From positions 15,190,001-15,254,000 of the forward strand of contig OZ249444.1 of assembly GCA_965235115.1 (NCBI GenBank): DNA of 64,000 nt. Reading direction: 5' to 3'. The stretch's first letter is position 1; each line of letters starts with the position of its first letter. This document shows positions 1-64,000 of the stretch, piece by piece. The notes under the pieces were generated by a model. The model saw nothing but the letters and a program-made list of their open reading frames with translations. It was not told where the DNA came from and did no database searches. Source of the stretch: Laetmonice hystrix (lineage: Eukaryota). The translations under genes and the position numbers were made by a program.

Positions 1-32
1 AATAAATAGAATGATGTGCATTGTTTGTGTAG

Positions 33-2916
33 CAAGGCCTACGTTAACCCTCTTCAACCCCAGAATGTTGAGGAAGAGGAGATATTCAAGAAAGGGCAAG
101 GTGAGGGAAGGAGCCAAGTGCAGCTAGAGTCATTAACAGCACTTCAATACTTTGACATTTTTTTGTCATCATCTGCTAGGGTCACTTTTCTGTACCTTTT
201 TGTGGGTGTCTGCTAGCCGTTTGTGACATTCACATTAGTGGAATACAAACAGTGGCAAAGAAAATTACAAAATACTGGTACCCTTGCATAGCCGAAGTTG
301 AAGGTCATCAGAAAAGTGAGAATGTAGCTTTGAATAGTAAAGCCCAATGCCTTGGCAAGATTTCATAAGTTTTTGTCTGGCCCTTTGTACAGAAAACTGA
401 GAGCATGTTAATGTCGGTCTAGAAGTTGAACGTATTTTATTTTAAGATATTTATGCACCTGATTACAGGTAGCAAGCGGGAGAGGCAGCAGCAGATGAAG
501 GAATCACTGATGAAGACACCACCGACAGAGGCAGAGCGACTCATCATTCATGACATGTTCCTTGCAACCCTCGATGAAAGGTTAGCTCATTGCCCCAAAA
601 TAAACCACAAATTCCTCTTTCTTGGGCATTGAAAGGTTGGGCTGCCATTTTTATAAAATGACTGTTTTCTCCCGTTATTTGGTCATGGAGTATTTTCAAG
701 TAATACTTGTGAATATCACAAGTGCTTAACATGATCTGTCCACGTTTGTTACAGTTACATGTTTGCCAGCGTATAGGAACTGACTCAGTGGTGTGAAATA
801 ATTGTGATAATATGATGTAAGTGCTAGCCCATCACCTTGTTACTCCTGTAGGGCTGCGACATTCAAACACCCCATCCGACCAGAGGGATCAGTCTGGATG
901 GAGGACAGTATCCTCAAGAACATCATCATTTGCTTCCCGGAGGTTGGTGCTGCTCTTAGAATAGACAGGATTTGATTTGGGGGAACTTTCTTAAACAGAA
1001 AGAAGGCAGGACTCTTAGGCTCAAAATCTGTAGAGTTTGAGGCTGTATTTTGAAGCCAAATATGATTGGACACTAGTCAAAGCTAATTAAATTACCGGTA
1101 ATTATATGTGAGACCATTTTGTAGTAGTGTTATGACAAGAAAGCAGAAAATTTGTACCTTCACATATAACAACCACTTGGTTACAGCCAGCAGGCACATT
1201 ATAACATTACTGAGACGTGAATATAATGTGTTACAGTCAACAGGCAGATTGTAACATTGTTGAGACGTGGATATGTTACAGTCAGCTGGCACATTGTAAC
1301 TTTGTTGAGACATGGATATAATAATATATGTTACAGGCAGCAGGCACATTGTAACTTTGTTGAGACATGGATATAATTATATATGTTACAGGCGGCAGGC
1401 ACATTGTAACATTGTTGAGACATGGATATAATAATATATGTTACAGGCAGCAGGCACATTGTAACTTTGTTGAGACATGGATATAATAATATATGTTACA
1501 GGCAGCAGGCACATTGTAACATTGTTGAGACATGGATATAATTATATATGTTACAGGCAGCAGGCACATTGTAACTTTGTTGAGACATGGATATAATTAT
1601 ATATGTTACAGGCAGCAGGCACATTGTAACTTTGTTGAGACATGGATATAATTATATATGTTACAGGCAGCAGACACATTGTAACTTTGTTGAGTCATGG
1701 ATATAATTATATATGTTACAGGCGGCAGGCACATTGTAACTTTGTTGAGACATGGATATAATAATATATGTTACAGGCAGCAGACACATTGTAACTTTGT
1801 TGAGTCATGGATGTAATGATAATTGCACTGCAGTCAACCCCAAAAGCCACATGGAAGATAGACCTGAGGCTGTCTTAAAGATACTTTCTGATATGACAGT
1901 TCACAGCTTCTTACTGTGTGTTTCAGAAAAGGAACTTGTATAATAAGATCTTTGGTGGTTTCCTCATGCGGAAGGCGTTTGAGTTGGGATGGGCAAATGC
2001 TTGTGTCTACAGGTAGGTATTGCCACAGCCCTGTGCTCCACAGCCCACAACCAATTGTAATGAAAAGATATCAAGACAGAAGGCAAGAAAGCTCTGAATC
2101 ATGTTTTGTTATTTGAGGTGTTTTTCTATGTATTGATAACACAGCAATATTGTGAGACATGTTTTGTGGAGACAGCAGGTGACACCTAATATTACGACAA
2201 TGATAGGTACAACTTGTGACTGGGCCAGTAGTTATGGAAAGCCCAGTATTGTCATTTGATCTCAATTTTTTACAGTAAGATGCGACCGTTTGTACTGGCA
2301 GTTGATGACATAGTGTTTCGGAAACCTGTTTCCATTGGCTCACTCCTTTACTTGTCCTCCCAGGTAAGTCATGAACCCTGCAATATCCACCTGTCTTCAT
2401 TATGTAGGCTCACACCTGGCTCCCAGAATCCCAGCGTAAAAACTCCAAGAATCTTAATCTTAATCTTAATCCAAGAATCCTAATCTTTCCACCTTTATTG
2501 AGGGGAGCAACGGTCTTTGTGTAGAACTATGGTCTATTATTGTTTTAGGTTGTATACACGATAGGGCCCCATCTTCAGGTCAAAGTTCACGCTGAGGTCA
2601 TCAACCCAAAGACAGGCGAACATGAGACGACCAACACGTTTTACTTTACGTTCATGACGAAAAGCGATGTGCCACCCGTCATGCCAAAGTCCTACTCAGG
2701 TCAGCAAAACTTACTTTAATATCCAAACCTATGTAGACTTCCATACATACTGTCAACATTATTATCATGGTTTCTGTAAATACCTATTTCTCTTTTTAGA
2801 ACTGTTAAAAGTCAGTACATGTATAAATAAAAATCAATGTTTGTTTAATTTCAGAGTACATGATGTATGTTGACGGAAAGCGGCATTATGAAACCTCGAT
2901 TGGCAGTTATGTCTAG
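33..2916 (+). CDS. ACOT9: Acyl-CoA thioesterase 9 (hotdog fold), 3' part; exons 33-100, 469-580, 852-942, 1927-2012, 2276-2363, 2549-2699, 2855-2916; gene begins left of the window
   Basis: All introns GT-AG with consistent phases. Spliced peptide includes KAYVNPLQPQNVEEEEIFKKG, IIHDMFLATLD, VWMEDSILKNIIICFPE, RNLYNKIFGGFLMRKAFELGW, PFVLAVDDIVFRKPVSIGSLLYLSSQ and YMMYVDGKRHY, collinear with the C-terminal half of vertebrate ACOT9 as recalled. Stop TAG at 2914-2916. Confidence 0.95.
1186..1810. repeat. 55-bp minisatellite in an ACOT9 intron, about 10 regular copies plus shorter degenerate ones
   Basis: Unit GTTGAGACATGGATATAATTATATATGTTACAGGCAGCAGGCACATTGTAACTTT; CATGGATATA recurs at 1311, 1366, 1421 and onward with period 55. 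Confidence 0.95.
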
Positions 2917-4969
2917 TAATTGGGGAGGAGCTTTCTATTTTAACCAGAAAGTAATACTTGTAGGGAGTACTGTGTATTTGATAAAAGCTGCTGTAAATAC
3001 TCATGCCATCTGGAGGTGTTAAAGGACTAGACCTGACCTGTCACAGTTATGGATAGCAGTCGCTCATTGACAATACACAAAATGTATATTTTTTCATCAT
3101 GACTAAAATGCTCATGTACCTTTTTTTGCCGTTTTCTTTTTGTAATTCATGTATACTGGGCAAGTGATAAATATGGCCTTTCTGACGCAATGTTGGATTA
3201 TATGCAAAAATATCTGTAAAAACCTTGCAAGGGCTCAATCAAGAAGGACAGAGTCATCAACGGCTTTTTTGATGGAGGTGGACTGGAATTAAATGGTTTG
3301 TCTCACGAATACTATAAGGTAATATGTGACGTTTCACCAAAATTTTATCTGCATTGCGATTCTCAGCTATCATCAATAGTTCCCCTACCTTTCCACGTGA
3401 GTTTGATGGCTATAATGTATTATGTACAACATTTAAAAGTGGTCAAGTTGTCTTTCATATGCATGAAAATGACCTACTAAGTCCAACAGACATCAAAATT
3501 TACATGAAATTTAGTGCCAGATCCTGATGATACATGTAATTTGTTGTTGTTTAACTTAAAGGAGCGGTTATTGTACAAGAATATGAACTGTGTGTAAGCC
3601 GTTTTAAAGACCAATTCCCCTAGTGACGTCATCAGGGGCAATGGTAAAGAATAGGCAGGAGTGAGACTGTGATGAGGCGCGAGATTCGAATTTTCAATAT
3701 TTTTCTAAATTGAGAGGACTTCTCAGAAAACCTATCAGGGATACGGCTACAACTCAAAGTGATCTATCTAGATCAGTAAAGTTATCTATGTGATGTCAGT
3801 TGCACTTTAACTGGCCCAGAGAATTGCCGCTGTTACTATGATGTCTTTGTTCCCAGGAGTGTTAATATGCCAGATATGTGGCGTTTATCTTGTCATCTTG
3901 TCATCAATCTGGTAACCGTTCAGTGCCACAGAGTATGTCAATGGTACGAAGGCATAACTCTGAAGATTTCTGTCGATTCCTTTCGTGAGACAAGCCCTTT
4001 AATTCAAATTGGCAGGTGTCGGGATTTATATTATCTTACAATATTTAATCAGATGTATTCATCTGTTGTAAAACAGGGTATCGTGCCTCATTCTCACATC
4101 ATAAAAAATAGATTATTTATGATATATATTTATTCGTACTGTATAAGGCTAAATCATAGTGTTATGTACAAGTGAGGTTATGTTTATAAACCGGTTAGCG
4201 ACCACTATATTTACTCTACATAGCTCGTCTATGATTGAACATACATGTACAACGTCCTGATCAAAACCGGCCAGAGTTGTGATACCATCTCGAACAAAAA
4301 TAAGTTAGTTTGTAATAACCTCTGCTATTGTAGTACCAGACGAGTCAGCTGTCTGGCGGTCAGAATTGGTATACTTATATGCGGGTTATATGAATGGGGA
4401 ACAAGGCAGCCAAAGATGTTACAGTTGACCCAGTTTCACTTTAATAGCCCATACATTGTATGTCGATGTGCAGGCTCTGGGGCCTCTGACACAAACATGT
4501 TGGATTTCAGAATTCGTGAAAGTACAGAGATGCTTTCCTACCACGGAGAATTAAAGACAGAAGACAAGTATGTGTATTGTATGGAATGCGTAATGTTCTT
4601 CGGGTTGCCTTGTTCCATTTTATATTCATATATCAAAGAAAATTTGGTTGAACATCGTTTCTGATAGAATCGATAAGAAAATTGACATAACTATGAATAT
4701 ATAGTATGATCAGATTTGGAGAGGGTAATGTCACAATTTAACGGTTTGTCTCTTTATATAGACATTGCATTGATTGATCTTAGTAACATAACTAAGGGTC
4801 CACCTCACTAAGGATGTACGTAACCTTCAGAGAGGTCACAAAAAGGTTACACAATTCCAGCTACCTAAATATTGGAATCGGTGGGTGGGAGAGGGGATGA
4901 AGGGCCCAGGATATGAGTAAAATGTTTGAGGTGATAATGAGGTTCCATTCCCCTGATATTTGGAGGGGT

Positions 4970-5030
4970 GATCCGTCTGGAGTGAGGACAACATCCTCAA
5001 GAACATCTTCATCTGCTTCCCGGAGCTTGG
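4970..5030 (+). pseudogene. Relic of ACOT9 exon 852-942 (3' two-thirds plus donor), unit A
   Basis: GATCCGTCTGGAGTGAGGACAACATCCTCAAGAACATCTTCATCTGCTTCCCGGAGCTTGG aligns without gaps to ACOT9 GATCAGTCTGGATGGAGGACAGTATCCTCAAGAACATCATCATTTGCTTCCCGGAGGTTGG. Confidence 0.85.
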
Positions 5031-5374
5031 AAGGGTTCACGGGTATAGGTGGGTTTCACGGGTATTCATTTTTCGGTACAAGCTGCTTACAGGAGTTCCT
5101 TTGATTAATGAAAAGAATTGAGTCGTAAAGACCCACTGGATCGACAATACAAGGCAATAAATATATGAATGAAAATACCCTGTTGTGTTACAGCAATTTA
5201 CAAATACATGTATGTACGCATTAATAATAATGAGTGATTTCTGAGAATTCATACATTTTATTAATATGTTCCAACCGGGCGTATTCTTTTTCTTTGTAAC
5301 ACGATCTGAACTTGTGCCCAACCCATCCAATCATTGAATCCCAAACTCATTTTCTGCGGTTCTCCTCTGCCAGG

Positions 5375-6181
5375 AGGAAGCTACTAGAAACATGTATCAT
5401 CCCAATAATACCCGATGGAGCGGAGACATGGCAAACCAACAAAAAACAAATGACAAAACTAAACTCAATGTTAGACAACGTACTAAAAAGACTCCTGAGA
5501 ATACCCCAATCAACACCGAGAGAATGTATATACTAGACATAGAACACAGAATAACAAACAAAACCATGAACTACTCAATGAAACTACATGCTATAGACCC
5601 ACTGAGCATGAAAAAAATAACCCACGCGACGGACACCCACTCATGGAACCAAAAAACCATACGACTAATGAACCAAATGAACCTGGACCCAATAACTTTA
5701 CAAACAATAAATGAAAAACAAAGAAAGAAAAGAATCAAAAAAAGATATCACAGAGACTGGCCAATAAACTCGACGAAACAGGAAGAAACAAATCAAAATA
5801 CTCCTTCCTAATAACCAATAAAACAAAAAACGAAGAGAAGAGACCAAAATACCTAGACACACTAACAAGAAATGGAGTGAGAGCACTATTCATGGCAAGG
5901 GCAAGGATGATGAAAACCAAAATAAACTACAAGAATAATTTTACCGATTCCACATGTAGGGGGTGTGGCCAAGAGGAAGAAACACAACATGTCATGGACA
6001 ATGCCCTAAAAACACAGACCCAACAAATCTTCTCCATTGACCCAAAGACAATTCAAAAAACTGCAAAAAAACTAATAAAAATAAATACCCACTTAGACAG
6101 ATGGGAAACAGTGTAGCTCTCACTATAGCGATGAGCGTTCCGGAAAACCGGGAAAAACACACGAGGAAAAGAAAAGAAAAA
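5375..6181 (+). mobile_element. 5'-truncated, frameshifted non-LTR retrotransposon (LINE, RTE/RTEX-like) fragment in the 3' flank of SAT copy A
   Basis: Broken ORFs encode TCIIPIIPDGAETW...LKRLLRIPQSTP (RT thumb region) and CRGCGQEEETQHV (C-terminal zinc-knuckle-like). Ends in a small hairpin and a (GAAAA)n tail. Absent from the homologous site in units B and C. Confidence 0.8.
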
Positions 6182-6234
6182 AGGCTCCTCCAATCAGCAA
6201 ACCTTAACTCAGTCTGTGCAGTTCTCCGCTTTAC

Positions 6235-7864
6235 TTAGTCGGTTGTAGCCAGCGCTTTGAGCGCATGACCTGTGACCCTGAAATAATGCAAGTCGTCCGT
6301 CGTTGTTATATTCACTGCACCCAGTTTCTCATACAGAGATATCGCCTTTTTGTTCCAGGACAGAGCCGCGAAGTCTAACTGCATACATTCTTTCTGAAGA
6401 GCAATCTAAAAGAAAGATAAAAGTGATTCATCTTGAGTTCCTTTTATGTTGTCATTCACGCAGTGTAGTAACTCTAGCGAAAGAAGGGTTCGTAAGTTAT
6501 CTGAACCCCCCCCCCCCCCCATGAAGTCTTTTCTCCCCCTAAAAAAATCCTACTGCTTCCTATTAATTTTCCGGTGGGAAGTGTAGCAGAACGTTCTTTG
6601 GTGTGAAATGGAAGTGTTTCGCAATGAGGTTTTCACGTTCTTGAAGATCATTGGAGTACTGTACAGTTATATTAGGTCTAACTTATACACAATAGCAGTC
6701 CGCCGTTGTCTGGTGGCATTACGGAGAGAAGAAGGCGACGAAGAAGAAGGGGGAGGGGGGGGGCGTTAGCACACCAACTGTTATTTTACATATGTAAGGA
6801 CAAGTCATTAAAAAATATAGTGCCAAATGTACACATTTTCCTGGCATCATGGAACAAAATTCAAGGTTTTGTACCAGTCTTAAGGCCTATAATAGTAGGC
6901 CTATGATACATTTTTCTGGGGCTCCACATCAGGGGTGGGGGTGGGGGCTGCCTCCTGCTATAACTACGGGCTCTCTTCTGCTGCCTTTGAACTGGGGGGC
7001 AAAATATAATGCTTGCCCCCCCAGCTTTAGACCTGGGGGGGGGGGGGTGGCCCTCTTGCCCCCCACCCGGTTCTGGCTCCTATAGATGCAAGTAACTTTT
7101 TCGCCTTATCCTACCTGGGCGATGTGGCGCCATATTGCCGTTCCAATGCCACGTGACCGGAAGTGGGGTTTGACGTAGAGGTCCTCCATGTATAATGACC
7201 GTCCCTGGTAGCTGTTGTAACTGAAGAAGTACAACCCGTAGGCCACCAGCTCTGGTCCTCCTGGACCCTGGACCTCGGCCACCAGGCACTCAAAGTATGG
7301 GGTCTTGCCAAAACCGTCCTCCTTCAGTACTGAAACAATGACGTGTGAACATATTTTGTGATACTGATCATCATTTAGGCTACTTCACTTTACATGGGCG
7401 CAGAAAACTAGAAAGGATAATTGTCATGAGCTACCATACCTGATTCAGTAATTGTCACTCTGTCTGACATATTTTCGAATGCAGCCAATTCCTGGAAGTT
7501 TAAAGCAAAATGCTACATAACCCAAGTAATACAGAATCAGGCAATAAGAAAACTAGTTTTATTGTAGCTGCAGTATATTTTAGTTGCACAGGGAGGAGTG
7601 CCACAAGCAGAGAATATGCTTTAGTTCTGTAGTTCTTGAAAACTAAAAGGAAAATAATCTTGTTGCCTAATCGTAGCAGACAACTTCAGGGTTTGAGGCC
7701 AAACGCGAGTAGGTCTATATCGACCTACATGTTGGAGGGGCTGTGCCCGTGGACGTGTAACTAAATGGAACGCTACACTAACATGAAAAAGTGGCTACCT
7801 TGATAAGACCAGCAATGCCGCCACAGTCTTCCCGTTGTGCAGGCCGGATGATGTATTCTGTCAT
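6235..7864 (-). CDS. SAT1/SAT2: Diamine/thialysine N-acetyltransferase (GNAT), copy A, 167 aa; exons 7864-7799, 7491-7440, 7329-7115, 6405-6235
   Basis: MTEYIIRPAQREDCGGIAGLIK/ELAAFENMSDRVTITES/VLKEDGFGKTPYFECLVAEV...YMEDLYVKPHFRSRGIG.../...SWNKKAISLYEKLGA. Acetyl-CoA motif RSRGIG and the catalytic Tyr are present. The 66, 52 and 171-nt exons match vertebrate SAT exon sizes. Confidence 0.93.
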
Positions 7865-8594
7865 TCTGTCTGTGCTGATCGGACCTAAGTGATGGAGTGC
7901 CAAAGGCGCAAAGTCTGGTGCTCTAGATTAGAGGCCCAGCCGACAACTATACTATGGCAAGTCACAAGTGCATTTAAGTTAAAGTTCAGGGCTATGCCTT
8001 TGGAGAAGCAGCCGTCATGAATATGTTAATGTGAACGGAGACCCATATAGTCACTTGCCAGCGGTTGAGAATGAGCGGGCAGGGGGTTAAACTGAAATAT
8101 CTTGGGGCGAGAGACGTTGGGGGGGGGGGGGGGGGAGGGGGGCGATGAAATAGACAAATAGGCCAGCTTTGTGACAGTCCCCTACAGTAAGAGGAAAAAG
8201 ATATTCAAAGAAGATTGTTAGAGCACAAAGGCAGGAATGGGTAATGTTCTTCGGGTTGCCTTGTTCCATTCTATATTCATATATCAAAGAAAATTTGGTT
8301 TAACATCATTTCTAATAGAATCGATAATAATATTCACATAACTATGATTAGATTTGGAGAGGGTAATGTCACAATATAACGGTTTGTCTCTTTATATAGA
8401 CATTGCATTGATTGGTCCTTACATAACTAAGGGTCCACCTCATTATAGGATGTACGTAACGTTCAGAGAAGTCACAAAAAGGTTACACAATTCCAGCTAC
8501 CTAAATATTGGAATCGGTGGGTGGGAGAGGGGATGAAGGGCCCAGGATGTTTGAGGTGATAATGAGGTTCCATTCCCCTGATATTTGGAGGGGT

Positions 8595-8655
8595 GATCCG
8601 TCTGGAGTGAGGACAACATCCTCAAGGACATCTTCATCTGCTTCCCGGAGTTTTG
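8595..8655 (+). pseudogene. Relic of ACOT9 exon 852-942, unit B
   Basis: Same ungapped similarity to the ACOT9 exon as at 4970. Confidence 0.85.
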
Positions 8656-8704
8656 AAGGGTCCAGGTGTATAGGTGGGTTTAACGGGTATTCATTTTTCG
8701 TTAC

Positions 8705-9102
8705 TATCCTGGTCCCCTGTGCCTACCATACGCATCCGCCATAATGTTAGGCCAGGTGCTGGCTGACCAAAAGCCGCGAAACGGAAGTGATAAAACTCCA
8801 AGCACTTCCGCTTCCGTTCCGTTGGTCAACGTTAACAGAGTGACCGACTTTTGCTTGGAGTGTAGCCGGGAGTGGCCAACATGCCCATGTGTACATGCAG
8901 ACCGTAGCAGGTGTGGGGACCGATGACGCTATGTTTACATCCAGAAAAGCGAGGACATTTAACATCTTGTTGGAGAAATACGGAGGGTACTGAACTACCT
9001 CGTTTGCGTCCATGTTTTCGATGGGCCAATCACAATGCTCGCTTTGATTAGCCTTCACCAGGCTCTATATACGTAGTCAATATAGACCTGGGGACCAGGC
9101 TA
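8705..9102. mobile_element. 398-bp MITE with TA(G/T)CCTGGTCCCC termini, AcademH-like by terminus and TSD length (tentative)
   Basis: Left TATCCTGGTCCCCTG, right CCTGGGGACCAGGCTA; flanked by TTTCGTTAC / TTTCCGTTAC; absent from units A and C. Confidence 0.75.
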
Positions 9103-9383
9103 TTTCCGTTACAAGCTGCTTACAGGAGTTCCTTTGATGAATGAAAAGAATTGAGTCGTAAAGACGCACTGGACAGACAACACAAGCCAATAATAATAAT
9201 GAGTGATTTCTGATAATTTATACATTTTCTTAATATGTTCCAACCGGGCGTATTCTTTTTGTTTGTAACACAATCTGAACTTGTGCCCAACCCATCCAAT
9301 CATTGAATCCCAAACTCATTTTCTGCGGTTCTCCTCTGCCAGGTTTCTCCAATCAGCAAACACTAACTCAGTCAGTGCTTTAC

Positions 9384-10642
9384 TTAGTCGGTTGTAGCCA
9401 GCGCTTTGAGCGCATGACCTGTGACCCTGAAATGATGCCAGTCATCCGTCGTCGTTATATTCACTGCACCCAGTTTCTCATACAGAGATATCGCCTTTTT
9501 GTTCCAGGACAGAGCCTCGAAGTCTAACCGCTTACATTCTTTCTGAACAGCAATCTGAAAGAAAGATAAAAGTTATTCATCTTGAGTTTCATTTATGTTG
9601 TCATTCACGCAGTGTAGTAACTCAAGCGAAAGAAGGGTTCGTTTGGTGTCACCAAGCAAGTTATCTGAACTCCCCTCCCATGAAGTCTTTTCTCCCCCTG
9701 AAAAATCCTACTGCTCCATATTAATTTTCTGGTGGGAAGTGTAGTAGAACGTTGTAACGGTTCTTTGGTGTTCATATGTAAGGACAAGTAACTTTTTTGC
9801 CTTATCCTACCTGGGCGATGTGGCGCCACATTGCCGTTCCAATGCCACGTGACCGGAAGTGGGGTTTGACGTAGAGGTCCTCCATGTATAGTGACCGTCC
9901 CTGGAAGCTGCTGTAAGTGAAGAAGTACAACCCGTAGGCCACCAGCTCTGGTCCTCCTGGACCCTGGACCTCGGCCACCAGGCACTCAAAGTATGGGGTC
10001 TTGCCAAAACCGTCCTTCTTCAGTCCTGAAACAGAATATGACGTGCGAACATATTTTATGATACTGATCATCATTGTGGGGCGCTGTCATCTTATACTTG
10101 ACTTTACATGGGTGCAGAAAACTAAAAGGGATAATGAGCTACCATACCTGATTCAGTAATTGTCACTCTGTCTGACATATCTTCGAATTCAGCCAATTCC
10201 TGGAATTTTAAAGCAAAATGCTGCATACTAAGTTACCCAACTAATGCAGAATCAGGGAATAAGAAAACTAGTTTTATTGTCGCTGCAATCATATTTTATT
10301 TGCACAGGGAGGAGTGCCACAAGCAGAGAATATTCAGTAGTTCTGTAGGCCTAGTTGTTGAAAACTAAAAGGAAAACAACGTCAGCCCATCCATGGCTGT
10401 CCCCCCCCCCGATTGATTTTTTAGATGTTTGGTTTTGTTACCCAACGGCGCGCCATATCTCAAAGCTCTTGGGTGCCTTCATGGTTGGAGGCCAAACGCG
10501 AGTAGGTCTATATCGACCTACTTGTTGGAGGGGCTGTACTAAATGGAACGCTGCACTAACATGAAAAAGTGGTTACCTTGATAAGACCAGCAATGCCACC
10601 ACAGTCTTCCCGTTGTGCAGGCCGGATGATGTATTCTGCCAT
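9384..10642 (-). CDS. SAT1/SAT2: Diamine/thialysine N-acetyltransferase, copy B, 167 aa; exons 10642-10577, 10199-10148, 10025-9811, 9554-9384
   Basis: MAEYIIRPAQREDCGGIAGLIKELAEFEDMSDRVTITESGLKKDGFGKTPYFECLVAEV...FTYSSFQGRSLYMEDLYVKPHFRSRGIG...LDFEALSWNKKAISLYEKLGA...DDWHHFRV; canonical splice sites, no stops. Confidence 0.95.
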
Positions 10643-11349
10643 GGTGACTTCTGTCTGTGCTGATCGGACCTAAGTGATGGAGTGCCAAAGGCGCAAAGTC
10701 TGGTGCTCTAGATTAGAGGCTCAGCAGACAACCATACTATGGCAAGTCACAAGTGCATTTAAGTTAAAGTTCAGGCCTATGCCTTTGGGAAAGCAGCCGT
10801 CATGAATATGTTAATGTGAACGAGGACCCATATAGTCACTTGCCAGTGGTTGAGAATGAACCGACAGGGGGTTAAACTGAAATATCCTTGTGACAGCTCC
10901 CCTCCAGTAAGAGGAAAAAGATATGCAAAGAAGAATGTTTGAGCACAGAAGACAAGTAGGCTATGTGTATTGTATGGAATGCGTAATGTTCTTCGGGTTG
11001 CCTTGTTTCATTTTATATTCATATATCAAAGAAAATTTGGTTGAACATCGTTTCTAATAGAATCGATAAGAAAATTGACATAACTATGATCAGATTTGGA
11101 GAGGGTAATGTCACAATATAACGGTTTGTCTCTTTATATAGACATTGCATTGATTGATCTTAGTAACATAACTAAGGGTCCACCTCACTAAGGATGTACG
11201 TAACCTTCAGAGAGGTCACAAAAATGTTACACAATTCCAGCTCCCGAAATATTGGAATCGGTGAGTGGGAGAGGGGATGAAGGGCCCAGGATATGAGTAA
11301 AATGTTTGAAGTGATAATGAGGTTCCATTCCCCTGATATTTGGAGGGGT

Positions 11350-11410
11350 GATCCGTCTGGAGTGAGGACAGGATCCTCAAGAACATCTTCATCTGCTTCC
11401 CGGAGGTTGG
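11350..11410 (+). pseudogene. Relic of ACOT9 exon 852-942, unit C
   Basis: 6 mismatches in 61 nt to the ACOT9 exon, including the retained GAG|GTTGG donor. Confidence 0.88.
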
Positions 11411-11803
11411 AAGGGTTCACGGGTATAGGTGGGTTTCACGGGTATTCATTTTTCGGTACAAGCTGCTTACAGGAGTTCCTTTGATGAATGAAAAGAATAG
11501 AGTCGTAAAGACCCACTGGATAGACAACACAAGCCAATAAATATATGAATGAAAATACCCTGTTGTGTTACAGCAATTTACAAATACATGTATGTACGCA
11601 TTAATAATAATGAGTGATTTCTGAGAATTCATACATTTTCTTAATATGTTCCAACCGGACGTATTCTTTTTCTTTGTAACACCATCTGAACTTGTGCCCA
11701 ACCCATCCAATCATTGAATCCCAAACTCATTTTCTGCGGTTCTGTTCTGCAAGGCTCCTCCAATCAGCAAACCCTAACTCAGTCTGTGCAGTTCTCCGCT
11801 TAA

Positions 11804-12428
11804 CCCTTGTAAGGGCACGTCCAGGGAGTTGCTTTGTAGGTCACAAGGTTTTTTTTGACCCCACATTTTAGGTTATCAAAACTTGCAAAATTTAAACAGA
11901 CAAGTGATTTAAAACACATTTTTTTTATTTGAACTAAACATTCTAAAGGCTTACCTGTACTAAAAACCCCTAATCAAAAATCATCTTAACACTTTTCGAA
12001 CTTTGACAAAATCTGGATGGACAGTAGAAACTGGGATCCAAAAATACCCCACGTGCCCTTACAAGCACCTATACCAGAAGAAGCTTCATCAAATGCTTCA
12101 TAGTTACACGCATTTACTGAATACTGTTATACATGGAAGATGAGGATGGCATTTAACCGTCTTGAGTAAGAGACATTTAGTGGAAAAGGGCGTTTTCAAA
12201 GCTTGGGGTCCAAAAAGACCCCTGGTACCCAGCAACAGCTTTTTCATGAAACTAAGAAGCATGCCAGCCGACTCTGTCGACATGACAATAAAATCTTTAA
12301 ATGAATATGTTAAAAATCAACTAGGAAACGATATCATAGAAGCGCAGAATTCAGATTCCAGTGTTAATGAAAATATTTTCAAAAATACCCGCTTGGGGTC
12401 CAAAAATACCCCACGTGCCTTACAAGGG
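11804..12428. mobile_element. 625-bp piggyBac-like non-autonomous element
   Basis: TTAA at 11800-11803 and 12429-12432; termini CCCTTGTAAGGGCACGT / ACGTGCCTTACAAGGG; internal copy of the right end at about 12035-12066; absent from units A and B. Confidence 0.85.
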
Positions 12429-12477
12429 TTAACTTAGTCGGTTGTAGCCAGCGCTCTGAGCGCATCACCTGTGACCC

Positions 12478-14092
12478 AAATATTGATGACATCTAAGAAA
12501 TAATTGTGCCAAAGGAAAGAGCATGCATGCCTTTCTATTCGTGTTCAGTAGTAACTATGGGTCTAACCCCTACCATTTACAAGTTATAGCTCTGAGAAAA
12601 TATCGATGACGTCATAGGTTACGTGACCTAAGAAATAATGGTGCCAAGCAAAAGAGCATACATGACTTCCTATTCGTGTTCAATAGTGACTATACGTCTA
12701 ACTTCAAGCATTAACAAGTTATATCCCTGAGAAAATATCGATGACATCCTTATGACTCACTTTAAAAATGGCCCCAATGTCCAGAACACGTTTGACGTCA
12801 TGACGTGACGTCACGTGATGTCATAACTCATTGCCTGACCAGTCCTTGTCATGGTCAAGATGTGTGCCAAATTTTATTGAGATATCTTGAAAACTGACTG
12901 AGATAGACGCTACGACGACGACGACGACGACGACGCAAAGAATAATAATAGGGAAGACGAAACCACACAAACTCAAGATCCCATCCCTACGAAAGCCCAG
13001 AAGGATCATTCGAGATTCAAGATTCGAAATTCGAGATTCAATATCTGAATTTCGAGATGCGAGATTCAATATCCAAAGTAACCAATCAGAGGAAAGCTCT
13101 CAAAATCAGGTGCCTCGTGACCAATGAAAGGCTGCGTCTATACGCATAATTATCGGCTCATGTCGGGTAATGGCCGTGACGTCACGAGTAAGACAAAATA
13201 TATATTATCACTCGGGTGTGATCAGGTCTAGTCCATAGGGTTATGGAAGGGAAGTACCTACGCCCGGACTATTTGGCCACAGGCTGACTTGTGCCGACAT
13301 ATCAGTCAATATACACAAGGTCGTGCTCACTGTTACGCACGATCTTGTGCGTATACTCGTGTATACACACGATGTCGTAGATTCCCAGGTATATAAACTT
13401 ATATCCACAATAATGTGTGTATATTACAGGCAATATCTTGTGCGTGTTGTGTGTTATACGCATGTGGCCTGTTTCCCAGGGGACGCGTTTTATTAAACTG
13501 CGATTAGTCTATAGTAGGTCTATATCTCACTAACATAGTATATCACTAACCCTGAATCCCACAAATAGTTTTTAAAAGTTTTGTAATATTCCCTGTCCCT
13601 ATTAAATGTAACGTTCCCTTTCTCAAAATGAGAGGTGAAAAAAGCCCAGCTATAGTGGGGCTCGAACCCATTAGGCAGGACCCTTGGACCATCAGCCGGA
13701 TACGCTACACGATACGCTACGCAGGAATATGGATAAAGCTGACACCAAATATAACTAACCCTAAACCTAACCTTAACTCTAACCCATAGGGGACCTAAAA
13801 CCAAATACCCCGTATATCTAACCCTAAACCTAACCTTAACTCTAACCCATAAGGTATTGTCCCCTCCCCGTCACCCTTTCCGTTTGCCATTTGCCAGAGT
13901 GATTTATATGTCACACGACATTTCATTGGCCGTGTTATAATATAGAAGCGTACTCCCGATTGGTTACTTTGGATATTGAATCTCGAATTTCGACTCTCGA
14001 AATTCAGATATTGAATCTCGAATTTCGAATTTCGAATCTCGAATGATCCTTCTGGGCTTTCGTACATCCCCCTGTAGGGGATGGGATAATAA
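12478..14092. mobile_element. Helentron-associated (HINE/DINE-1-like) non-autonomous element, left end truncated, interrupted by a nested foldback element
   Basis: Two internal tandem units of about 135 bp (CTAAGAAATAAT...GAGAAAATATCGATGAC), GTGTGCCAAATTT motif, (GAC)n at about 12911-12935, and a terminal hairpin ATCCCATCCCC-CTGTA-GGGGATGGGAT reconstructed by removing the nested insert. Confidence 0.6.
12988..14064. mobile_element. 1077-bp foldback DNA element with inverted repeats of about 100 bp and a 6-bp target duplication
   Basis: Left TACGAAAGCCCAGAAGGATCATTCGAG...AATATCCAAAGTAACCAATC mirrors right GATTGGTTACTTTGGATATT...CTCGAATGATCCTTCTGGGCTTTCGTA. CATCCC flanks both ends. No ORF; internal TAACCC-like repeats at about 13755-13852. 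Confidence 0.85.
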
Positions 14093-15771
14093 CGTCAGCC
14101 CATCCATAGCTGATTTTTTCCCCTGGTTGATTTTTTAGATGTTTGGTTGTATTACCCAACGGCGCACCATATCTCAAAGCTCTTGCTTGCCTTTAGAAAC
14201 GCAGCAGACAACTTCAGGGTTGGAGGCCAAACGCGAGTAGGCCTATATCGATCTACTTGTTGGAGGGCGTGCGCGCGCACGCTACATTGATAGGCTACCT
14301 TGATAAGACCAGCAATGCTGCCACAGTCTTCCCGTTGTGCAGGCCGGATGATGTATTCTGCCATGGTGGCTTCTGCCTGTGCTGGCGTCCCAAAGGCGCA
14401 AAGTCTGGTGCTCTAGATAATTACAGTAGAGGCCCAGCCGACAACCATACTATGGCAAGTCACAAGTGCATTTTAAAAGTTAAAGTTAAGGCCTATGCCT
14501 TTGGGGAAGCAGCCGTCATGAATATTTTAATGTGAACGAGGACCCATATAGTCACTTGCCAGTGGTTGAGAATGAGCGGCCAGGGGGTTAAACTGAAATA
14601 TCTTGGGGCGAGAGGGGGCGATGAAATAGGCAAAAAGGTCAGCTTCAAGGGTGTAGGGCCTAGCGAGGGGGGTTTCCAGGTTTTCCGGACCCCCCCAACC
14701 TAAATTAATAGATAAGCCTAATTAAATAACTGAATAAATAAAGGACTAATATTATTATTGGGACCCCCCCCCCCCCCACACACACACCCACCCTGAGCTT
14801 TGTGAGCATTTTTCAAGGTCGAGCGTTTCCATTTCTAAATGATTTAGAAACCCCTACAAAGAAGTAAATTCGCCCATTCTCTCAGAATTAAACACCCAAT
14901 TAAGCTCACGACACCCTGAATGTTTATTCAGTAATGAAGGAAACAGTTGCTTCTCGTTCTCTTTAACCTAACTTCCTGACCCTCATACTTTGCCCATGCA
15001 TGGTAACACTATTATGTTTACACTTAAGACTCGGGTTGTTTCTGTAGCCATTTTTTTCTCAATCAGCACTCAGTGGACCCTTGCCTATTGTATTTATACT
15101 CCACGTGATAAGTATGGCCTAGTCGGGCAGTGACGCCCCTTACTCCCCCCCCACACACACACACACACTCAGCGCCCCCTCGTGGAGCTGGCCAAGACAA
15201 ACTTAACGTCCTCATCAATAAAGTGGCCGAAATGGACAAACCTCCAAGGATGGCGGTTTTTTTCTGCCCTTAACATTTTGATGTTACGCTGTGTTGGGTG
15301 AGGAATAACAGTGCAGTATAAAAATCTGGCCGGTAACGAGGCAGTAGCAGCAAAATGTGCAGCTTAGAAGTGACATCTACAAGCGTAAGAGGTTTGTAGC
15401 TTTCGGCCACCATACAACAGCATTCGTAAGACTTAATTTGCGCATGCTCGGACCTAGAAACGCGCGCTTCTTCCAACAGCCCATGGCCAGCCAAATGTAA
15501 GAGGACAGTGAGCAAAAGGGTTATGCTCCAATTGGTCCAAAACTTAAAAGAACATGAATAACACTTGGTGCATGCCAGCACACTTGGGCGAGTGACCTCA
15601 CAGAGTGTTACGCCACCTACCGTAGAGCCGTCGCGGGCGAGGGGCGGATCGCTTGGCCTCCGTGACCTCGAAGTTTGGTGCTGAGTAGGAATTGCAGGCG
15701 TCATAGGCCTTCTGGCACGGACCCAGTGTAGTATATAGATGTCGGGAGAGGTCGCTAAGCTCGGACAGAAA

Positions 15772-18700
15772 ATGGTGACAAGGGCTGTGGTTCTGATCAT
15801 CATAACACTCATGGCCCAAGTGTCGGCCGAACCTGGATCTGGTGGTGAGTCCGAGTAGTATGCGCCGGAAGATATTTAAATTGGGAGGGGGGGGGGGGGG
15901 GTCAGGCCCCCAACCCCAGATCCGATACCCCTAAACGGTGCATGTCGAGAGACATTCTCAGTTAAATGGCCACTATAACTTAGACCAAATCCACTGCCCC
16001 AGCTTGGGGGCTTAGTCTCCCCTTGCCCCTTCCGTTGTTCAGATGTCCTTTGCCCCATTGAAACTTGTTTGATTGATGAAGAAACATCTTCTTGCATCGC
16101 CCCAGGTACATGTGCTTGTGTTATCCTAAATTCCAATATGACCTTAAGGCCAATAATCTATTGTCCCAGGTGAGTTGGTGGCCCACCGAGCCCGGCGGAG
16201 TTACTCGCCCCTCAGGGTCGTCTACTTGATCGTGAGTCCCCCACGTTTTCATAGTATACATACAGTACTTCGATAATGAATGGCTTGAAATAGTGTTTGC
16301 CAGATTACTATGGTAATCCCCTTCTGCTTCCTATCATTTCCTGCATCCAGTCACTATAGCTACGGATTAATAACGATTAGTGGGCCATATAAAAACGATG
16401 CAATTGGATTATTTAAGTAATTTAGATGGGTTGCCATGTAATGCCAAGGTGAATGCCCTCTTTCAACGAACATCATTTGAAAATATCACCACGACCGACT
16501 GCGCATTTCCAGTTTCATGAAAGGGCAATGGCCTCATGGTCAGTGATGTTTAATATACGTGTAACTTGCAGAGCGAGCCCTTTGTGATACCCGGGGGTGA
16601 TGGGAGGGTGGTGGGCTATCTGCCCGATATCCTGGACAGGATAGGTCACAAGCTGAACCTGACCTTTGAACTCTACCCTAGTCCTGATGGAAGATATGGA
16701 GCCCTCAACCCCGACGGGACCTGGACGGGAATGATAGGGGAACTCGTAAAGAAAGAGGTAAGCTAGGCCGTGTTTTTCACCTCTGTGCCAATTGGTTTCG
16801 GGGATGGGGAAGCAATGTCGCATAAAGCTCTCTAAAAAACAAATTTCTGTTGAGGGAATTTGTCCCCCTTTTCTCCACAGTACCGCCACATCCAAAAATA
16901 TGTTGTTAAAGTTTCGGCATAACATTTCTAAAATATGGAGAACTGGTCCATGGGTCTACTTCAGTATAATATGTCTCCAAACATTGTCACTCACACGTAT
17001 AAAACAAAATACGTTTTTTAAGAAGTGTTTGGAGCAACTCTTTTTTTGCGGAGTGATGTAACACTACAACTTGTTATTCTACAGAAAGGAGACCATAACG
17101 GGGCAGACGTTGCCCTCGCCGACATTAGCGTAACAGCTATACGGGAAAAGGTCGTAAACTTCGTGAAACCCTTCAAAAACCTCGGCCTCACGGTCCTCAT
17201 TCAGAAAACGCACGTGGCCGAGCGAGACAACAACAAACTCTCCCCGTTCAACATACTGCGCCCTTTGGAGGCGGGCGTCTGGGTCACGTGCTCCATCAGC
17301 GTCCTCATTGTGAGTGTTGGCGTTCTCACTCCCAACTCTCCTCACATGGGTCTACCACGTCTCTGCTTGGCATGGTTCTCACTCCCAACTCTGCCTACAG
17401 AGGTCTGTGCTTGGCATGGTCTCACTCCCAACTCTGCCTACAGAGGTCTGTGCTTGGCATGGTCTCACTCCCAACTCTGCCTACAGAGGTCTGTGCTTGG
17501 CATGGTTCTCACTCCCAACTCTGCCTATAGAGGTCTGTGCTTGGCATGGTTCTCACTCCCAACTCTGCCTACAGAGGTCTGTGCTTGGCATGGTTCTCAC
17601 TCCCAACTCTGCCTACAGAGGTCTCTGCTTGGCATGGTTCTCACTCCCAACTCTGCCTACAGAGGTCTGTGCTTGGCATGGTTCTCACTCCCAACTCTGC
17701 CTACAGAGGTCTGTGCTTGGCATGGTTCTCACTCCCAACTCTGCCTACAGAGGTATGTGCTTGGCATGGTTCTCACTCCCAACTCTGCCTACAGAGGTCT
17801 GTGCTTGGCATGGTTCTCACTCCCAACTCTGCCTACAGAGGTCTGTGCTTGGCATGGTTCTCACTCCCAACTCTGCCTACAGAGGTCTGTGCTTGGCATG
17901 GTTCTCACTCTCAACTCTGCCTACAGAGGTCTGTGCTTGGCATGGTCTCACTCCCAACTCTGCCTACAGACGTCTCTGCTTGGCATGGTTCTCACTCCCA
18001 ACTCTGCCTACAGAGGCCTGTGCTTGGCATGGTTCTCACTCCAAACTCTGCCTACGGAGGTCTGTGCTTGGCATGGTCTCACTCCCAACTCTGCCTACAG
18101 ACGTCTCTGCTTGGCATGGTCCTCACTTCCAACTCTGCCTACGGAGGTCTCTGCTTGGCTTGGCATGCTGGCTGCTGCCCTGCCTTACTCCTGTCGGGGA
18201 CCAGTCCGCTTGGCATGAGTCTCATTGAGCGGTTTCCGGCTCCCTCGCTGGGTGGCTCTGTGGTCGACGCGAGTACTCGCTAGGTGGCTCTGTACCCGCG
18301 TCGACCATAGAGCCGTCTAGCGAGGGAGCCGGGAACCAGCTTAGATTCTCATTCCCAACTCCGCCTATAGGCGTCTCTGCTTGGCATGGTTCCCACTCCC
18401 AACTTTGCTCATATGGGTCTCTATATATAGCCCTGTTCTCTTCCTAATTAATCTCTGCTGGTTCGATCACTTCATTGGAGCAACCAACAGAACTCCCTAT
18501 GAGGGACTTTGGTGAATGAACGAGCTTTAAATTTTGTAATTGATCAGTTTTTGTTTTCCCCTCAGGTTGGTGTCCTACTGTGGCTTAGCAACCGTTTCAA
18601 CCCGTACGAGTGGGGACACTATAATATAGCGGAGCATGGCCGAGGCTCAGAGGACCATGCCGACGCCTTCAGTATCAGTGGCGCCATCTGGTTTGCATTC

Positions 18701-21147
18701 ACATCACTCCAATGGCAGGGCTACGAGAAGGCGCCTCGTTCGGCGGCGTCCCGCTTGGTGGCAGCAGTGTGGTTCATGTTTGTGACGTTGACGTTAGTGA
18801 CGTACATGGGAAGCCTACTCAACCACTTTATATGGGCCAGCACCCTGTACGGCCGTGATTTCTCCCGACCCCCGGCCCAAGACCTCGCCCACCTCGTCCT
18901 GAACGGGGAGTACGACGTGGGCACCATCAGAGGGGGCTCCACCTACAAATGGCTCACGCAGGTGGCAAGGGAAGACATCTACAAAACTTTAAAGGCTAAG
19001 TGGGAAACTCCCCAAGGTAACCGCATAGGAAATTTCAGACGGTTCTATGGCTTGGAGGGGGTGTGGGTCCGTATAGGGGGATGAGCACCGCAACATCTGT
19101 AGGGGTGAACCTGGGAGCCGAATGGGTGGGGGTGGGGGGGGGGGGGCTCCAATGGCAGGCGTAGGGGAGCCCCCCTCTTCTAACTAGTTTTCTTATGCCG
19201 CCATAGGCCTTCTGTTTTTTAAAGAAGCACTCTGCCCAAACAGAGGCTATTCAAACATATTAACACAGTGGCGTATCCAGAAATTTTTTAAGGGGGGTTT
19301 CCGAAGTTTAGGTACTTCAGAGATGGATATTAGGCCATGCTCCTCGAGGAAATTTAACAAAAAGACATCAAATAATGCAATCTCGGGACATCTTGTGGGG
19401 AAATATGAAGGTTTCCTTTGGTTAAAATAATGCATTTTACACCCCATTCTTTTTACCGAAATGTCCTTAACATAGGGGGGGGGGGGGGGGTCCGGGATAC
19501 TTGGAAACCCCCCTGGATACGCCACTGTTCACATATAGGCTACGTCTACTACTTAACATTATTTGCAGGCCAGAAGCTCCTGGCTACTTCCCATGAGGAA
19601 ATACTCCAGAAAGTTCGCAGCGGGAAGGTGGCTGTGATCGTCGAATCGTTGTTTGCGAACCACGCCATGAACCAGCGTCCCTGTGACCTGACCACGGTCG
19701 GACCGACCTTTGCCCCCCGCGCGTATGGTGTGCCAGTGAGGCAGAACCTAGAGCGGGGATTGCTTGACTCTCTCCACCATGCCATTCTGGAAATGAGCGA
19801 GTCGGGCGAGATAGGGGTAATTAAAGCACTACGTACACCAGAATCTTTCAAATAAACTATAAAGCTATCAGGATTGACAATGTTTGCCCCTTTTGACGCC
19901 CTCCCCTTCCATATCCTTGATCCACCGACTGGAGGGATCATATTTGGGGGGCAGACTGAGCTCATAGTTTTGTATAAGAGTCCTAAAACTAAAGGACTGC
20001 TTTCACTAGCGATAGTCCTTGCGACGCCCATGTGATTTGTGATGTCATGGTAGAATTTCAATCTATAATTTTTCCTGGCTGGCCTCCCCTTTTTCTGGAA
20101 ATGGGTTCCATCCTTTAATCCCAAAATCTCAGTAAAATAAAAGGGTCATGCATAGGTCTCCACCGAATATGTTAGATAGACAGGAGTTCTGATGGAACTC
20201 ATTCTTGTTTCACTTAGAACACTTTTATTTAATGTTTTGACCATTGGGAATCGAGAAACTGTAAGTCTCTCATATGTTATGAGGTCAGTAGAAGCGTATG
20301 TAATTAACTAAAAGGGTCATCCATAGGTTTATATGAATATAATGTGCGTTTCTATCAAATATCTATTAATCACAGGCGCTGGAGAAGAGATGGTTCGTAG
20401 ACCGCGGCGAGTGTTGGAACGTGACGCGAATCGAGAAGGAAATGGCACGAACGTCCAAACTCTTTCTCCTCCAACCGCAACAGGTTACAGTATACATGTT
20501 CTGGGGCCCACTCGCCATTCTCCTTGTCGGCGTCGTCATATCAATGTTGATAGGCGTGGCAGAGTTTCTCTTCTTCAGATATCGAGGCCAGGCGAGTCTT
20601 GTTTTAAAAATAACAAACACATTTCTCTAGGTATTACAGGTATATTTTTTATTTTTTATGTCTTGGTGCAAATTCTTCATACCAAATAAATTTATTTTCA
20701 CCGGCCAGATTTCGTTTCAATTTCGCTAAAAAACCCCTTTTGAGCCATAGTATTTTCCATTCATATGAGGGTTGACCTGGTAGTATGAATGTTATATACG
20801 GTATCCGACTTAAAGTTTCTGAATACCTAAAAATGCAAGCTTTCTGGGGGAGCAATAATTACTTCAATACCGTTTATCATTTTGATTCCATTTGCTGGTA
20901 TATGTATACTGTCATCATGCAGTGAAGACATTTCTATAACTTATTATTGAACCCCAAAATGCAAGGTTTTCGGTCGGCCCTTTAAAAATAAAGTCAGGTA
21001 GGATCCTTCGCCCGTGCCTCTAACCCAAGAAAAGTAGGCCTAAAAAGTTACAGTTCCATGCTCTAACAACTATATTTCTCTCTTTTTTTCCAGTATGAGA
21101 GAGAGAACAGACCAGCTGACCCGTCGCTGGAGCCAACTGAAAGCTGA
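15772..21147 (+). CDS. Ionotropic glutamate receptor-like protein lacking the amino-terminal domain, 504 aa; exons 15772-15844, 16170-16231, 16572-16757, 17085-17309, 18566-19016, 19569-19816, 20376-20591, 21094-21147
   Basis: Signal peptide MVTRAVVLIIITLMAQVSA; S1 PLRVVYLISEPFV, DGRYG...WTGMIGELV, ADISVTAIREKVVNFVKPF; M1; pore IWFAFTSLQWQGYEKAPRS; M3; S2 GTIRGGSTY, IVESLF, RPCD, RWFVDRGEC; M4. All phases consistent; last intron is GC-AG. Confidence 0.92.
17322..18410. repeat. 44-bp minisatellite (about 19 copies plus a remnant) starting just after the iGluR exon-4 donor
   Basis: Unit GGTTCTCACTCCCAACTCTGCCTACAGAGGTCTGTGCTTGGCAT with 43-bp variants; source of ORFs 17025-18218, 17314-18228 and 17537-18283. 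Confidence 0.95.
18226..18343. mobile_element. 118-bp palindromic MITE inserted in a minisatellite unit, 9-bp target duplication
   Basis: Arms GGTTTCCGGCTCCCTCGCTGGGTGGCTCTGTGGTCGACGCG / CGCGTCGACCATAGAGCCGTCTAGCGAGGGAGCCGGGAACC; flanks GAGTCTCAT and GATTCTCAT. Confidence 0.8.
19266..19527. mobile_element. MITE with perfect 15-bp TIR CAGTGGCGTATCCAG
   Basis: CAGTGGCGTATCCAG ... CTGGATACGCCACTG; flanks TTAACA / TTCACA. Confidence 0.8.
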
Positions 21148-22542
21148 GACATGGGCGGCTCTGTATACAAGTTTGAAGAATGATACAATTCACATGTATT
21201 CCATATTGATACATACTTATGATACCAAGAGAATACCAACTGTCATATATACTAAGCGCAAAGAGACATTTATTTAGCTTATATTTACGATACACATTGT
21301 CCAAACTCATATTGGAATCCGATACATCATTTAAAGCCCAGATCGAAATATGCCCAGATCAGGATTGGAAGATTGGAGGTCACATAGATTTACATTACAT
21401 AGGCAATGCACCATATCAACACGGGATTTAAGAAGAATGTAGTAATATCATGCCTGTTCATTATATAGACACCCAAAAAAGACATGTTTTGGACACTGCA
21501 CCCTCAGTTTTCAATGTGTCACTTGGGACGATTGGTGTGGGTTGTGGTCTGTGTCTTTCCCTTCGTTGGTTGCATGTCTTGCCTATAGATCCTTGTTGAA
21601 TAAATTTTTCAATTTTACCATTTTACTTGATTACGCCTTGATACAGGCCCGGAGGCTGATCTGAAAATGGGGGGTGGGGGTGGGGGGGGGGGGTGGGGGT
21701 TACTTCAAGCGCAATAATTCATCATTGTAATTTGTCCACAATAGTTCCCGTGTGGCCTGCCATACACTGCGTGAACACCCCCAACTTCACCCAACTGGTT
21801 TTGTGGAGTAGGGTGAGTCGGGGCCTGAACCGTCGCACGTGTGAACAGGTCTAAATTGACAGCCGACCTTAGATGACAAAAAAAACCACGTGTGTGGTCA
21901 GTTTGACCGACAGTTTAGGCGGAAGAGATTCACTGATTGCCGTCGCGATAGCGCCACCATAATATGGTCAATATCATGTTGCAATAGATGTTTTTTATCC
22001 TATCTTATAGAGAGGTTAGAAATATAGGGAGACCGAAACCAAAATGGATTCTCACAGTCCTCACTTCCCTACGGTAGATCACGACTGCACAACCTTTCTC
22101 CAAGATAAATAGAATGGTAACCTAGACAGAAGGTGGTATACCCCTCTGGCTTTTAGCCTGCATTCTTACAGAAACAAAGAAGAAGACTCTAAAACCGTAT
22201 GCTACTTCAAGGACCTCAAAGTACCATGCAAAGGAGCGCTGGTTTGAGGACATTTTCAAACAAAATGGGTAAAAAACCAGGACGTTGGACGTGCAATCTA
22301 AGTAATATTATGACCACGTGGTGGAGCGCATTGAAGCAGAACTGGGGATACCCAGTCGGCACAGGGGCCTATACGTATGGACACGTGGGGTATATGGAAA
22401 ACGTCCACGCTCTGATTCCCATTGGTCATCTGGTATGCTACTTCAGTGGAACGTGACGTTGGATATCGCGTTCACAATCTGGCAAACAGCTCCATGGACT
22501 TAACGTGGATAGAGATCATCCACTGATCTAATAATCGGCACC

Positions 22543-25500
22543 ATGCGGCTACGAGGGTTATCCTTGGATTCATGGCAGCTGTGTATATTTGTATATATCC
22601 TAATTATTCTGTATGAAGGTATGTATCGTCCTACTCTTTTCTACTTCCCTGTTCGTGAGACCGTATATTCGACGTTTGACGTGCGGGGGAAATAAACATA
22701 CGAGCTGCTATACTAGATAACACAGTATGACACAATATGACGTGGAAAACATTTGTTTGAAACATATTTAACCCTTCCGGTTATTTCTGTAAAACAATAC
22801 GGAAATCAAATCATCATGTTGCTCTGGTAATCAGTTCCCTCCAGAATTAGGTCACTCAGATATGTGACCTACAGTGTCTGATCCACCGAAACCTGCCAGT
22901 ATACGTCGGCCCAGTTAGGCCTACAGTTGGTTCAAGGAACCAACCAGGATGTCTAACTAAGATCGTATTTTAAGTTGTTGCGTAAATGGCAGAGGCGGGT
23001 TCAGGATTTTGGAAGGGGGGGGGGCGTGGGGTAGTGGTGAACTAGCAGGGTCTCTACGCGGAGTCTGCGTGAATCATGAACCAGCCCGGGAATGGAGTGG
23101 GAGGGATACAGTGTTAGTGGCATATTTAAATATATCCCATTCACAGTGGGAGTAAACCTGTATATATAGGCCTACATGCTAAAATCCTATTGTATCTAGC
23201 CTCCTAATTGTCTAATATTTGTACAGTTATTGTAGGTGATAATAATTTTTCCTTGGAGGGGGTGGGGGGGGGGGGGCATGGAATGTGCCACTAGTGGTCC
23301 TAGGGCCATTTTCTCCCATAAATTTAAATTCTATCAAGTCAGCTATAGCGAGTGCTACAGTTCCCAAAGCCACCCCGCCCCCCTCCGGGGCACGCAGTTA
23401 AGGTGTTGGCGGGAGTGGAAAGAGGTGTTGGCAATCGATTATTTCGATTATGACGTAAACATTGATGATAACATACATATATGTAATATGTCAGCCATTC
23501 AGATATTTTCAAAATGGAAGGTAAGATCTTTCACCTTGAGATCTGCTCGAATTATATCCAATTGAAAGTGATTTAAGACGTCATAATTCCGTGACATGAC
23601 GTCCCATGACGTCCTTCTTCATATAGAAATCTAGCCATAGTATTGTCTATCTTCTGTCAAAGTTTTGTCTAGATATATTGAAAGATGACTGAGGAACAAC
23701 CTAAAGTAGGTCATTTTGGTGTTTGATCCCTTTATACTCAAGGTCAAAGGTTTACAGTTAAAGGTGAAAGTTCAATAAATATTATTTGCGTGTTACACGA
23801 ATTCGTACGATCTCAGAATCCCATTTTCCGTGTCAGGGGAAATGAGATGCATAGGCCTAATTACCAGACCATGGTTGGAACAGGTCCAGCTGATTAGGAG
23901 ACAAAAATTTAAAGGTGAAAGGAACTGTTTTTAAAAATGTAGGGGCCTAAGGATCCCCCTTTGCAAGGTTATTAAATTACTGTTCTTCGTCACCGTTGGC
24001 CGTCGTCAGTTCCCGATGCAGCCAGCCAAGCTTATCTCATCGTGACAGACACCTTGAGGAACGGCGTGTTCCGAATGGACATCAGCGGGGGTAACCAAGT
24101 GCAGTTTCCGGTTCCGTCTCTAAAGAACCCGATTGGCGTCGGCGTGAACCCCGAGGACAGCAGCGTCTTCGTCACAGAACGAGGCACGTCGGCAGCCAAC
24201 AGCGAGAAATTTATCCTCAAGTACAGCGCCAACGTGGGTAGCCCACGCAGACTGATACTAGATAGAAGTAAGTGCAACTCAGTAGTAGGCCTGTGTAAGC
24301 CCCGACTTACGAGTTGTAGTTGTAAACGAACCGTGACATACAAAAAAAGAGTGTCTTTGTATGATAGAGGCCTTGATTCCGTTACTTCCCACATTCCCGC
24401 TGACAGTCTTCGTGGTGTTGCCACTATTAAACCTGTCTCCCCCGACAGTCTCCGTACTCGATGGTGTTGTCACTATTAAACCTGTCTCCCCCGAAAGTCT
24501 CCGTACCCGATGGTGTTGGCCACTATTAAACCTCTCTCCCCCGACATTCTCCGTACCCGATGGTGTTGCCACTATTAAACCTGTCTCCCCCGAAAGTCTC
24601 CGTACCCGATGGTGTTGGTCACTATTAATCCTGTCTCCCCCGACAGTCTCCGTACCCGATGGTGTTGGTCACTATTAATCCTGTCTCCCCTTGACAGTCT
24701 CCGTACCCGATGGTGTTGGTCACTATTAAACCTGTCTCTCCCTGACAGTCTCCGTACCCGATGGTGTTGCCACTATTAAACCTGTCTCTCCCTGACAGTC
24801 TCCGTACCCGATGATCTTGCCACTATTAACCCTGTCTCTCCCTGACAGTCTCCGTACCCGATGGTCTAGCCACTATTAACCCTGTCTCTCCCTGACAGTC
24901 TCCGTACCCGATGGTGTTGCCACTATAATTAACCCTGTCTCTCCCTGACAGTCTCCGTACCCGATGGTGTTGCCACTATTAAACCTGTCTCTCCCTGACA
25001 GTCTCCGTACCCGATGGTCTTGCCACTATTAAACCTGTCTCTCCCTGACAGTCTCCGTACCCGATGGTCTAGCCACTATTAACCCTGTCTCTCCCTGACA
25101 GTCTCCGTACCCGATGGTGTTGCCACTATAATTAACCCTGTCTCTCCCTGACAGTCTCCGTACCCGATGGTGTTGCCACTATTAAACCTGTCTCTCCCTG
25201 ACAGTCTCCGTACCCGATGGTCTTGCCACTATTAAACCTGTCTCTCCCTGACAGTCTCCGTACCCGATGGTGTTGCCACTATTAACCCTGTCTCCCCCTG
25301 ACAGTCTCCGTACCCGATGGTGTTGCCACTATTAAACCTGTCTCCCCCTGACAGTCTCCGTACCCGATGGTGTTGGCCACTATTAAACCTGTCTCTCCCT
25401 GACAGTCTCCGTACCCGATGGTCTTGCCGTTGACCCGATTACTCGCCTGGTTTACTACACGGATGCTGGGGAAGATTACATCGCTGTCAGCAACACTGAT

Positions 25501-28500
25501 CTCTCGTGGCATGCCGTGGTACTTCGATTTAATCTCGATCAACCAAGGGGCATTGCCCTCGACTCCACACAGGGGTAAATTCTATTCACCTGCTTCTCTA
25601 TTCCCAGGCCCAGGATACTTGCCCCTGGGCTATGTGCAGAGTTTGCACATTATATTGTTATTTCGTAGTTTACATGTACTTAATTCGAAACAGACGGGCT
25701 TTGAACTTTTTTGGGGTTTGTTTTGTCTTGTTGTTCTGTTGCTACCTTAAAAGAAAAGGAAGGCCCACGTTTGCCATGCCGTCTGAAATATATATGGTTA
25801 CCGTGATATAAAGGACTGTATTCATAGAAATATCAGTGAGAGGAAATAGCTTTGATTGAGGTCTGTGTTATGTCCACATTGACAAATGAAAATAATTGTA
25901 TGATACACGTATTGACAATGTAAAGTATTTGTATCATGTCCACATTGGCAAGTTAGACTGGAGGGATAAAGTTCTGTCTGACCTCGACAATGACATTGTG
26001 ATGACGTTTGTACAGGACGATGTATTGGACAGACTGGGGCACAGGAAACCCGCATATTGGCAAAGCCTACATGGACGGTAGTCAACCGAAACGGATAATT
26101 ACACAAGACCTCGGATTTCCAAACGGTTTAGTACTTGATCCAACCGGTAGGTTTGCGATGACGTCACATGATTTGATCAATGATCATAATACTAGTTGAG
26201 GGTGGATTTCATTGAGAAATTACCATTACAAATTAATGGTCTAATAATTCCATCTAGAGGTGCAGGGGTTAATAATTGTTTTAAATGTAACACCAAATGG
26301 ATCAGTCAAATGGAGCAACTCCTCGGTTGTTACAGAGGATTACATGTTTTGGTGTGACGCAAAAACGTTCGTGATTGAAAGAGCGCGCAAAGACGGCTCG
26401 GCGCGCAAGATACTCTACCGGAGGCCACTGGAGCATTTCTTCGGAATCGTCCTGGACGGAACGTACCTCTACTGGACGTCCTGGAACAAAAGGTGGGTAC
26501 CTATCAAAAAATATATAATTAAAGCATAAGGAGTAGCGTAGTCAGCATTATCTGATCAAACTCCACTTTGCAATACTCCTCATAATCAACAATTTCAGAG
26601 CAATTCAGCGCGGCCGGAAAGACGGCACAGGAACCCCAGAAAATCTTGGCCAGGTCTTTGCCCCTAACTCGACCCGGATGAACGGACTGGCGATTGTCAA
26701 CCCATCAGTGATTCCGACAGGTAAAAATGGCGCCAGAACCTGACAATAAATCACATTACTAATATCGACATCCTTCGGATTAGCAGGAGATTAATGTATT
26801 CATGTATAAGCTGTCAAAAAGTCAATATCATGGTTTCAGAACGTCACTTTATTGTGTGCACCAGCATATTAAATAGAAACCACGCGCATGTGCGCTTCTT
26901 GCCAATCCCTATATGACCACGGTCAGAACAACATGTGTTTCACATGATGACAACAAGAAAGCAGTTGTATGGCAAAGGGGAAATAAATTGTCGATTCTGA
27001 GTCTAGTGGGGTTTGTTCAGATGCTGATTTCTGAAGGAAAGGAAAGATAATTTTGCGCCCTTTGAAAATCAATTTCAATGAAAGACCACATCATCAAAAG
27101 AGCAAAAGAAAATGTTTTTGTTACTTTCTCCAAAATGCCTCTTTAGGTATATGTAAGATAAGTCTGTAAGACTAAGAAGTATAGGTGACAAGGAACCTTT
27201 GGATCTGGTTCAGAGACGAAAGAAAGATCAAGGACTGAACAACTAGTGAATGCATCAGGAAGGTTAAAAAGAACCGCAGGAATAAAAATCAGAGTGAGTA
27301 AATATAGGGGTGACAAATCGTTTTAAGGAATGACGAAAGTTTGTCAAAAGATTTCAAACTTAGTCCACTCTAATGTAGGCGATTGGCCTCAATGTTTTTC
27401 ATTATATCTCATTATACGAGTAGGAAATGAACCGTGAAGATGGATCTTTTTTTTAACTATTTCCTTTCGTATATATTCTGTAACTTGGCTCTGGTTTATG
27501 TGGAATACCGGCAATCTGTAGCATGTCAGAACAGTGTGGAAACCACACCTCAGGTCTTCCTGGTTCTTGAAGGGAACCATGTCGATGAATGTGGAGTTTG
27601 GGCGAGTCTTTAGGACTAAAGACTCCTCCGGATTATCGACAAATAGCCTCAGTCCGAGTCAGTCGTTCTGTGTCGGACGGACTTTATCCTTATCGCAACT
27701 GATGGTAACAGTGGATTTTATCTGTCAGGGAGTAATGCATGCAGCCCTGTGGACCGGGGTGGCTGCCAACAACTTTGTCTGCCCAGAAAATCCAACCGGA
27801 CCTGTGCTTGTACGGACGGGTTTGTCCTCAACTCGGATGGTACAACCTGTGCCAAGAGTAAGTCTCTACCGATCATATACTCTAGCAATCTGTGCCATAT
27901 GGTAGCAAATATTATCTGGATAATGTGGAGATATTCTTGAGAGGACGACCTTGTGTTAGGCACGAAAAAGAGGAGATTGTACTATATGGTATACTGGCAT
28001 CTATTTTACAAAAAGGCTGCAGTATTCGTTTTGGCCAAAAGAAGACATGTTTTTGTCTTTTCATGAAGCCGTGAAGCAGTTTTTCCCCTCATATTTTTGG
28101 TCTGATACAACTGATGCAACGAGACTATGACCGATTGCTGTTTTGAAAATAAAGAAGTCTTGAAAAGAACGAAACTAATGTCCACCTGGACATTCAGACC
28201 TGAAACAGGTCATGGAGGGCGTTCCCCCCCATTGCCCCAAGATAGGGTTCTCCTACTCAAGACACATTTTTTTTTAAATTTCGTTTATTTACCCTGAAAA
28301 AGGTTTTCGGTACATAGGTGGCACCGGTTTTCAAAACCGTCCAGTTCGACAATGTTTGCGATGGGAACGTTTGTCAGTGACTTTCCCCCAGGTTATTTGT
28401 TTTCCCCGGATACTCAAGCCGAACACATATTTATGATCCTGGCTATAATATATGATACTTACCAATGAACTCCTATATCCCGTATAGTGGAGTTTAAGCG

Positions 28501-31500
28501 GAGCCTGATTCTGGTGGACCAGGATCGGGACGGAATATTCCGAATGGACCTGGACAAAACCACCTCCATCAGAATCCCAATACGTGGCAGCCGCGAGCCT
28601 CAGGGCATCGCCTACGACCCACAGACCAACAACATTTTCTGGACAGACGCGGCGCTCAAAGTTGTAGCAACAGGAACGCTGGACGGAGCTCGTGCGTCTG
28701 TCCTGAAACGCTTTACTAATCCAGGTTTGTAGGATTTCTGTTTTACAAACGCAGTACCGGGTATTTTCTGAGTCGTTGCTAGAGCCTGACGACTGCACTG
28801 GTCTGTCTTAGATCAGTACGCCGAACGTTGTTCGTCTTATCCTGTCACGCAGCTAAGCAAAACAAAGTTCCAAAATATAATTCGAGCATAACTAATTCAA
28901 AAGGCGTTGAACCGAAGTGAAATACTGTAAATTGCTGTCAGAAAGTAAAAAATGGCTTATTCCTCGAGCAACCGGGGAAAATATTTAGAGACAACTCTTT
29001 GCGACTCTGTGACTGAACTTACGACGATAGTTACTGATTCCTTTTCACACTCCAGAAGCCTTCCCAGAGGGCATAGCGCTTGACCCAATTGCCCGGAAGT
29101 TGTATGTCGTTGACAGCGGACGTGACGTCATTATCCGGCTGGCGACCGACGGCACGGGTGAAGAAGTTCTCATAAGTGGCGATCTTACTCAGCCCAGAGC
29201 GATCGCCCTCGACCTGACTCGTCGGTAAATTATTTCAATTCTATGGACGTTTTCTTAGGGTTGAGGTCATTACCGCACTTTGTCGAAATCCTCTTGGCAA
29301 AAAAAACATGCGCCTTATATGAACCGAGAGTACCATTTTTCTTCTTTAATTTACTCAACTTTCTCGATTTTATTTTCATAATTTACTCTTTGTTTTTGGG
29401 AGGGGCAGGGGAAAAATTAACGATTTGGCTTTTACCTGCTATTGGCCAAAGTAGATTTAAAAATAAGGATTCAGACATTTGCCCACGGCAGGAGGATGTA
29501 TTGGACAGACTGGGGGTCACGCCCAATGATAGCGCGCTCGGGGATGGACGGCAAATCTCGCAAAGTGGTAATTGACAGGGAGATTAAATGGCCCAACGGG
29601 CTCGCCATAGATGTCAAAGGTAACTGAATTAATGAAGTCAAGTCTCACATCACATATAGACACATAATTGGGAGTATTAAATGAATATTTACGTGCACCG
29701 ACCCACTTATGTCGGGGCCTTCATACATGGCTTTGAAAGGTGGCAAACAATTATACAATGTAGGCCTACATAAATTTAAACATTACTGTGGAAGATTTAA
29801 GAATAATGAGGCGTATTGGGAAGTATCACATGCATAGGCGCCAGAAGTGGGGGGGGGGGGGGGCAGGGGGGGCGACCCCCCCCCCCAATAATCTGTGATC
29901 ATAAATGAAAAAAGGCAGGTTTTTCCACATACAGTAGGCCTGTTGAAACCATGACTTGGGTGCGTCAAAGACTGGGTCGATTTACCTACATTGTAATTTA
30001 TTCATTCACGCCTTCAAAACATAAAAAAATACTGCCTCAACAGGGTGTGTAGTTTTTAAAATTTTCTTGGCGAGGGCCTCCGACCCTGCTTTACGAGACA
30101 TGTTGTAGCCTATGACTTTCGCTTCAGCTCTCTTGCCCCCCCCCCCCCCCCCCCCCAATAATAATTTGCTTCCGGCGCCCCTGATCACATCTGTTAAATT
30201 AACGGTAAATTATTCCTCCTTTCTGTTTTCATTACAGCGGCCAGAATCTACTGGACAGATGGTTTCTTACACCGTATCGAGAGCGCAAACCTTGAGGGTG
30301 GAGACAGGCAAATTATCCTGTCCGATTCCTCGACACATTACTTGGGACTGACCAAGGGGCCGGGAAATTTGTACTACTCTGTCAGGAGCGACAAGTGAGA
30401 TTTAAAGAAGCAGATGAAGTTTAGCAACAAACACCAAAACACAACCAAACCGATCGTAGTCATTATCTTAATAAATACGTTGGCGTCATTATATTTGATG
30501 ACAATTAAACTGGAAGAAAAAAGGATTCAAATTATAGTTTTCTGAATTCGGTCCGAACTCTTGGTAAATTCCCAAATTTACGTACTTTTTTCTCAAGATG
30601 TCGACCTACGCACTCGTATAGTTATAAGGGTACCGTTATAACTGGTTTTATAGTTGAAGTTTGGTTTGGTTGATATTTCATGTGACTCTTTCATGCAGAT
30701 CGTTCAGCATGTTCCCGTCCTAAACTCTGCAACATTAAATACAATTCTGGGTTTGTTATAAAATTGCTTGTTCCTTCCTAGAGCGATCTACACGGTTAAC
30801 CTGCAAAGAAAGCAACCTTTGTCTCTCGGGCAATTGGAATTCCGCACCGTTTCTGATCTGATTTTTCTTCCCACGGACAATAACAACATACCAGTTGGTA
30901 GGTGAACCACACCTATAGATCTTACATCCCTACGACAAGTAGGGAGTTAATGAGGGTTGCTCATTATTATCGGTATCTTACGCCATTCTCATGCCCTGGA
31001 AAACGAGGTGGGGGAGGTTCTTATGAACAATTAATAGATCTATATGGCCTATCGTATCGCCGGTCAAAACTGGAGTCACTTAGACATGGCTGAAATCTTT
31101 GTTTGTAGGCCCGCCACAACCCCCTGGTAACGAGGTGACGGTCGGCACATCAGAATCATCAATAGGTAGGTCAACCTTCTTTTGTTCACCTTTGTCACAA
31201 AAACTGTGGCCGCGTTAGACCTAAACATTCGGGGGGGGGGGGGGGGCGGAGCTTTGGTAAACATCTCCATAGCCGTACCATCCCTACTTAAGATTTTTCA
31301 TAGGCCTGTATGTCCCTTTAAGGCCTCGGTCACTATAGGCAAAAGAAAAAACATCCGAATCTACGAGGGTGTTGTGAAATAAAACTACAACCACAATAAT
31401 GAACGTTTTGCTTTGTCATTTGACTGCTAGGTACTACCACACCTGAAGGAGATCAGAGAACGTCACCAGGACAACCTCCAGGTGGGTTGCCTTCTGACGT

Positions 31501-34369
31501 CACGATGACGTCACTGCCCTACTTGTGTTGGCAACTTAAGTTTGTTATAGGACATCTCAGTTTAAGTCATGAGACCTATTATCGCCCATGCGCATAATGA
31601 TAGACTGTCATAACTAATGAATCTTACCAGGGAGCCTAGATACCAGAAGGCGGCGCCACCCGTCCAACATCCACATTCTATTTAAGGCTAAAAGCGTAAA
31701 AGAAGCGTAGAAGAAAATCAATAATCGGAATCATCTCACCAAATTTATCGCAACAACGTTTGTAGCTTTGCGAAATATGGCGGTGAAAGCGATGTAATTT
31801 TACTTTATCTTTTACATGAGAGGTCGGGCTATCTGTATCGTCATTCACAGTGGCCGTCTCATTCGGGATTCCCTCGGGCATATGACGTCATACCTGCATA
31901 TACCCTCGGGTGAAATGGGCGCCATTGGCAACCAGATACATGGCGAAATCGACCTGTGTAGCGAGGCACTTAGTGAACCGTCATATCCCATCGAGCCAGA
32001 AAGTAGTGCATTATTGAAACCTGCTTCTTGGCATCGTATGTGCAAATATATATTTTGTGGTATGAAGGGGAACGTTTAAACTGAAAAATCAATTACCTAA
32101 TTTACCTAAATGGGCTTGATACGGTAATTTATCAAATTATGGGAAGCAATATGCCTGCGCCCATGAACGACAGCACCACGACAGATGGTACGACTACTTG
32201 TATCATGAACATGATACTCTCGTAATATTGCCCACTGACTTTGGGGAAAACACTGGAGGCCTATTTTAGTTGCTTCCATGCCTGATGCAGGCAAAATACT
32301 GCAAGCACTGCCATGCTGGCGAGAGTCCCAGCTAAATGTACCCGCGATGCAATGCTCAAAATGGCGCCTATTTCACCCGAGGCTACTTTCGAAGATATGG
32401 CAGAGGATTCCCGAATGTGGCCGTCTGCTACCACGGCCATCTGTCGGTATAGGTTTCACGACGTGGTAGGAGGGCGACAACTATGCACTGGGGGATCCAG
32501 GGGGGCCCAAGGGGCCCGGGCCCCCCCTTAAATTTTCCTTTTCCCCGCTTTTTTTTAAGAAGATGCATTATTCGGACCCTGAAACACTGGCGGATCCAGG
32601 GGGGTTCAGGGGGTTCGAACCCCCCTAAAATTTTGCAGATACACACATTTTAACTTTAGGGGGTTCTAACAATATAATTTAGAATTTTCTTTTCTTTCAG
32701 TCGCAAGATAAAAACCACCTAATTTTTTTTTGCCTCCCTACGCTCGGCATGATAGCCAAAGTTGCTGTTGGAGTTGAGGAAGCCCTTTTGTCCTTGGTCA
32801 CATTGGTCATTGAATAGCTTATTTTGTGCTCCAAAATGCATTGGATTGCAACAAATTACACCTTGAATTTCAACATTTTCCCGGGGGCATGCCCCCGTAC
32901 CCCCCGAGGAAGGCTTCACGCCTTCGCCACTTACAGACTTCGTGCCTTCGGCGCTCGTACAGTCACGTCGGTGTCACCCCTGAACACGTTGAACCCCTCT
33001 AACGGAAAAAGCTGGATCCGCCCCTGCTGAAACCAGTATTGTAACAAAATTCTTTAAAAAAAGCCTCCTATATTAAACGTGATAGTAACATCGGGCCCAA
33101 AGGGGCCTCCTCAGTCATCCAGGAGCAACATAACTCTGGGCCATTGCGCATTGAAATAGATCAAAAGGGGCCCAAAATGGCTATAAGTGCAATAAAATCA
33201 TGCCGAGCGTAGCGAGGCTAAAAAAAATTTCAGGTGGGCCCCCCCTTATCAAAATCCTGGATCCCCCACTGCCATGGGATGTCGCCTTTTCATAGATATT
33301 TGTGTAAAATAAGATGTGACTCGATCTATCTACTCATGGCCTGAATGGGGTTCTCTTTCTCTTCGCCAGAAAACGCACCTAATCAGACTCTCATCATCGC
33401 CATAGCTGTGACGGTCGGCGGGCTCGTTCTCATAACAATCATCATTGTGGTCGGGATCATCTGGTACAGAACCATGTAAGGCATCAGTCCTGAGCATTTC
33501 AACAAAATCCTGTAAAGGTGCAAGTTGCTTCTGGATTATTACGGCAAACCAACATGGGGCTCCAACATGGCCAGAAAGCTCTACGGGGGGATGGAGTGAT
33601 AACCCCCCGACCCCCTGGCCCCCTGCTCTTTGTATGTGCAAGTATTAATTCAACGATTAATTGACGCTCTAACAGCAAAGGAAACCAGAAACGATTTCTG
33701 TAGAAAGTAAACCCAACTAACCTAATGCCGTGTTTGAAAACCCCCAACTAACCTAATGCCTTGTTTTAAAACCCCCAACTAACGCAATGCCTTGTTTTAA
33801 AACCCCCAACTAACGTAATGCCTTGTTTTAATACCCCCAACTGACCTAATGCCTTCTTTTAAAACCCCCGACTGAACTAATGCCTTGTTTTCTAATGATC
33901 TTGCTGCCTTGCGGTTCCTTGTAAGAAAATCAGTGTGATGTGATTTTCCAGTTCTCGCCGAAACAGGCAGCCGTCGTCGGGAGTTCACGACAACCGCGCG
34001 TATATCCCTGACGTCACACCAGTACAGAAAGGCAGGCCCCTCCCGGAACCGCCTAAAAACTCAATACTCAACATGCGACCCCCTGCCCCTCTACCAAAGG
34101 CCGCCTACTCGTACGCCCAGTCAACCTATCCCGACTTAAGACGAAATGAACCGAGCATTGTGCAACAAGAGACCAAGATGCCGGTGGCCTCGGCTCCCGA
34201 ACTGCCACAGGAACTGTCGGAAGACTCGGAATCTGATTATTGTTCACCCATAGAGGTTACAGAAGATGGTGATTATTCAAATCTTCTGGCCGAGACAAGG
34301 GATTCTGGAGGTGGCTATGCAGGTTTAACGGGATCAGCGACGAAGGATAACAATCGTATACAAACTTAG
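22543..34369 (+). CDS. Type-I membrane receptor 1: signal peptide, YWTD propeller, EGF, YWTD propeller, Ser/Thr/Pro stalk, TM, Pro/Tyr-rich tail; 826 aa; exons 22543-22618, 24010-24267, 25406-25574, 26016-26146, 26336-26492, 26599-26720, 27729-27857, 28488-28724, 29056-29224, 29492-29619, 30238-30394, 30782-30897, 31109-31165, 31431-31481, 33370-33475, 33952-34369
   Basis: Blades FVTE, YYTD, YWTD, FWCD, YWTS; [40 protein letters not shown]; blades FWTD, YVVD, YWTD, YWTD; [27 protein letters not shown]. Sixteen GT-AG exons sum to 2481 nt in frame. Confidence 0.88.
24401..25428 (+). repeat. 50-bp minisatellite, 20 copies, each a copy of the exon-3 splice acceptor plus about 23 nt of exon
   Basis: Unit CCACTATTAAACCTGTCTCTCCCTGACAG|TCTCCGTACCCGATGGTGTTG; the last unit runs directly into coding [20 protein letters not shown]. 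Confidence 0.95.
32486..33271. mobile_element. Two nested MITEs of one GGATCC-TIR family (inner element 32585-33026)
   Basis: Outer CACTGGGGGATCCAG / CTGGATCCCCCACTG; inner CACTGGCGGATCCAG / CTGGATCCGCCCCTG with CTGAAA on both sides. Confidence 0.7.
33710..33892. repeat. 31-bp tandem repeat, about 6 copies, in the last intron of receptor 1
   Basis: Unit AAAACCCCCAACTAACCTAATGCCTTGTTTT. Confidence 0.9.
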
Positions 34370-34654
34370 AGGAGACTATACCATAAGGTTGTGATCGATA
34401 TATGGGTGCTGAGGGAACGCACCCATCCAGTTTCTTTTTACTCAGCTAGGACTCGAAGGTGCCCTTTAAAAGGTTGGGGGGGGGGGGGGTGTTGAACCCC
34501 CTTGATAAAATGGACAAAAATGGGTAAAATTGATAAAATCTTCTTGACAAAATCCTGGCCCCCTATGAGAAGGAAACTCGAAAGTATATAACAAGGCCAG
34601 GCGGACGCAAGTAGAATGTTTATGTTTTAATCATTTGTTTGTTACGTGGAGATA

Positions 34655-35047
34655 CAGGGGCGTAGGAAAAGGGGGGGGGCAGGGGGGCCATGCCCCCCCC
34701 CCACTTTGAAATGAGGGGGGCCAGAGTATCTTTTGGGCCCCCCACTTTTTCCCTCCCCTTGACTTTTGCCATTGGAAGTGTATGGAAGTCTATGGGGGGG
34801 GGGGTATTTTCTCATATTTCAGACCTTATTTTGTGCTCTAAGATGCACCAAATGTCACCAAATTACATTATAAATTTCAAAATTTTTCGGGGGAGGGGCA
34901 TGCCCCGGACCCCCTAGCATATAGCTTCGCGCCTTCGGCGCTCGACCAGTCCCCCCGCCAAACTGTAGGCCTAATCCCCCTCGAAAAGTCCTGCGCGTGG
35001 CCCTGTTGGCCCCCCCCCCCACTTTTAAAGTGCTTCCTACGCCTCTG
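34655..35047. mobile_element. MITE with CAGGGGCGTAGG-type termini and a 5-bp target duplication
   Basis: CAGGGGCGTAGGAA ... TTCCTACGCCTCTG; AGATA on both flanks. Confidence 0.7.
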
Positions 35048-37637
35048 AGATATGTGTCATGTGCCATCGACGGATTTAGCGATGCGCCATCTACCGATGG
35101 TTGCGCAAACAATGGATCCATTGATAGCGCATGCGCGATCCGTCGATTGCGTAAATCCGTCGATGATGCATGACATTTATATTAATATATCTGTAGGCTT
35201 CTACGCTATGTGAAATACATGTAGGCTAAACAGATCCAAGCAGATGCATGACGTGACAACAGGCCGTTGTTTTTTTTATAACTTAGAACTTAAAAAGTTG
35301 TGGGAAACAGCACAATCCTCCACGAATCGGCTTATAAATAGGCAGGCGAAACTTATATCCTCCGGGATATTCGATCGAAATGCATAGAGAAATGGGTTAT
35401 TGTCTATATTCTGTTGAGTTTTTACTGTCCTCTAGTCCCATTATCCAAGGAAGTAAATAAAATTAACCGAAATATAACATGATCCTCACCACAGCTTATA
35501 AATTAAATGTAATTTTGAAATGGTAAAAAAGTTGCTGTATTTGTAGAAATATAACGGAGACAGAGATTTGCGAAGTACGGTCCTGAATGTATTAATTGTG
35601 TGACTTGTATCTTGCTATCTGTATGTGTAAATAATGTCAAAATAAACGTTTCTGTGGCCCAGCAATTAAACACGCATGTTGAAATCATGTTGGAGATTTC
35701 CGTAATTTTATTACAAGCTTTTGGGTGGTTATTCCCACAATGAAATTGAAGATTAGGGATCAGCTTTACGTTTAGGGCTAGTAATAGTAATATGTTTTTC
35801 CTTTATATGCCCAAATTTCGCGGAAATATTACTCGGGGAATTAATTAATTAATTATTTTTTTTTTAAATTTGGTTTATCTTCACTGGCAAATCTTCCTGG
35901 ACCTGCCAGCTTACAATCCCATGCTCATCAGGTCCCTTTAATGGAGGATAGAATAAAAGAGAAGACCAACGCAAACAGACACTTGAGCATTATGACGTCA
36001 ATAAATCTTGTTTTCTACATACGATTTCGTAACATAAGACAGAAGTTCACGAAGATTTCATGGGAAGCCCAACCTAATCTGTAAACCTAATCTGTAAACC
36101 TAATCTGTAAAGCCCAGCCACAATGCCAATCTTTTCCATACAAACTTAAAGTAATCAATGTCTTCAATAAGGGGCGGGCCATTTGATTCGGGGGGGGGGC
36201 GACTATGGTTTAAAAATATAATCTTCACCAAACAAAGGAAAAAATGTTGTTCATCAAACTACATAACAAATTGTTTGTTCCATAGGTAAACAAAGCATTA
36301 GTTGAAATGGGGGGGGGGGGGGGTTATTAATGGTCATAGCGAAAAAGAAAGATAACTTCGGCCTGGGGGCGAAAACAAAAATGTTTGCTCATAAAGACAA
36401 TCCATAGGTCCCCTGTTATCAAATGGTCCGCCCCTAAGGCGAAACGTAGTTTCCATCGCGTTCCACTCAATTGCTCTTGAATAGAATACATTTGATTTTT
36501 CTTTTTGATACTTTGGTTGTTTCACAGTACAAATAATTGCCGCTTGGTGTCGCAATCTCTCTGCTATCCGTCAGGTTGTCCTTGTCTTTCATTCTGAACA
36601 TGACATTAGGTGACATCATCTCGGAGCCATTAGTTGCGTTCTCCATCCATGCCAAGCCTTGGGACTCTAGACTTTGATTTTGTCTACAGCAAGTCAGGCT
36701 GTTGTTAGCGTACTCACAATCGGGAAGTGATGGCCTTTGGTAAATATAACCGTACACATCCGGTATACAGGCTGTTAAAAACTGGCTGTGAAAAAATGGT
36801 TGAAGAACATTTTTTGTTCAGACATTCCGGTAAATGTATGTTGTTTCCAAAACAGGTCTAGTCTCATCTCGTATAGTTGTCCTAAAATCTATTGTAACGG
36901 AAACATGCCGGCCAACTTATTTTTATTTTGTTTCTTAATATTAATATAAGAGGAAGAAGAGAAGTATAAAACACTTCGATCTTTAAATGTATGTCACACA
37001 AAAGTACCACATGCACATGTCCTCTTAATATTTCCTTTTTGTTCGTATATGACCGTTCATTAGTAAAGGGCTTACACAATTGAAACTGTCATGAGGGTAT
37101 GCAGCCTAGTCTTTATATGGACAAGCTGTGTGACAGGCCAAGTGTGCCCGAGGTGGCGAGAGGCAGGGCGGACGTATAGTTAACGTTTCTAATTCTGGAG
37201 ATAGGATCCAAAGTCAATTTCTTTTCCCCAATACTTCCCTACTGCCCCACTGCCCTACTCTACGTGTACATCCGGAATGGTTATAATATTATGGGTCTAG
37301 GATGGACGGAATATAGGACTCAAATCTTCAAGCTCTCCTGATTCAAGTTAAACACTCGGCCACGTTATACGATATAGACGCTACCCTCACGGGACTGCCA
37401 GGCCGAGCATCCAACTAGGTTTTAGGCCTTGAAAACCATATACCGCCTCCCCAACCCGACTCCATTCAACTGGCCACCACTTGCCGTGAATAGTGGAGTT
37501 CAAGGTAAAGTTGGATGGAGCTTAGTTGAGTCGGGTGGGCATGTGTATGACCGGCTTTACGTGACTGCCAGGCGGATAGTTTTAAACGTGAGCCGTGACT
37601 GCCAGGCTTGACTTCCTCACCATATTCACATGACATC

Positions 37638-40600
37638 ATGCCAAATGATTGGCTGTTATGGTGCACAGTTGGGATTGTCGTCACCATCACAGGTGAGCTT
37701 TTTTAAACACACAAAGGTTTGACTGGGCAGGTCATGATTTTATTTTATTATAAGCGCTGTTTCTGGCACAATTTTCAGAATACAAGATCCACGTTCCATA
37801 AGATTGACTGACTAGATCATGAGGTTTAGCTAGCTGTTGACAAACCGCGGGCAGGCCTACTCGTGCGAAGAAAACATACGCTGTGCATGCTTAGTAATAA
37901 TTGCCCCCGTAAGGTCAATCACGGTCAAAAAAATTTCAATGGTCGGTATCTCGCAGTTGAAGATCACGATATATTTAGTATATTAACGATGGTTACAATT
38001 ATACGTATAATAACTTCGTTTGGTTCTGGTTTTCATTTTCTCGAGTGACCTTGAAGGGTCAGTAAGGTCATGCCTCTTTTCGACGGCGCATATTTCCAAA
38101 ACTGTTTAAAGGGAAATGTGAGTGTTCGAATCCACCACTAGAATTTTCCAGATATTTTTATGGGGGATAGCCTTTGTCCTTAGGAGTACAAAGAAACAAA
38201 AAAAATCATATGTCACCAAATTAATTTTTTTTATACTGGCCTCCGTAAAAAATTGGTCTTTACTATAGGTTTCAATGAGAAAAGCAGGATTTTTCAGACA
38301 TTTTGACTAATAGTTAAAAAATGACCACCAATTTTCTCCTGAAACTCGGTGACAAGATAAAGTGGATCAAGACTAATAGTTTAAAACAAAAAAAATTGGG
38401 GGTCACCGAATCAACAAAAAAAAGTACAGCCTGCCAAACAGTCAGTGCCTTGGTAAAACACGGGTCTTAACTATAGCATTCAATGGAGTAGACAGGTTCT
38501 GGCACACAGTTTGGTTCAGTGTTTAAAAATTACTACTGATTTCCAGATCAACCTAGTTGACTGCATAAATAAGCCAAACAGTTTTCTTTTAAAGCTCACT
38601 ACGCGGCGCTTTGAATACTCACATTTTCCCCGTGGTACCAACGCGGCTCACTAGGTGGCGCTTTGAACACTCACATTTCCCTTTAAGATAATCATATAGG
38701 CCTACATGTCCATTTAAATACTGGCGATGTTAAGGATATATCTACATTTCTAGGAACAACAACAAGCAGGATTCTCTATGTTTTCGACTCCGGAAAGAAC
38801 ACCATCTACCAGCTCGAAAACCTGACGGAAGAAAAGAAGGTTTCTCGAGGGATCCTTCCTAAAGGGGTGGTCACCATTGCTCTGGACCCCACCAGGAGAC
38901 TTGTACACTACTATAACAGCAGGGCCTCTTTCATCGCCACGTGTCCCCTGGTCGATATCAAATCATGCTCATATATCCCTCTAGGAAAAGGTTGGTACTG
39001 AATTGGGCGGATCCGTAGTAAAAGCTTCACTGTATGCCAACCAAATTATCTCAAAAAGGCGCGATCAGTGATGGTGATTGCATATTCCCCTCGTGTAAGT
39101 GGTTTAACATGGGGTGCCGGTTCATCATCGGGTTATGTATGTTGATCATTCGAGAGGTCTAATGGGTCTAATTAAATGTTCTTCATCGCTTGTTGTAAAG
39201 TGTAGTTGCAACTTTTTCGCTTTGACCAGTTTTTGGCAATATGTAATCTGTTTATAGGCAATCGTCCAGCAAACCACATAGGCTCCCTTGTCGTGAATTC
39301 GACATTAAATCTTATATACTACACCGCCCGGAACGGCTTCATCGCCATTATAGACACCAAGCGGTCGGATCGCCCGTTTCTAAAGAAAATCTTCGCGGAC
39401 CAAATCCGAACCCCGACAGCAATAGCTCTCGCACCAACAGAGGGGTACGTACGTCGACAAGATGAACAATAGCCCTTCAGTGTGTGAAAGGAATAGCGTA
39501 GGTCGTGGGGGTTAAATTTCCACCATTTTTCACACATTTTCCGAACTTCAACTCCGTTACCACGTCCTATTTATCAGGTTTTCTTTGGATAATAATTGTT
39601 TGCCAGCTCTCTATAAGTCGGACCTCTCCTTACCGAAATCCAGGATGCTCCCCCAGTAGGTGGGTGTGGGTGTGGGTGGTGTGGGTGTGGGTGGTGTGGG
39701 TGTGGGTGGTGTGGGTGTGGGTGGTGTGGGTGTGGGTGGTGTGGGTGTGGGTGGTGTGGGTGTGGGTGGTGGGTGGTGTGGGTGTGGGTGGTGTGGGTGT
39801 GGGTGGTGTGGGTGTGGGTGGTGTGGGTGTGGGTGGTGTGGGTGTGGGTGGTGTGTGTGTGGGTGGTGTGTGTGTGGGTGGTGTGGGTGGTGTGTGTGTG
39901 GGTGGTGTGGGTGGTGTGGGTGTGTGTGTGGGTGTGGGTGGTGTGAGTGTGGGTGGTGTGGGTGTGGGTGGTGTGGGTGTGGGTGGTGTGGGTGTGGGTG
40001 GTGTGGGTGTGGGAACCAGTAGGGCGGGATTGATACGAACATTTTCCCGAATTTTATGTTAAATAAGAAATGTTGTAAGCTAAGAAGATAATTTTACTTG
40101 TTTAATAAACCTGACATGTACCTTTTTTTGGGTCGTTGGACTGGGCAAACAGGAATTTTATCTCAGCTTGTTGAGCTGAGAAGTTACCTTTTCTGGGGCG
40201 TTGTACGCTGTATACCCTTACTGAGATATTCAACTCGGAAGGTACCTTTACTGGAGTGTTGATTTGGCAGGTACCTTTACTGGAGTGTTGATTTGCCAGG
40301 TACTTTTACTGGGCCGACGCTGGTTCCATCAGCATTGGTCGAGCATACATGGATGGAAGCAATGCAGAAGTCCTTGTCAGAAATATTGTAGGACTCATTG
40401 GAGCGCTCACCTTTCAAGGTAGGATTCTTAATATTCCAATGACCTCTCTCTAAAGGAGTTGAAAATAATAGGAAAAGCATCTTATAATTTGTAAGTAATA
40501 TAATATATCTGTGTCTAATAAGCCACTACCGTATGCCTAAAATTACCCCGTAAAATTCATTCGCTGTAGTCCTATGAAATGTGAGTTCATTTCTCAGACG

Positions 40601-41780
40601 GTAGACTGTATTGGTGCAACGGTCAAGGGTCCAAGTGGTTCATACACCAGGCAGACACGGAGGGAAACAACATCGAGGAAGTATTCACGTCAAATGGAAC
40701 GAAGTGCCAAAGTTTGTTCGTCGACGGTGAATTCATTTACTGGGCAGCCGATGGCGCCATGTAAGTATTCATGGGTTATTTGTTTTAGGGAAGAAGTCAG
40801 AAGGCTTGGCTGCTTGTAGACAAAAAGGTTTGATATTTCACGAGGGCTCGGGAGTCCTCATAATCATGTATCCAATTTAAAAAGAAAAACCTTATGTAAT
40901 CAAATGTAATCATGGCCAACCCAGAGGGATCACTGTAGGCTTTTCCTTCTCCCCGAAGCCTTAATATTTGAAATAACAGTAGGTCACTAAGTCACATTGA
41001 TATCTTTGGACCCTGCCATTTTGAGGGGATAATCTATTCACCCAAAGTTTTTAATGTCGGCCTACACCCTCCAGATGTAGAATGGCATTTTACAGAATAG
41101 ACAATTTAGTGTTCAAACAAGACTTCTCCATGGCATCAACAGTTTCACCTGGCCTACTTGTACTTTAAACGTTTGCAGTTGTTACAAGCGCCTTGGTCGA
41201 TCCAATACTAACGGTCCACCTCAATGTTGGTCTAACCACATCAAAGCCAATCAAATCCTATTTGCAGCACCACGTGAAGGTAAGAAGAACTTTACTCCAT
41301 TACTAAACTGTCAGTAAACTGTTGTAGTTGTGGTCAACTTTTTAAGTTGATTTCTTCTTCCCAGTTTCCCGGTGCCACCAGTTGACAGTACCGACACCTA
41401 GAGGGGAGTCTTGTCTGTGTCGGGATGGCTTCTACCTGGAGAGTGACGGCTATTCCTGCAGTAAACGTGAGTATTACTAGAAGCTCTCTTTAGTCCAACT
41501 AACGCATGTCCTGTAATATTTACTAGATATTGTATGTCGGATGGAAGACATGTGCTTTGTGCCCTGGTAATGGGCTCGAGGCGCAGCCAAGGGTTTTTAA
41601 CGAGCGCAGCGAGCCACTAAGCGGCTCGCGAAGCGAGCTCTATACCCAAGGAATCGAGAAAGTTGAATTAACCGGACCCGAAAATCCATGGAAAATGAGA
41701 CACTCTGAAAGAGCCGGAAAAATCAGACCATCTGCTTGGCTTAAATTGCACTGCAATTCTTCCCTATCTCTCTCTCTCTT

Positions 41781-41824
<44 letters not shown>

Positions 41825-44800
41825 TCTCTCCCTCTCTCTCTCCCCTTAACTCTTATATTTGAATCTTTGACAGTGGAATTCCGTCGCTGTGTAATACTCT
41901 CTAGTGAGGATGGACTGTATCTACTGGACGTCGACAGAATGTTACACATCAGATTGCACATCGATGTAAACAAGTTACATCCGGGTATTGTGTACGACCC
42001 TAGCACTGACTCTCTAATCTGGGTCGATGTGTCCCAGAAAACTATCAAGATGGTGGCTGTCGAAGACCTCACCAGTACAGAAGCAATTTCAGGCAAAATT
42101 AAAACTCTATATTCCAGTTCAAAAGGTAGGTAGAATCTAAAGTTTAGAAAGGTATTTATTTATCGGTTTTAAGCAAAGAGTGAGGTCCTGGACGATCAAT
42201 ATCATAATAGGCTATGGGTGGGGTGGGGGGGGGGGGGAATCCCCTAAAGTCTCCTACTATCGTCACTGGTATGATTGTGTATGATCTTCCGTACAGAGGG
42301 AACCAAGTGGACTGGTCTTGCCCTGGACGTTCAGCGACGATCTCTTTATGTGCCTGACTACGCTCCAGCTCTCACGGAGATAGATTTAGCGTGTAAAACA
42401 CGTCAAACTCTCATCTCGGAGAAAGTCCGTAATGAGCCGGGGACTATCGTCCTTCAGCCTGACACAGAGTACGTATAGGCCTACAGGCGGGGATGTTCTG
42501 GTAGGTGGGCCCATGGGGCTCAGCCCCCCCCCCTCGCTAGATAATCAAGTTCTCATTGGGCATTGGGGGGGGGCCTCAGGCGGGCCCTAAAATGATCTCA
42601 TTCAATTTAAAATGCTTTTCGAACTCAGTTATAGTACTCACAAAGACCTTGCTGTGTGAACATGCTGTGTGCGGTCCCCCCATCTCAAAGATAACCAGAT
42701 TTAGAGCAGAAAGGAGCAGAAGTGTGTGTGTGTGTGGGGGGGGGGGGGCATCTCGAGAGACGTGTAAGGTATCTCAGTGTCAGCATGGCTTGCACATTCC
42801 CCTTCTCAGTTATCCCAGCTCAGACAGTGTCACGTGACGGTTCCAGGAAGATCTTATTGGCCGAGCACAGTAGCCTCTCCGGTACGACAATCACACGGGT
42901 CTCGATTGACGGCTCGGGGCGCCACCTGGCGAGAGATGCCGTCCCCAACCCCGCTGGTGACGGCTTGACCACCGACTCCGGTAATCATGTGGCACGTAGC
43001 GGCACAACACGTTACGAAAGGTTTCGGCATATAGTATAGCCTCTAAAATGTCGTAGCCTTTCGTACCATGTTGTGACAGGGATGAGGGATGTTTAAATAA
43101 AAAGGTCGAGGGGGGGGGGGGGACAAATAGCACTAGCTCACAACTTTGTATGTTATACAGAAACTGGCTTAAAATATTCGTTAGGGCTTACACAGGTTAG
43201 TTCTCTCATATATAATGGACCTTACGCATAACAACACATTGCTTACCACTTACGTGATCTTTTATTTCTAGATGGGAATATATACTGGACGGATCGGGAC
43301 GAGACCTTTCTTGACCTCTACAGGGTGGACAAGCTGGATCCAACCCTCACCAGACGGGACGTGTTGATCAGCAACAACGCCACTGCTTACAGGGCACTGG
43401 CTGTGGGCGGGGATCTGCTCTTCTATACTCTCGTTAACACACGGTTGGTACTACACATACGTCATGACGTGACGTCATATTACTATTACGTCATAACGTA
43501 GCGTCATGTTACGTCACGTTACGAATGGTAAGAAATATCAAACATTGGTGGGTGAAGCCGACTCTCGTCGTTTTGACGATAGGATGACATGTCATACAGA
43601 TGTGTTATAACAAAGATTATCCTCAAGTAAAAAGAGAAATGAACAGCTAAAATATTAAAGAATTTTTAAACCATAGCAGCAGAAAGGTGGAAAAAGAAAC
43701 ATGGGCGGGCCCGGGAGGGGAGAGGCAGCCAGGGCAAGACTTTTTTCTTGTAGAATTTTCTGATTTGACCAAGTGAACCCCCCTCTTTGCCAGATTTCGC
43801 CCCCTGTTTCTGATATTACACAGCTCAATACTGCATGACTGCTGCTCACTATTAATGCTGGGAGCTTGTCTTTTTTCAGAGGAGTTTTCCTATACAATAC
43901 ATCAGAAGGCGCCCACAATACATCAGAAGGGGCTGGCAACAAAATAAGCCTTCCATACAAAATCATCTTCCTCTATTATTTCGATCGAGGGAATGGATCA
44001 TTAGGTGAGTGATCATTAAAGGTGCAGTTGTTCTATTCTTCTGCCGTTCTGTCCTAACATTATTGTGTAGTCGCTTGCTAATGGAGTGTGACGTAGTCAA
44101 AACTTTGTCAACGGAGAGGAAGGAGCTGCAAAATGTTAGAGATCGAGGAACAAGGGGAAAAGACAATTCGCTTTTGCAATTTCTATGATCCCCTAAAAAA
44201 ATTAGGTACAAAAATATTTATACAAAGTGTGACTTCCTAAAATTTGTTTGTTACTCCTTAACACAGAAACAAACAGTTGACGACGACTAATTGCCAGTTC
44301 CATGTTTTCTCACAGCAGAGCCTTTGGATCCCCCGAACCACTACATTCGGTGTCATTTGACTTTAATACTCTGCCTGTCTGTCGGAGGCTTCGGTATCGT
44401 GTTAGTCCTTGCCATCGTCATGGTCGTAATCATTCTTAGAAAGAGGTAACACAAACATTGTGGATATTGCACGACGGCGCGAGGTCGAGACTGTGTAATG
44501 AGGTGATAATATACACCGAACGCATTATAAGACATAACACCGTCTGGACCTCGTGCCGTTATGCCATTATTCACTTTAGTACACCGCATATAGCGCAAAG
44601 TCGCAAGAGTGCATTATGATATAATAATAATAATAATATAACCCTAATGAGGAAATAGCCTAATGTAACATTTCGAGGCACCAGGGTGTCCTACAATAAC
44701 ATAATCAACAACTCAAAAACATGTCACCCCCAATCTGAGGTAATATCCCTGACCCCACGGAGGTTGTGCAAAAGTGGTGACAATGATGGAACCGTTCTAT

Positions 44801-45068
44801 TTTTAGGAACACTTCCAGGTCCGCCATGTTGCCTGACGGTTACAACGCGGTGACGTCATCCCCCGAACCTCCACCCCGGTCAGACCCGTGGCCGCCTAGC
44901 CTGGCGCCGACCAGACCCCACCGGGCAGGGCCGAGGCTGACCGAGGCCGGGCAGGCGTCGTCCGCTGAGCGGGTCAAAGGTCAACAGGACTGGAGAGATA
45001 AGCGGAACGTCATGCAGCTACGTCCGCTGCCTTCGTTCCCGAAACAACGCGCGACACCTCAGTCTTAA
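37638..45068 (+). CDS. Type-I membrane receptor 2, diverged paralogue of receptor 1, 736 aa; exons 37638-37692, 38754-38990, 39258-39444, 40300-40418, 40598-40760, 41179-41279, 41365-41466, 41874-42125, 42297-42468, 42847-42980, 43272-43443, 43880-44004, 44316-44445, 44807-45068
   Basis: Signal peptide MPNDWLLWCTVGIVVTITG; degenerate blades YYTA, YWAD, YWCN, YWAA, IWVD, YVPD, YWTD; short EGF; TM LILCLSVGGFGIVLVLAIVMVVIIL. Exon phases match receptor 1; total 2211 nt in frame. Confidence 0.82.
38110..38682. mobile_element. 573-bp TTAA-flanked MITE with AGGG termini (Kolobok-like)
   Basis: TTAA|AGGGAAATGTGAGTGTTCGAA ... TTGAACACTCACATTTCCCT|TTAA (20/21 TIR match); extra internal copy of the right subterminal block at about 38595-38632. 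Confidence 0.8.
39659..40013. repeat. G/T-only microsatellite, (GGTGTG)n/(GGT)n mosaic, in intron 3 of receptor 2
   Basis: About 355 bp almost exclusively G and T; source of ORFs 39505-40062, 39611-40042 and 39660-40022. Confidence 0.95.
40242..40312 (+). repeat. 29-bp tandem duplication spanning the exon-4 acceptor of receptor 2
   Basis: AG|GTACCTTTACTGGAGTGTTGATTTGGCAG|GTACCTTTACTGGAGTGTTGATTTGCCAG|GTACTTTTACTGG; only the last AG (exon start 40300) gives the in-frame GYFYWAD. Confidence 0.9.
41765..41846. repeat. (CT)n microsatellite
   Basis: Pure pyrimidine CT run just upstream of the exon at 41874. Confidence 0.95.
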
Positions 45069-45920
45069 CGGGATGATACATATGTTAATCCTGGCAAAGG
45101 ACTATAATAGATTTAACTACAGGCTTAGGCGTTTTAGACCCAGGACCATAGAAGTAAGGCAGGAGGTTGGATGACATTTAATTCTGCAGGATAGATAATA
45201 AATCTCTTTATTAGCCAATCACAAAATTCGAGATTTGAACTATGCGTTGTGCATAGGGGAAATTCGACTATTTACCGCTCATATATTCATGCACGTTGCC
45301 GCTTCACAAGCCTTTCCGCAAATCCTGGGAAAATGGCCGCTTCAAACATCCGAGGCCTGGTTCGCCTCCGGATATGACCTAGAAACAGCCAATCAGAAGC
45401 AGCGTCGGTGTTCCGAGTGGTCTTACGCCTGATGTGATGGCACTAAATTTAAACGATTTCTAATTGACTAATAATCTATAGCAAGATAGAGACTTATCTA
45501 TCGTGCAGAAACTACCGGCTCATTTCAGCGAATGGCAAAATAGTCCACGCAGAATCACTTCCTAATTCATAAATATGTATTAAAAAAGAGGAGAGAAAAG
45601 AAACGCAAGGTTCGTTTTCCTAGAATTAGAAAACTATAGCTGAAGATGATGTAGGGGCCTACTTAAACATAATTCTTTTATATTATATGAATGCCCACAA
45701 CTTGTCAAGTCAGTCATTGCAAATTGCCTTGCGTCCTTGTGCACAGGTCCTTGGCGATAACATTAAAAGCTGTATGTCCCATACTCTCCAAGGTCGCCGC
45801 TTGGCGGCCAAATGCTAGATACTCTCACTGGAAAGTGATTCAGTAGTCTTTAGGTTTCGCAATCCGAACATAGTTCCATCGTCACACAATGTACGAATAA
45901 ACGAGGTCTGGCTGTATATA

Positions 45921-46082
45921 CCTGGGGCCCGTCTCACTAAAGGCTGGTTAATAACCAGATCGTTAAGTTAACATAGGTTATTTCCTCATTCATAGGTTAC
46001 AGTAACCAGCAGCCTTCCATTCACTCCTATGTTAACTTAACGATCTGGTTATTAACCAGCCTTTAGTGAGACGGGCCCCAGG
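45921..46082. mobile_element. 162-bp MITE with perfect 57-bp inverted arms
   Basis: 45921-45977 is the exact reverse complement of 46026-46082; TA on both flanks. Confidence 0.9.
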
Positions 46083-46340
46083 TAGGCAAGAACACCGATC
46101 TCGAGTAAACCTATCTCCCTCCAAACCTATCGTAATTACAAACTCCTAGCGAACCCAGAAACTGTCCCAGCCAACCATCCTGGCTACCACAAGACGAGAG
46201 TATACTCTCAGATACGGCCGTCATTATAGATGAGGGACGGCCCATCCATTTCCCCATCACAAGGCGAGGTGGGCCAGGTGGGCGCTGTGCATCTGTGCCC
46301 TTCCCAGCCGGCCCCGCGCACGGCTCCTCCGGATATAGCC

Positions 46341-48401
46341 TCAACCTCGGCCTAGAAAACTCCAACCTGTGTGTTCACTTGGCACCGTGCCAACCTTCCC
46401 GCTCCCTTCCTCCGTCCGACGTAACCTTCGGGATAATTTGGTACCCCCAGCGGCCTCCAGGTAGCGCTCCAAAGCTCGCAGCTCGTGGGCGAGATTTCGA
46501 CGTGAACGACCGGGCCTGCGTATATGCAGCTGCTCGGTTGCAGCAAGTCGGACCTGTACGTAAGTCTGACCAGTAACTGGTCAGAAACAATACTACTATC
46601 CCCAGCGTTTTAATCGAGTCTGAACGCCTGTAGAAGGGGCAGAGATTCCAGAACTTTGCACAGCGATATAGACGAGGTAGAAGCGAAGGCAGGTGACTTT
46701 CTCATTTTGATATTCGATAAAAAGTAAGACTTGTGTAACATTTCTGGTTACATCACGAGCTTTCAGTGTGTGTGCGTGTTTAGCTGTATAAATCAATAGC
46801 CTCACAACATCTATACTATATATAGGCGTCGATAGATATAGAGACTGAAGAGGAGCGTGCATGTGCCCCCCCCCCTACGCCGAAAATCTCTTGTAGGACC
46901 TGCATGGTGTAAGTTGTGTATAAGGTAACCAGTGTCTGCATGACCTGTGTACTCCACATTACACGCCATAACAGGACTCCTTACATATAACACATGCAAT
47001 CATTAACATGTGTGTACTTCAGACATGCTCCGCGGCAGCTGTAGGGCGTATCCAAGCCGTCTATTCATATTGGTATAGTTTTTAAAAGAAAATTAATAAT
47101 CTACAATATTATTCTCGATAGGGTCATATTCGAGATGGTAAAATTAATGTGTATCAGGATGTTCGGGAACTTTGGCTTTGGTAAACAACAGTTGGCAACA
47201 AGGTTGATGTACATGTACTTGAAAGCTACAGTAATACATTTTCAAACGTTCAACGAAAAATTAAGATTTTCAGGGACTCTTGATCCTTTGGGCCCGCTAC
47301 TGCTTCAACACTTAATACTGTGTAAGGCTCCTCGTATTTATGTCCTGGCCGGGGGTTCTACCAATTTGCCGAAAGGGCTCACTCACTGTAGCATCTAGCC
47401 AAAGAATTCGGCTCTGTGCTCTGTACAGAGCCGAAGGTCGCCATTCAGAATTTCCGAGCGTACCCGGACAAATCCTCTGTTTCCCATGAAAAGCCCTCCC
47501 TTGTCTATATGTCGATGAAATATTGATAAATAAACTCAAAATAACTTATCTCTCATATCTGCAAGCTGGAAAAGCACGATGCGACACAATAAAGACAGTT
47601 ACATCTCTCGAACCGAGAAATTTCAATGCTCGTTAACCGTCGGAGAGATGCATGCTGGGATATCAAAGGCAACATGGCGGCCGGTAAAACGCCGTTAAAC
47701 GGGTGATCTAGACATGAATTTGACGTTGTACTATTAGAAACACTGCTTCAGGACCCCACACACCTACTGTCGAGATAAATGGATGCCGGTGAGTTGATCA
47801 GTGCAAGCGGTGGTGGTCTGGCCTGGGTGTGGTATGACCCGCCAGGAATTTAATTCGACTGTCTGTAAGCCTTGCTGGCTCGGCGCAAGGCTTACTACGT
47901 AGGCTATGTAGCATCCAGACAATAACCTGGTAACTCACTCCGTAAATTAACAAGCGGGTGGTTTTACCAGACAAGATAATAAATGATGAATGGCAAGGAG
48001 TCGACCTACCAGGTGCTACTACTTCCAGTGCTGCCACCCTTGACTTTACAAAAAGTATGACTGTTTAAAAAGAGTATCCAATTTGTCAAAAAAAAGTATA
48101 CAAAAGTATCAACCGGCATCAACTTACCCTGTTTGGTAACCATTTGTTACCTTACTAAGCTAATATTTCCTGCTTGTGAACAATGTTTTGGAGTGATGTA
48201 TGTTGTGTTGTGGGGAGTTGCACCTGCTGGGCTCTCAGTCACCTGTCACGTGGTAAATGGCAGCAGAGAGCTCAGCAAAAACTCCACTCAACAGAACACC
48301 CATCACTCCTGCAAACAGACTAGCAAAACACATCTGTAAGTCTACTAGAGTAATAGAGCGTCTTCACCTTTCAGACTGACCATTTTGCCTCTGTACTTCA
48401 T
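46341..48401 (-). CDS. Tentative 188-aa secreted-protein gene of unknown family; exons 48401-48368, 48308-48243, 47903-47768, 47504-47387, 46553-46341
   Basis: Five GT-AG exons join in phase: MKYRGKMVSLKGVMGVLLSGVFAELSAA...RRPGRSRRNLAHELRALERYLEAAGGTKLSRRLRR...GWSFLGRG*. No recognised domain; the exons were selected by hand, so chance assembly is quite possible. Confidence 0.22.
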
Positions 48402-49605
48402 TGGCGGTGCTATATACTGTATATAAAAATTACCGTTTCAAGTCTCGGTCGGACAAGATTTTTAGAGCCTGGAAACAGAGCGAATTCACCTCCGGAGGCC
48501 AAACGCATAACTCATTGTGATGCAGCAGAAGGTGGTGGAGTCTGCCTCGTTTTGACCCGCGATACTCCACACCTCCGCCCACCCCGCGGGTAGGGTAGAC
48601 ACTGGAATGCCTTGTACATTGTAAAGCATGTACCCCTACTGCTTGGGCAGCCCGCGGTATAGGATTGCTATGACTTGCCTGACAGTCGGTTGATGTATTG
48701 TGTAAGACGCAAGGGGGCGCCATAGGTAGCTCTCGGGTCATCGCTGATCCCTTCTATGTTGGTTCAATCTCTATAAAAATAATGCAGACGGGTAGTTAAA
48801 GAAACAGGTAGTTTTGACAGCGTTGTCCATCACATATAAGCTTGCATCATTTATGACGAGCTTGGTGGATCAATGACTCGACGCCATCCAGGGAACGCCG
48901 AGGGATGGGACAACTTCCGGTTGGAACATTTAACTGGAATTCTCACACATAACGTTATAAAAACGGTTTACTCATTAACGTTTGACAAACGTTTTATAAA
49001 CATTCCTTGATGTGTGAGATAAGGGCATTACGACCAGAGAAATAATCGCATTGATGTCATTCGTTACTATTTCAGTTTATTTTAATCTAGTTGTTTTGAC
49101 CAGTTCTGTATATCGGATCAGCTGACGGCTCCTGTAGAATAGGCTGCTGCCAGTCGGAGTTGGTTGTGGGGGATGGGGCTGACATCCAGAATAGTGTTTC
49201 GGTACAGATCTACACACCGTATAACCTTCAGCGCCGCCCAGCGAGGTGTGTTTACGTGTTCGTACACCATTGATTGTAGCCCGAGTTAGTGTTTACCATC
49301 CGTATTTCATGAGTCCGCTCACCTGCAAGGGTTGGTCTGGATGAGGGTGGGAGTAGGGGTGGGGTAGAGGGTGGCGGCGGTGGGCAGGTTTAAGGTGCCC
49401 ATCACATTGTACCGCTGAAGCCCGTCATGCACTGCAGGAAGGTTATAGGCTACATGGCGGATGTGATCGTCAATGATGATGATGATGACCACTACCAACC
49501 ACAGTCCCCCAGACAAAGTGGATAAATATAATGTGCCCTAATGACAGAAACATGTGGTGGTGGATTGGTTGTTTAAGGCAATTAGCGAGTATCTTTCATT
49601 TCAAT

Positions 49606-50001
49606 GTAACAGCACCTGTCTGTTAGTAACAGCACACCTGTCTGTTAGTAACAGTACCTGTCTGTTAGCAACAGCACCTGTCTGTTAGCAACAGCACACC
49701 TGTCTGTTAGTAACAGCACCTGTCTGTTAGTAACAGCACAACACCTGTCTGTTAGTAACAGCACCTGTCTGTTAGTAACAGCACCTGTCTGTTAGTAACA
49801 GCACACCTGTTTGTTAGTAACAGCACACCTGTCTGTTAGTAACAGTACCTGTCTGTTAGCAACAGCACCTGTCTGTTAGTAACAGCACCTGTCTGTTAGT
49901 AACAGCACCTGTCTGTTAGTAACAACACCTGTCTGTTAGTAACAGTACCTGTCTGTTAGCAACAGCACCTGTCTGTTAGTAACAACACCTGTCTGTTAGT
50001 A
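49606..50001. repeat. 20-22-bp minisatellite with a palindromic core, about 19 copies
   Basis: Unit CACCTGTCTGTTAGTAACAG; core CTGTTA-G-TAACAG is self-complementary; no unique spacers. Confidence 0.95.
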
Positions 50002-50193
50002 GCCCCCTCACGTAAACAGGAAATTTGGTGGCAACGAACTAAAAAGTCTAGATCTATCACTGCTGTCATCCCCGAACCCGACTCTAACCCCTAACCTCGG
50101 TCTCCCCCCCCCCCCCCAAAAAAAAAAGAATCCCTGCCCTAGCCCCTACCCCTTCCCAAATTTTGTGGAAATGTTACCAGAACAACGCCCTCC

Positions 50194-50295
50194 GCCAAGC
50201 CCAGCCTCATGCCAAGCCCAGTCTCATGCCAAGCCCAGCCTCATACCAAGCCCAGCCTCATGCCAAGCCCAGCCTCATGCCAAGCCCAGCCTCAT
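50194..50295. repeat. 17-bp tandem repeat, 6 copies
   Basis: GCCAAGCCCAGCCTCAT x6. Confidence 0.95.
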
Positions 50296-51561
50296 ACACG
50301 TGGTATATTTGTTTGCTAACACTGCGAGTAGATAACAGAGATGGGGGTGATGACAGTAGGCCTCAGGCAGTGTACCTTCTCCGTGTTTCTCACTGGTATA
50401 ATGTTGGTCAGACAACTTTTATCACTTCATCTATCTATCCCCACGGTGGCACGTTTATTTATTATCACCACCACCCTTCCCGGTACTTTGGGAACCCCCC
50501 CCCCTGGTTCATATATCAGGTGAACATTCGAAGGTCATTTTAAGGGTGGGATTAAGGGCTGGCTCTATTGGTGATGAGAAATCTTCCGACCCTCTCGATG
50601 AGGTCACAAGTTATGATACAGGAATATAGGACAGATTAAGAGTAAAAAGTGATGTAAAGGCGTGGATAGAGACAGCAACACAATTGTCTTAAAACATCAT
50701 CCCTTTGGGATCAGAGTTAAGAATGATCCTCAGCCTCCTGCCCTGGCTGTTCGGAAGAGGCGACGAATGGAGAGAGGGCTGCTGTGTGGAGAAGTTTTTT
50801 AGTGTCGGACTAAAGTATCGCATGATATGGGGTTGTATCCTTTCAGTACCGTTTCTTTCGCCGATCTCCCAAATGGACATCCGATGTGTTTACGACAGTG
50901 TAGACACATTAAATTGTTCTTGAGCTGTGGGAGACGGTTGTGGCCAGCATGTATTATTGCCATGTAAAATAATTCTTCATCGGAGTCTACCTCTGACACA
51001 GATCGTTTAATAGGGGTCACATTGAACTGTATGTCACAGGAAGGAAGGTTGTGTAACATGTGGTATCGATATACACGTCAAGCATTATCGATATACCAGC
51101 CAGCGTTTCCGTCTGGTATGTTTATATAAATATAAACACGAACCTTCTAGGCTCGCTTATCGTCTAACGGTCTTGGCTCATCTTGTTTGTTGGAAGTTGA
51201 AGATATCTGGGATCTTCTGCATACGCACTTTATTTTTATGCACGTGCTGTCAAACATGTGCTCGGGTCTATGCACACGTGTAAATATTATACACCCTCTC
51301 TGGCCAAAGGTACCCCAAGGAGCCCATGTCAAATAGAAGTACTGTGCATAATATCTAGTTCTGGAGATTTCATATTATATCAGAAACAAAGTAATACTTC
51401 GGAAGAATATTTAGAACATCGTACAGAGTATAATTTCCATGACATAAATATCATGCGTAAGTGTACATAAAACCCCCAAGCAGACTTCAACCTTTCTCTC
51501 GTGTAATAGGTAAACAATTCAGCGCCAGAGACGGACGACCTTGAGATCGTAAGAAAACAGC

Positions 51562-54507
51562 ATGCCGAAGATTGTACTTATTGCCATAGACTGGAGCCAA
51601 TTCGCCGAAAAGGCATTCGACTGTAAGTATAAGTTGTACTACTCCCAGGGAGTAAACAGTGGCTTCTCCCGACAGCGTTACGGTATCATTATCCACATCC
51701 AACAGATAAAATAGATCAAGAGATGAAAAGGCCAGTACGCGATTTTTCTTTTCTCTGTTTTCGTTCTATAATTGCAGGGTATGTGTACCATCTCCACAGG
51801 AAGGGAACTCGAGTGGTTCTAACGCATTACATCGAAGCTAGTAAGTGAAGTCTGATTTTTTTGCCCCAAGTTTGCATGGCTAAAGTAGTTTAGACTTGTT
51901 TTTCATTTCGTATATATTTACAGTTACAGGCAAAAAGGGGGAATTTTTAGTGTTGCTAGAGGTGCTTAGTCTGGTACAGGGGACCTCTGGTTTCGTTGGT
52001 TAGAATCTCACACTTGCCAGCACGCTTCATCCCAACCAGTTACTAAATTCACCAGTAAAAGTATCATTCACTTCAAGAAGAAGAAGAGGGGGAAGAGGAG
52101 CAGGATCCATCCGGTTTAGTAGGTCTAAACTTACAGGAGAGAGGGAGGAGGAGGAGGAGGAGGCGGCGGTGGGGGAGGAGATAGAGTATAAAGGGGATAA
52201 ACGGGGACTGCCATAACAACCTGGCAGTTGATGCATGCTGGGAACGATTCTTCTCCCCGTTTTTCAACGGCCACCCGTTCGTTGCTAGAAAGCTAGGCTC
52301 TCGTCCGACAACTCTACGTTTTTTTTTTTAGATCACTTCCAGTCTCAGCCAACTAGTATAGAGGCCGTGTCATATTGACTGTCCAGTTTTGTCCCGGAGT
52401 GTAGGCATTATCGTTGATTTGAAACTGATGGTTAAATATCTGCTTCTCTGTCCCCCTTCCCATTAAAAAAGCGTCTCGTCATGAACTTGAACCAAACAAT
52501 TCACTTTACTTGGCCTTATGCACTGATTCTGACCAATGGTTGCCTGTCTGTTCAGAACCTGAGGCAGTATCATCATGTGCCGCTAGATGTCTCTGCCGGT
52601 CGGGTGAGGTGGCGTTATTTAGTGACGCATGTCCGAGCTTACGGCAGGTCCATTAACACCAGGTTGCCATGGCTACCAGTCGATCATGCACTAAAACTAC
52701 CTCCTCCAAATTAAAAAGGGAGAAAATGGGAAAGAATGACCGGTTAGAGTAGAAACAAGCGTTATATTCCCTCAAAGTAAGTGGTAGATATACATATACA
52801 TGTAGGCCTAGTATCATCATGCAAATGTCTTAATGACCGACTTCCCGGTTCCTATAATTCAGTGAATTTCACGTAGCCATGACAACCAAATAATTAGACG
52901 AAATAACTTGACATCGCTTCTGTACAGTAGGTTAGTTTGGCCGTCAACTTTGAATCGAGTCTATAAAATAATTTGGATAACTTATTAATCCCTATAATGG
53001 TATCAGATCAGTAACTGGATATGTTGTGTTATTTGTTGCAGTTTCCCTGTGATAATATTAGTTATTCATTAAGGGTAAATATAACACCAAAATCTACTAA
53101 AAACTTAACAATAACAGCATCGTTGTTTAACCTAACAACAACCACCTTACATAATCTCCGTAGAAATAATTACATAATACATATCAGTACTTAGTTTATA
53201 ATCTTTAGACAAAGGAATTGGGCCATCACTGTCATAATTATGTACAAGCGCATACGATAGAAACTTCTGGGTTTCAAGGGTGTACACAAGTTCGGAAATT
53301 GAGCACTCAAAGGTGAACAGGATCTAGACATATGGGAGCTCAAAGATCGAAACTGATTGAACAGACAGTGGGGGAAAACTCCTCCTAGCCTTTCAAATGG
53401 CTAGCCCCTCCTCGCAAGGACATACTTGTCTGGGGAGGGACTTTTCCAATAATAAAGCATGCAGGTTAGATGTAGGAGTCTGAATGTGACATTTATAATA
53501 TAGGTTATTTGATGGAGAGAAATGACATGTGAATAATGCATTAACATGTCAGTTTTTGGTATAATAATATAAGACTCCAATTTTCCGAGGTAGTTTATAA
53601 TCATGCTTTCAGTAAATTTGAAATCTGTAGGATATGCTGATTTGAAAAAAACGGGCACTTTCGTTATCATGGTTAATGTTTTCATCCTAAACAGTTATAA
53701 TGAGCTTTAGAACTTGTGAAGGTTACACGCACCCATGTCACATGATTGATGACGTCACGTTTCAGAGAAGGAGAAGGAGCTGATGAGGAAGGAAGAGGAG
53801 TTGATGGAGCTCCGTGACGTGTACGGGGAACGCCTTCGTCAATTGAAGGTCAGTCAACATCAGTGGTTTCCTCTATTTCTGCCATTTTCCCCTCCTGTTT
53901 ACTTTGGCTATTTGCATATGTAGGTCACCATTGCCGTAACTTCTGCTGAGGGGTTCAGCTTAAAAGGAGTTGTGTAACGTCCCTTTCCTCACATTCTGGA
54001 GGGCCATCGGAGCTTATTTTCATCTTCTTTTCCTTCCTTCAAAGTCGAATAGATGTAGGCCTGTGCATAACCCGAACTATGGTAAAGTTGTAAAATTTTT
54101 TGGTCAGAGGATATAGCGATCATTAGAGAAGTTTATAATAGTGTGTAAGCAACGAGACTAGACAGAGTCTGTCTAGTCTCGTTAGTGTAAGTAAGTGGGT
54201 ATCATAGGCATAATTATAAACGAACCCATTTTTTAATGACCAAGAAAATGTTTAATCCTCGGACAGGGACGGTAACCAAGTGTTTTATCGCATGGCCTTA
54301 CAGATCGACCATAATTGGGTCAGCGGAACCGGAAGTACCCCTGCCGACCACATCATCCAAACGGGAGAGGATGTACGCGCCGACATGATAGTGATGGGAG
54401 CGCGAGGACTGGGCAAAATCAAACGGGCAATCCTGGGCAGTGTCAGCGATGGGGTCATCAGACGGGCAAAAGTACCCGTCCTCATCTGTAAGTGGGAAAA
54501 AGATTGA
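51562..54507 (+). CDS. Universal stress protein (UspA family), 136 aa; exons 51562-51622, 51778-51840, 53766-53848, 54304-54507; possible extra 48-nt exon at 52556-52603 would give 152 aa
   Basis: MPKIVLIAIDWSQFAEKAFDWYVYHLHRKGTRVVLTHYIE...ADMIVMGARGLGKIKRAILGSVSDGVIRRAKVPVLIC. The G-2x-G-9x-GS nucleotide-binding motif is intact; spliceosomal introns are present. Confidence 0.92.
54151..54183. repeat. Perfect 33-bp hairpin in the last USP intron
   Basis: AACGAGACTAGACAGA-G-TCTGTCTAGTCTCGTT. Confidence 0.9.
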
Positions 54508-55061
54508 ACCGGCTCAGTGTGTGTCGTTTCAAGGACAAAGGACGAACAGTGTGACCAATCAGCGCAGTCTTCAGTGATTTATTTTGAGCTAACCAATCAT
54601 ATTGTGGGATATTTAGAGTAGGCCTAAAGATGTCGTCAGACTGTCTCTGAAACTATTGTGAATATTTGAATCCGTACGATCTTCGAATGCATTGTCCGCC
54701 TCATATCTTCGAATACAGATTACATTTTAATGGAATCATAGCTCACTTAGCCCCTTAATTACTATATAATATCTTTTAACACACTTTCATACAAGTAATT
54801 TTGATTGAGTTTATGAGTGATTGTATAAGTTAGATACGCATCGGAATGACTTGCATCGACAGACCATGAAAGAATTTGAAAAGGCTTGATACAGGCCTAT
54901 GACCGATATTGAAGTTGATGTAGCCGACTTTGACACATACTTGTTATATATTTGATAATATATCTTTGATTTAAAGCCTGTGTTCACACTCACCCGGAAG
55001 TTCATTTTTGATGCACATAGTTGTTAATAAAGCTAGGTTTATTATGAAAGTGCACTGTGTC

Positions 55062-55274
55062 AAGTGCTGAACCCACCAAGGCGATTCCCCTTGCGACGCC
55101 CATGCGATTTTGACATCACCCTTTTATTTTACTGTAATTTTGAGATTAAAGGAAGGAACCCATTTCCGGGAACGGAGAAGGCCAGCCAGGAAAAATTTCA
55201 GAGTGAAATTCCACCATTAAATCAAAAACCGCATGGCCGTCGCAGGGGGAATCTCCTTGGTGGGTTCAGCACTT
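55062..55274. mobile_element. MITE-like element with inverted arms of about 50 bp
   Basis: AAGTGCTGAACCCACCAAGGCGATTCCCCTTGCGACGCCCATGCG mirrors CGCATGGCCGTCGCAGGGGGAATCTCCTTGGTGGGTTCAGCACTT; no clear TSD. Confidence 0.65.
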
Positions 55275-55450
55275 CATGGACCACGCAAAGTTTGATATAG
55301 TGTGAACATTATGCAAATATTTGTATAGGCCTATACCCAAGAGTGGAATTTAGGGAAAGAGTGAAAGTTGTTTCATTATGATGCCATTATAAGTACAGGT
55401 AACACACTTTTACGAAAGGGCCATATCCTCAGAAGCGATCTTTAAACGAT

Positions 55451-55598
55451 ATGATCGGTTGTAGCAACCACTTTTTTCATTTTTACCACTTTTGTCACAG
55501 GTCACCACTTTTGTCACACAAAATGCCCACTTTTGACACAGGTCACTACGACCGAAAAGTGGTAAAAATGACAAAAGTGGTTGCTACAATCGGTTCAT
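55451..55598. mobile_element. Short foldback/MITE-like element
   Basis: Left GGTTGTAGCAACCACTTTTTTCATTTTTACCACTTTT mirrors right AAAAGTGGTAAAAATGACAAAAGTGGTTGCTACAATC. Confidence 0.65.
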
Positions 55599-57204
55599 CA
55601 TCGCATGACGTCATGCAGGCAATTCGAGTTCGCTTGAGACAAGAAAAGTAGGTAATAACTTTTTATCATTTTTGTTTTAAGATTGCTCTTGTCTACCGGT
55701 TACACGTAATGACGAACCGCTGCATCATCGCTTGTAAAACCGATTATGTGGACTTGATCCAAAAAATACCGTACACTGAAACCAGCCGAATTATTGGATC
55801 GACTTGCACACTGCGACAGCCGGTTTCATTTTACTTACAGGCCCAGTCTATAGGCCTGGTTGTGGCCAACCATCGTTGCAGCCGTTCATGTATTTCATTC
55901 AGCAGCTAAAAAAACAGGGTGTATAGATAATGTGTGAATAAATCATTGTTATCTTCTACGTCTACGAGGTCGTTCAATTTCACCAATATTATCAAATATG
56001 GCGACAGTCCGAAGCTTGCTCCTATTCAATCAGGAATTAATACCGCAAGGATCCGCTAGGCGGCGGTGTAATCCCTGCGGAAGTGTTCGACGTAAATGGC
56101 GTTATGGTAGCAGAAAAAGCTCTGTAAACCGGTTTGGTGAGCACCAGAACGATGGAGGGAAGTTTTTCCTTGCATCAACCCGGTCGGAGAAGCGCTTAGA
56201 CTCAGGTAGATTGTAAATAATTCGACTTTGTTTGAAGTAGGTGGGCAGTCATATAAGGAAACTCAGTTTGAAGTCGCGCAACCTTCATCGCTTAAACAAA
56301 AATAGGGCAGGTATAGGCATTTGAACGAAAAGAAACAAGGATAGGGAGGAGGGAGTTATATTATAGTGGTGGTGGGTGGTGGTGGTGGTGGTGGAGGGCC
56401 ATGAGGAGGATAGAGGAAGTAATTTGAAGGAGGAGGAGTGTGACGAGGGGAAAACAGCGTCACCTAAAAAAATCTATGAGTGGTGGGTCTGGCAAAATAA
56501 TAGCACGAGGTACAGTGGCGGATTCGGGGAGTTATGGGGATTGCAGGTTGGAACCTAGACGATGTTTGTAAAAATTGAGAGAGTGACCATCTCGAAGGCC
56601 TCGGTGCTTGATTGTTAGCTCTCCTCTTAGCTCCCCTACGGTGTGGGGGTGTGGGTTCCCCTTGGACATTCACTTTTTTTGTTTTGTAAGACCTTTTAAA
56701 CCAGAATCGGAACTACACTGGCTCAAGATCAATGATGCGAAGGTCAGGGAGAGCCAATCCCTTTGCCGATCAGAACACATTTTAAAGACGGGGTCATTCT
56801 TCCCGGGTCATATCTTGTGTGACACTAAATTCAGCGGCACGCTTGGGGTGTTGCCCTCGATCGCTGCAACACATCAATACCAAATATGGGCAAAGCGCAA
56901 GCTGGCTAGCTCTCCTGTTTCCATGCAGAACGAAATGCCTACCGCTCACAAAAACTTTCCTGGCATTAGTCATTCACTACACAATATGCCATGCAGAGTA
57001 TTGACATGTCACCATAACACATTGTGAAGTCTTCACAAACTGGTCGCTTCGAGTAAGTCCGTCTTCGCGGACGACAGTGACTGAGAAGCAGGCGACCGAA
57101 CGCTGCGAATGACGACGCCTAACGTGTGACGCGTCCGAAACGTCATACATGAATATAGAGTCATATTCCACCAACTGAAAGACCACACAAACTAAATTTC
57201 AGCC

Positions 57205-60200
57205 ATGGCGCACACGGTGGTTCAAAATACGTCCGAGCACAAGAAAACTAAAAAGACGAAGAGCAAGACGAAGAAGGAAGGTAAAAAGGGATGCTACATT
57301 TCCTGTTGCATGGGCGTTACCGTGCTGGTTGTTGTGTTGCTTCTGCTCGGCCTTGTGGCCGTGCTGGTCCACGCCCTGGCACCCAAGGGTCTCTGTAACT
57401 GTGAGTCCGACCAACTCTCCGATGACGAGCAGTGGCAGCGATGTGGCAGCATGGCAAACAAACGGAAACAATGTAAGTGAAGGCTAAAATCCGCCATGCA
57501 ATAACCCCTGTGATAAAAAAAATGCGAGTTATGTTATTATTACTTGAAGGTCTGTCTGATTAGATATAACACTGTTAATAACATGAGAACCACATTACCA
57601 CATTACATTAGGAACAGGTGCGTTAAAGATTAAGTGATAGTCACATGTTATTCTACCTGAAAATGTTTCGCCAACGACTCTGTATCAAAGCTTCGCACCT
57701 CCGGTGTTTATGGGACCATTTCAGAACCCTTTAAGGCTAGCTACGTTCCTGGGAACACCACATCAACCTAATTTCAAAACATTTAGGCTAAAACAACATG
57801 CATCCCAGTAAATCATCCGAGCGGTAACACGTCCAAACAAACACAAAATCAGTCAACATTACGACAAAAATAGTGGAAAGGGATTGGGACAACAGCGAGT
57901 TGAGGACTTTCGCATACTGCGCACCAATCAAAACTCACAACTTTTCAAAGAGCCTAAATTCATATACCTTTTCACATTTGGCCACAAACTGAACTTTCTG
58001 CTGAATTCTGCTGCAAACAGTAATGCAGAACACTTCTCACATTTTACAAACATCTTATTGTAAACCCCCGTAACCGTAAAATTCTACAATGAAGAGAAAT
58101 AAATTTTTTTAAATCCCACAAACAGAAGAAAAAGTCCAGCTAGTGCCCACGGCAAGTTAAAACGCGGGAATGCAGCTTCAAACGTATAGTTGTAACTGTC
58201 GACCTCTCCATATAGAAACGTTTAAATCGCTCAGACGGGTTGCCATGATACAAATTTTAGATCAATATTATCGCTGCCTTTATGTATTTTCAAATTTTGT
58301 GACAAAACCTTATGAGCCAAGCTCATGGGCGGCCTAATTCCTCATACCATATATGGAAAGCACAATTGCTGTTTGCATTGAAGTGAAAAAAGGGCGAAGT
58401 CTGGATGTTTTGGCACTGTTTATCGGCCGGCCTCTTGATGTTCAATCTGGTAGGTTTTATAAGGTAAGATTCCAGTGTGCCAGGCCGAGGCCGACAGGCG
58501 TGAAACCTTTGAAACTTTTGTCCTCGACGTTTGCCGAGACACTTGGCGTTGACATTGTGCGGGGGTGGTTCTCAAAAAAGTCATCAAGTATGCAGGACTT
58601 GTGAATGCACGAATCATGATGTGCTACTTGGTGTGGCAAGCCGAATGGGTCAGTTGGGAAAACACCGTTTTGTCTCACGGAAACCATGGTTTCCCTAGGG
58701 AATGTCCTGGAAATAGATTTAGCGATATAGGATTAGTTATACTTAATTCAGGCATATAGTCAGGAATTATTCTGATTTTGTTATCAGGAATATGAATTCA
58801 ATATTGAGTGAATATTGCATGTCTGGGACAATAGACCCGTGTAAGTCTTAGTGTTACATTATATATATAATGCTACTTTTACCAGCGCCAGCGTGTTCTA
58901 GCGAGGCGTATAAAATCTGGAGAATATATAGAAGACTACATATAATAGAACGTAGGTATGTTATTTTTGTGTTTTTTAGTTGATACTTTTCTTTCCACCC
59001 TTTTCATCCGACCAGGCATAGGACCATGTAACGTCACGAAAGGCACTGGCGCAGCTTTGAACTGGTCAGAGTACCGGCTAAACAGGACACTCCTTCCTAC
59101 CCATTACAACCTCGAGTTGCAGCCCCAATTTTACTTACCGAATGATGCTACTTTTACGGGCTTGGTTGAAATCTTCATAAAGTGCGAGAAGTCTACCGAT
59201 GTGATAGTTCTTCACGCCAAGGATCTAAACATCCATTCCGCTGTTCTGAGGTAAATGGAATTTTCTCCTGCCGATCATACGTTGTCACAGGGAGGAAGTC
59301 GACACTATGCCTTTGAAGCCTTCTACAAGGAAGATCCCGAATCAATTACGAATTTTCGCTTCAGATATCCGTGCTGAAAATGTTGTACATTAGAATGATA
59401 GCCACCACAGGGAAAGTAGAAACTTAAAATTGCAATACCTGATTCTGGTGATTGAGATTTATCCCGTTGTAGTTAGAATTATGGTCATTTCTCGCTCGAT
59501 TTCCAAAATATCAAAATGAAACTTTGAGGGAAGCTGTACCTTAAGTTGGCACACTATGTACATCAAGGAATACGTCATGCGACGTCACATCAGTGTGCAA
59601 TGCCATCTTAAAGAAGTCATGTTCAGCAGCTAGCATACCAATTACTTCTTTACGCTGACGGACACAAATAATTACAGATTCAATATTGATTCACTTAGGA
59701 GAACATTTCCCTTTAAAAAACATATTAGGCAGATATTTTTAAATATAGGTCATGGTAAGGAAAACGGTTAAAGCGATAGCCCCATTTTTTTGGGCAAGAA
59801 AGATAACCAAACTGCTTATCATCTTTATTTCTAGGGACAATGACGAACAAGGTCAAACTATCCCTATAGTCCGGTCTGCCAAGGACACAACCAATCAGTT
59901 CTATAAGATGTACCCACGTGACAACCTGGTGGCCGGATACAACTATTACCTGAGGATGAAATTCAATGGGTCCTTGGTGAACACAGGTGCATCAGACCTC
60001 AAGGGCTTCCGCAAAGCTGGCTATTTCTACAACGGCCAGACTAGGTAGGTAAAGAGATCCTACATCGACAGTACGATTATAGATTATTATAATCCCAGCG
60101 ATACGATCACGAGATGGGTCAAGGTCGCAGCTTCTTGCGTGAACATGTTTCCTTTTACCCACACCAAAAGTGTGCAGTCTTGGATTGTGCGGAAACCCGC

Positions 60201-63200
60201 AAAGCCTCTCTCTCCCCACATATTCCCATACCATTCCCGGTATTTCACAAAACAAACATGCCCATCTGCTCCCAGGCCTTTACCAAACTACATCCTTATC
60301 TACCTATCCAGGGTGTAATAAGAATAAAACCCAGATGTCATGGGGGAAATACAACTACAGATGGCGTTAGTTGTAACTGCGGTACGGTTGCCCATTGATG
60401 GCTCCTATGACAATTAAGTCAAACGTCATAAAAAAGATAGAAAGAAATGGTCGCTCTAACCCCACAGGCTTTAAACAGATGTATATATCCCAATGACGCG
60501 AGCGATGTTGCGATACGTTTGGTGCGATATTCTTGTTTTTTTTTTATTTTTCGCCTTTGCTTAATTTGGCATACTTTAGGGTAAGCCTCAGTTCCGTCTG
60601 CCGGTAACCGTTCCCAACCGTGTATAATGTCATCTCGGGTCTTGTTTGAAAGTGGACATCTTGGCCTGACATATGCTATATCTCCCTTAGTAAAGGATTA
60701 AATATTTAATAATTGGATACACCATGTATAGCCCTCTTTATGACCTCGGTCCCAACAGGTATCTAGTCTTCTCCCAGTTTGGTCGAGCTGATGCCCGCCG
60801 GGCGTTCCCCTGTTTCGACGAGCCGTTCTTCAAGGCAACCTTCAACGTGACTTTGGTCCGGCAAACGGGGCACACAGCACTCAGCAATATGCCTCTACTG
60901 ACTACCACTCTGAGGTGAGCTTTCTTTTTCTATGTCTTCTTGTTCTTTGGGGGATCGGGGATAAGAATGGCCCTCATTGGCTGTTCGAAAGAGGCAATGA
61001 AAGGGGCGAGGGCTGGGATGGGAAGCTTAATTGAGCTTTGGAGTGACGTACGGCTATGGGTTTGCAGCAGTACCATCTTTCTAACCGGTACTTTAAAGGG
61101 CTCGGCAACTGGGGGTTCAATGGCTCTGGTAACATACATATCACGGAAGAATTCCCTTCACAATAACACCCTAGATCTCCTCCAAATATGAGAATATCAG
61201 CAGCCGCCCTACATAACCGTTTCTTTGCAGGAATTCAAACTGGGAGGCGGACCGCTTCCGGGAGACGCCGCGAATGCCCACTTACGGCGTTGCTTTTGTC
61301 ATATCACAGTACAAACATGTTACATCCACAACACCAACCGGAACAACAGTAAGTGCAAGCCTTTACTCTCTTACTTCTGTTTCAAAGTATAGATAGTAAG
61401 GTGGCCCGTCGAGCACCTCTGATCTGTGATTTGATCCGTCACAATCCTGTCGCAGATCCGTGTCTGGACTCAGCCCAATTACATCAATTACACAAGGTTT
61501 GCCCTGTCCGTTAGCGGTCCGCTGTTGGAAACGTACGAGAAGTGGACAGGCATACCCTACCCGCTGCCCAAGATAGGTTAGTATCAACGAACCCTTGGGA
61601 AAGGCAAATCCAGGGCGAAAGGGGCATTGCCTTCCCCCTAAATTGGCATTTTGATTTTTTGATTTTGATCTTTTCGGAAATGCCTAGATTCTATACCTCA
61701 ACACGACTCAAAATATCGTCACATAATGTGCCGCGGATACTTGGATTTTAGCCCTTCCTAATATTCCTCCAAGTGATATCCTGAATCCGCAGTGAAAATT
61801 CACTTACAAAAATGAAACTGGGTTACCTTGCCCAAATTAACGGCCCATTCTGACACTGTACCTCAGACCAAGTGGTGGTCCCGTCTCTGCGGGGTTCTCT
61901 GGCTGGCTGGGGTCTTATCATCTACCCGGACGGGGAGTTCCTCTACAACCCTAAGTACACCACCACCAGGGACAAACGCCGGGCTGCAGACGCCATCGCC
62001 CAGAAACTGGCCCAGCAGGTGGGTACCTTCCCTCAGAGCAATGCTTGTCTTCAAGAGTAAGCGTACTGCGACGACTTCTTTGTTCTATCCGTCTCTCATT
62101 GGTTCGATAAGAGGACTCACAACATTTGCTGGTTTTGACGTGGCATTTTAAGACGTTTGTTAATACCCCCATCGCACTAGAAGGTGATCAAGCTGCGCTC
62201 TAGTAAATGGGCCAGATCGCCGTAGAGCGCGGATAGAGTGCCCCGAGGTCCTTCTGGGCGTCGTAGGAGCGAGATAGTGTCTCCCTGGGTCGTCATATGG
62301 TCACCATGAGCGCCATGAGCTTCCTGAGAGCGCAGGTCGAGCGGGGTGGGAGCGGCATTGCAATCACACTTGGAGGGGTTTTCCGATGTTGACGGCGACC
62401 AACGGCGATCTGCTAGGTCGCCATTGGTCGCCGTTAGGTCTTCATCCAGTGTGATTGGGGCATTACTGCTGAGCGGTGCAGGAACCTTCCGGGGTGTTTT
62501 AATTTTTTAAGGCGTAGTTTTCCTGTTTTTGGCTGCAGTAGTTTTGGACTGTTTTGACGTGATGTTTTAAGACGTAGCTTTCTTGCTGTTGGTAGAGTAG
62601 ATTTACCGTGACTTTTAAAATCCTAGACTTTGTCCTATTTTTGGCAGTGGTTTGGTAATCTGGTAACGCCAGAATGGTGGGATGACACATTCCTCGTCGT
62701 ATCGTTTGCTTTCTACATCGGCGACAACATCGGCCTTCAGAATGTCCTTGGCCACTGGGAAATTGTGAGTTCTCGACTCTTGTTTTAATTAGCCAAGGCT
62801 TACCGCATTTTAATACAGAATTCTCATACCACAGGAGCTAATTCATAAAGTCTTTTCATAAACTCATGGATGACACAGCCTTTTTTACTGTTTGTTGTAG
62901 GACAAATTCTTTGTCCGTGAGATGGAGGAATCCATGGAGAACCGTTATGGAATCCGTCCGGTTCGTTCAGCGAATGTCAACCCTAATCTTGACGATCCTT
63001 ACTTCGTTGAAGGCAGGAAGACATATTTGAAGGTCAGATGAAGGACACATTATCCATAGCCCCTGTATAATTATATTGGCACGAACTATGAATGGTTTGA
63101 TACGATCAGTTCATGCAGATAAGCTACCGTGATTTTATGGGGAATGGTAGGTCATGAAAGGGAAGTTATTCCAAAGACAATCCAAAGCACAACCTGATTG

Positions 63201-63920
63201 GATTTGCTTGATCTGTTTCTAGGGTGCAGGGATCCTAAGAACCATCTCCTTCTTCTTGACGCCTGCGGCTTTCAAGAGAGCTATCCAGGTTAGAGACAGT
63301 TGAATGCCTTCATTTCTCCCCAAGCATATATTATACGATTAACAAAAAAAAAGTTCGGATGGTCATCTTTATTGTCACATCCCCACTGAAATTTAGGAGA
63401 TGTGACGTTTATAGTGCATGCATTGCATTTTTACATATTTCTCTACTTGTTAGTTTGTACTGTATGAATTTATAATTGTTTTTAAAAATTTACCCTGTAG
63501 AACTACTTGAAGAGGGCAGCTTACCTGACCGTCACCAGTACGGACCTTTACGAATCTTTTGACAGGGTGAGTCTCAAAGAGAAAGGTTTGCATATAACGC
63601 AGGATTAACATCAATGTTCTCAATAATATTGCTGTCATTTACAATATGTATTTACAATACCTTGTGGAGAAGTAAACGTGACATTGACAGCTCTCTATAT
63701 TGTCGCTTGTGCAGGCCGCTCAGTTTGATCGCAAGGTATCGTGGGACACTTACATCACAGACCTACCGTCAATCCTGGGCACGTGGTTCGACAGCGACAA
63801 CTTCCCCCTGGTCAACGTCTCTAAACGAGTCAATGGCAGCATCTCCTTCCGGGTCAGGCAGACGCCCATGATACAAACTACTAAGGTCAACGAATCAACA
63901 ACGGAGATCACGAGGACAAG
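57205..63920 (+). CDS. Type-II membrane M1 aminopeptidase N-like protein, predicted catalytically inactive; first 12 exons 57205-57472, 59016-59250, 59835-60044, 60759-60914, 61231-61348, 61456-61576, 61867-62018, 62648-62764, 62901-63032, 63223-63288, 63501-63566, 63715-63920; continues beyond the window
   Basis: Lys-rich tail, TM, Cys-rich stalk, YRLNRTLLPTHYNLELQP, ADARRAFPCFDEP, ALSNMP, FRETPRMPTY, IPYPLPKID, WGLIIY, QWFGNLVTPEWWDD, TYLKGAGILR. Motifs read GSLAG (for GAMEN) and QKLAQ-18x-V (for HEXXH-18x-E). Confidence 0.93.
62161..62465. mobile_element. GC-rich MITE, PIF/Harbinger-like termini, in intron 7 of the M1 homologue
   Basis: TAATACCCCCATCGCACTAG vs reverse complement of the right end TAATGCCCCAATCACACTGG (16/20). 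Confidence 0.6.
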
Positions 63921-64000
63921 GTAGGCATTGATCCTGAATTCAAACCTTTACTCAACTTTATCACATTAATATCCTGGATCCGGCCTAGACCGAATGTACG

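Follow-up and report, generated by a model that had tools for sequence, protein, structure and literature searches.

A gene on the + strand at positions 15772-21147 of the window (the whole 64,000-nucleotide stretch of DNA analyzed) appears to be functional, and its product is most likely an IR-type sensory channel subunit that binds an amino acid. We place the probability of this reading at roughly 0.6. The protein belongs to what we call the QWQG subfamily, an annelid group of iGluR-superfamily receptors that lack the amino-terminal domain (ATD). Judged from its sequence, the gene is a further member of a known spiralian family of ATD-less receptors, and its striking pore and gate are traits inherited within that family rather than a one-off rewrite. 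For the single gene, our result is thus mainly a correction of a first-pass annotation that had presented it as an exceptional channel.

Gene structure and the N-terminal region

Rebuilt from the raw sequence, the gene consists of eight intact exons, all on the + strand, whose coding sequence of 1515 nt specifies exactly 504 amino acids. A signal peptide and a short propeptide ending in RARR are followed by S1, M1, the pore loop, M3, S2 and M4, and the ATD is absent. The first-pass description of an ATD-less, 504-residue product in which RARR and then S1 follow the signal peptide is therefore borne out by the rebuilt exons, and every motif that it named is present. Exon 1 (15772-15844) carries the start codon and the signal peptide (MVTRAVVLIIITLMAQVSA...), in keeping with the same signal peptide-to-S1 architecture in relatives; an alternative in-frame ATG at 15739, immediately 3′ of a stop codon, would add 11 residues. 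Exon 2 (16170-16231) encodes the end of the propeptide with the furin-type RARR (residues 31-34; 16187-16198) and the first S1 strand, PLRVVYLI, which includes the PLRVV motif.

The ligand-binding domain is represented in exon 3 (16572-16757), which encodes a portion of S1 (Pfam Lig_chan-Glu_bd, PF10613, E 1.6e-12), and continues in exon 4 (17085-17309; PF10613, E 3.4e-8), where the end of S1 with the ligand-contact Arg of AIREKV (R127, 17142-17144) is followed by the pre-M1 region and the first half of M1. The remainder of M1, M2 and the pore loop SLQWQGYEKAPRS (18704-18742) lie in exon 5 (18566-19016; Lig_chan, PF00060, E 3.7e-14), in which alignment to GluA1 locates the Trp of SLQWQG (W232, 18713-18715). 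The same exon encodes M3 with TYMGSLLNH (residues 261-269; 18800-18826), including M263 (18806-18808) and N268 (18821-18823), and the start of S2 with the Ser and Thr of GST (S307-T308, 18938-18943), as a table of family motifs also shows. S2 continues in exon 6 (19569-19816), whose motifs and alignment to relatives identify the ligand-contact Glu of VESLF (E358, 19643-19645) and the Cys of RPCD (Cys371), and ends in exon 7 (20376-20591) with RGEC (Cys428), ahead of M4. Exon 8 (21094-21147) supplies a short cytoplasmic tail (YERENRPADPSLEPTES) and the stop codon. The tail motif, Y-x3-N-x-P-x-G-x2-L, is common to relatives P0001, P0002, P0003 and P0006.

Six of the seven introns are bounded by GT-AG, and the last by GC-AG, with the GC donor at 20592. 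The latter assignment is supported because the phase-0 join of exon 7 to exon 8 restores the tail that is conserved in relatives. Allelic variants, drawn from three runs of DNA contigs of one sample and uninformative on splicing, comprise seven synonymous and two non-synonymous changes. Intron 4 contains a minisatellite (17359-18163, no strand assigned) with 18.4 copies of a 44-bp unit at 95% matches, which lies outside the protein. On comparison, this array is different from the repeat at 24401-25428.

Searches of the entire window for a missing ATD gave no indication of one. Of 164 iGluR-family proteins used as tblastn queries, 34 are 800-1150 aa in length, most of them with an ATD; at E<0.01 the set matched nothing in the window but the gene itself, and the ATD-bearing queries align from S1 onward only. 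A search of the full window with an HMM of the N-terminal 440 residues of the 34 long proteins was likewise negative for ATD exons, and the ATD (PF01094) that precedes S1 in canonical AKDF iGluRs is not a part of this protein. Moreover, relatives P0158 and P0002 are represented by transcript-sized contigs with in-frame stops 5′ of the ATG, and are 5′-complete and ATD-less. About 20 residues lie ahead of S1, and a site of the [RK]x[RK]R type occurs at the equivalent place in 8 of the 11 subfamily members with complete N-termini, against a background rate of 1.9% of 30-aa windows. For three paralogues in the genome, tblastn searches of 7-8 kb of upstream DNA for 5′ exons encoding the signal peptide and furin site returned S1 exons only.

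Family placement and the conserved pore and gate

Phylogenetic analysis places the protein in the 15-member QWQG subfamily with support of 100/100, and all named members of this group are annelids. The subfamily is enclosed in a wider xWQG clade of short receptors (support 89/91; a quick tree was also run), the named members of which come from annelids, molluscs and a brachiopod only. Relative P0010 (Capca1|218867), which falls inside the same 100/100 subfamily, is CcapIR265 in Table S3 of Croset et al. 2010. The first-pass annotation had held that placement in a described clade already sharing WQG and this M3 would count against its reading, and this is largely what we find, with only the Thr-to-Met change at position 263 being private. 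Database searches used single exons and relatives as queries rather than the spliced 504-aa protein, and in these no close orthologue was found in the protein libraries, the best match being about 51-58% identical over exon 5. Searching with P0002 as query yielded 11 proteins and a 14-sequence profile at least two, and the genome itself carries at least three paralogues of the gene.

The protein has the arrangement that defines the iGluR/IR superfamily, with a PF10613 ligand-binding domain split by a PF00060 channel domain and with M1, pore loop, M3 and M4 in order. Assignment within the superfamily is less straightforward. IRs as defined by Croset et al. 2010 are restricted to protostomes, have no recognizable ATD except in co-receptors, and have divergent ligand-binding domains without at least one of the glutamate contacts R, T and D/E (PMC2924276). 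The gene matches this description in being ATD-less, in belonging to a clade with annelid, mollusc and brachiopod named members only, and in grouping with an already-named IR, CcapIR265, but it has lost none of the contacts, as R127, S122, S307-T308 and E358 are all present. A lophotrochozoan expansion of AMPA receptors, as suggested by NCBI names and the best PDB matches, was considered as an affiliation for the clade and rejected by the AU test (p 1.6e-52). AMPA and kainate receptors group together at 100/99 to the exclusion of the clade in a tree without an NMDA outgroup. An exclusive clade with IR25a, represented by a single barnacle sequence as the only arthropod IR included, is weakly disfavored (AU p 0.027, delta lnL 17.8), so that the IR label is better taken as nomenclature than as shown monophyly.

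The residues that contact the amino acid ligand are retained together with the S2 disulfide pair, as had been proposed from the sequence. In iGluRs, a triad of Arg, Ser/Thr and Glu holds the alpha-carboxylate and alpha-amino groups of an amino acid ligand, and its counterparts here are R127, S307-T308 and E358. The equivalent of GluA2 T480 is Ser (S122), and that of GluA2 P478 is Asp. The ligand-contact Arg is found in all 15 subfamily members, and Glu or Asp occupies the position equivalent to E705 in 13 of the 14 members aligned there.

The pore and gate are more unusual. The Q/R position determines how permeable AMPA and kainate receptors are to Ca2+ and how well they conduct, and substitutions at the lurcher site of M3 lead to constitutive opening. 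A phmmer alignment to GluA1 pairs W232 with the Q/R-site Gln of MQQG, and TYMGSLLNH with SYTANLAAF. The claim of a Trp at the Q/R position and of a gate far from SYTANLAAF holds; that of an exceptional, rewritten channel does not, as all 15 subfamily members have this Trp and 14 of them have Asn at the lurcher site. The WQG motif recurs in annelids, molluscs and a brachiopod, and the acidic pore residue at +4 is retained family-wide. Pairwise identity reaches 62% in the pore loop, the best conserved segment, compared with 53% in M3 and 36-39% in the ligand-binding domain. The subfamily consensus for M3 is TYTGSLVNH(L/F)(F/Y)WAS. Met at the gate Thr position is found in this gene alone among the sequences compared, and on that basis M263 is a private variation on the family gate. 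TYMGSLLNH agrees with SYTANLAAF at 2 of 9 residues, short of the at least 4 of 9 required of canonical AKDF receptors by Ramos-Vicente et al. 2018 (PMC6307864). In GluD2 Lurcher (A654T) and equivalent mutants the same position is substituted, namely the second Ala of LAAF, whereas here Asn is the conserved wild-type state of the subfamily and is accompanied by other M3 changes. Because it occurs in 14 of the 15 members, we regard this Asn as a co-evolved state of the family and not as a leak mutation; as a family-wide wild-type residue rather than a single gain-of-function change, it gives no grounds for inferring constitutive opening.

Possible functions

Among the three readings offered by the first-pass annotation (unusual gating or permeation, a non-conducting subunit, a chemosensory subunit), the chemosensory subunit is best supported. 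Published catalogues list members of this clade among the "divergent" or "Clade II" IRs, for example CcapIR265 (PMC2924276, PMC11730519). The ligand would be an amino acid or a closely related compound, and the RARR motif predicts that the subunit is processed in the secretory pathway by a proprotein convertase. In sensory cells it would line the pore of a cation channel as two of the four subunits, and the other two might come, by analogy, from a co-receptor with a canonical gate, IR25a. An IR25a orthologue with Pro at the Q/R position and TYTANLAAF in M3 is present in the genome (G000:C5:4286715-4290005). Insect tuning IRs, which work with a co-receptor, offer a precedent for such a heteromer (bioRxiv 10.64898/2026.09.30.755715).

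Alternatively, although we consider it unlikely, the protein could be an autonomous minimal channel gated by glutamate or another amino acid, forming homotetramers or family-internal heteromers with a Trp-lined filter in neurons or other cells and operating with no IR25a. The family's conserved pore loop and full triad would fit such a channel equally well. Also in its favor are the intact S2 disulfide, the conservation of the pore loop and M3 above all other segments, the retained acidic +4 residue, the AMPA receptors as nearest solved relatives by sequence, and the three or more paralogues as possible partners. However, four Trp residues at the pore apex, together with Met, Leu or Ile at the bundle crossing, would be expected from GluA2 structures to narrow or close a homomeric pore. 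Furthermore, clade members are catalogued as IRs and treated as candidate chemoreceptors, and affiliation with AMPA receptors is strongly rejected (AU p 1.6e-52). A more far-reaching proposal, which we consider decidedly doubtful, is that the QWQG subfamily constitutes a distinct and unrecognized class of furin-processed, ATD-less, amino-acid-gated receptors that are independent of IR25a. The Trp ring above the acidic site would then be a working non-canonical filter, the TYTGSLVNH-type M3 an alternative gate, and Met263 a natural gating variant.

It is very unlikely that the protein is instead a non-conducting binding or auxiliary subunit, acting as a modulator, scavenger or sensor in the manner of vertebrate kainate-binding proteins. 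The ATD-less architecture of about 500 aa is the same, and the apex residue and gate are unusual, but an unused pore should drift, yet the pore is the best conserved part of the protein, with WQG persisting in annelids, molluscs and a brachiopod. More improbable than any of these is that the gene is mis-modelled, with upstream ATD exons spliced into exon 2, or is a young pseudogene. A search for RNA runs containing this locus found none, no other compared sequence has Met in place of the gate Thr, and the GC donor of the last intron is non-canonical. Nevertheless, neither the 15.7 kb ahead of the gene nor the rest of the window contains an ATD-like exon, and in the 5′-complete transcripts of relatives the signal peptide is likewise followed by a basic site and then S1. 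None of the eight exons is interrupted, no family-invariant residue is missing, synonymous variants outnumber non-synonymous ones (7 versus 2), and the GC-AG join restores the conserved tail.

The broader interest lies in a spiralian clade of very short receptors that keeps the amino-acid triad together with a strictly conserved Trp at the Q/R position, to which the annelid subfamily adds a conserved site, predicted to be of the convertase type, just ahead of S1. Published catalogues file the proteins of this clade variously as IRs, partial iGluRs or "glutamate receptor 1/2-like". We found nothing on the WQG motif in the literature searched, and no account of functional tests on these proteins, the spiralian divergent or "Clade II" IRs among them. 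The clade proteins are candidate amino-acid chemoreceptors of marine worms, and their compact size (about 500 aa) makes them attractive for expression and structural work on an iGluR pore that tolerates an aromatic apex.

Comparison with known receptors

The closest described counterparts are spiralian. ATD-less, IR-like "Clade II" proteins have been described in spionid annelids (PMC11730519), and CcapIR265 (Croset et al. 2010, PMC2924276) shares with this gene its subfamily, an ATD-less length of about 500 aa, a QWQG pore loop and an Asn-containing M3. The complete amino-acid triad of this gene sets it apart from CcapIR265, which is without the Glu and Ser of S2, and its Met at the gate Thr position sets it apart from the spiralian divergent IRs. 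Insect tuning IRs (such as IR75b in the cryo-EM structure of IR8a/IR75b) are similar in their degenerate SYTANLAAF, hydrophobic Q/R residue, lack of a full ATD, retained ligand Arg and occurrence in a protostome that carries IR25a (bioRxiv 10.64898/2026.09.30.755715). However, about 200 aa of N-terminal sequence remain in these receptors (in IR75b, half an ATD), and their pore loops are highly divergent, whereas the pore loop is the most conserved segment of the present family.

Among solved structures the best matches are the AMPA receptors GluA1-4 (E 1.5e-13 with exon 5 as query and 1e-62 with relative P0158), in which the ligand-binding and transmembrane domains are covered end to end, as seen for relatives aligned to GluA2. 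NPYEW, PRS, the Arg/Thr/Glu triad, the S2 disulfide and the acidic +4 pore residue are common to both. Unlike GluA1-4, this gene has neither an ATD nor a Gln or Arg at the Q/R position, which is occupied by Trp, and it retains two of the nine SYTANLAAF residues. The kainate-binding proteins of frog, chick and goldfish are ATD-less members of the kainate class, about 490 aa long and with an intact binding domain. They resemble this gene in having an ATD-less iGluR-family architecture, a likeness drawn from their description rather than from a comparison of sequences. Since all named members of the clade are spiralian, the loss of the ATD in these receptors was probably independent of that in the vertebrate proteins.

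Family placement and the conserved pore

Exon 5 of the gene at 15772-21147 (+), used as query in an exhaustive HMMER search, retrieved 439 proteins with E values up to 0.001, headed by short receptors of the annelids Dimorphilus, Capitella and Owenia and followed by those of molluscs, a brachiopod and a nemertean; among PDB chains, the best phmmer matches to this exon were GluA1, GluA4 and GluA2 (E 1.5e-13 and weaker). A careful tree built with IQ-TREE (63 rows, 452 columns, no NMDA outgroup) places the protein within a 15-row annelid group, the QWQG subfamily (support 100/100), whose other members include three Laetmonice paralogues and Capitella CAPTEDRAFT_218867 (P0010). This subfamily is nested in a 32-row clade of receptors lacking an amino-terminal domain (ATD; 89/91), AMPA-like and kainate-like receptors form a separate group elsewhere in the tree (100/99), and a quick 104-row tree agrees. 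In AU tests on groupings chosen after the tree was seen, also with no NMDA outgroup, joining the clade to AMPA-like receptors was rejected (113.6 log-likelihood units worse, p-AU 1.6e-52), and constraining it with IR25a, represented by a single sequence, was 17.8 units worse (p-AU 0.027). Members of the clade have been named an IR (Capca1|218867 as CcapIR265; Croset et al. 2010, Table S3, PMC2924276), IR-like 'Clade II proteins [that] lack an ATD' in spionid annelids in 2025 (PMC11730519), a receptor classed as not full-length (Biomphalaria BglaGluR1.1, 449 aa, ATD-less, with R, T and E present; PMC4890853) and, by NCBI, 'glutamate receptor 1/2-like'. The kind is thus known, but inconsistently filed.

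The first-pass annotation had described an ATD-less channel with Trp at the Q/R site and a rewritten gate. A phmmer alignment to GluA1 sets SLQWQG opposite AFMQQG, so that W232 does occupy the Q/R position, and TYMGSLLNH opposite SYTANLAAF. According to our motif table, this Trp is shared by all 15 subfamily members and most of the wider clade of short spiralian receptors, and the acidic residue at +4 is retained. For M3 the subfamily consensus is TYT(G/A)(S/G)(L/I)VN(H/N/Y)L(F/Y)WAS; 14 of 15 members carry Asn at the lurcher site. Only the third motif position sets this gene apart, being Met here, Thr in 12 members and Ile in two. The bundle-crossing residues T617, A621 and T625 (GluA2 numbering, Sobolevsky et al. 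2009) correspond to its Met, Leu and Ile. The S1 Arg is present in 15/15 members, and Glu or Asp occupies the S2 contact in 13 of the 14 aligned there. Among subfamily members, the M2 helix and pore loop show the greatest pairwise identity (62%), followed by M3 (53%), with S1 and S2 at 36-39%; the unusual pore and gate thus reflect a conserved design rather than decay. Hence, the annotation is confirmed as to the Trp and the altered gate, and its interpretation is supported in part: most of what had seemed peculiar to one gene belongs to the subfamily in which phylogeny places it, and the third-position Met alone is private.

Gene structure and the N-terminus

Exons were modelled by three-frame translation of 15700-21200, with splice sites set by eye and phase, giving eight on the + strand: 15772-15844, 16170-16231, 16572-16757 and 17085-17309 (the latter two matching Pfam Lig_chan-Glu_bd), 18566-19016 (Pfam Lig_chan), 19569-19816, 20376-20591 and 21094-21147. 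The first six introns have GT-AG borders and the seventh and last GC-AG. The resulting 1515-nt coding sequence yields 504 aa, the length originally proposed, and contains all of the motifs then quoted; the frame is open in every exon and the family-invariant residues are complete. A second in-frame ATG lies at 15739, immediately 3′ of a stop codon and 11 codons before the modelled start; it would lengthen the signal peptide by 11 residues, and a signal peptide results from either start.

GC-AG splicing of the last intron recovers the C-terminal tail conserved among relatives. This short cytoplasmic segment after M4 (21094-21144, exon 8) reads Y-x3-N-x-P-x-G-x2-L, preceded by (K/R)G(R/Q/K), and the pattern is common to this protein and the relatives P0001, P0002, P0003 and P0006. 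It matches no named motif known to us and might serve in trafficking or anchoring.

Several lines of evidence bear out the absence of an ATD. We searched with 164 iGluR-family proteins, 34 of which are 800-1150 aa long and mostly ATD-bearing. By tblastn these gave no significant match in the 64-kb window outside this gene, to which the ATD-bearing queries align from their S1 onward only. An ATD HMM trained on the N-terminal 440 residues of the 34 long proteins found nothing upstream (best match outside the gene, E 0.38). The closest full-length relatives are also short, at 470-560 aa. For P0158 and P0002, two of these, the source contigs are transcript-sized (2043 and 1708 nt, respectively) and carry in-frame stops ahead of the start codon, so that their ATD-less frames are 5′-complete.

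The RARR noted earlier before S1 is not accidental. Eight of the 11 subfamily members with complete N-termini have a [RK]x[RK]R or RxxRR/RxxKR site between signal peptide and S1 (RKKR, KVKR, RPKR, RSKR, RITKR, RIVRR and RRVRR, among others), versus 1.9% of 30-residue windows in the collected proteins. The obvious reading is a short propeptide that would be removed by a proprotein convertase. Matching small exons were not found by tblastn in the 7-8 kb of DNA upstream of the three paralogues.

Paralogues, variants and repeats

The paralogues L002, L003 and L004 (G000:C3:20154401-20157718, G000:C10:14152589-14155897 and G000:C6:13305233-13308412 in the Laetmonice genome) have QWQG pore loops and M3 segments of the TYTGSLVNH type. 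Each tblastn match is interrupted directly after QWQG, suggesting that an intron splits the pore loop. Exon 5 of the present gene is continuous there, and this intron was therefore probably lost. Two of the three have proteins from other species as their partners in the tree, so the subfamily split predates the divergence of these lineages.

The locus is covered by three DNA runs of a single sample. The listed exonic differences number nine, seven synonymous and two non-synonymous, the latter being I203T (18627) in the M1-M2 loop and V355M (19634) three residues ahead of the ligand-contact Glu. Intron 4 carries a minisatellite (17359-18163; 44-bp unit, 18.4 copies, 95% matches), whose units each finish on a pyrimidine-rich tract and CAG, resembling a 3′ splice site; its sequence differs from that of the minisatellite at 24401-25428. 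At 19240-19633 and 20028-20421, in introns 5 and 6, contig word depth reaches 10^4-10^5 in all three runs, compared with ~30-60 in flanking exons. Both stretches are intronic insertions of dispersed repeats with very high copy numbers.

A candidate role beside IR25a

The genome also contains an IR25a orthologue (L015, G000:C5:4286715-4290005). Exon by exon it is 46-73% identical to its barnacle counterpart; its Q/R residue is Pro (SLTPQG/GGGEAPR), and its gate is the canonical TYTANLAAF. Among insect IRs, co-receptors retain the canonical gate, and in tuning subunits the SYTANLAAF motif is largely degenerate and the Q/R-position residue divergent, often hydrophobic (2026 preprint, bioRxiv 10.64898/2026.09.30.755715). 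By analogy, the subunit studied here is most likely a ligand-binding tuning subunit that would pair with IR25a in sensory cells, its ligand probably being an amino acid. That it instead forms an autonomous channel whose filter is lined by Trp seems to us unlikely, at a little under one chance in four. What speaks for such a channel is precisely where this family, even if its members are tuning subunits as we favor, departs from insect tuning IRs: its pore loop is strongly conserved and its binding triad is intact.

What the first reader, a model, noticed from the sequence alone, without database searches (positions are those of the whole stretch)
57205..63920. M1 aminopeptidase pseudoenzyme: every catalytic residue replaced, reading frame intact
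Seen: 12 exons splice in frame with no stops, and the scaffold motifs are well kept (PCFDEP, YPLPK, WGL, QWFGNLVT). The exon at 61867-62018 reads R-GSLAG-WGL where M1 enzymes have GAMEN-WGL, and A-QKLAQ-QW where they have A-HELAH-QW. The third zinc ligand 18 residues later is Val (FLVVSF for WLNEGF), and the amine-anchoring Gln/Glu before ADARR is Gly. The oxyanion Tyr (TYLKGA) is retained. Established: the two His plus the distal Glu bind zinc and the HEXXH Glu is the general base. Inference: this is a maintained non-catalytic cell-surface protein (peptide-binding decoy, receptor or adhesion role) rather than a pseudogene. The Glu-to-Lys swap reverses the pocket charge and might bind an acidic ligand.
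Basis: partly seen in the sequence, partly recalled or inferred. Interest (0 to 1): 0.75.

Follow-up and report, generated by a model that had tools for sequence, protein, structure and literature searches.

The report
Intact but catalytically dead aminopeptidase gene
A (probably annelid) worm gene for a membrane-anchored relative of the gut enzyme aminopeptidase N has lost every residue needed for catalysis yet has been kept intact by selection; it is the first of five tandem sister genes, two of them normal enzymes, so it is a real pseudoenzyme of an already known general kind whose binding job is still unknown.

Summary
Exon 7 (61867-62018) reads GSLAG and QKLAQ where M1 enzymes have GAMEN and HEXXH. 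The third zinc ligand is Val438, the amine-anchoring Glu/Gln is Gly246, and the transition-state Tyr501 is kept.

It runs 4.3 kb past the window end and encodes 1004 aa, with GT-AG at every intron and one terminal stop.

It is not a decaying pseudogene:
- Outside the catalytic core it keeps 40 of 43 near-invariant family positions, against 24 of 36 inside (p=0.004).
- Its N- and C-terminal domains are as similar to the live paralogues as those are to each other.
- Neutral drift sufficient to erase the catalytic residues would give about 17 stops.
- 6 of 8 listed exonic polymorphisms are synonymous (p about 0.005).
- No alternative HEXXH exon exists.

The gene heads a five-gene tandem array (A-E). 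B and E are canonical enzymes, C lacks only the general base (HVIAH), and D is a second fully dead copy sharing five exclusive derived core residues with A.

No RNA data and no orthologues were reachable. The spliced protein could not be folded or searched whole. Function is inferred: a non-catalytic surface binding or partner subunit. This is a new member of a known kind (M1 non-peptidase homologues).

The parts
57205..57472 (+). Exon 1: start codon, Lys-rich cytoplasmic tail, KKGCYISCC motif, signal-anchor helix (residues about 37-55), Cys-containing stalk
   Evidence: Gene model. Best 19-residue hydropathy 3.18 at residue 37. The N-terminal motif is shared with all four paralogues and with annelid and mollusc APN-like proteins.
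59016..59250 (+). Exon 2: start of the M1 N-terminal beta domain
   Evidence: PF17900, 36.8 bits. Junctions.
59835..60044 (+). Exon 3: N-terminal domain
   Evidence: Junctions. Homologous exon in paralogues B-E.
60759..60914 (+). Exon 4: N-terminal domain with PCFDEP. Gly246 (60781-60783) replaces the substrate-amine anchoring Glu/Gln.
   Evidence: PF17900, 61.7 bits. Alignment to porcine APN. Coordinates checked.
61231..61348 (+). Exon 5
   Evidence: Junctions. Paralogue homology.
61456..61576 (+). Exon 6: start of the catalytic-domain homologue (YPLPK)
61867..62018 (+). Exon 7: dead catalytic exon. GSLAG (61893-61907) stands for GAMEN, YPD (61923-61931) for YRE, and QKLAQ (62001-62015) for HEXXH.
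   Evidence: It is the only exon-7-like sequence in the locus.
62648..62764 (+). Exon 8: WFGNLVT..WWDD scaffold. Val437-Val438 (62696-62701) stand for Asn-Glu, where the Glu is the third zinc ligand.
   Evidence: PF01433, 28.1 bits. Alignment to ERAP2. Coordinates.
62901..63032 (+). Exon 9: strongly diverged pocket-lining segment ending in TYLK. Tyr501 (63024-63026) is retained.
   Evidence: No PDB or Pfam match on its own. Homologous exon found in B, C and E. Coordinates.
63223..63288 (+). Exon 10
63501..63566 (+). Exon 11
63715..63920 (+). Exon 12: last exon inside the window. The gene continues with exons 13-22 at L001:161-255, 466-593, 778-833, 1795-1945, 2096-2175, 2382-2492, 2792-2977, 3278-3400, 3656-3728 and 4103-4267 (stop codon).
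   Evidence: Exon 19 gives ERAP1_C (PF11838), 30.7 bits.

Best explanation
This is an intact gene for a catalytically dead member of peptidase family M1, of the aminopeptidase N type, and selection maintains it. The protein is 1004 aa and type II membrane-anchored and carries N-glycosylation sequons. It keeps the four-domain M1 scaffold but cannot bind the catalytic zinc (His, His, Glu are now Gln415, Gln419, Val438). It has no general base (Glu is now Lys416) and no exopeptidase N-terminus clamp (GAMEN is now GSLAG; the anchoring Glu/Gln is now Gly246).

It arose by ancient tandem duplication in a five-gene array. The array also holds two canonical enzymes (B, E), a copy lacking only the general base (C) and a second fully dead copy (D).

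Shown by sequence:
- the residue replacements;
- the intact 22-exon ORF;
- purifying selection outside the catalytic core;
- the array.

Inferred: it acts by binding, not by hydrolysis. My preferred mechanism (about 0.35) is that it is a non-catalytic partner subunit pairing with the live paralogues through the C-terminal dimerising domain, which is as conserved between A and B as between the two enzymes. The next option (about 0.3) is an independent surface receptor or decoy that uses surfaces other than the old S1 pocket, as ADAM22/23 do.
For: Replacements:
-.

Gene integrity:
- Full ORF of 22 exons with all 21 introns GT-AG.
- Intron positions and phases are identical in all five paralogues.

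Selection:
- Of positions at least 95% conserved in 106 active animal homologues and kept in B and E, A keeps 40/43 outside the catalytic core and 24/36 inside. Fisher p=0.004.
- A-B/E identity is 48-55% in the N domain (B-E 58.6%) and 44-49% in the C-terminal half (B-E 45.8%).
- Four-fold sites are 61-74% different, i.e. saturated, while dN is only 0.53-0.59, so dN/dS is about 0.2 or less.
- A's terminal branch is 0.97, against 0.56-0.69 for B, C and E.
- Neutral drift that changes 33% of residues gives about 17 stops, and none of 2000 simulated sequences was stop-free. The chance of all 84 splice bases surviving is below 1e-4.
- 6 synonymous against 2 non-synonymous among 8 listed exonic variants, p=0.003-0.009. 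All 8 indels are intronic.

Other:
- No other exon-7/8-like sequence and no HExxH in any frame of the locus.
- One strong signal anchor, 11 sequons and 14 Cys, as in B.
- A and D share five exclusive identical derived residues, all in the core, against 0-3 for the other pairs.
Against: - No transcript evidence: no RNA run exists for this organism.
- No orthologue from another species could be examined. Selection is therefore inferred from paralogues with saturated dS and from a handful of polymorphisms in one sample, of which the tool showed only 40 of 56.
- Loss of activity is inferred from sequence only.
- The gene model is computational. The exon 13/14 junction has a weak splice score; the exon 17/18 acceptor was not the top-scoring one and was chosen by paralogue conservation.
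- The partner-subunit mechanism has no direct support. The spliced protein could not be folded or docked.
Confidence: 0.8

Rival explanations
1. It is a recently inactivated, unprocessed pseudogene that has not yet had time to accumulate stops.
For: No RNA evidence of expression. The catalytic exon falls below the Pfam threshold (18.6 against 27.7 bits). A has the second-longest terminal branch in the array.
Against: - Every one of about ten catalytic or substrate-anchoring residues is replaced, which needs long relaxed evolution at those sites. Meanwhile 40/43 other near-invariant positions, all 42 splice sites and 1004 codons are intact.
- Simulation gives P(no stop) of 0.35% already at 0.05 substitutions per site, and 0 of 2000 at 0.1 or more.
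- Exonic variants are mostly synonymous and the indels are confined to introns.
Confidence: 0.05
2. It is still an enzyme, using a non-canonical metal site or mechanism or a different substrate chemistry, with Gln415/Gln419 and other residues replacing the canonical triad.
For: The transition-state Tyr501 and neighbouring Lys503 are retained, and the overall pocket scaffold is kept.
Against: - Established M1 enzymology requires His-His-Glu zinc ligation and the HEXXH Glu as general base. Here these are Gln, Gln, Val and Lys.
- The GAMEN Glu and Asn and the QFE-type anchor are also gone.
- Exon 9, which lines the pocket, has diverged beyond recognition.
Confidence: 0.04
3. The dead motifs are an artefact: an assembly error, or a mis-chosen exon with a canonical alternative exon 7 supplying GAMEN/HEXXH.
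For: None found.
Against: - Independent contigs from three runs of one sample, possibly the sample the assembly came from, span exons 4-7 in one piece. Within exon 7 they differ at only two synonymous sites.
- A local search of 55000-69500 on both strands finds a single exon-7-like and a single exon-8-like sequence and no HExxH in any frame.
- A genome-wide search finds no second copy of this exon.
Confidence: 0.01

Closest known systems
Aminopeptidase N / CD13 (ANPEP) and invertebrate APN-like ectoenzymes (MEROPS family M1)
   Same: - Type II signal anchor, followed by the M1 N domain, thermolysin-like domain and ERAP1_C domain.
- End-to-end alignment at 29-33% identity with annelid, mollusc, amphioxus and echinoderm APN-like proteins.
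- Falls inside the bilaterian APN-like clade and not the glutamyl-aminopeptidase clade.
- Scaffold motifs PCFDEP, WGL and WFGNLVT are kept.
   Different: - All zinc ligands, the general base, the GAMEN Glu/Asn and the amine anchor are replaced.
- The five-gene array sits on its own long stem (1.31 substitutions per site) with no close relative among the proteins retrieved.
TAF2 (TFIID subunit with an M1-like domain)
   Same: An M1 fold retained for a non-catalytic, protein-binding role. It lacks the GxMxN exopeptidase motif (PMC6672047).
   Different: TAF2 is nuclear, ancient (pre-LECA) and often still has HExxHx18E. The gene here is a membrane ectodomain protein, lineage-specific, and has lost the zinc site as well.
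Tma108 (yeast M1 homologue, nascent-chain binder)
   Same: The only M1 member listed in a 2024 review of pseudo-metallopeptidases. It is proposed to act non-enzymatically (PMC11266112).
   Different: Tma108 keeps all active-site residues but one and uses its N-terminus-binding pocket. The gene here has lost that pocket's anchoring residues.
Aphid salivary aminopeptidase-N expansion
   Same: A lineage-specific APN gene-family expansion in an invertebrate in which a few members lack HEXXH (PMC6012102).
   Different: Those are secreted salivary proteins under episodic positive selection, with no analysis of the dead members. Here there is a membrane-anchored five-gene tandem array with graded loss: E and B intact, C without the general base, A and D fully dead.
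ADAM22/ADAM23 (functional analogy only; family M12, not related)
   Same: Cell-surface metalloprotease homologues in which HExxH has become QSLAH/QSLAQ. They work as receptors through other surfaces (PMC11266112). Compare QKLAQ here.
   Different: Different fold and family. No ligand is known for the gene here.

Membership tests
Peptidase family M1 (homology / fold) | M1 N-terminal beta domain (PF17900) | tested here: met
   Exon 4 scores 61.7 bits and exon 2 scores 36.8 bits, against a cut-off of 25.8.
Peptidase family M1 (homology / fold) | Thermolysin-like catalytic-domain homology (PF01433) | tested here: met
   Exon 8 scores 28.1 bits against a cut-off of 27.7. Exon 7 alone scores only 18.6 bits because its motifs are replaced. 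PDB alignments to ENPEP, APN and ERAP2.
Peptidase family M1 (homology / fold) | ERAP1-like C-terminal helical domain (PF11838) | tested here: inconclusive
   A single exon (19) gives 30.7 bits against a cut-off of 38.2. The whole spliced protein could not be scanned. Local BLASTP does align residues 8-994 with full-length APN-like proteins.
Active M1 aminopeptidase (enzyme) | HEXXH-X18-E zinc-binding and general-base motif | tested here: not met
   QKLAQ-X18-V. These columns are invariant in 106 active homologues.
Active M1 aminopeptidase (enzyme) | GXMEN exopeptidase motif | tested here: not met
   GSLAG, with a one-residue deletion before it.
Active M1 aminopeptidase (enzyme) | N-terminal-amine anchoring Glu/Gln before (A/T)DAR | tested here: not met
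   Gly246.
Active M1 aminopeptidase (enzyme) | Transition-state-stabilising Tyr | tested here: met
   Tyr501 is retained in an invariant column.
APN/CD13-type type II ectoprotein | Single N-terminal signal anchor with a short cytoplasmic tail | tested here: met
   Hydropathy 3.18 over residues 37-55, and no other comparable segment. The same holds in paralogues B-E. Topology itself is not testable here.
APN/CD13-type type II ectoprotein | Phylogenetic placement with APN-like rather than glutamyl-aminopeptidase-like proteins | tested here: met
   Inside the 99/99-supported APN-like group; the ENPEP-like group is outside.
Unprocessed pseudogene | Stops, frameshifts or lost splice sites | tested here: not met
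   None in 22 exons or 42 splice sites.
Unprocessed pseudogene | Neutral pattern of change (uniform loss of conserved sites, N/S near expectation) | tested here: not met
   Losses are concentrated in the catalytic core, p=0.004. Polymorphism is 2 non-synonymous to 6 synonymous, against 74% non-synonymous expected, p about 0.005.

The most novel reading that the evidence does not exclude
A and D descend from one ancient, already-dead ancestor. They share five exclusive derived core residues, and both lines have since kept intact ORFs past synonymous saturation. They would then form a worm-specific family of aminopeptidase-N-derived surface proteins working with the live enzymes B and E of the same array, as regulatory or targeting subunits or as receptors or decoys for gut ligands. 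Copy C (zinc site kept, general base lost) would be a substrate-trapping intermediate. The array would be a natural series showing how an ectopeptidase turns into a receptor.
Probability: 0.25. Interest if true: 0.55.

Novelty: new member of a known kind. Interest (0 to 1): 0.35.

Why it matters
Pseudoenzymes are well documented among metalloproteases, mainly in the ADAM and carboxypeptidase families. For family M1, the 2024 review I read lists only yeast Tma108 (PMC11266112), although HEXXH-less APN copies have been noted in aphids (PMC6012102).

This locus offers a clean case. One tandem array holds two canonical enzymes, one copy missing only the general base, and two fully dead copies. All five have intact 22-exon frames and identical intron positions. 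That makes the route from ectopeptidase to non-catalytic surface protein experimentally approachable in one animal.

It also warns annotators that 'aminopeptidase N-like' genes in invertebrate genomes need not be peptidases. It does not open a new category of biology.

Tried and rejected
- RNA evidence: the look-up of sequencing runs found only three DNA-type contig sets of one sample and no RNA.
- Orthologues:
  - phmmer of exon 7 against 1.84 billion representatives gave no A-like sequence. The best M1 hits were ordinary active exons at 34-49% identity.
  - The word-index search with the 68-aa exon-7 open frame found no candidate.
- A full-length search with A was impossible, because a spliced protein has no reference.
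- I tried to build a scaffold alignment (sea-urchin APN plus A's exons) as a profile query. MAFFT scattered the fragments, so alignment A1 was discarded.
- The search with the sea-urchin protein gave a useful panel of 119 active homologues but nothing closer than 33% to A.
- The third homologue search was left unused. Any available query is an active enzyme, and only the best 120 hits are listed, so dead relatives could not surface.
- Pairwise dN/dS: synonymous sites are saturated. NG86 dS was 2.2-4.9 or undefined and YN00 failed, so only an upper bound on dN/dS can be given.
- Order of the five paralogues is unresolved: A+C+D 52/54, C+D 87/74, A+D not rejected at p-AU 0.37. Single or repeated loss of activity therefore cannot be decided.
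- Rfam on the window found nothing.
- The contig behind P0004 is another organism's E-like gene and is not informative for A.
Full report
What is there. The window is G000:C10:15190001-15254000 of a 627-Mb eukaryotic genome. Exon 8 aligns to ERAP2 with Val-Val-Ser under Lys-Glu-Gly, so the third zinc ligand is Val438. Exon 4 aligns to porcine APN with Gln-Phe-Gly under Gln-Met-Gln, so the amine-anchoring position is Gly246. Tyr501 is retained. All motif coordinates were re-translated. One residue is deleted just before GSLAG, and the conserved YRE is YPD.

Gene model. Open-frame blocks were located by six-frame translation and by tblastx against the downstream paralogues. Each junction was then chosen as the best frame-compatible GT..AG pair, except exon 17/18. 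The result is 22 exons, a 3015-nt CDS and 1004 aa with a single terminal stop. Exons 13-22 lie in the next 4.3 kb (L001:161-4267). The weakest calls are the exon 13/14 junction (low score) and the exon 17/18 acceptor (a lower-scoring site was chosen). The chosen positions are the ones conserved in all four paralogues. Pfam supports the N domain, the catalytic-domain homologue and, more weakly, the ERAP1_C domain on single exons. The protein has one strong N-terminal hydrophobic segment (a type II signal anchor), 11 N-glycosylation sequons and 14 Cys.

Not a pseudogene. Five lines argue against decay.
1. All 1004 codons and all 42 splice sites are intact.
2. I aligned A-E with 106 active animal APN/ENPEP-like proteins and took columns that are at least 95% conserved and also kept in the live paralogues B and E. 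A keeps 40 of 43 outside the catalytic core but only 24 of 36 inside it (Fisher p=0.004). In the N domain A is 48-55% identical to B/E (B-E 58.6%). In the C-terminal half it is 44-49% identical (B-E 45.8%). Outside the core, A therefore evolves like the enzymes.
3. Four-fold degenerate sites between paralogues are 61-74% different, which is saturated, while dN is 0.45-0.62. dN/dS is thus at most about 0.2. A's terminal branch (0.97) is about 1.4 to 1.7 times those of B, C and E (0.56-0.69).
4. In a neutral simulation, drift sufficient to change a third of residues, as seen at the catalytic-core columns, produces about 17 stops. None of 2000 replicates stayed open at 0.1 substitutions per site or more, only 0.35% did at 0.05, and the 84 splice bases would almost never all survive.
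5. Contigs of three DNA runs of one sample cover the locus. Of the 40 listed differences, 8 are exonic: 6 synonymous and 2 non-synonymous (D169G, R474H). About 74% non-synonymous would be expected (p=0.003-0.009). All 8 indels are intronic. The tool listed only 40 of 56 differences, and the sample may be the assembled individual, so this line is supportive and not decisive.

No rescue exon. A local search of 55000-69500 on both strands with the canonical exon 7 and 8 peptides of B and E finds only the modelled exons. There is no HExxH in any frame. Genome-wide, exon 7 has no second copy.

Context: a five-gene tandem array. Downstream on the same strand lie four paralogues, at big 70307-90344 (B), 94222-108668 (C), 118654-130275 (D) and 131338-147492 (E), where big is the window coordinate continued past 64000. 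Each has 22 exons, the same intron phases, GT-AG junctions and a complete ORF of 1026-1089 aa.
- E is fully canonical (QFE, GAMEN, HELAH, NEG, Tyr).
- B is nearly so (QFQ, GSGMEN, HELAH, NEA).
- C keeps the zinc ligands but has Val for the general base (HVIAH) and SALEN for GAMEN.
- D is a second dead copy (QSLGGG, EQLAK, Tyr replaced by Ser).

Pairwise identities are 38-47%. In an ML tree the five form a 100/100 clade on a long stem inside the bilaterian APN-like group. The internal order is unresolved. A and D share five exclusive identical derived residues at conserved columns, all in the core: GAMEN Ala to Ser and Asn to Gly, YRE Arg to Pro, NEG Gly to Ser, and SHP Ser to Ile. Other pairs share 0-3. 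This suggests, but does not prove, a common dead ancestor.

Lineage and relatives. The best full-length match is an Owenia (annelid) protein at 31% identity. The N-terminal KKGC(Y/F)(I/V)S motif is shared with annelid and mollusc APN-like proteins. Other agents' notes on this genome call it an annelid or polychaete, which is a lead consistent with my hits. A Logan contig from another organism carries exons 5-7 of an E-like member at 53-62% identity. No A-like sequence exists among 1.84 billion representatives.

How it probably works (inference). Without zinc ligands, a general base or the three amine-anchoring residues, hydrolysis and canonical N-terminus capture are excluded on established M1 enzymology. 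Selection acts on the fold, the membrane anchor and especially the C-terminal domain, which is the dimerisation domain in mammalian APN (my own knowledge). I therefore favour a non-catalytic binding role. The options are a partner subunit of the live paralogues (about 0.35) or an independent receptor or decoy using other surfaces (about 0.3), with the rest unknown.

Comparison and novelty. M1 non-catalytic homologues are known:
- TAF2 lacks GxMxN (PMC6672047).
- Tma108 is a nascent-chain binder (PMC11266112).
- A few aphid APN copies lack HEXXH (PMC6012102).
- ADAM22/23, with QSLAH/QSLAQ in place of HExxH, are a functional analogy (PMC11266112).

I found no paper on annelid APN pseudoenzymes. 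The finding is a sound new member of a known kind. Its added value is the graded array.

Limits. The gene models are computational.

Noticed in passing
L007:3654-10000 and L008:1-5275 (catalytic exon L007:9817-9975): Paralogue D is a second fully dead copy with an intact 22-exon ORF of 1026 aa. It has QSLGGG for GAMEN, EQLAK for HEXXH, QLT for QFE, and the transition-state Tyr replaced by Ser, while the third ligand Glu is kept (LSESF). It shares five exclusive derived core residues with A.
   Followed up: partly
L012:222 to L006:3669 (catalytic exon L003:4083-4238): Paralogue C (1049 aa, intact) keeps both His and the distal Glu but has HVIAH: the general-base Glu is Val. GAMEN is SALEN. It may be a zinc-binding but non-hydrolysing intermediate state.
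   Followed up: partly
L001:6307 to L005:6344 (B; catalytic exon L002:8085-8240) and L008:6338 to L009:4493 (E; catalytic exon L004:4464-4616): Paralogues B (1053 aa) and E (1089 aa) have canonical catalytic motifs. Both carry C-terminal extensions of about 50-70 residues beyond the point where A and D end. B's intron 5 is 6.6 kb and begins with a GGA/GAG-rich low-complexity tract (L002:990-1229).
   Followed up: partly
L006:8321-9423, 10003-10317 and 10314-10517 (the last two extend into L007; = G000:C10:15305002-15305517): A partial duplicate of the 3' end of paralogue C, including its last exon, lies about 5.5 kb downstream of C. Three blastn pieces match at 86-98.5% identity, the longest (1.1 kb) at 95.7%. 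It is a gene fragment left by a recent segmental duplication.
   Followed up: no
window:62111-62617: Intron 7 of the gene holds a high-copy repeat. Contig word depth rises from about 60 to 15,000-38,000, with many loose ends, so it is presumably a transposable-element fragment.
   Followed up: no
L010:213-1374 and L011:170-1331: Logan contigs from runs ERR14368249 and ERR14368245 (another organism) carry exons 5-7 of an active member of this same long-stem APN subfamily. They are 53-62% identical to E and have the same exon layout. The subfamily is therefore not confined to this genome.
   Followed up: partly
G000:C10:13210036-13236750, 17447967-17455477, 22192968-22197442; C2, C29, C1, C6, C13: At least a dozen further M1-family loci exist in this genome. 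They include a near-identical duplicated pair on C29 (8509119-8510536 and 8520902-8522319). None is close to the A-E array.
   Followed up: no
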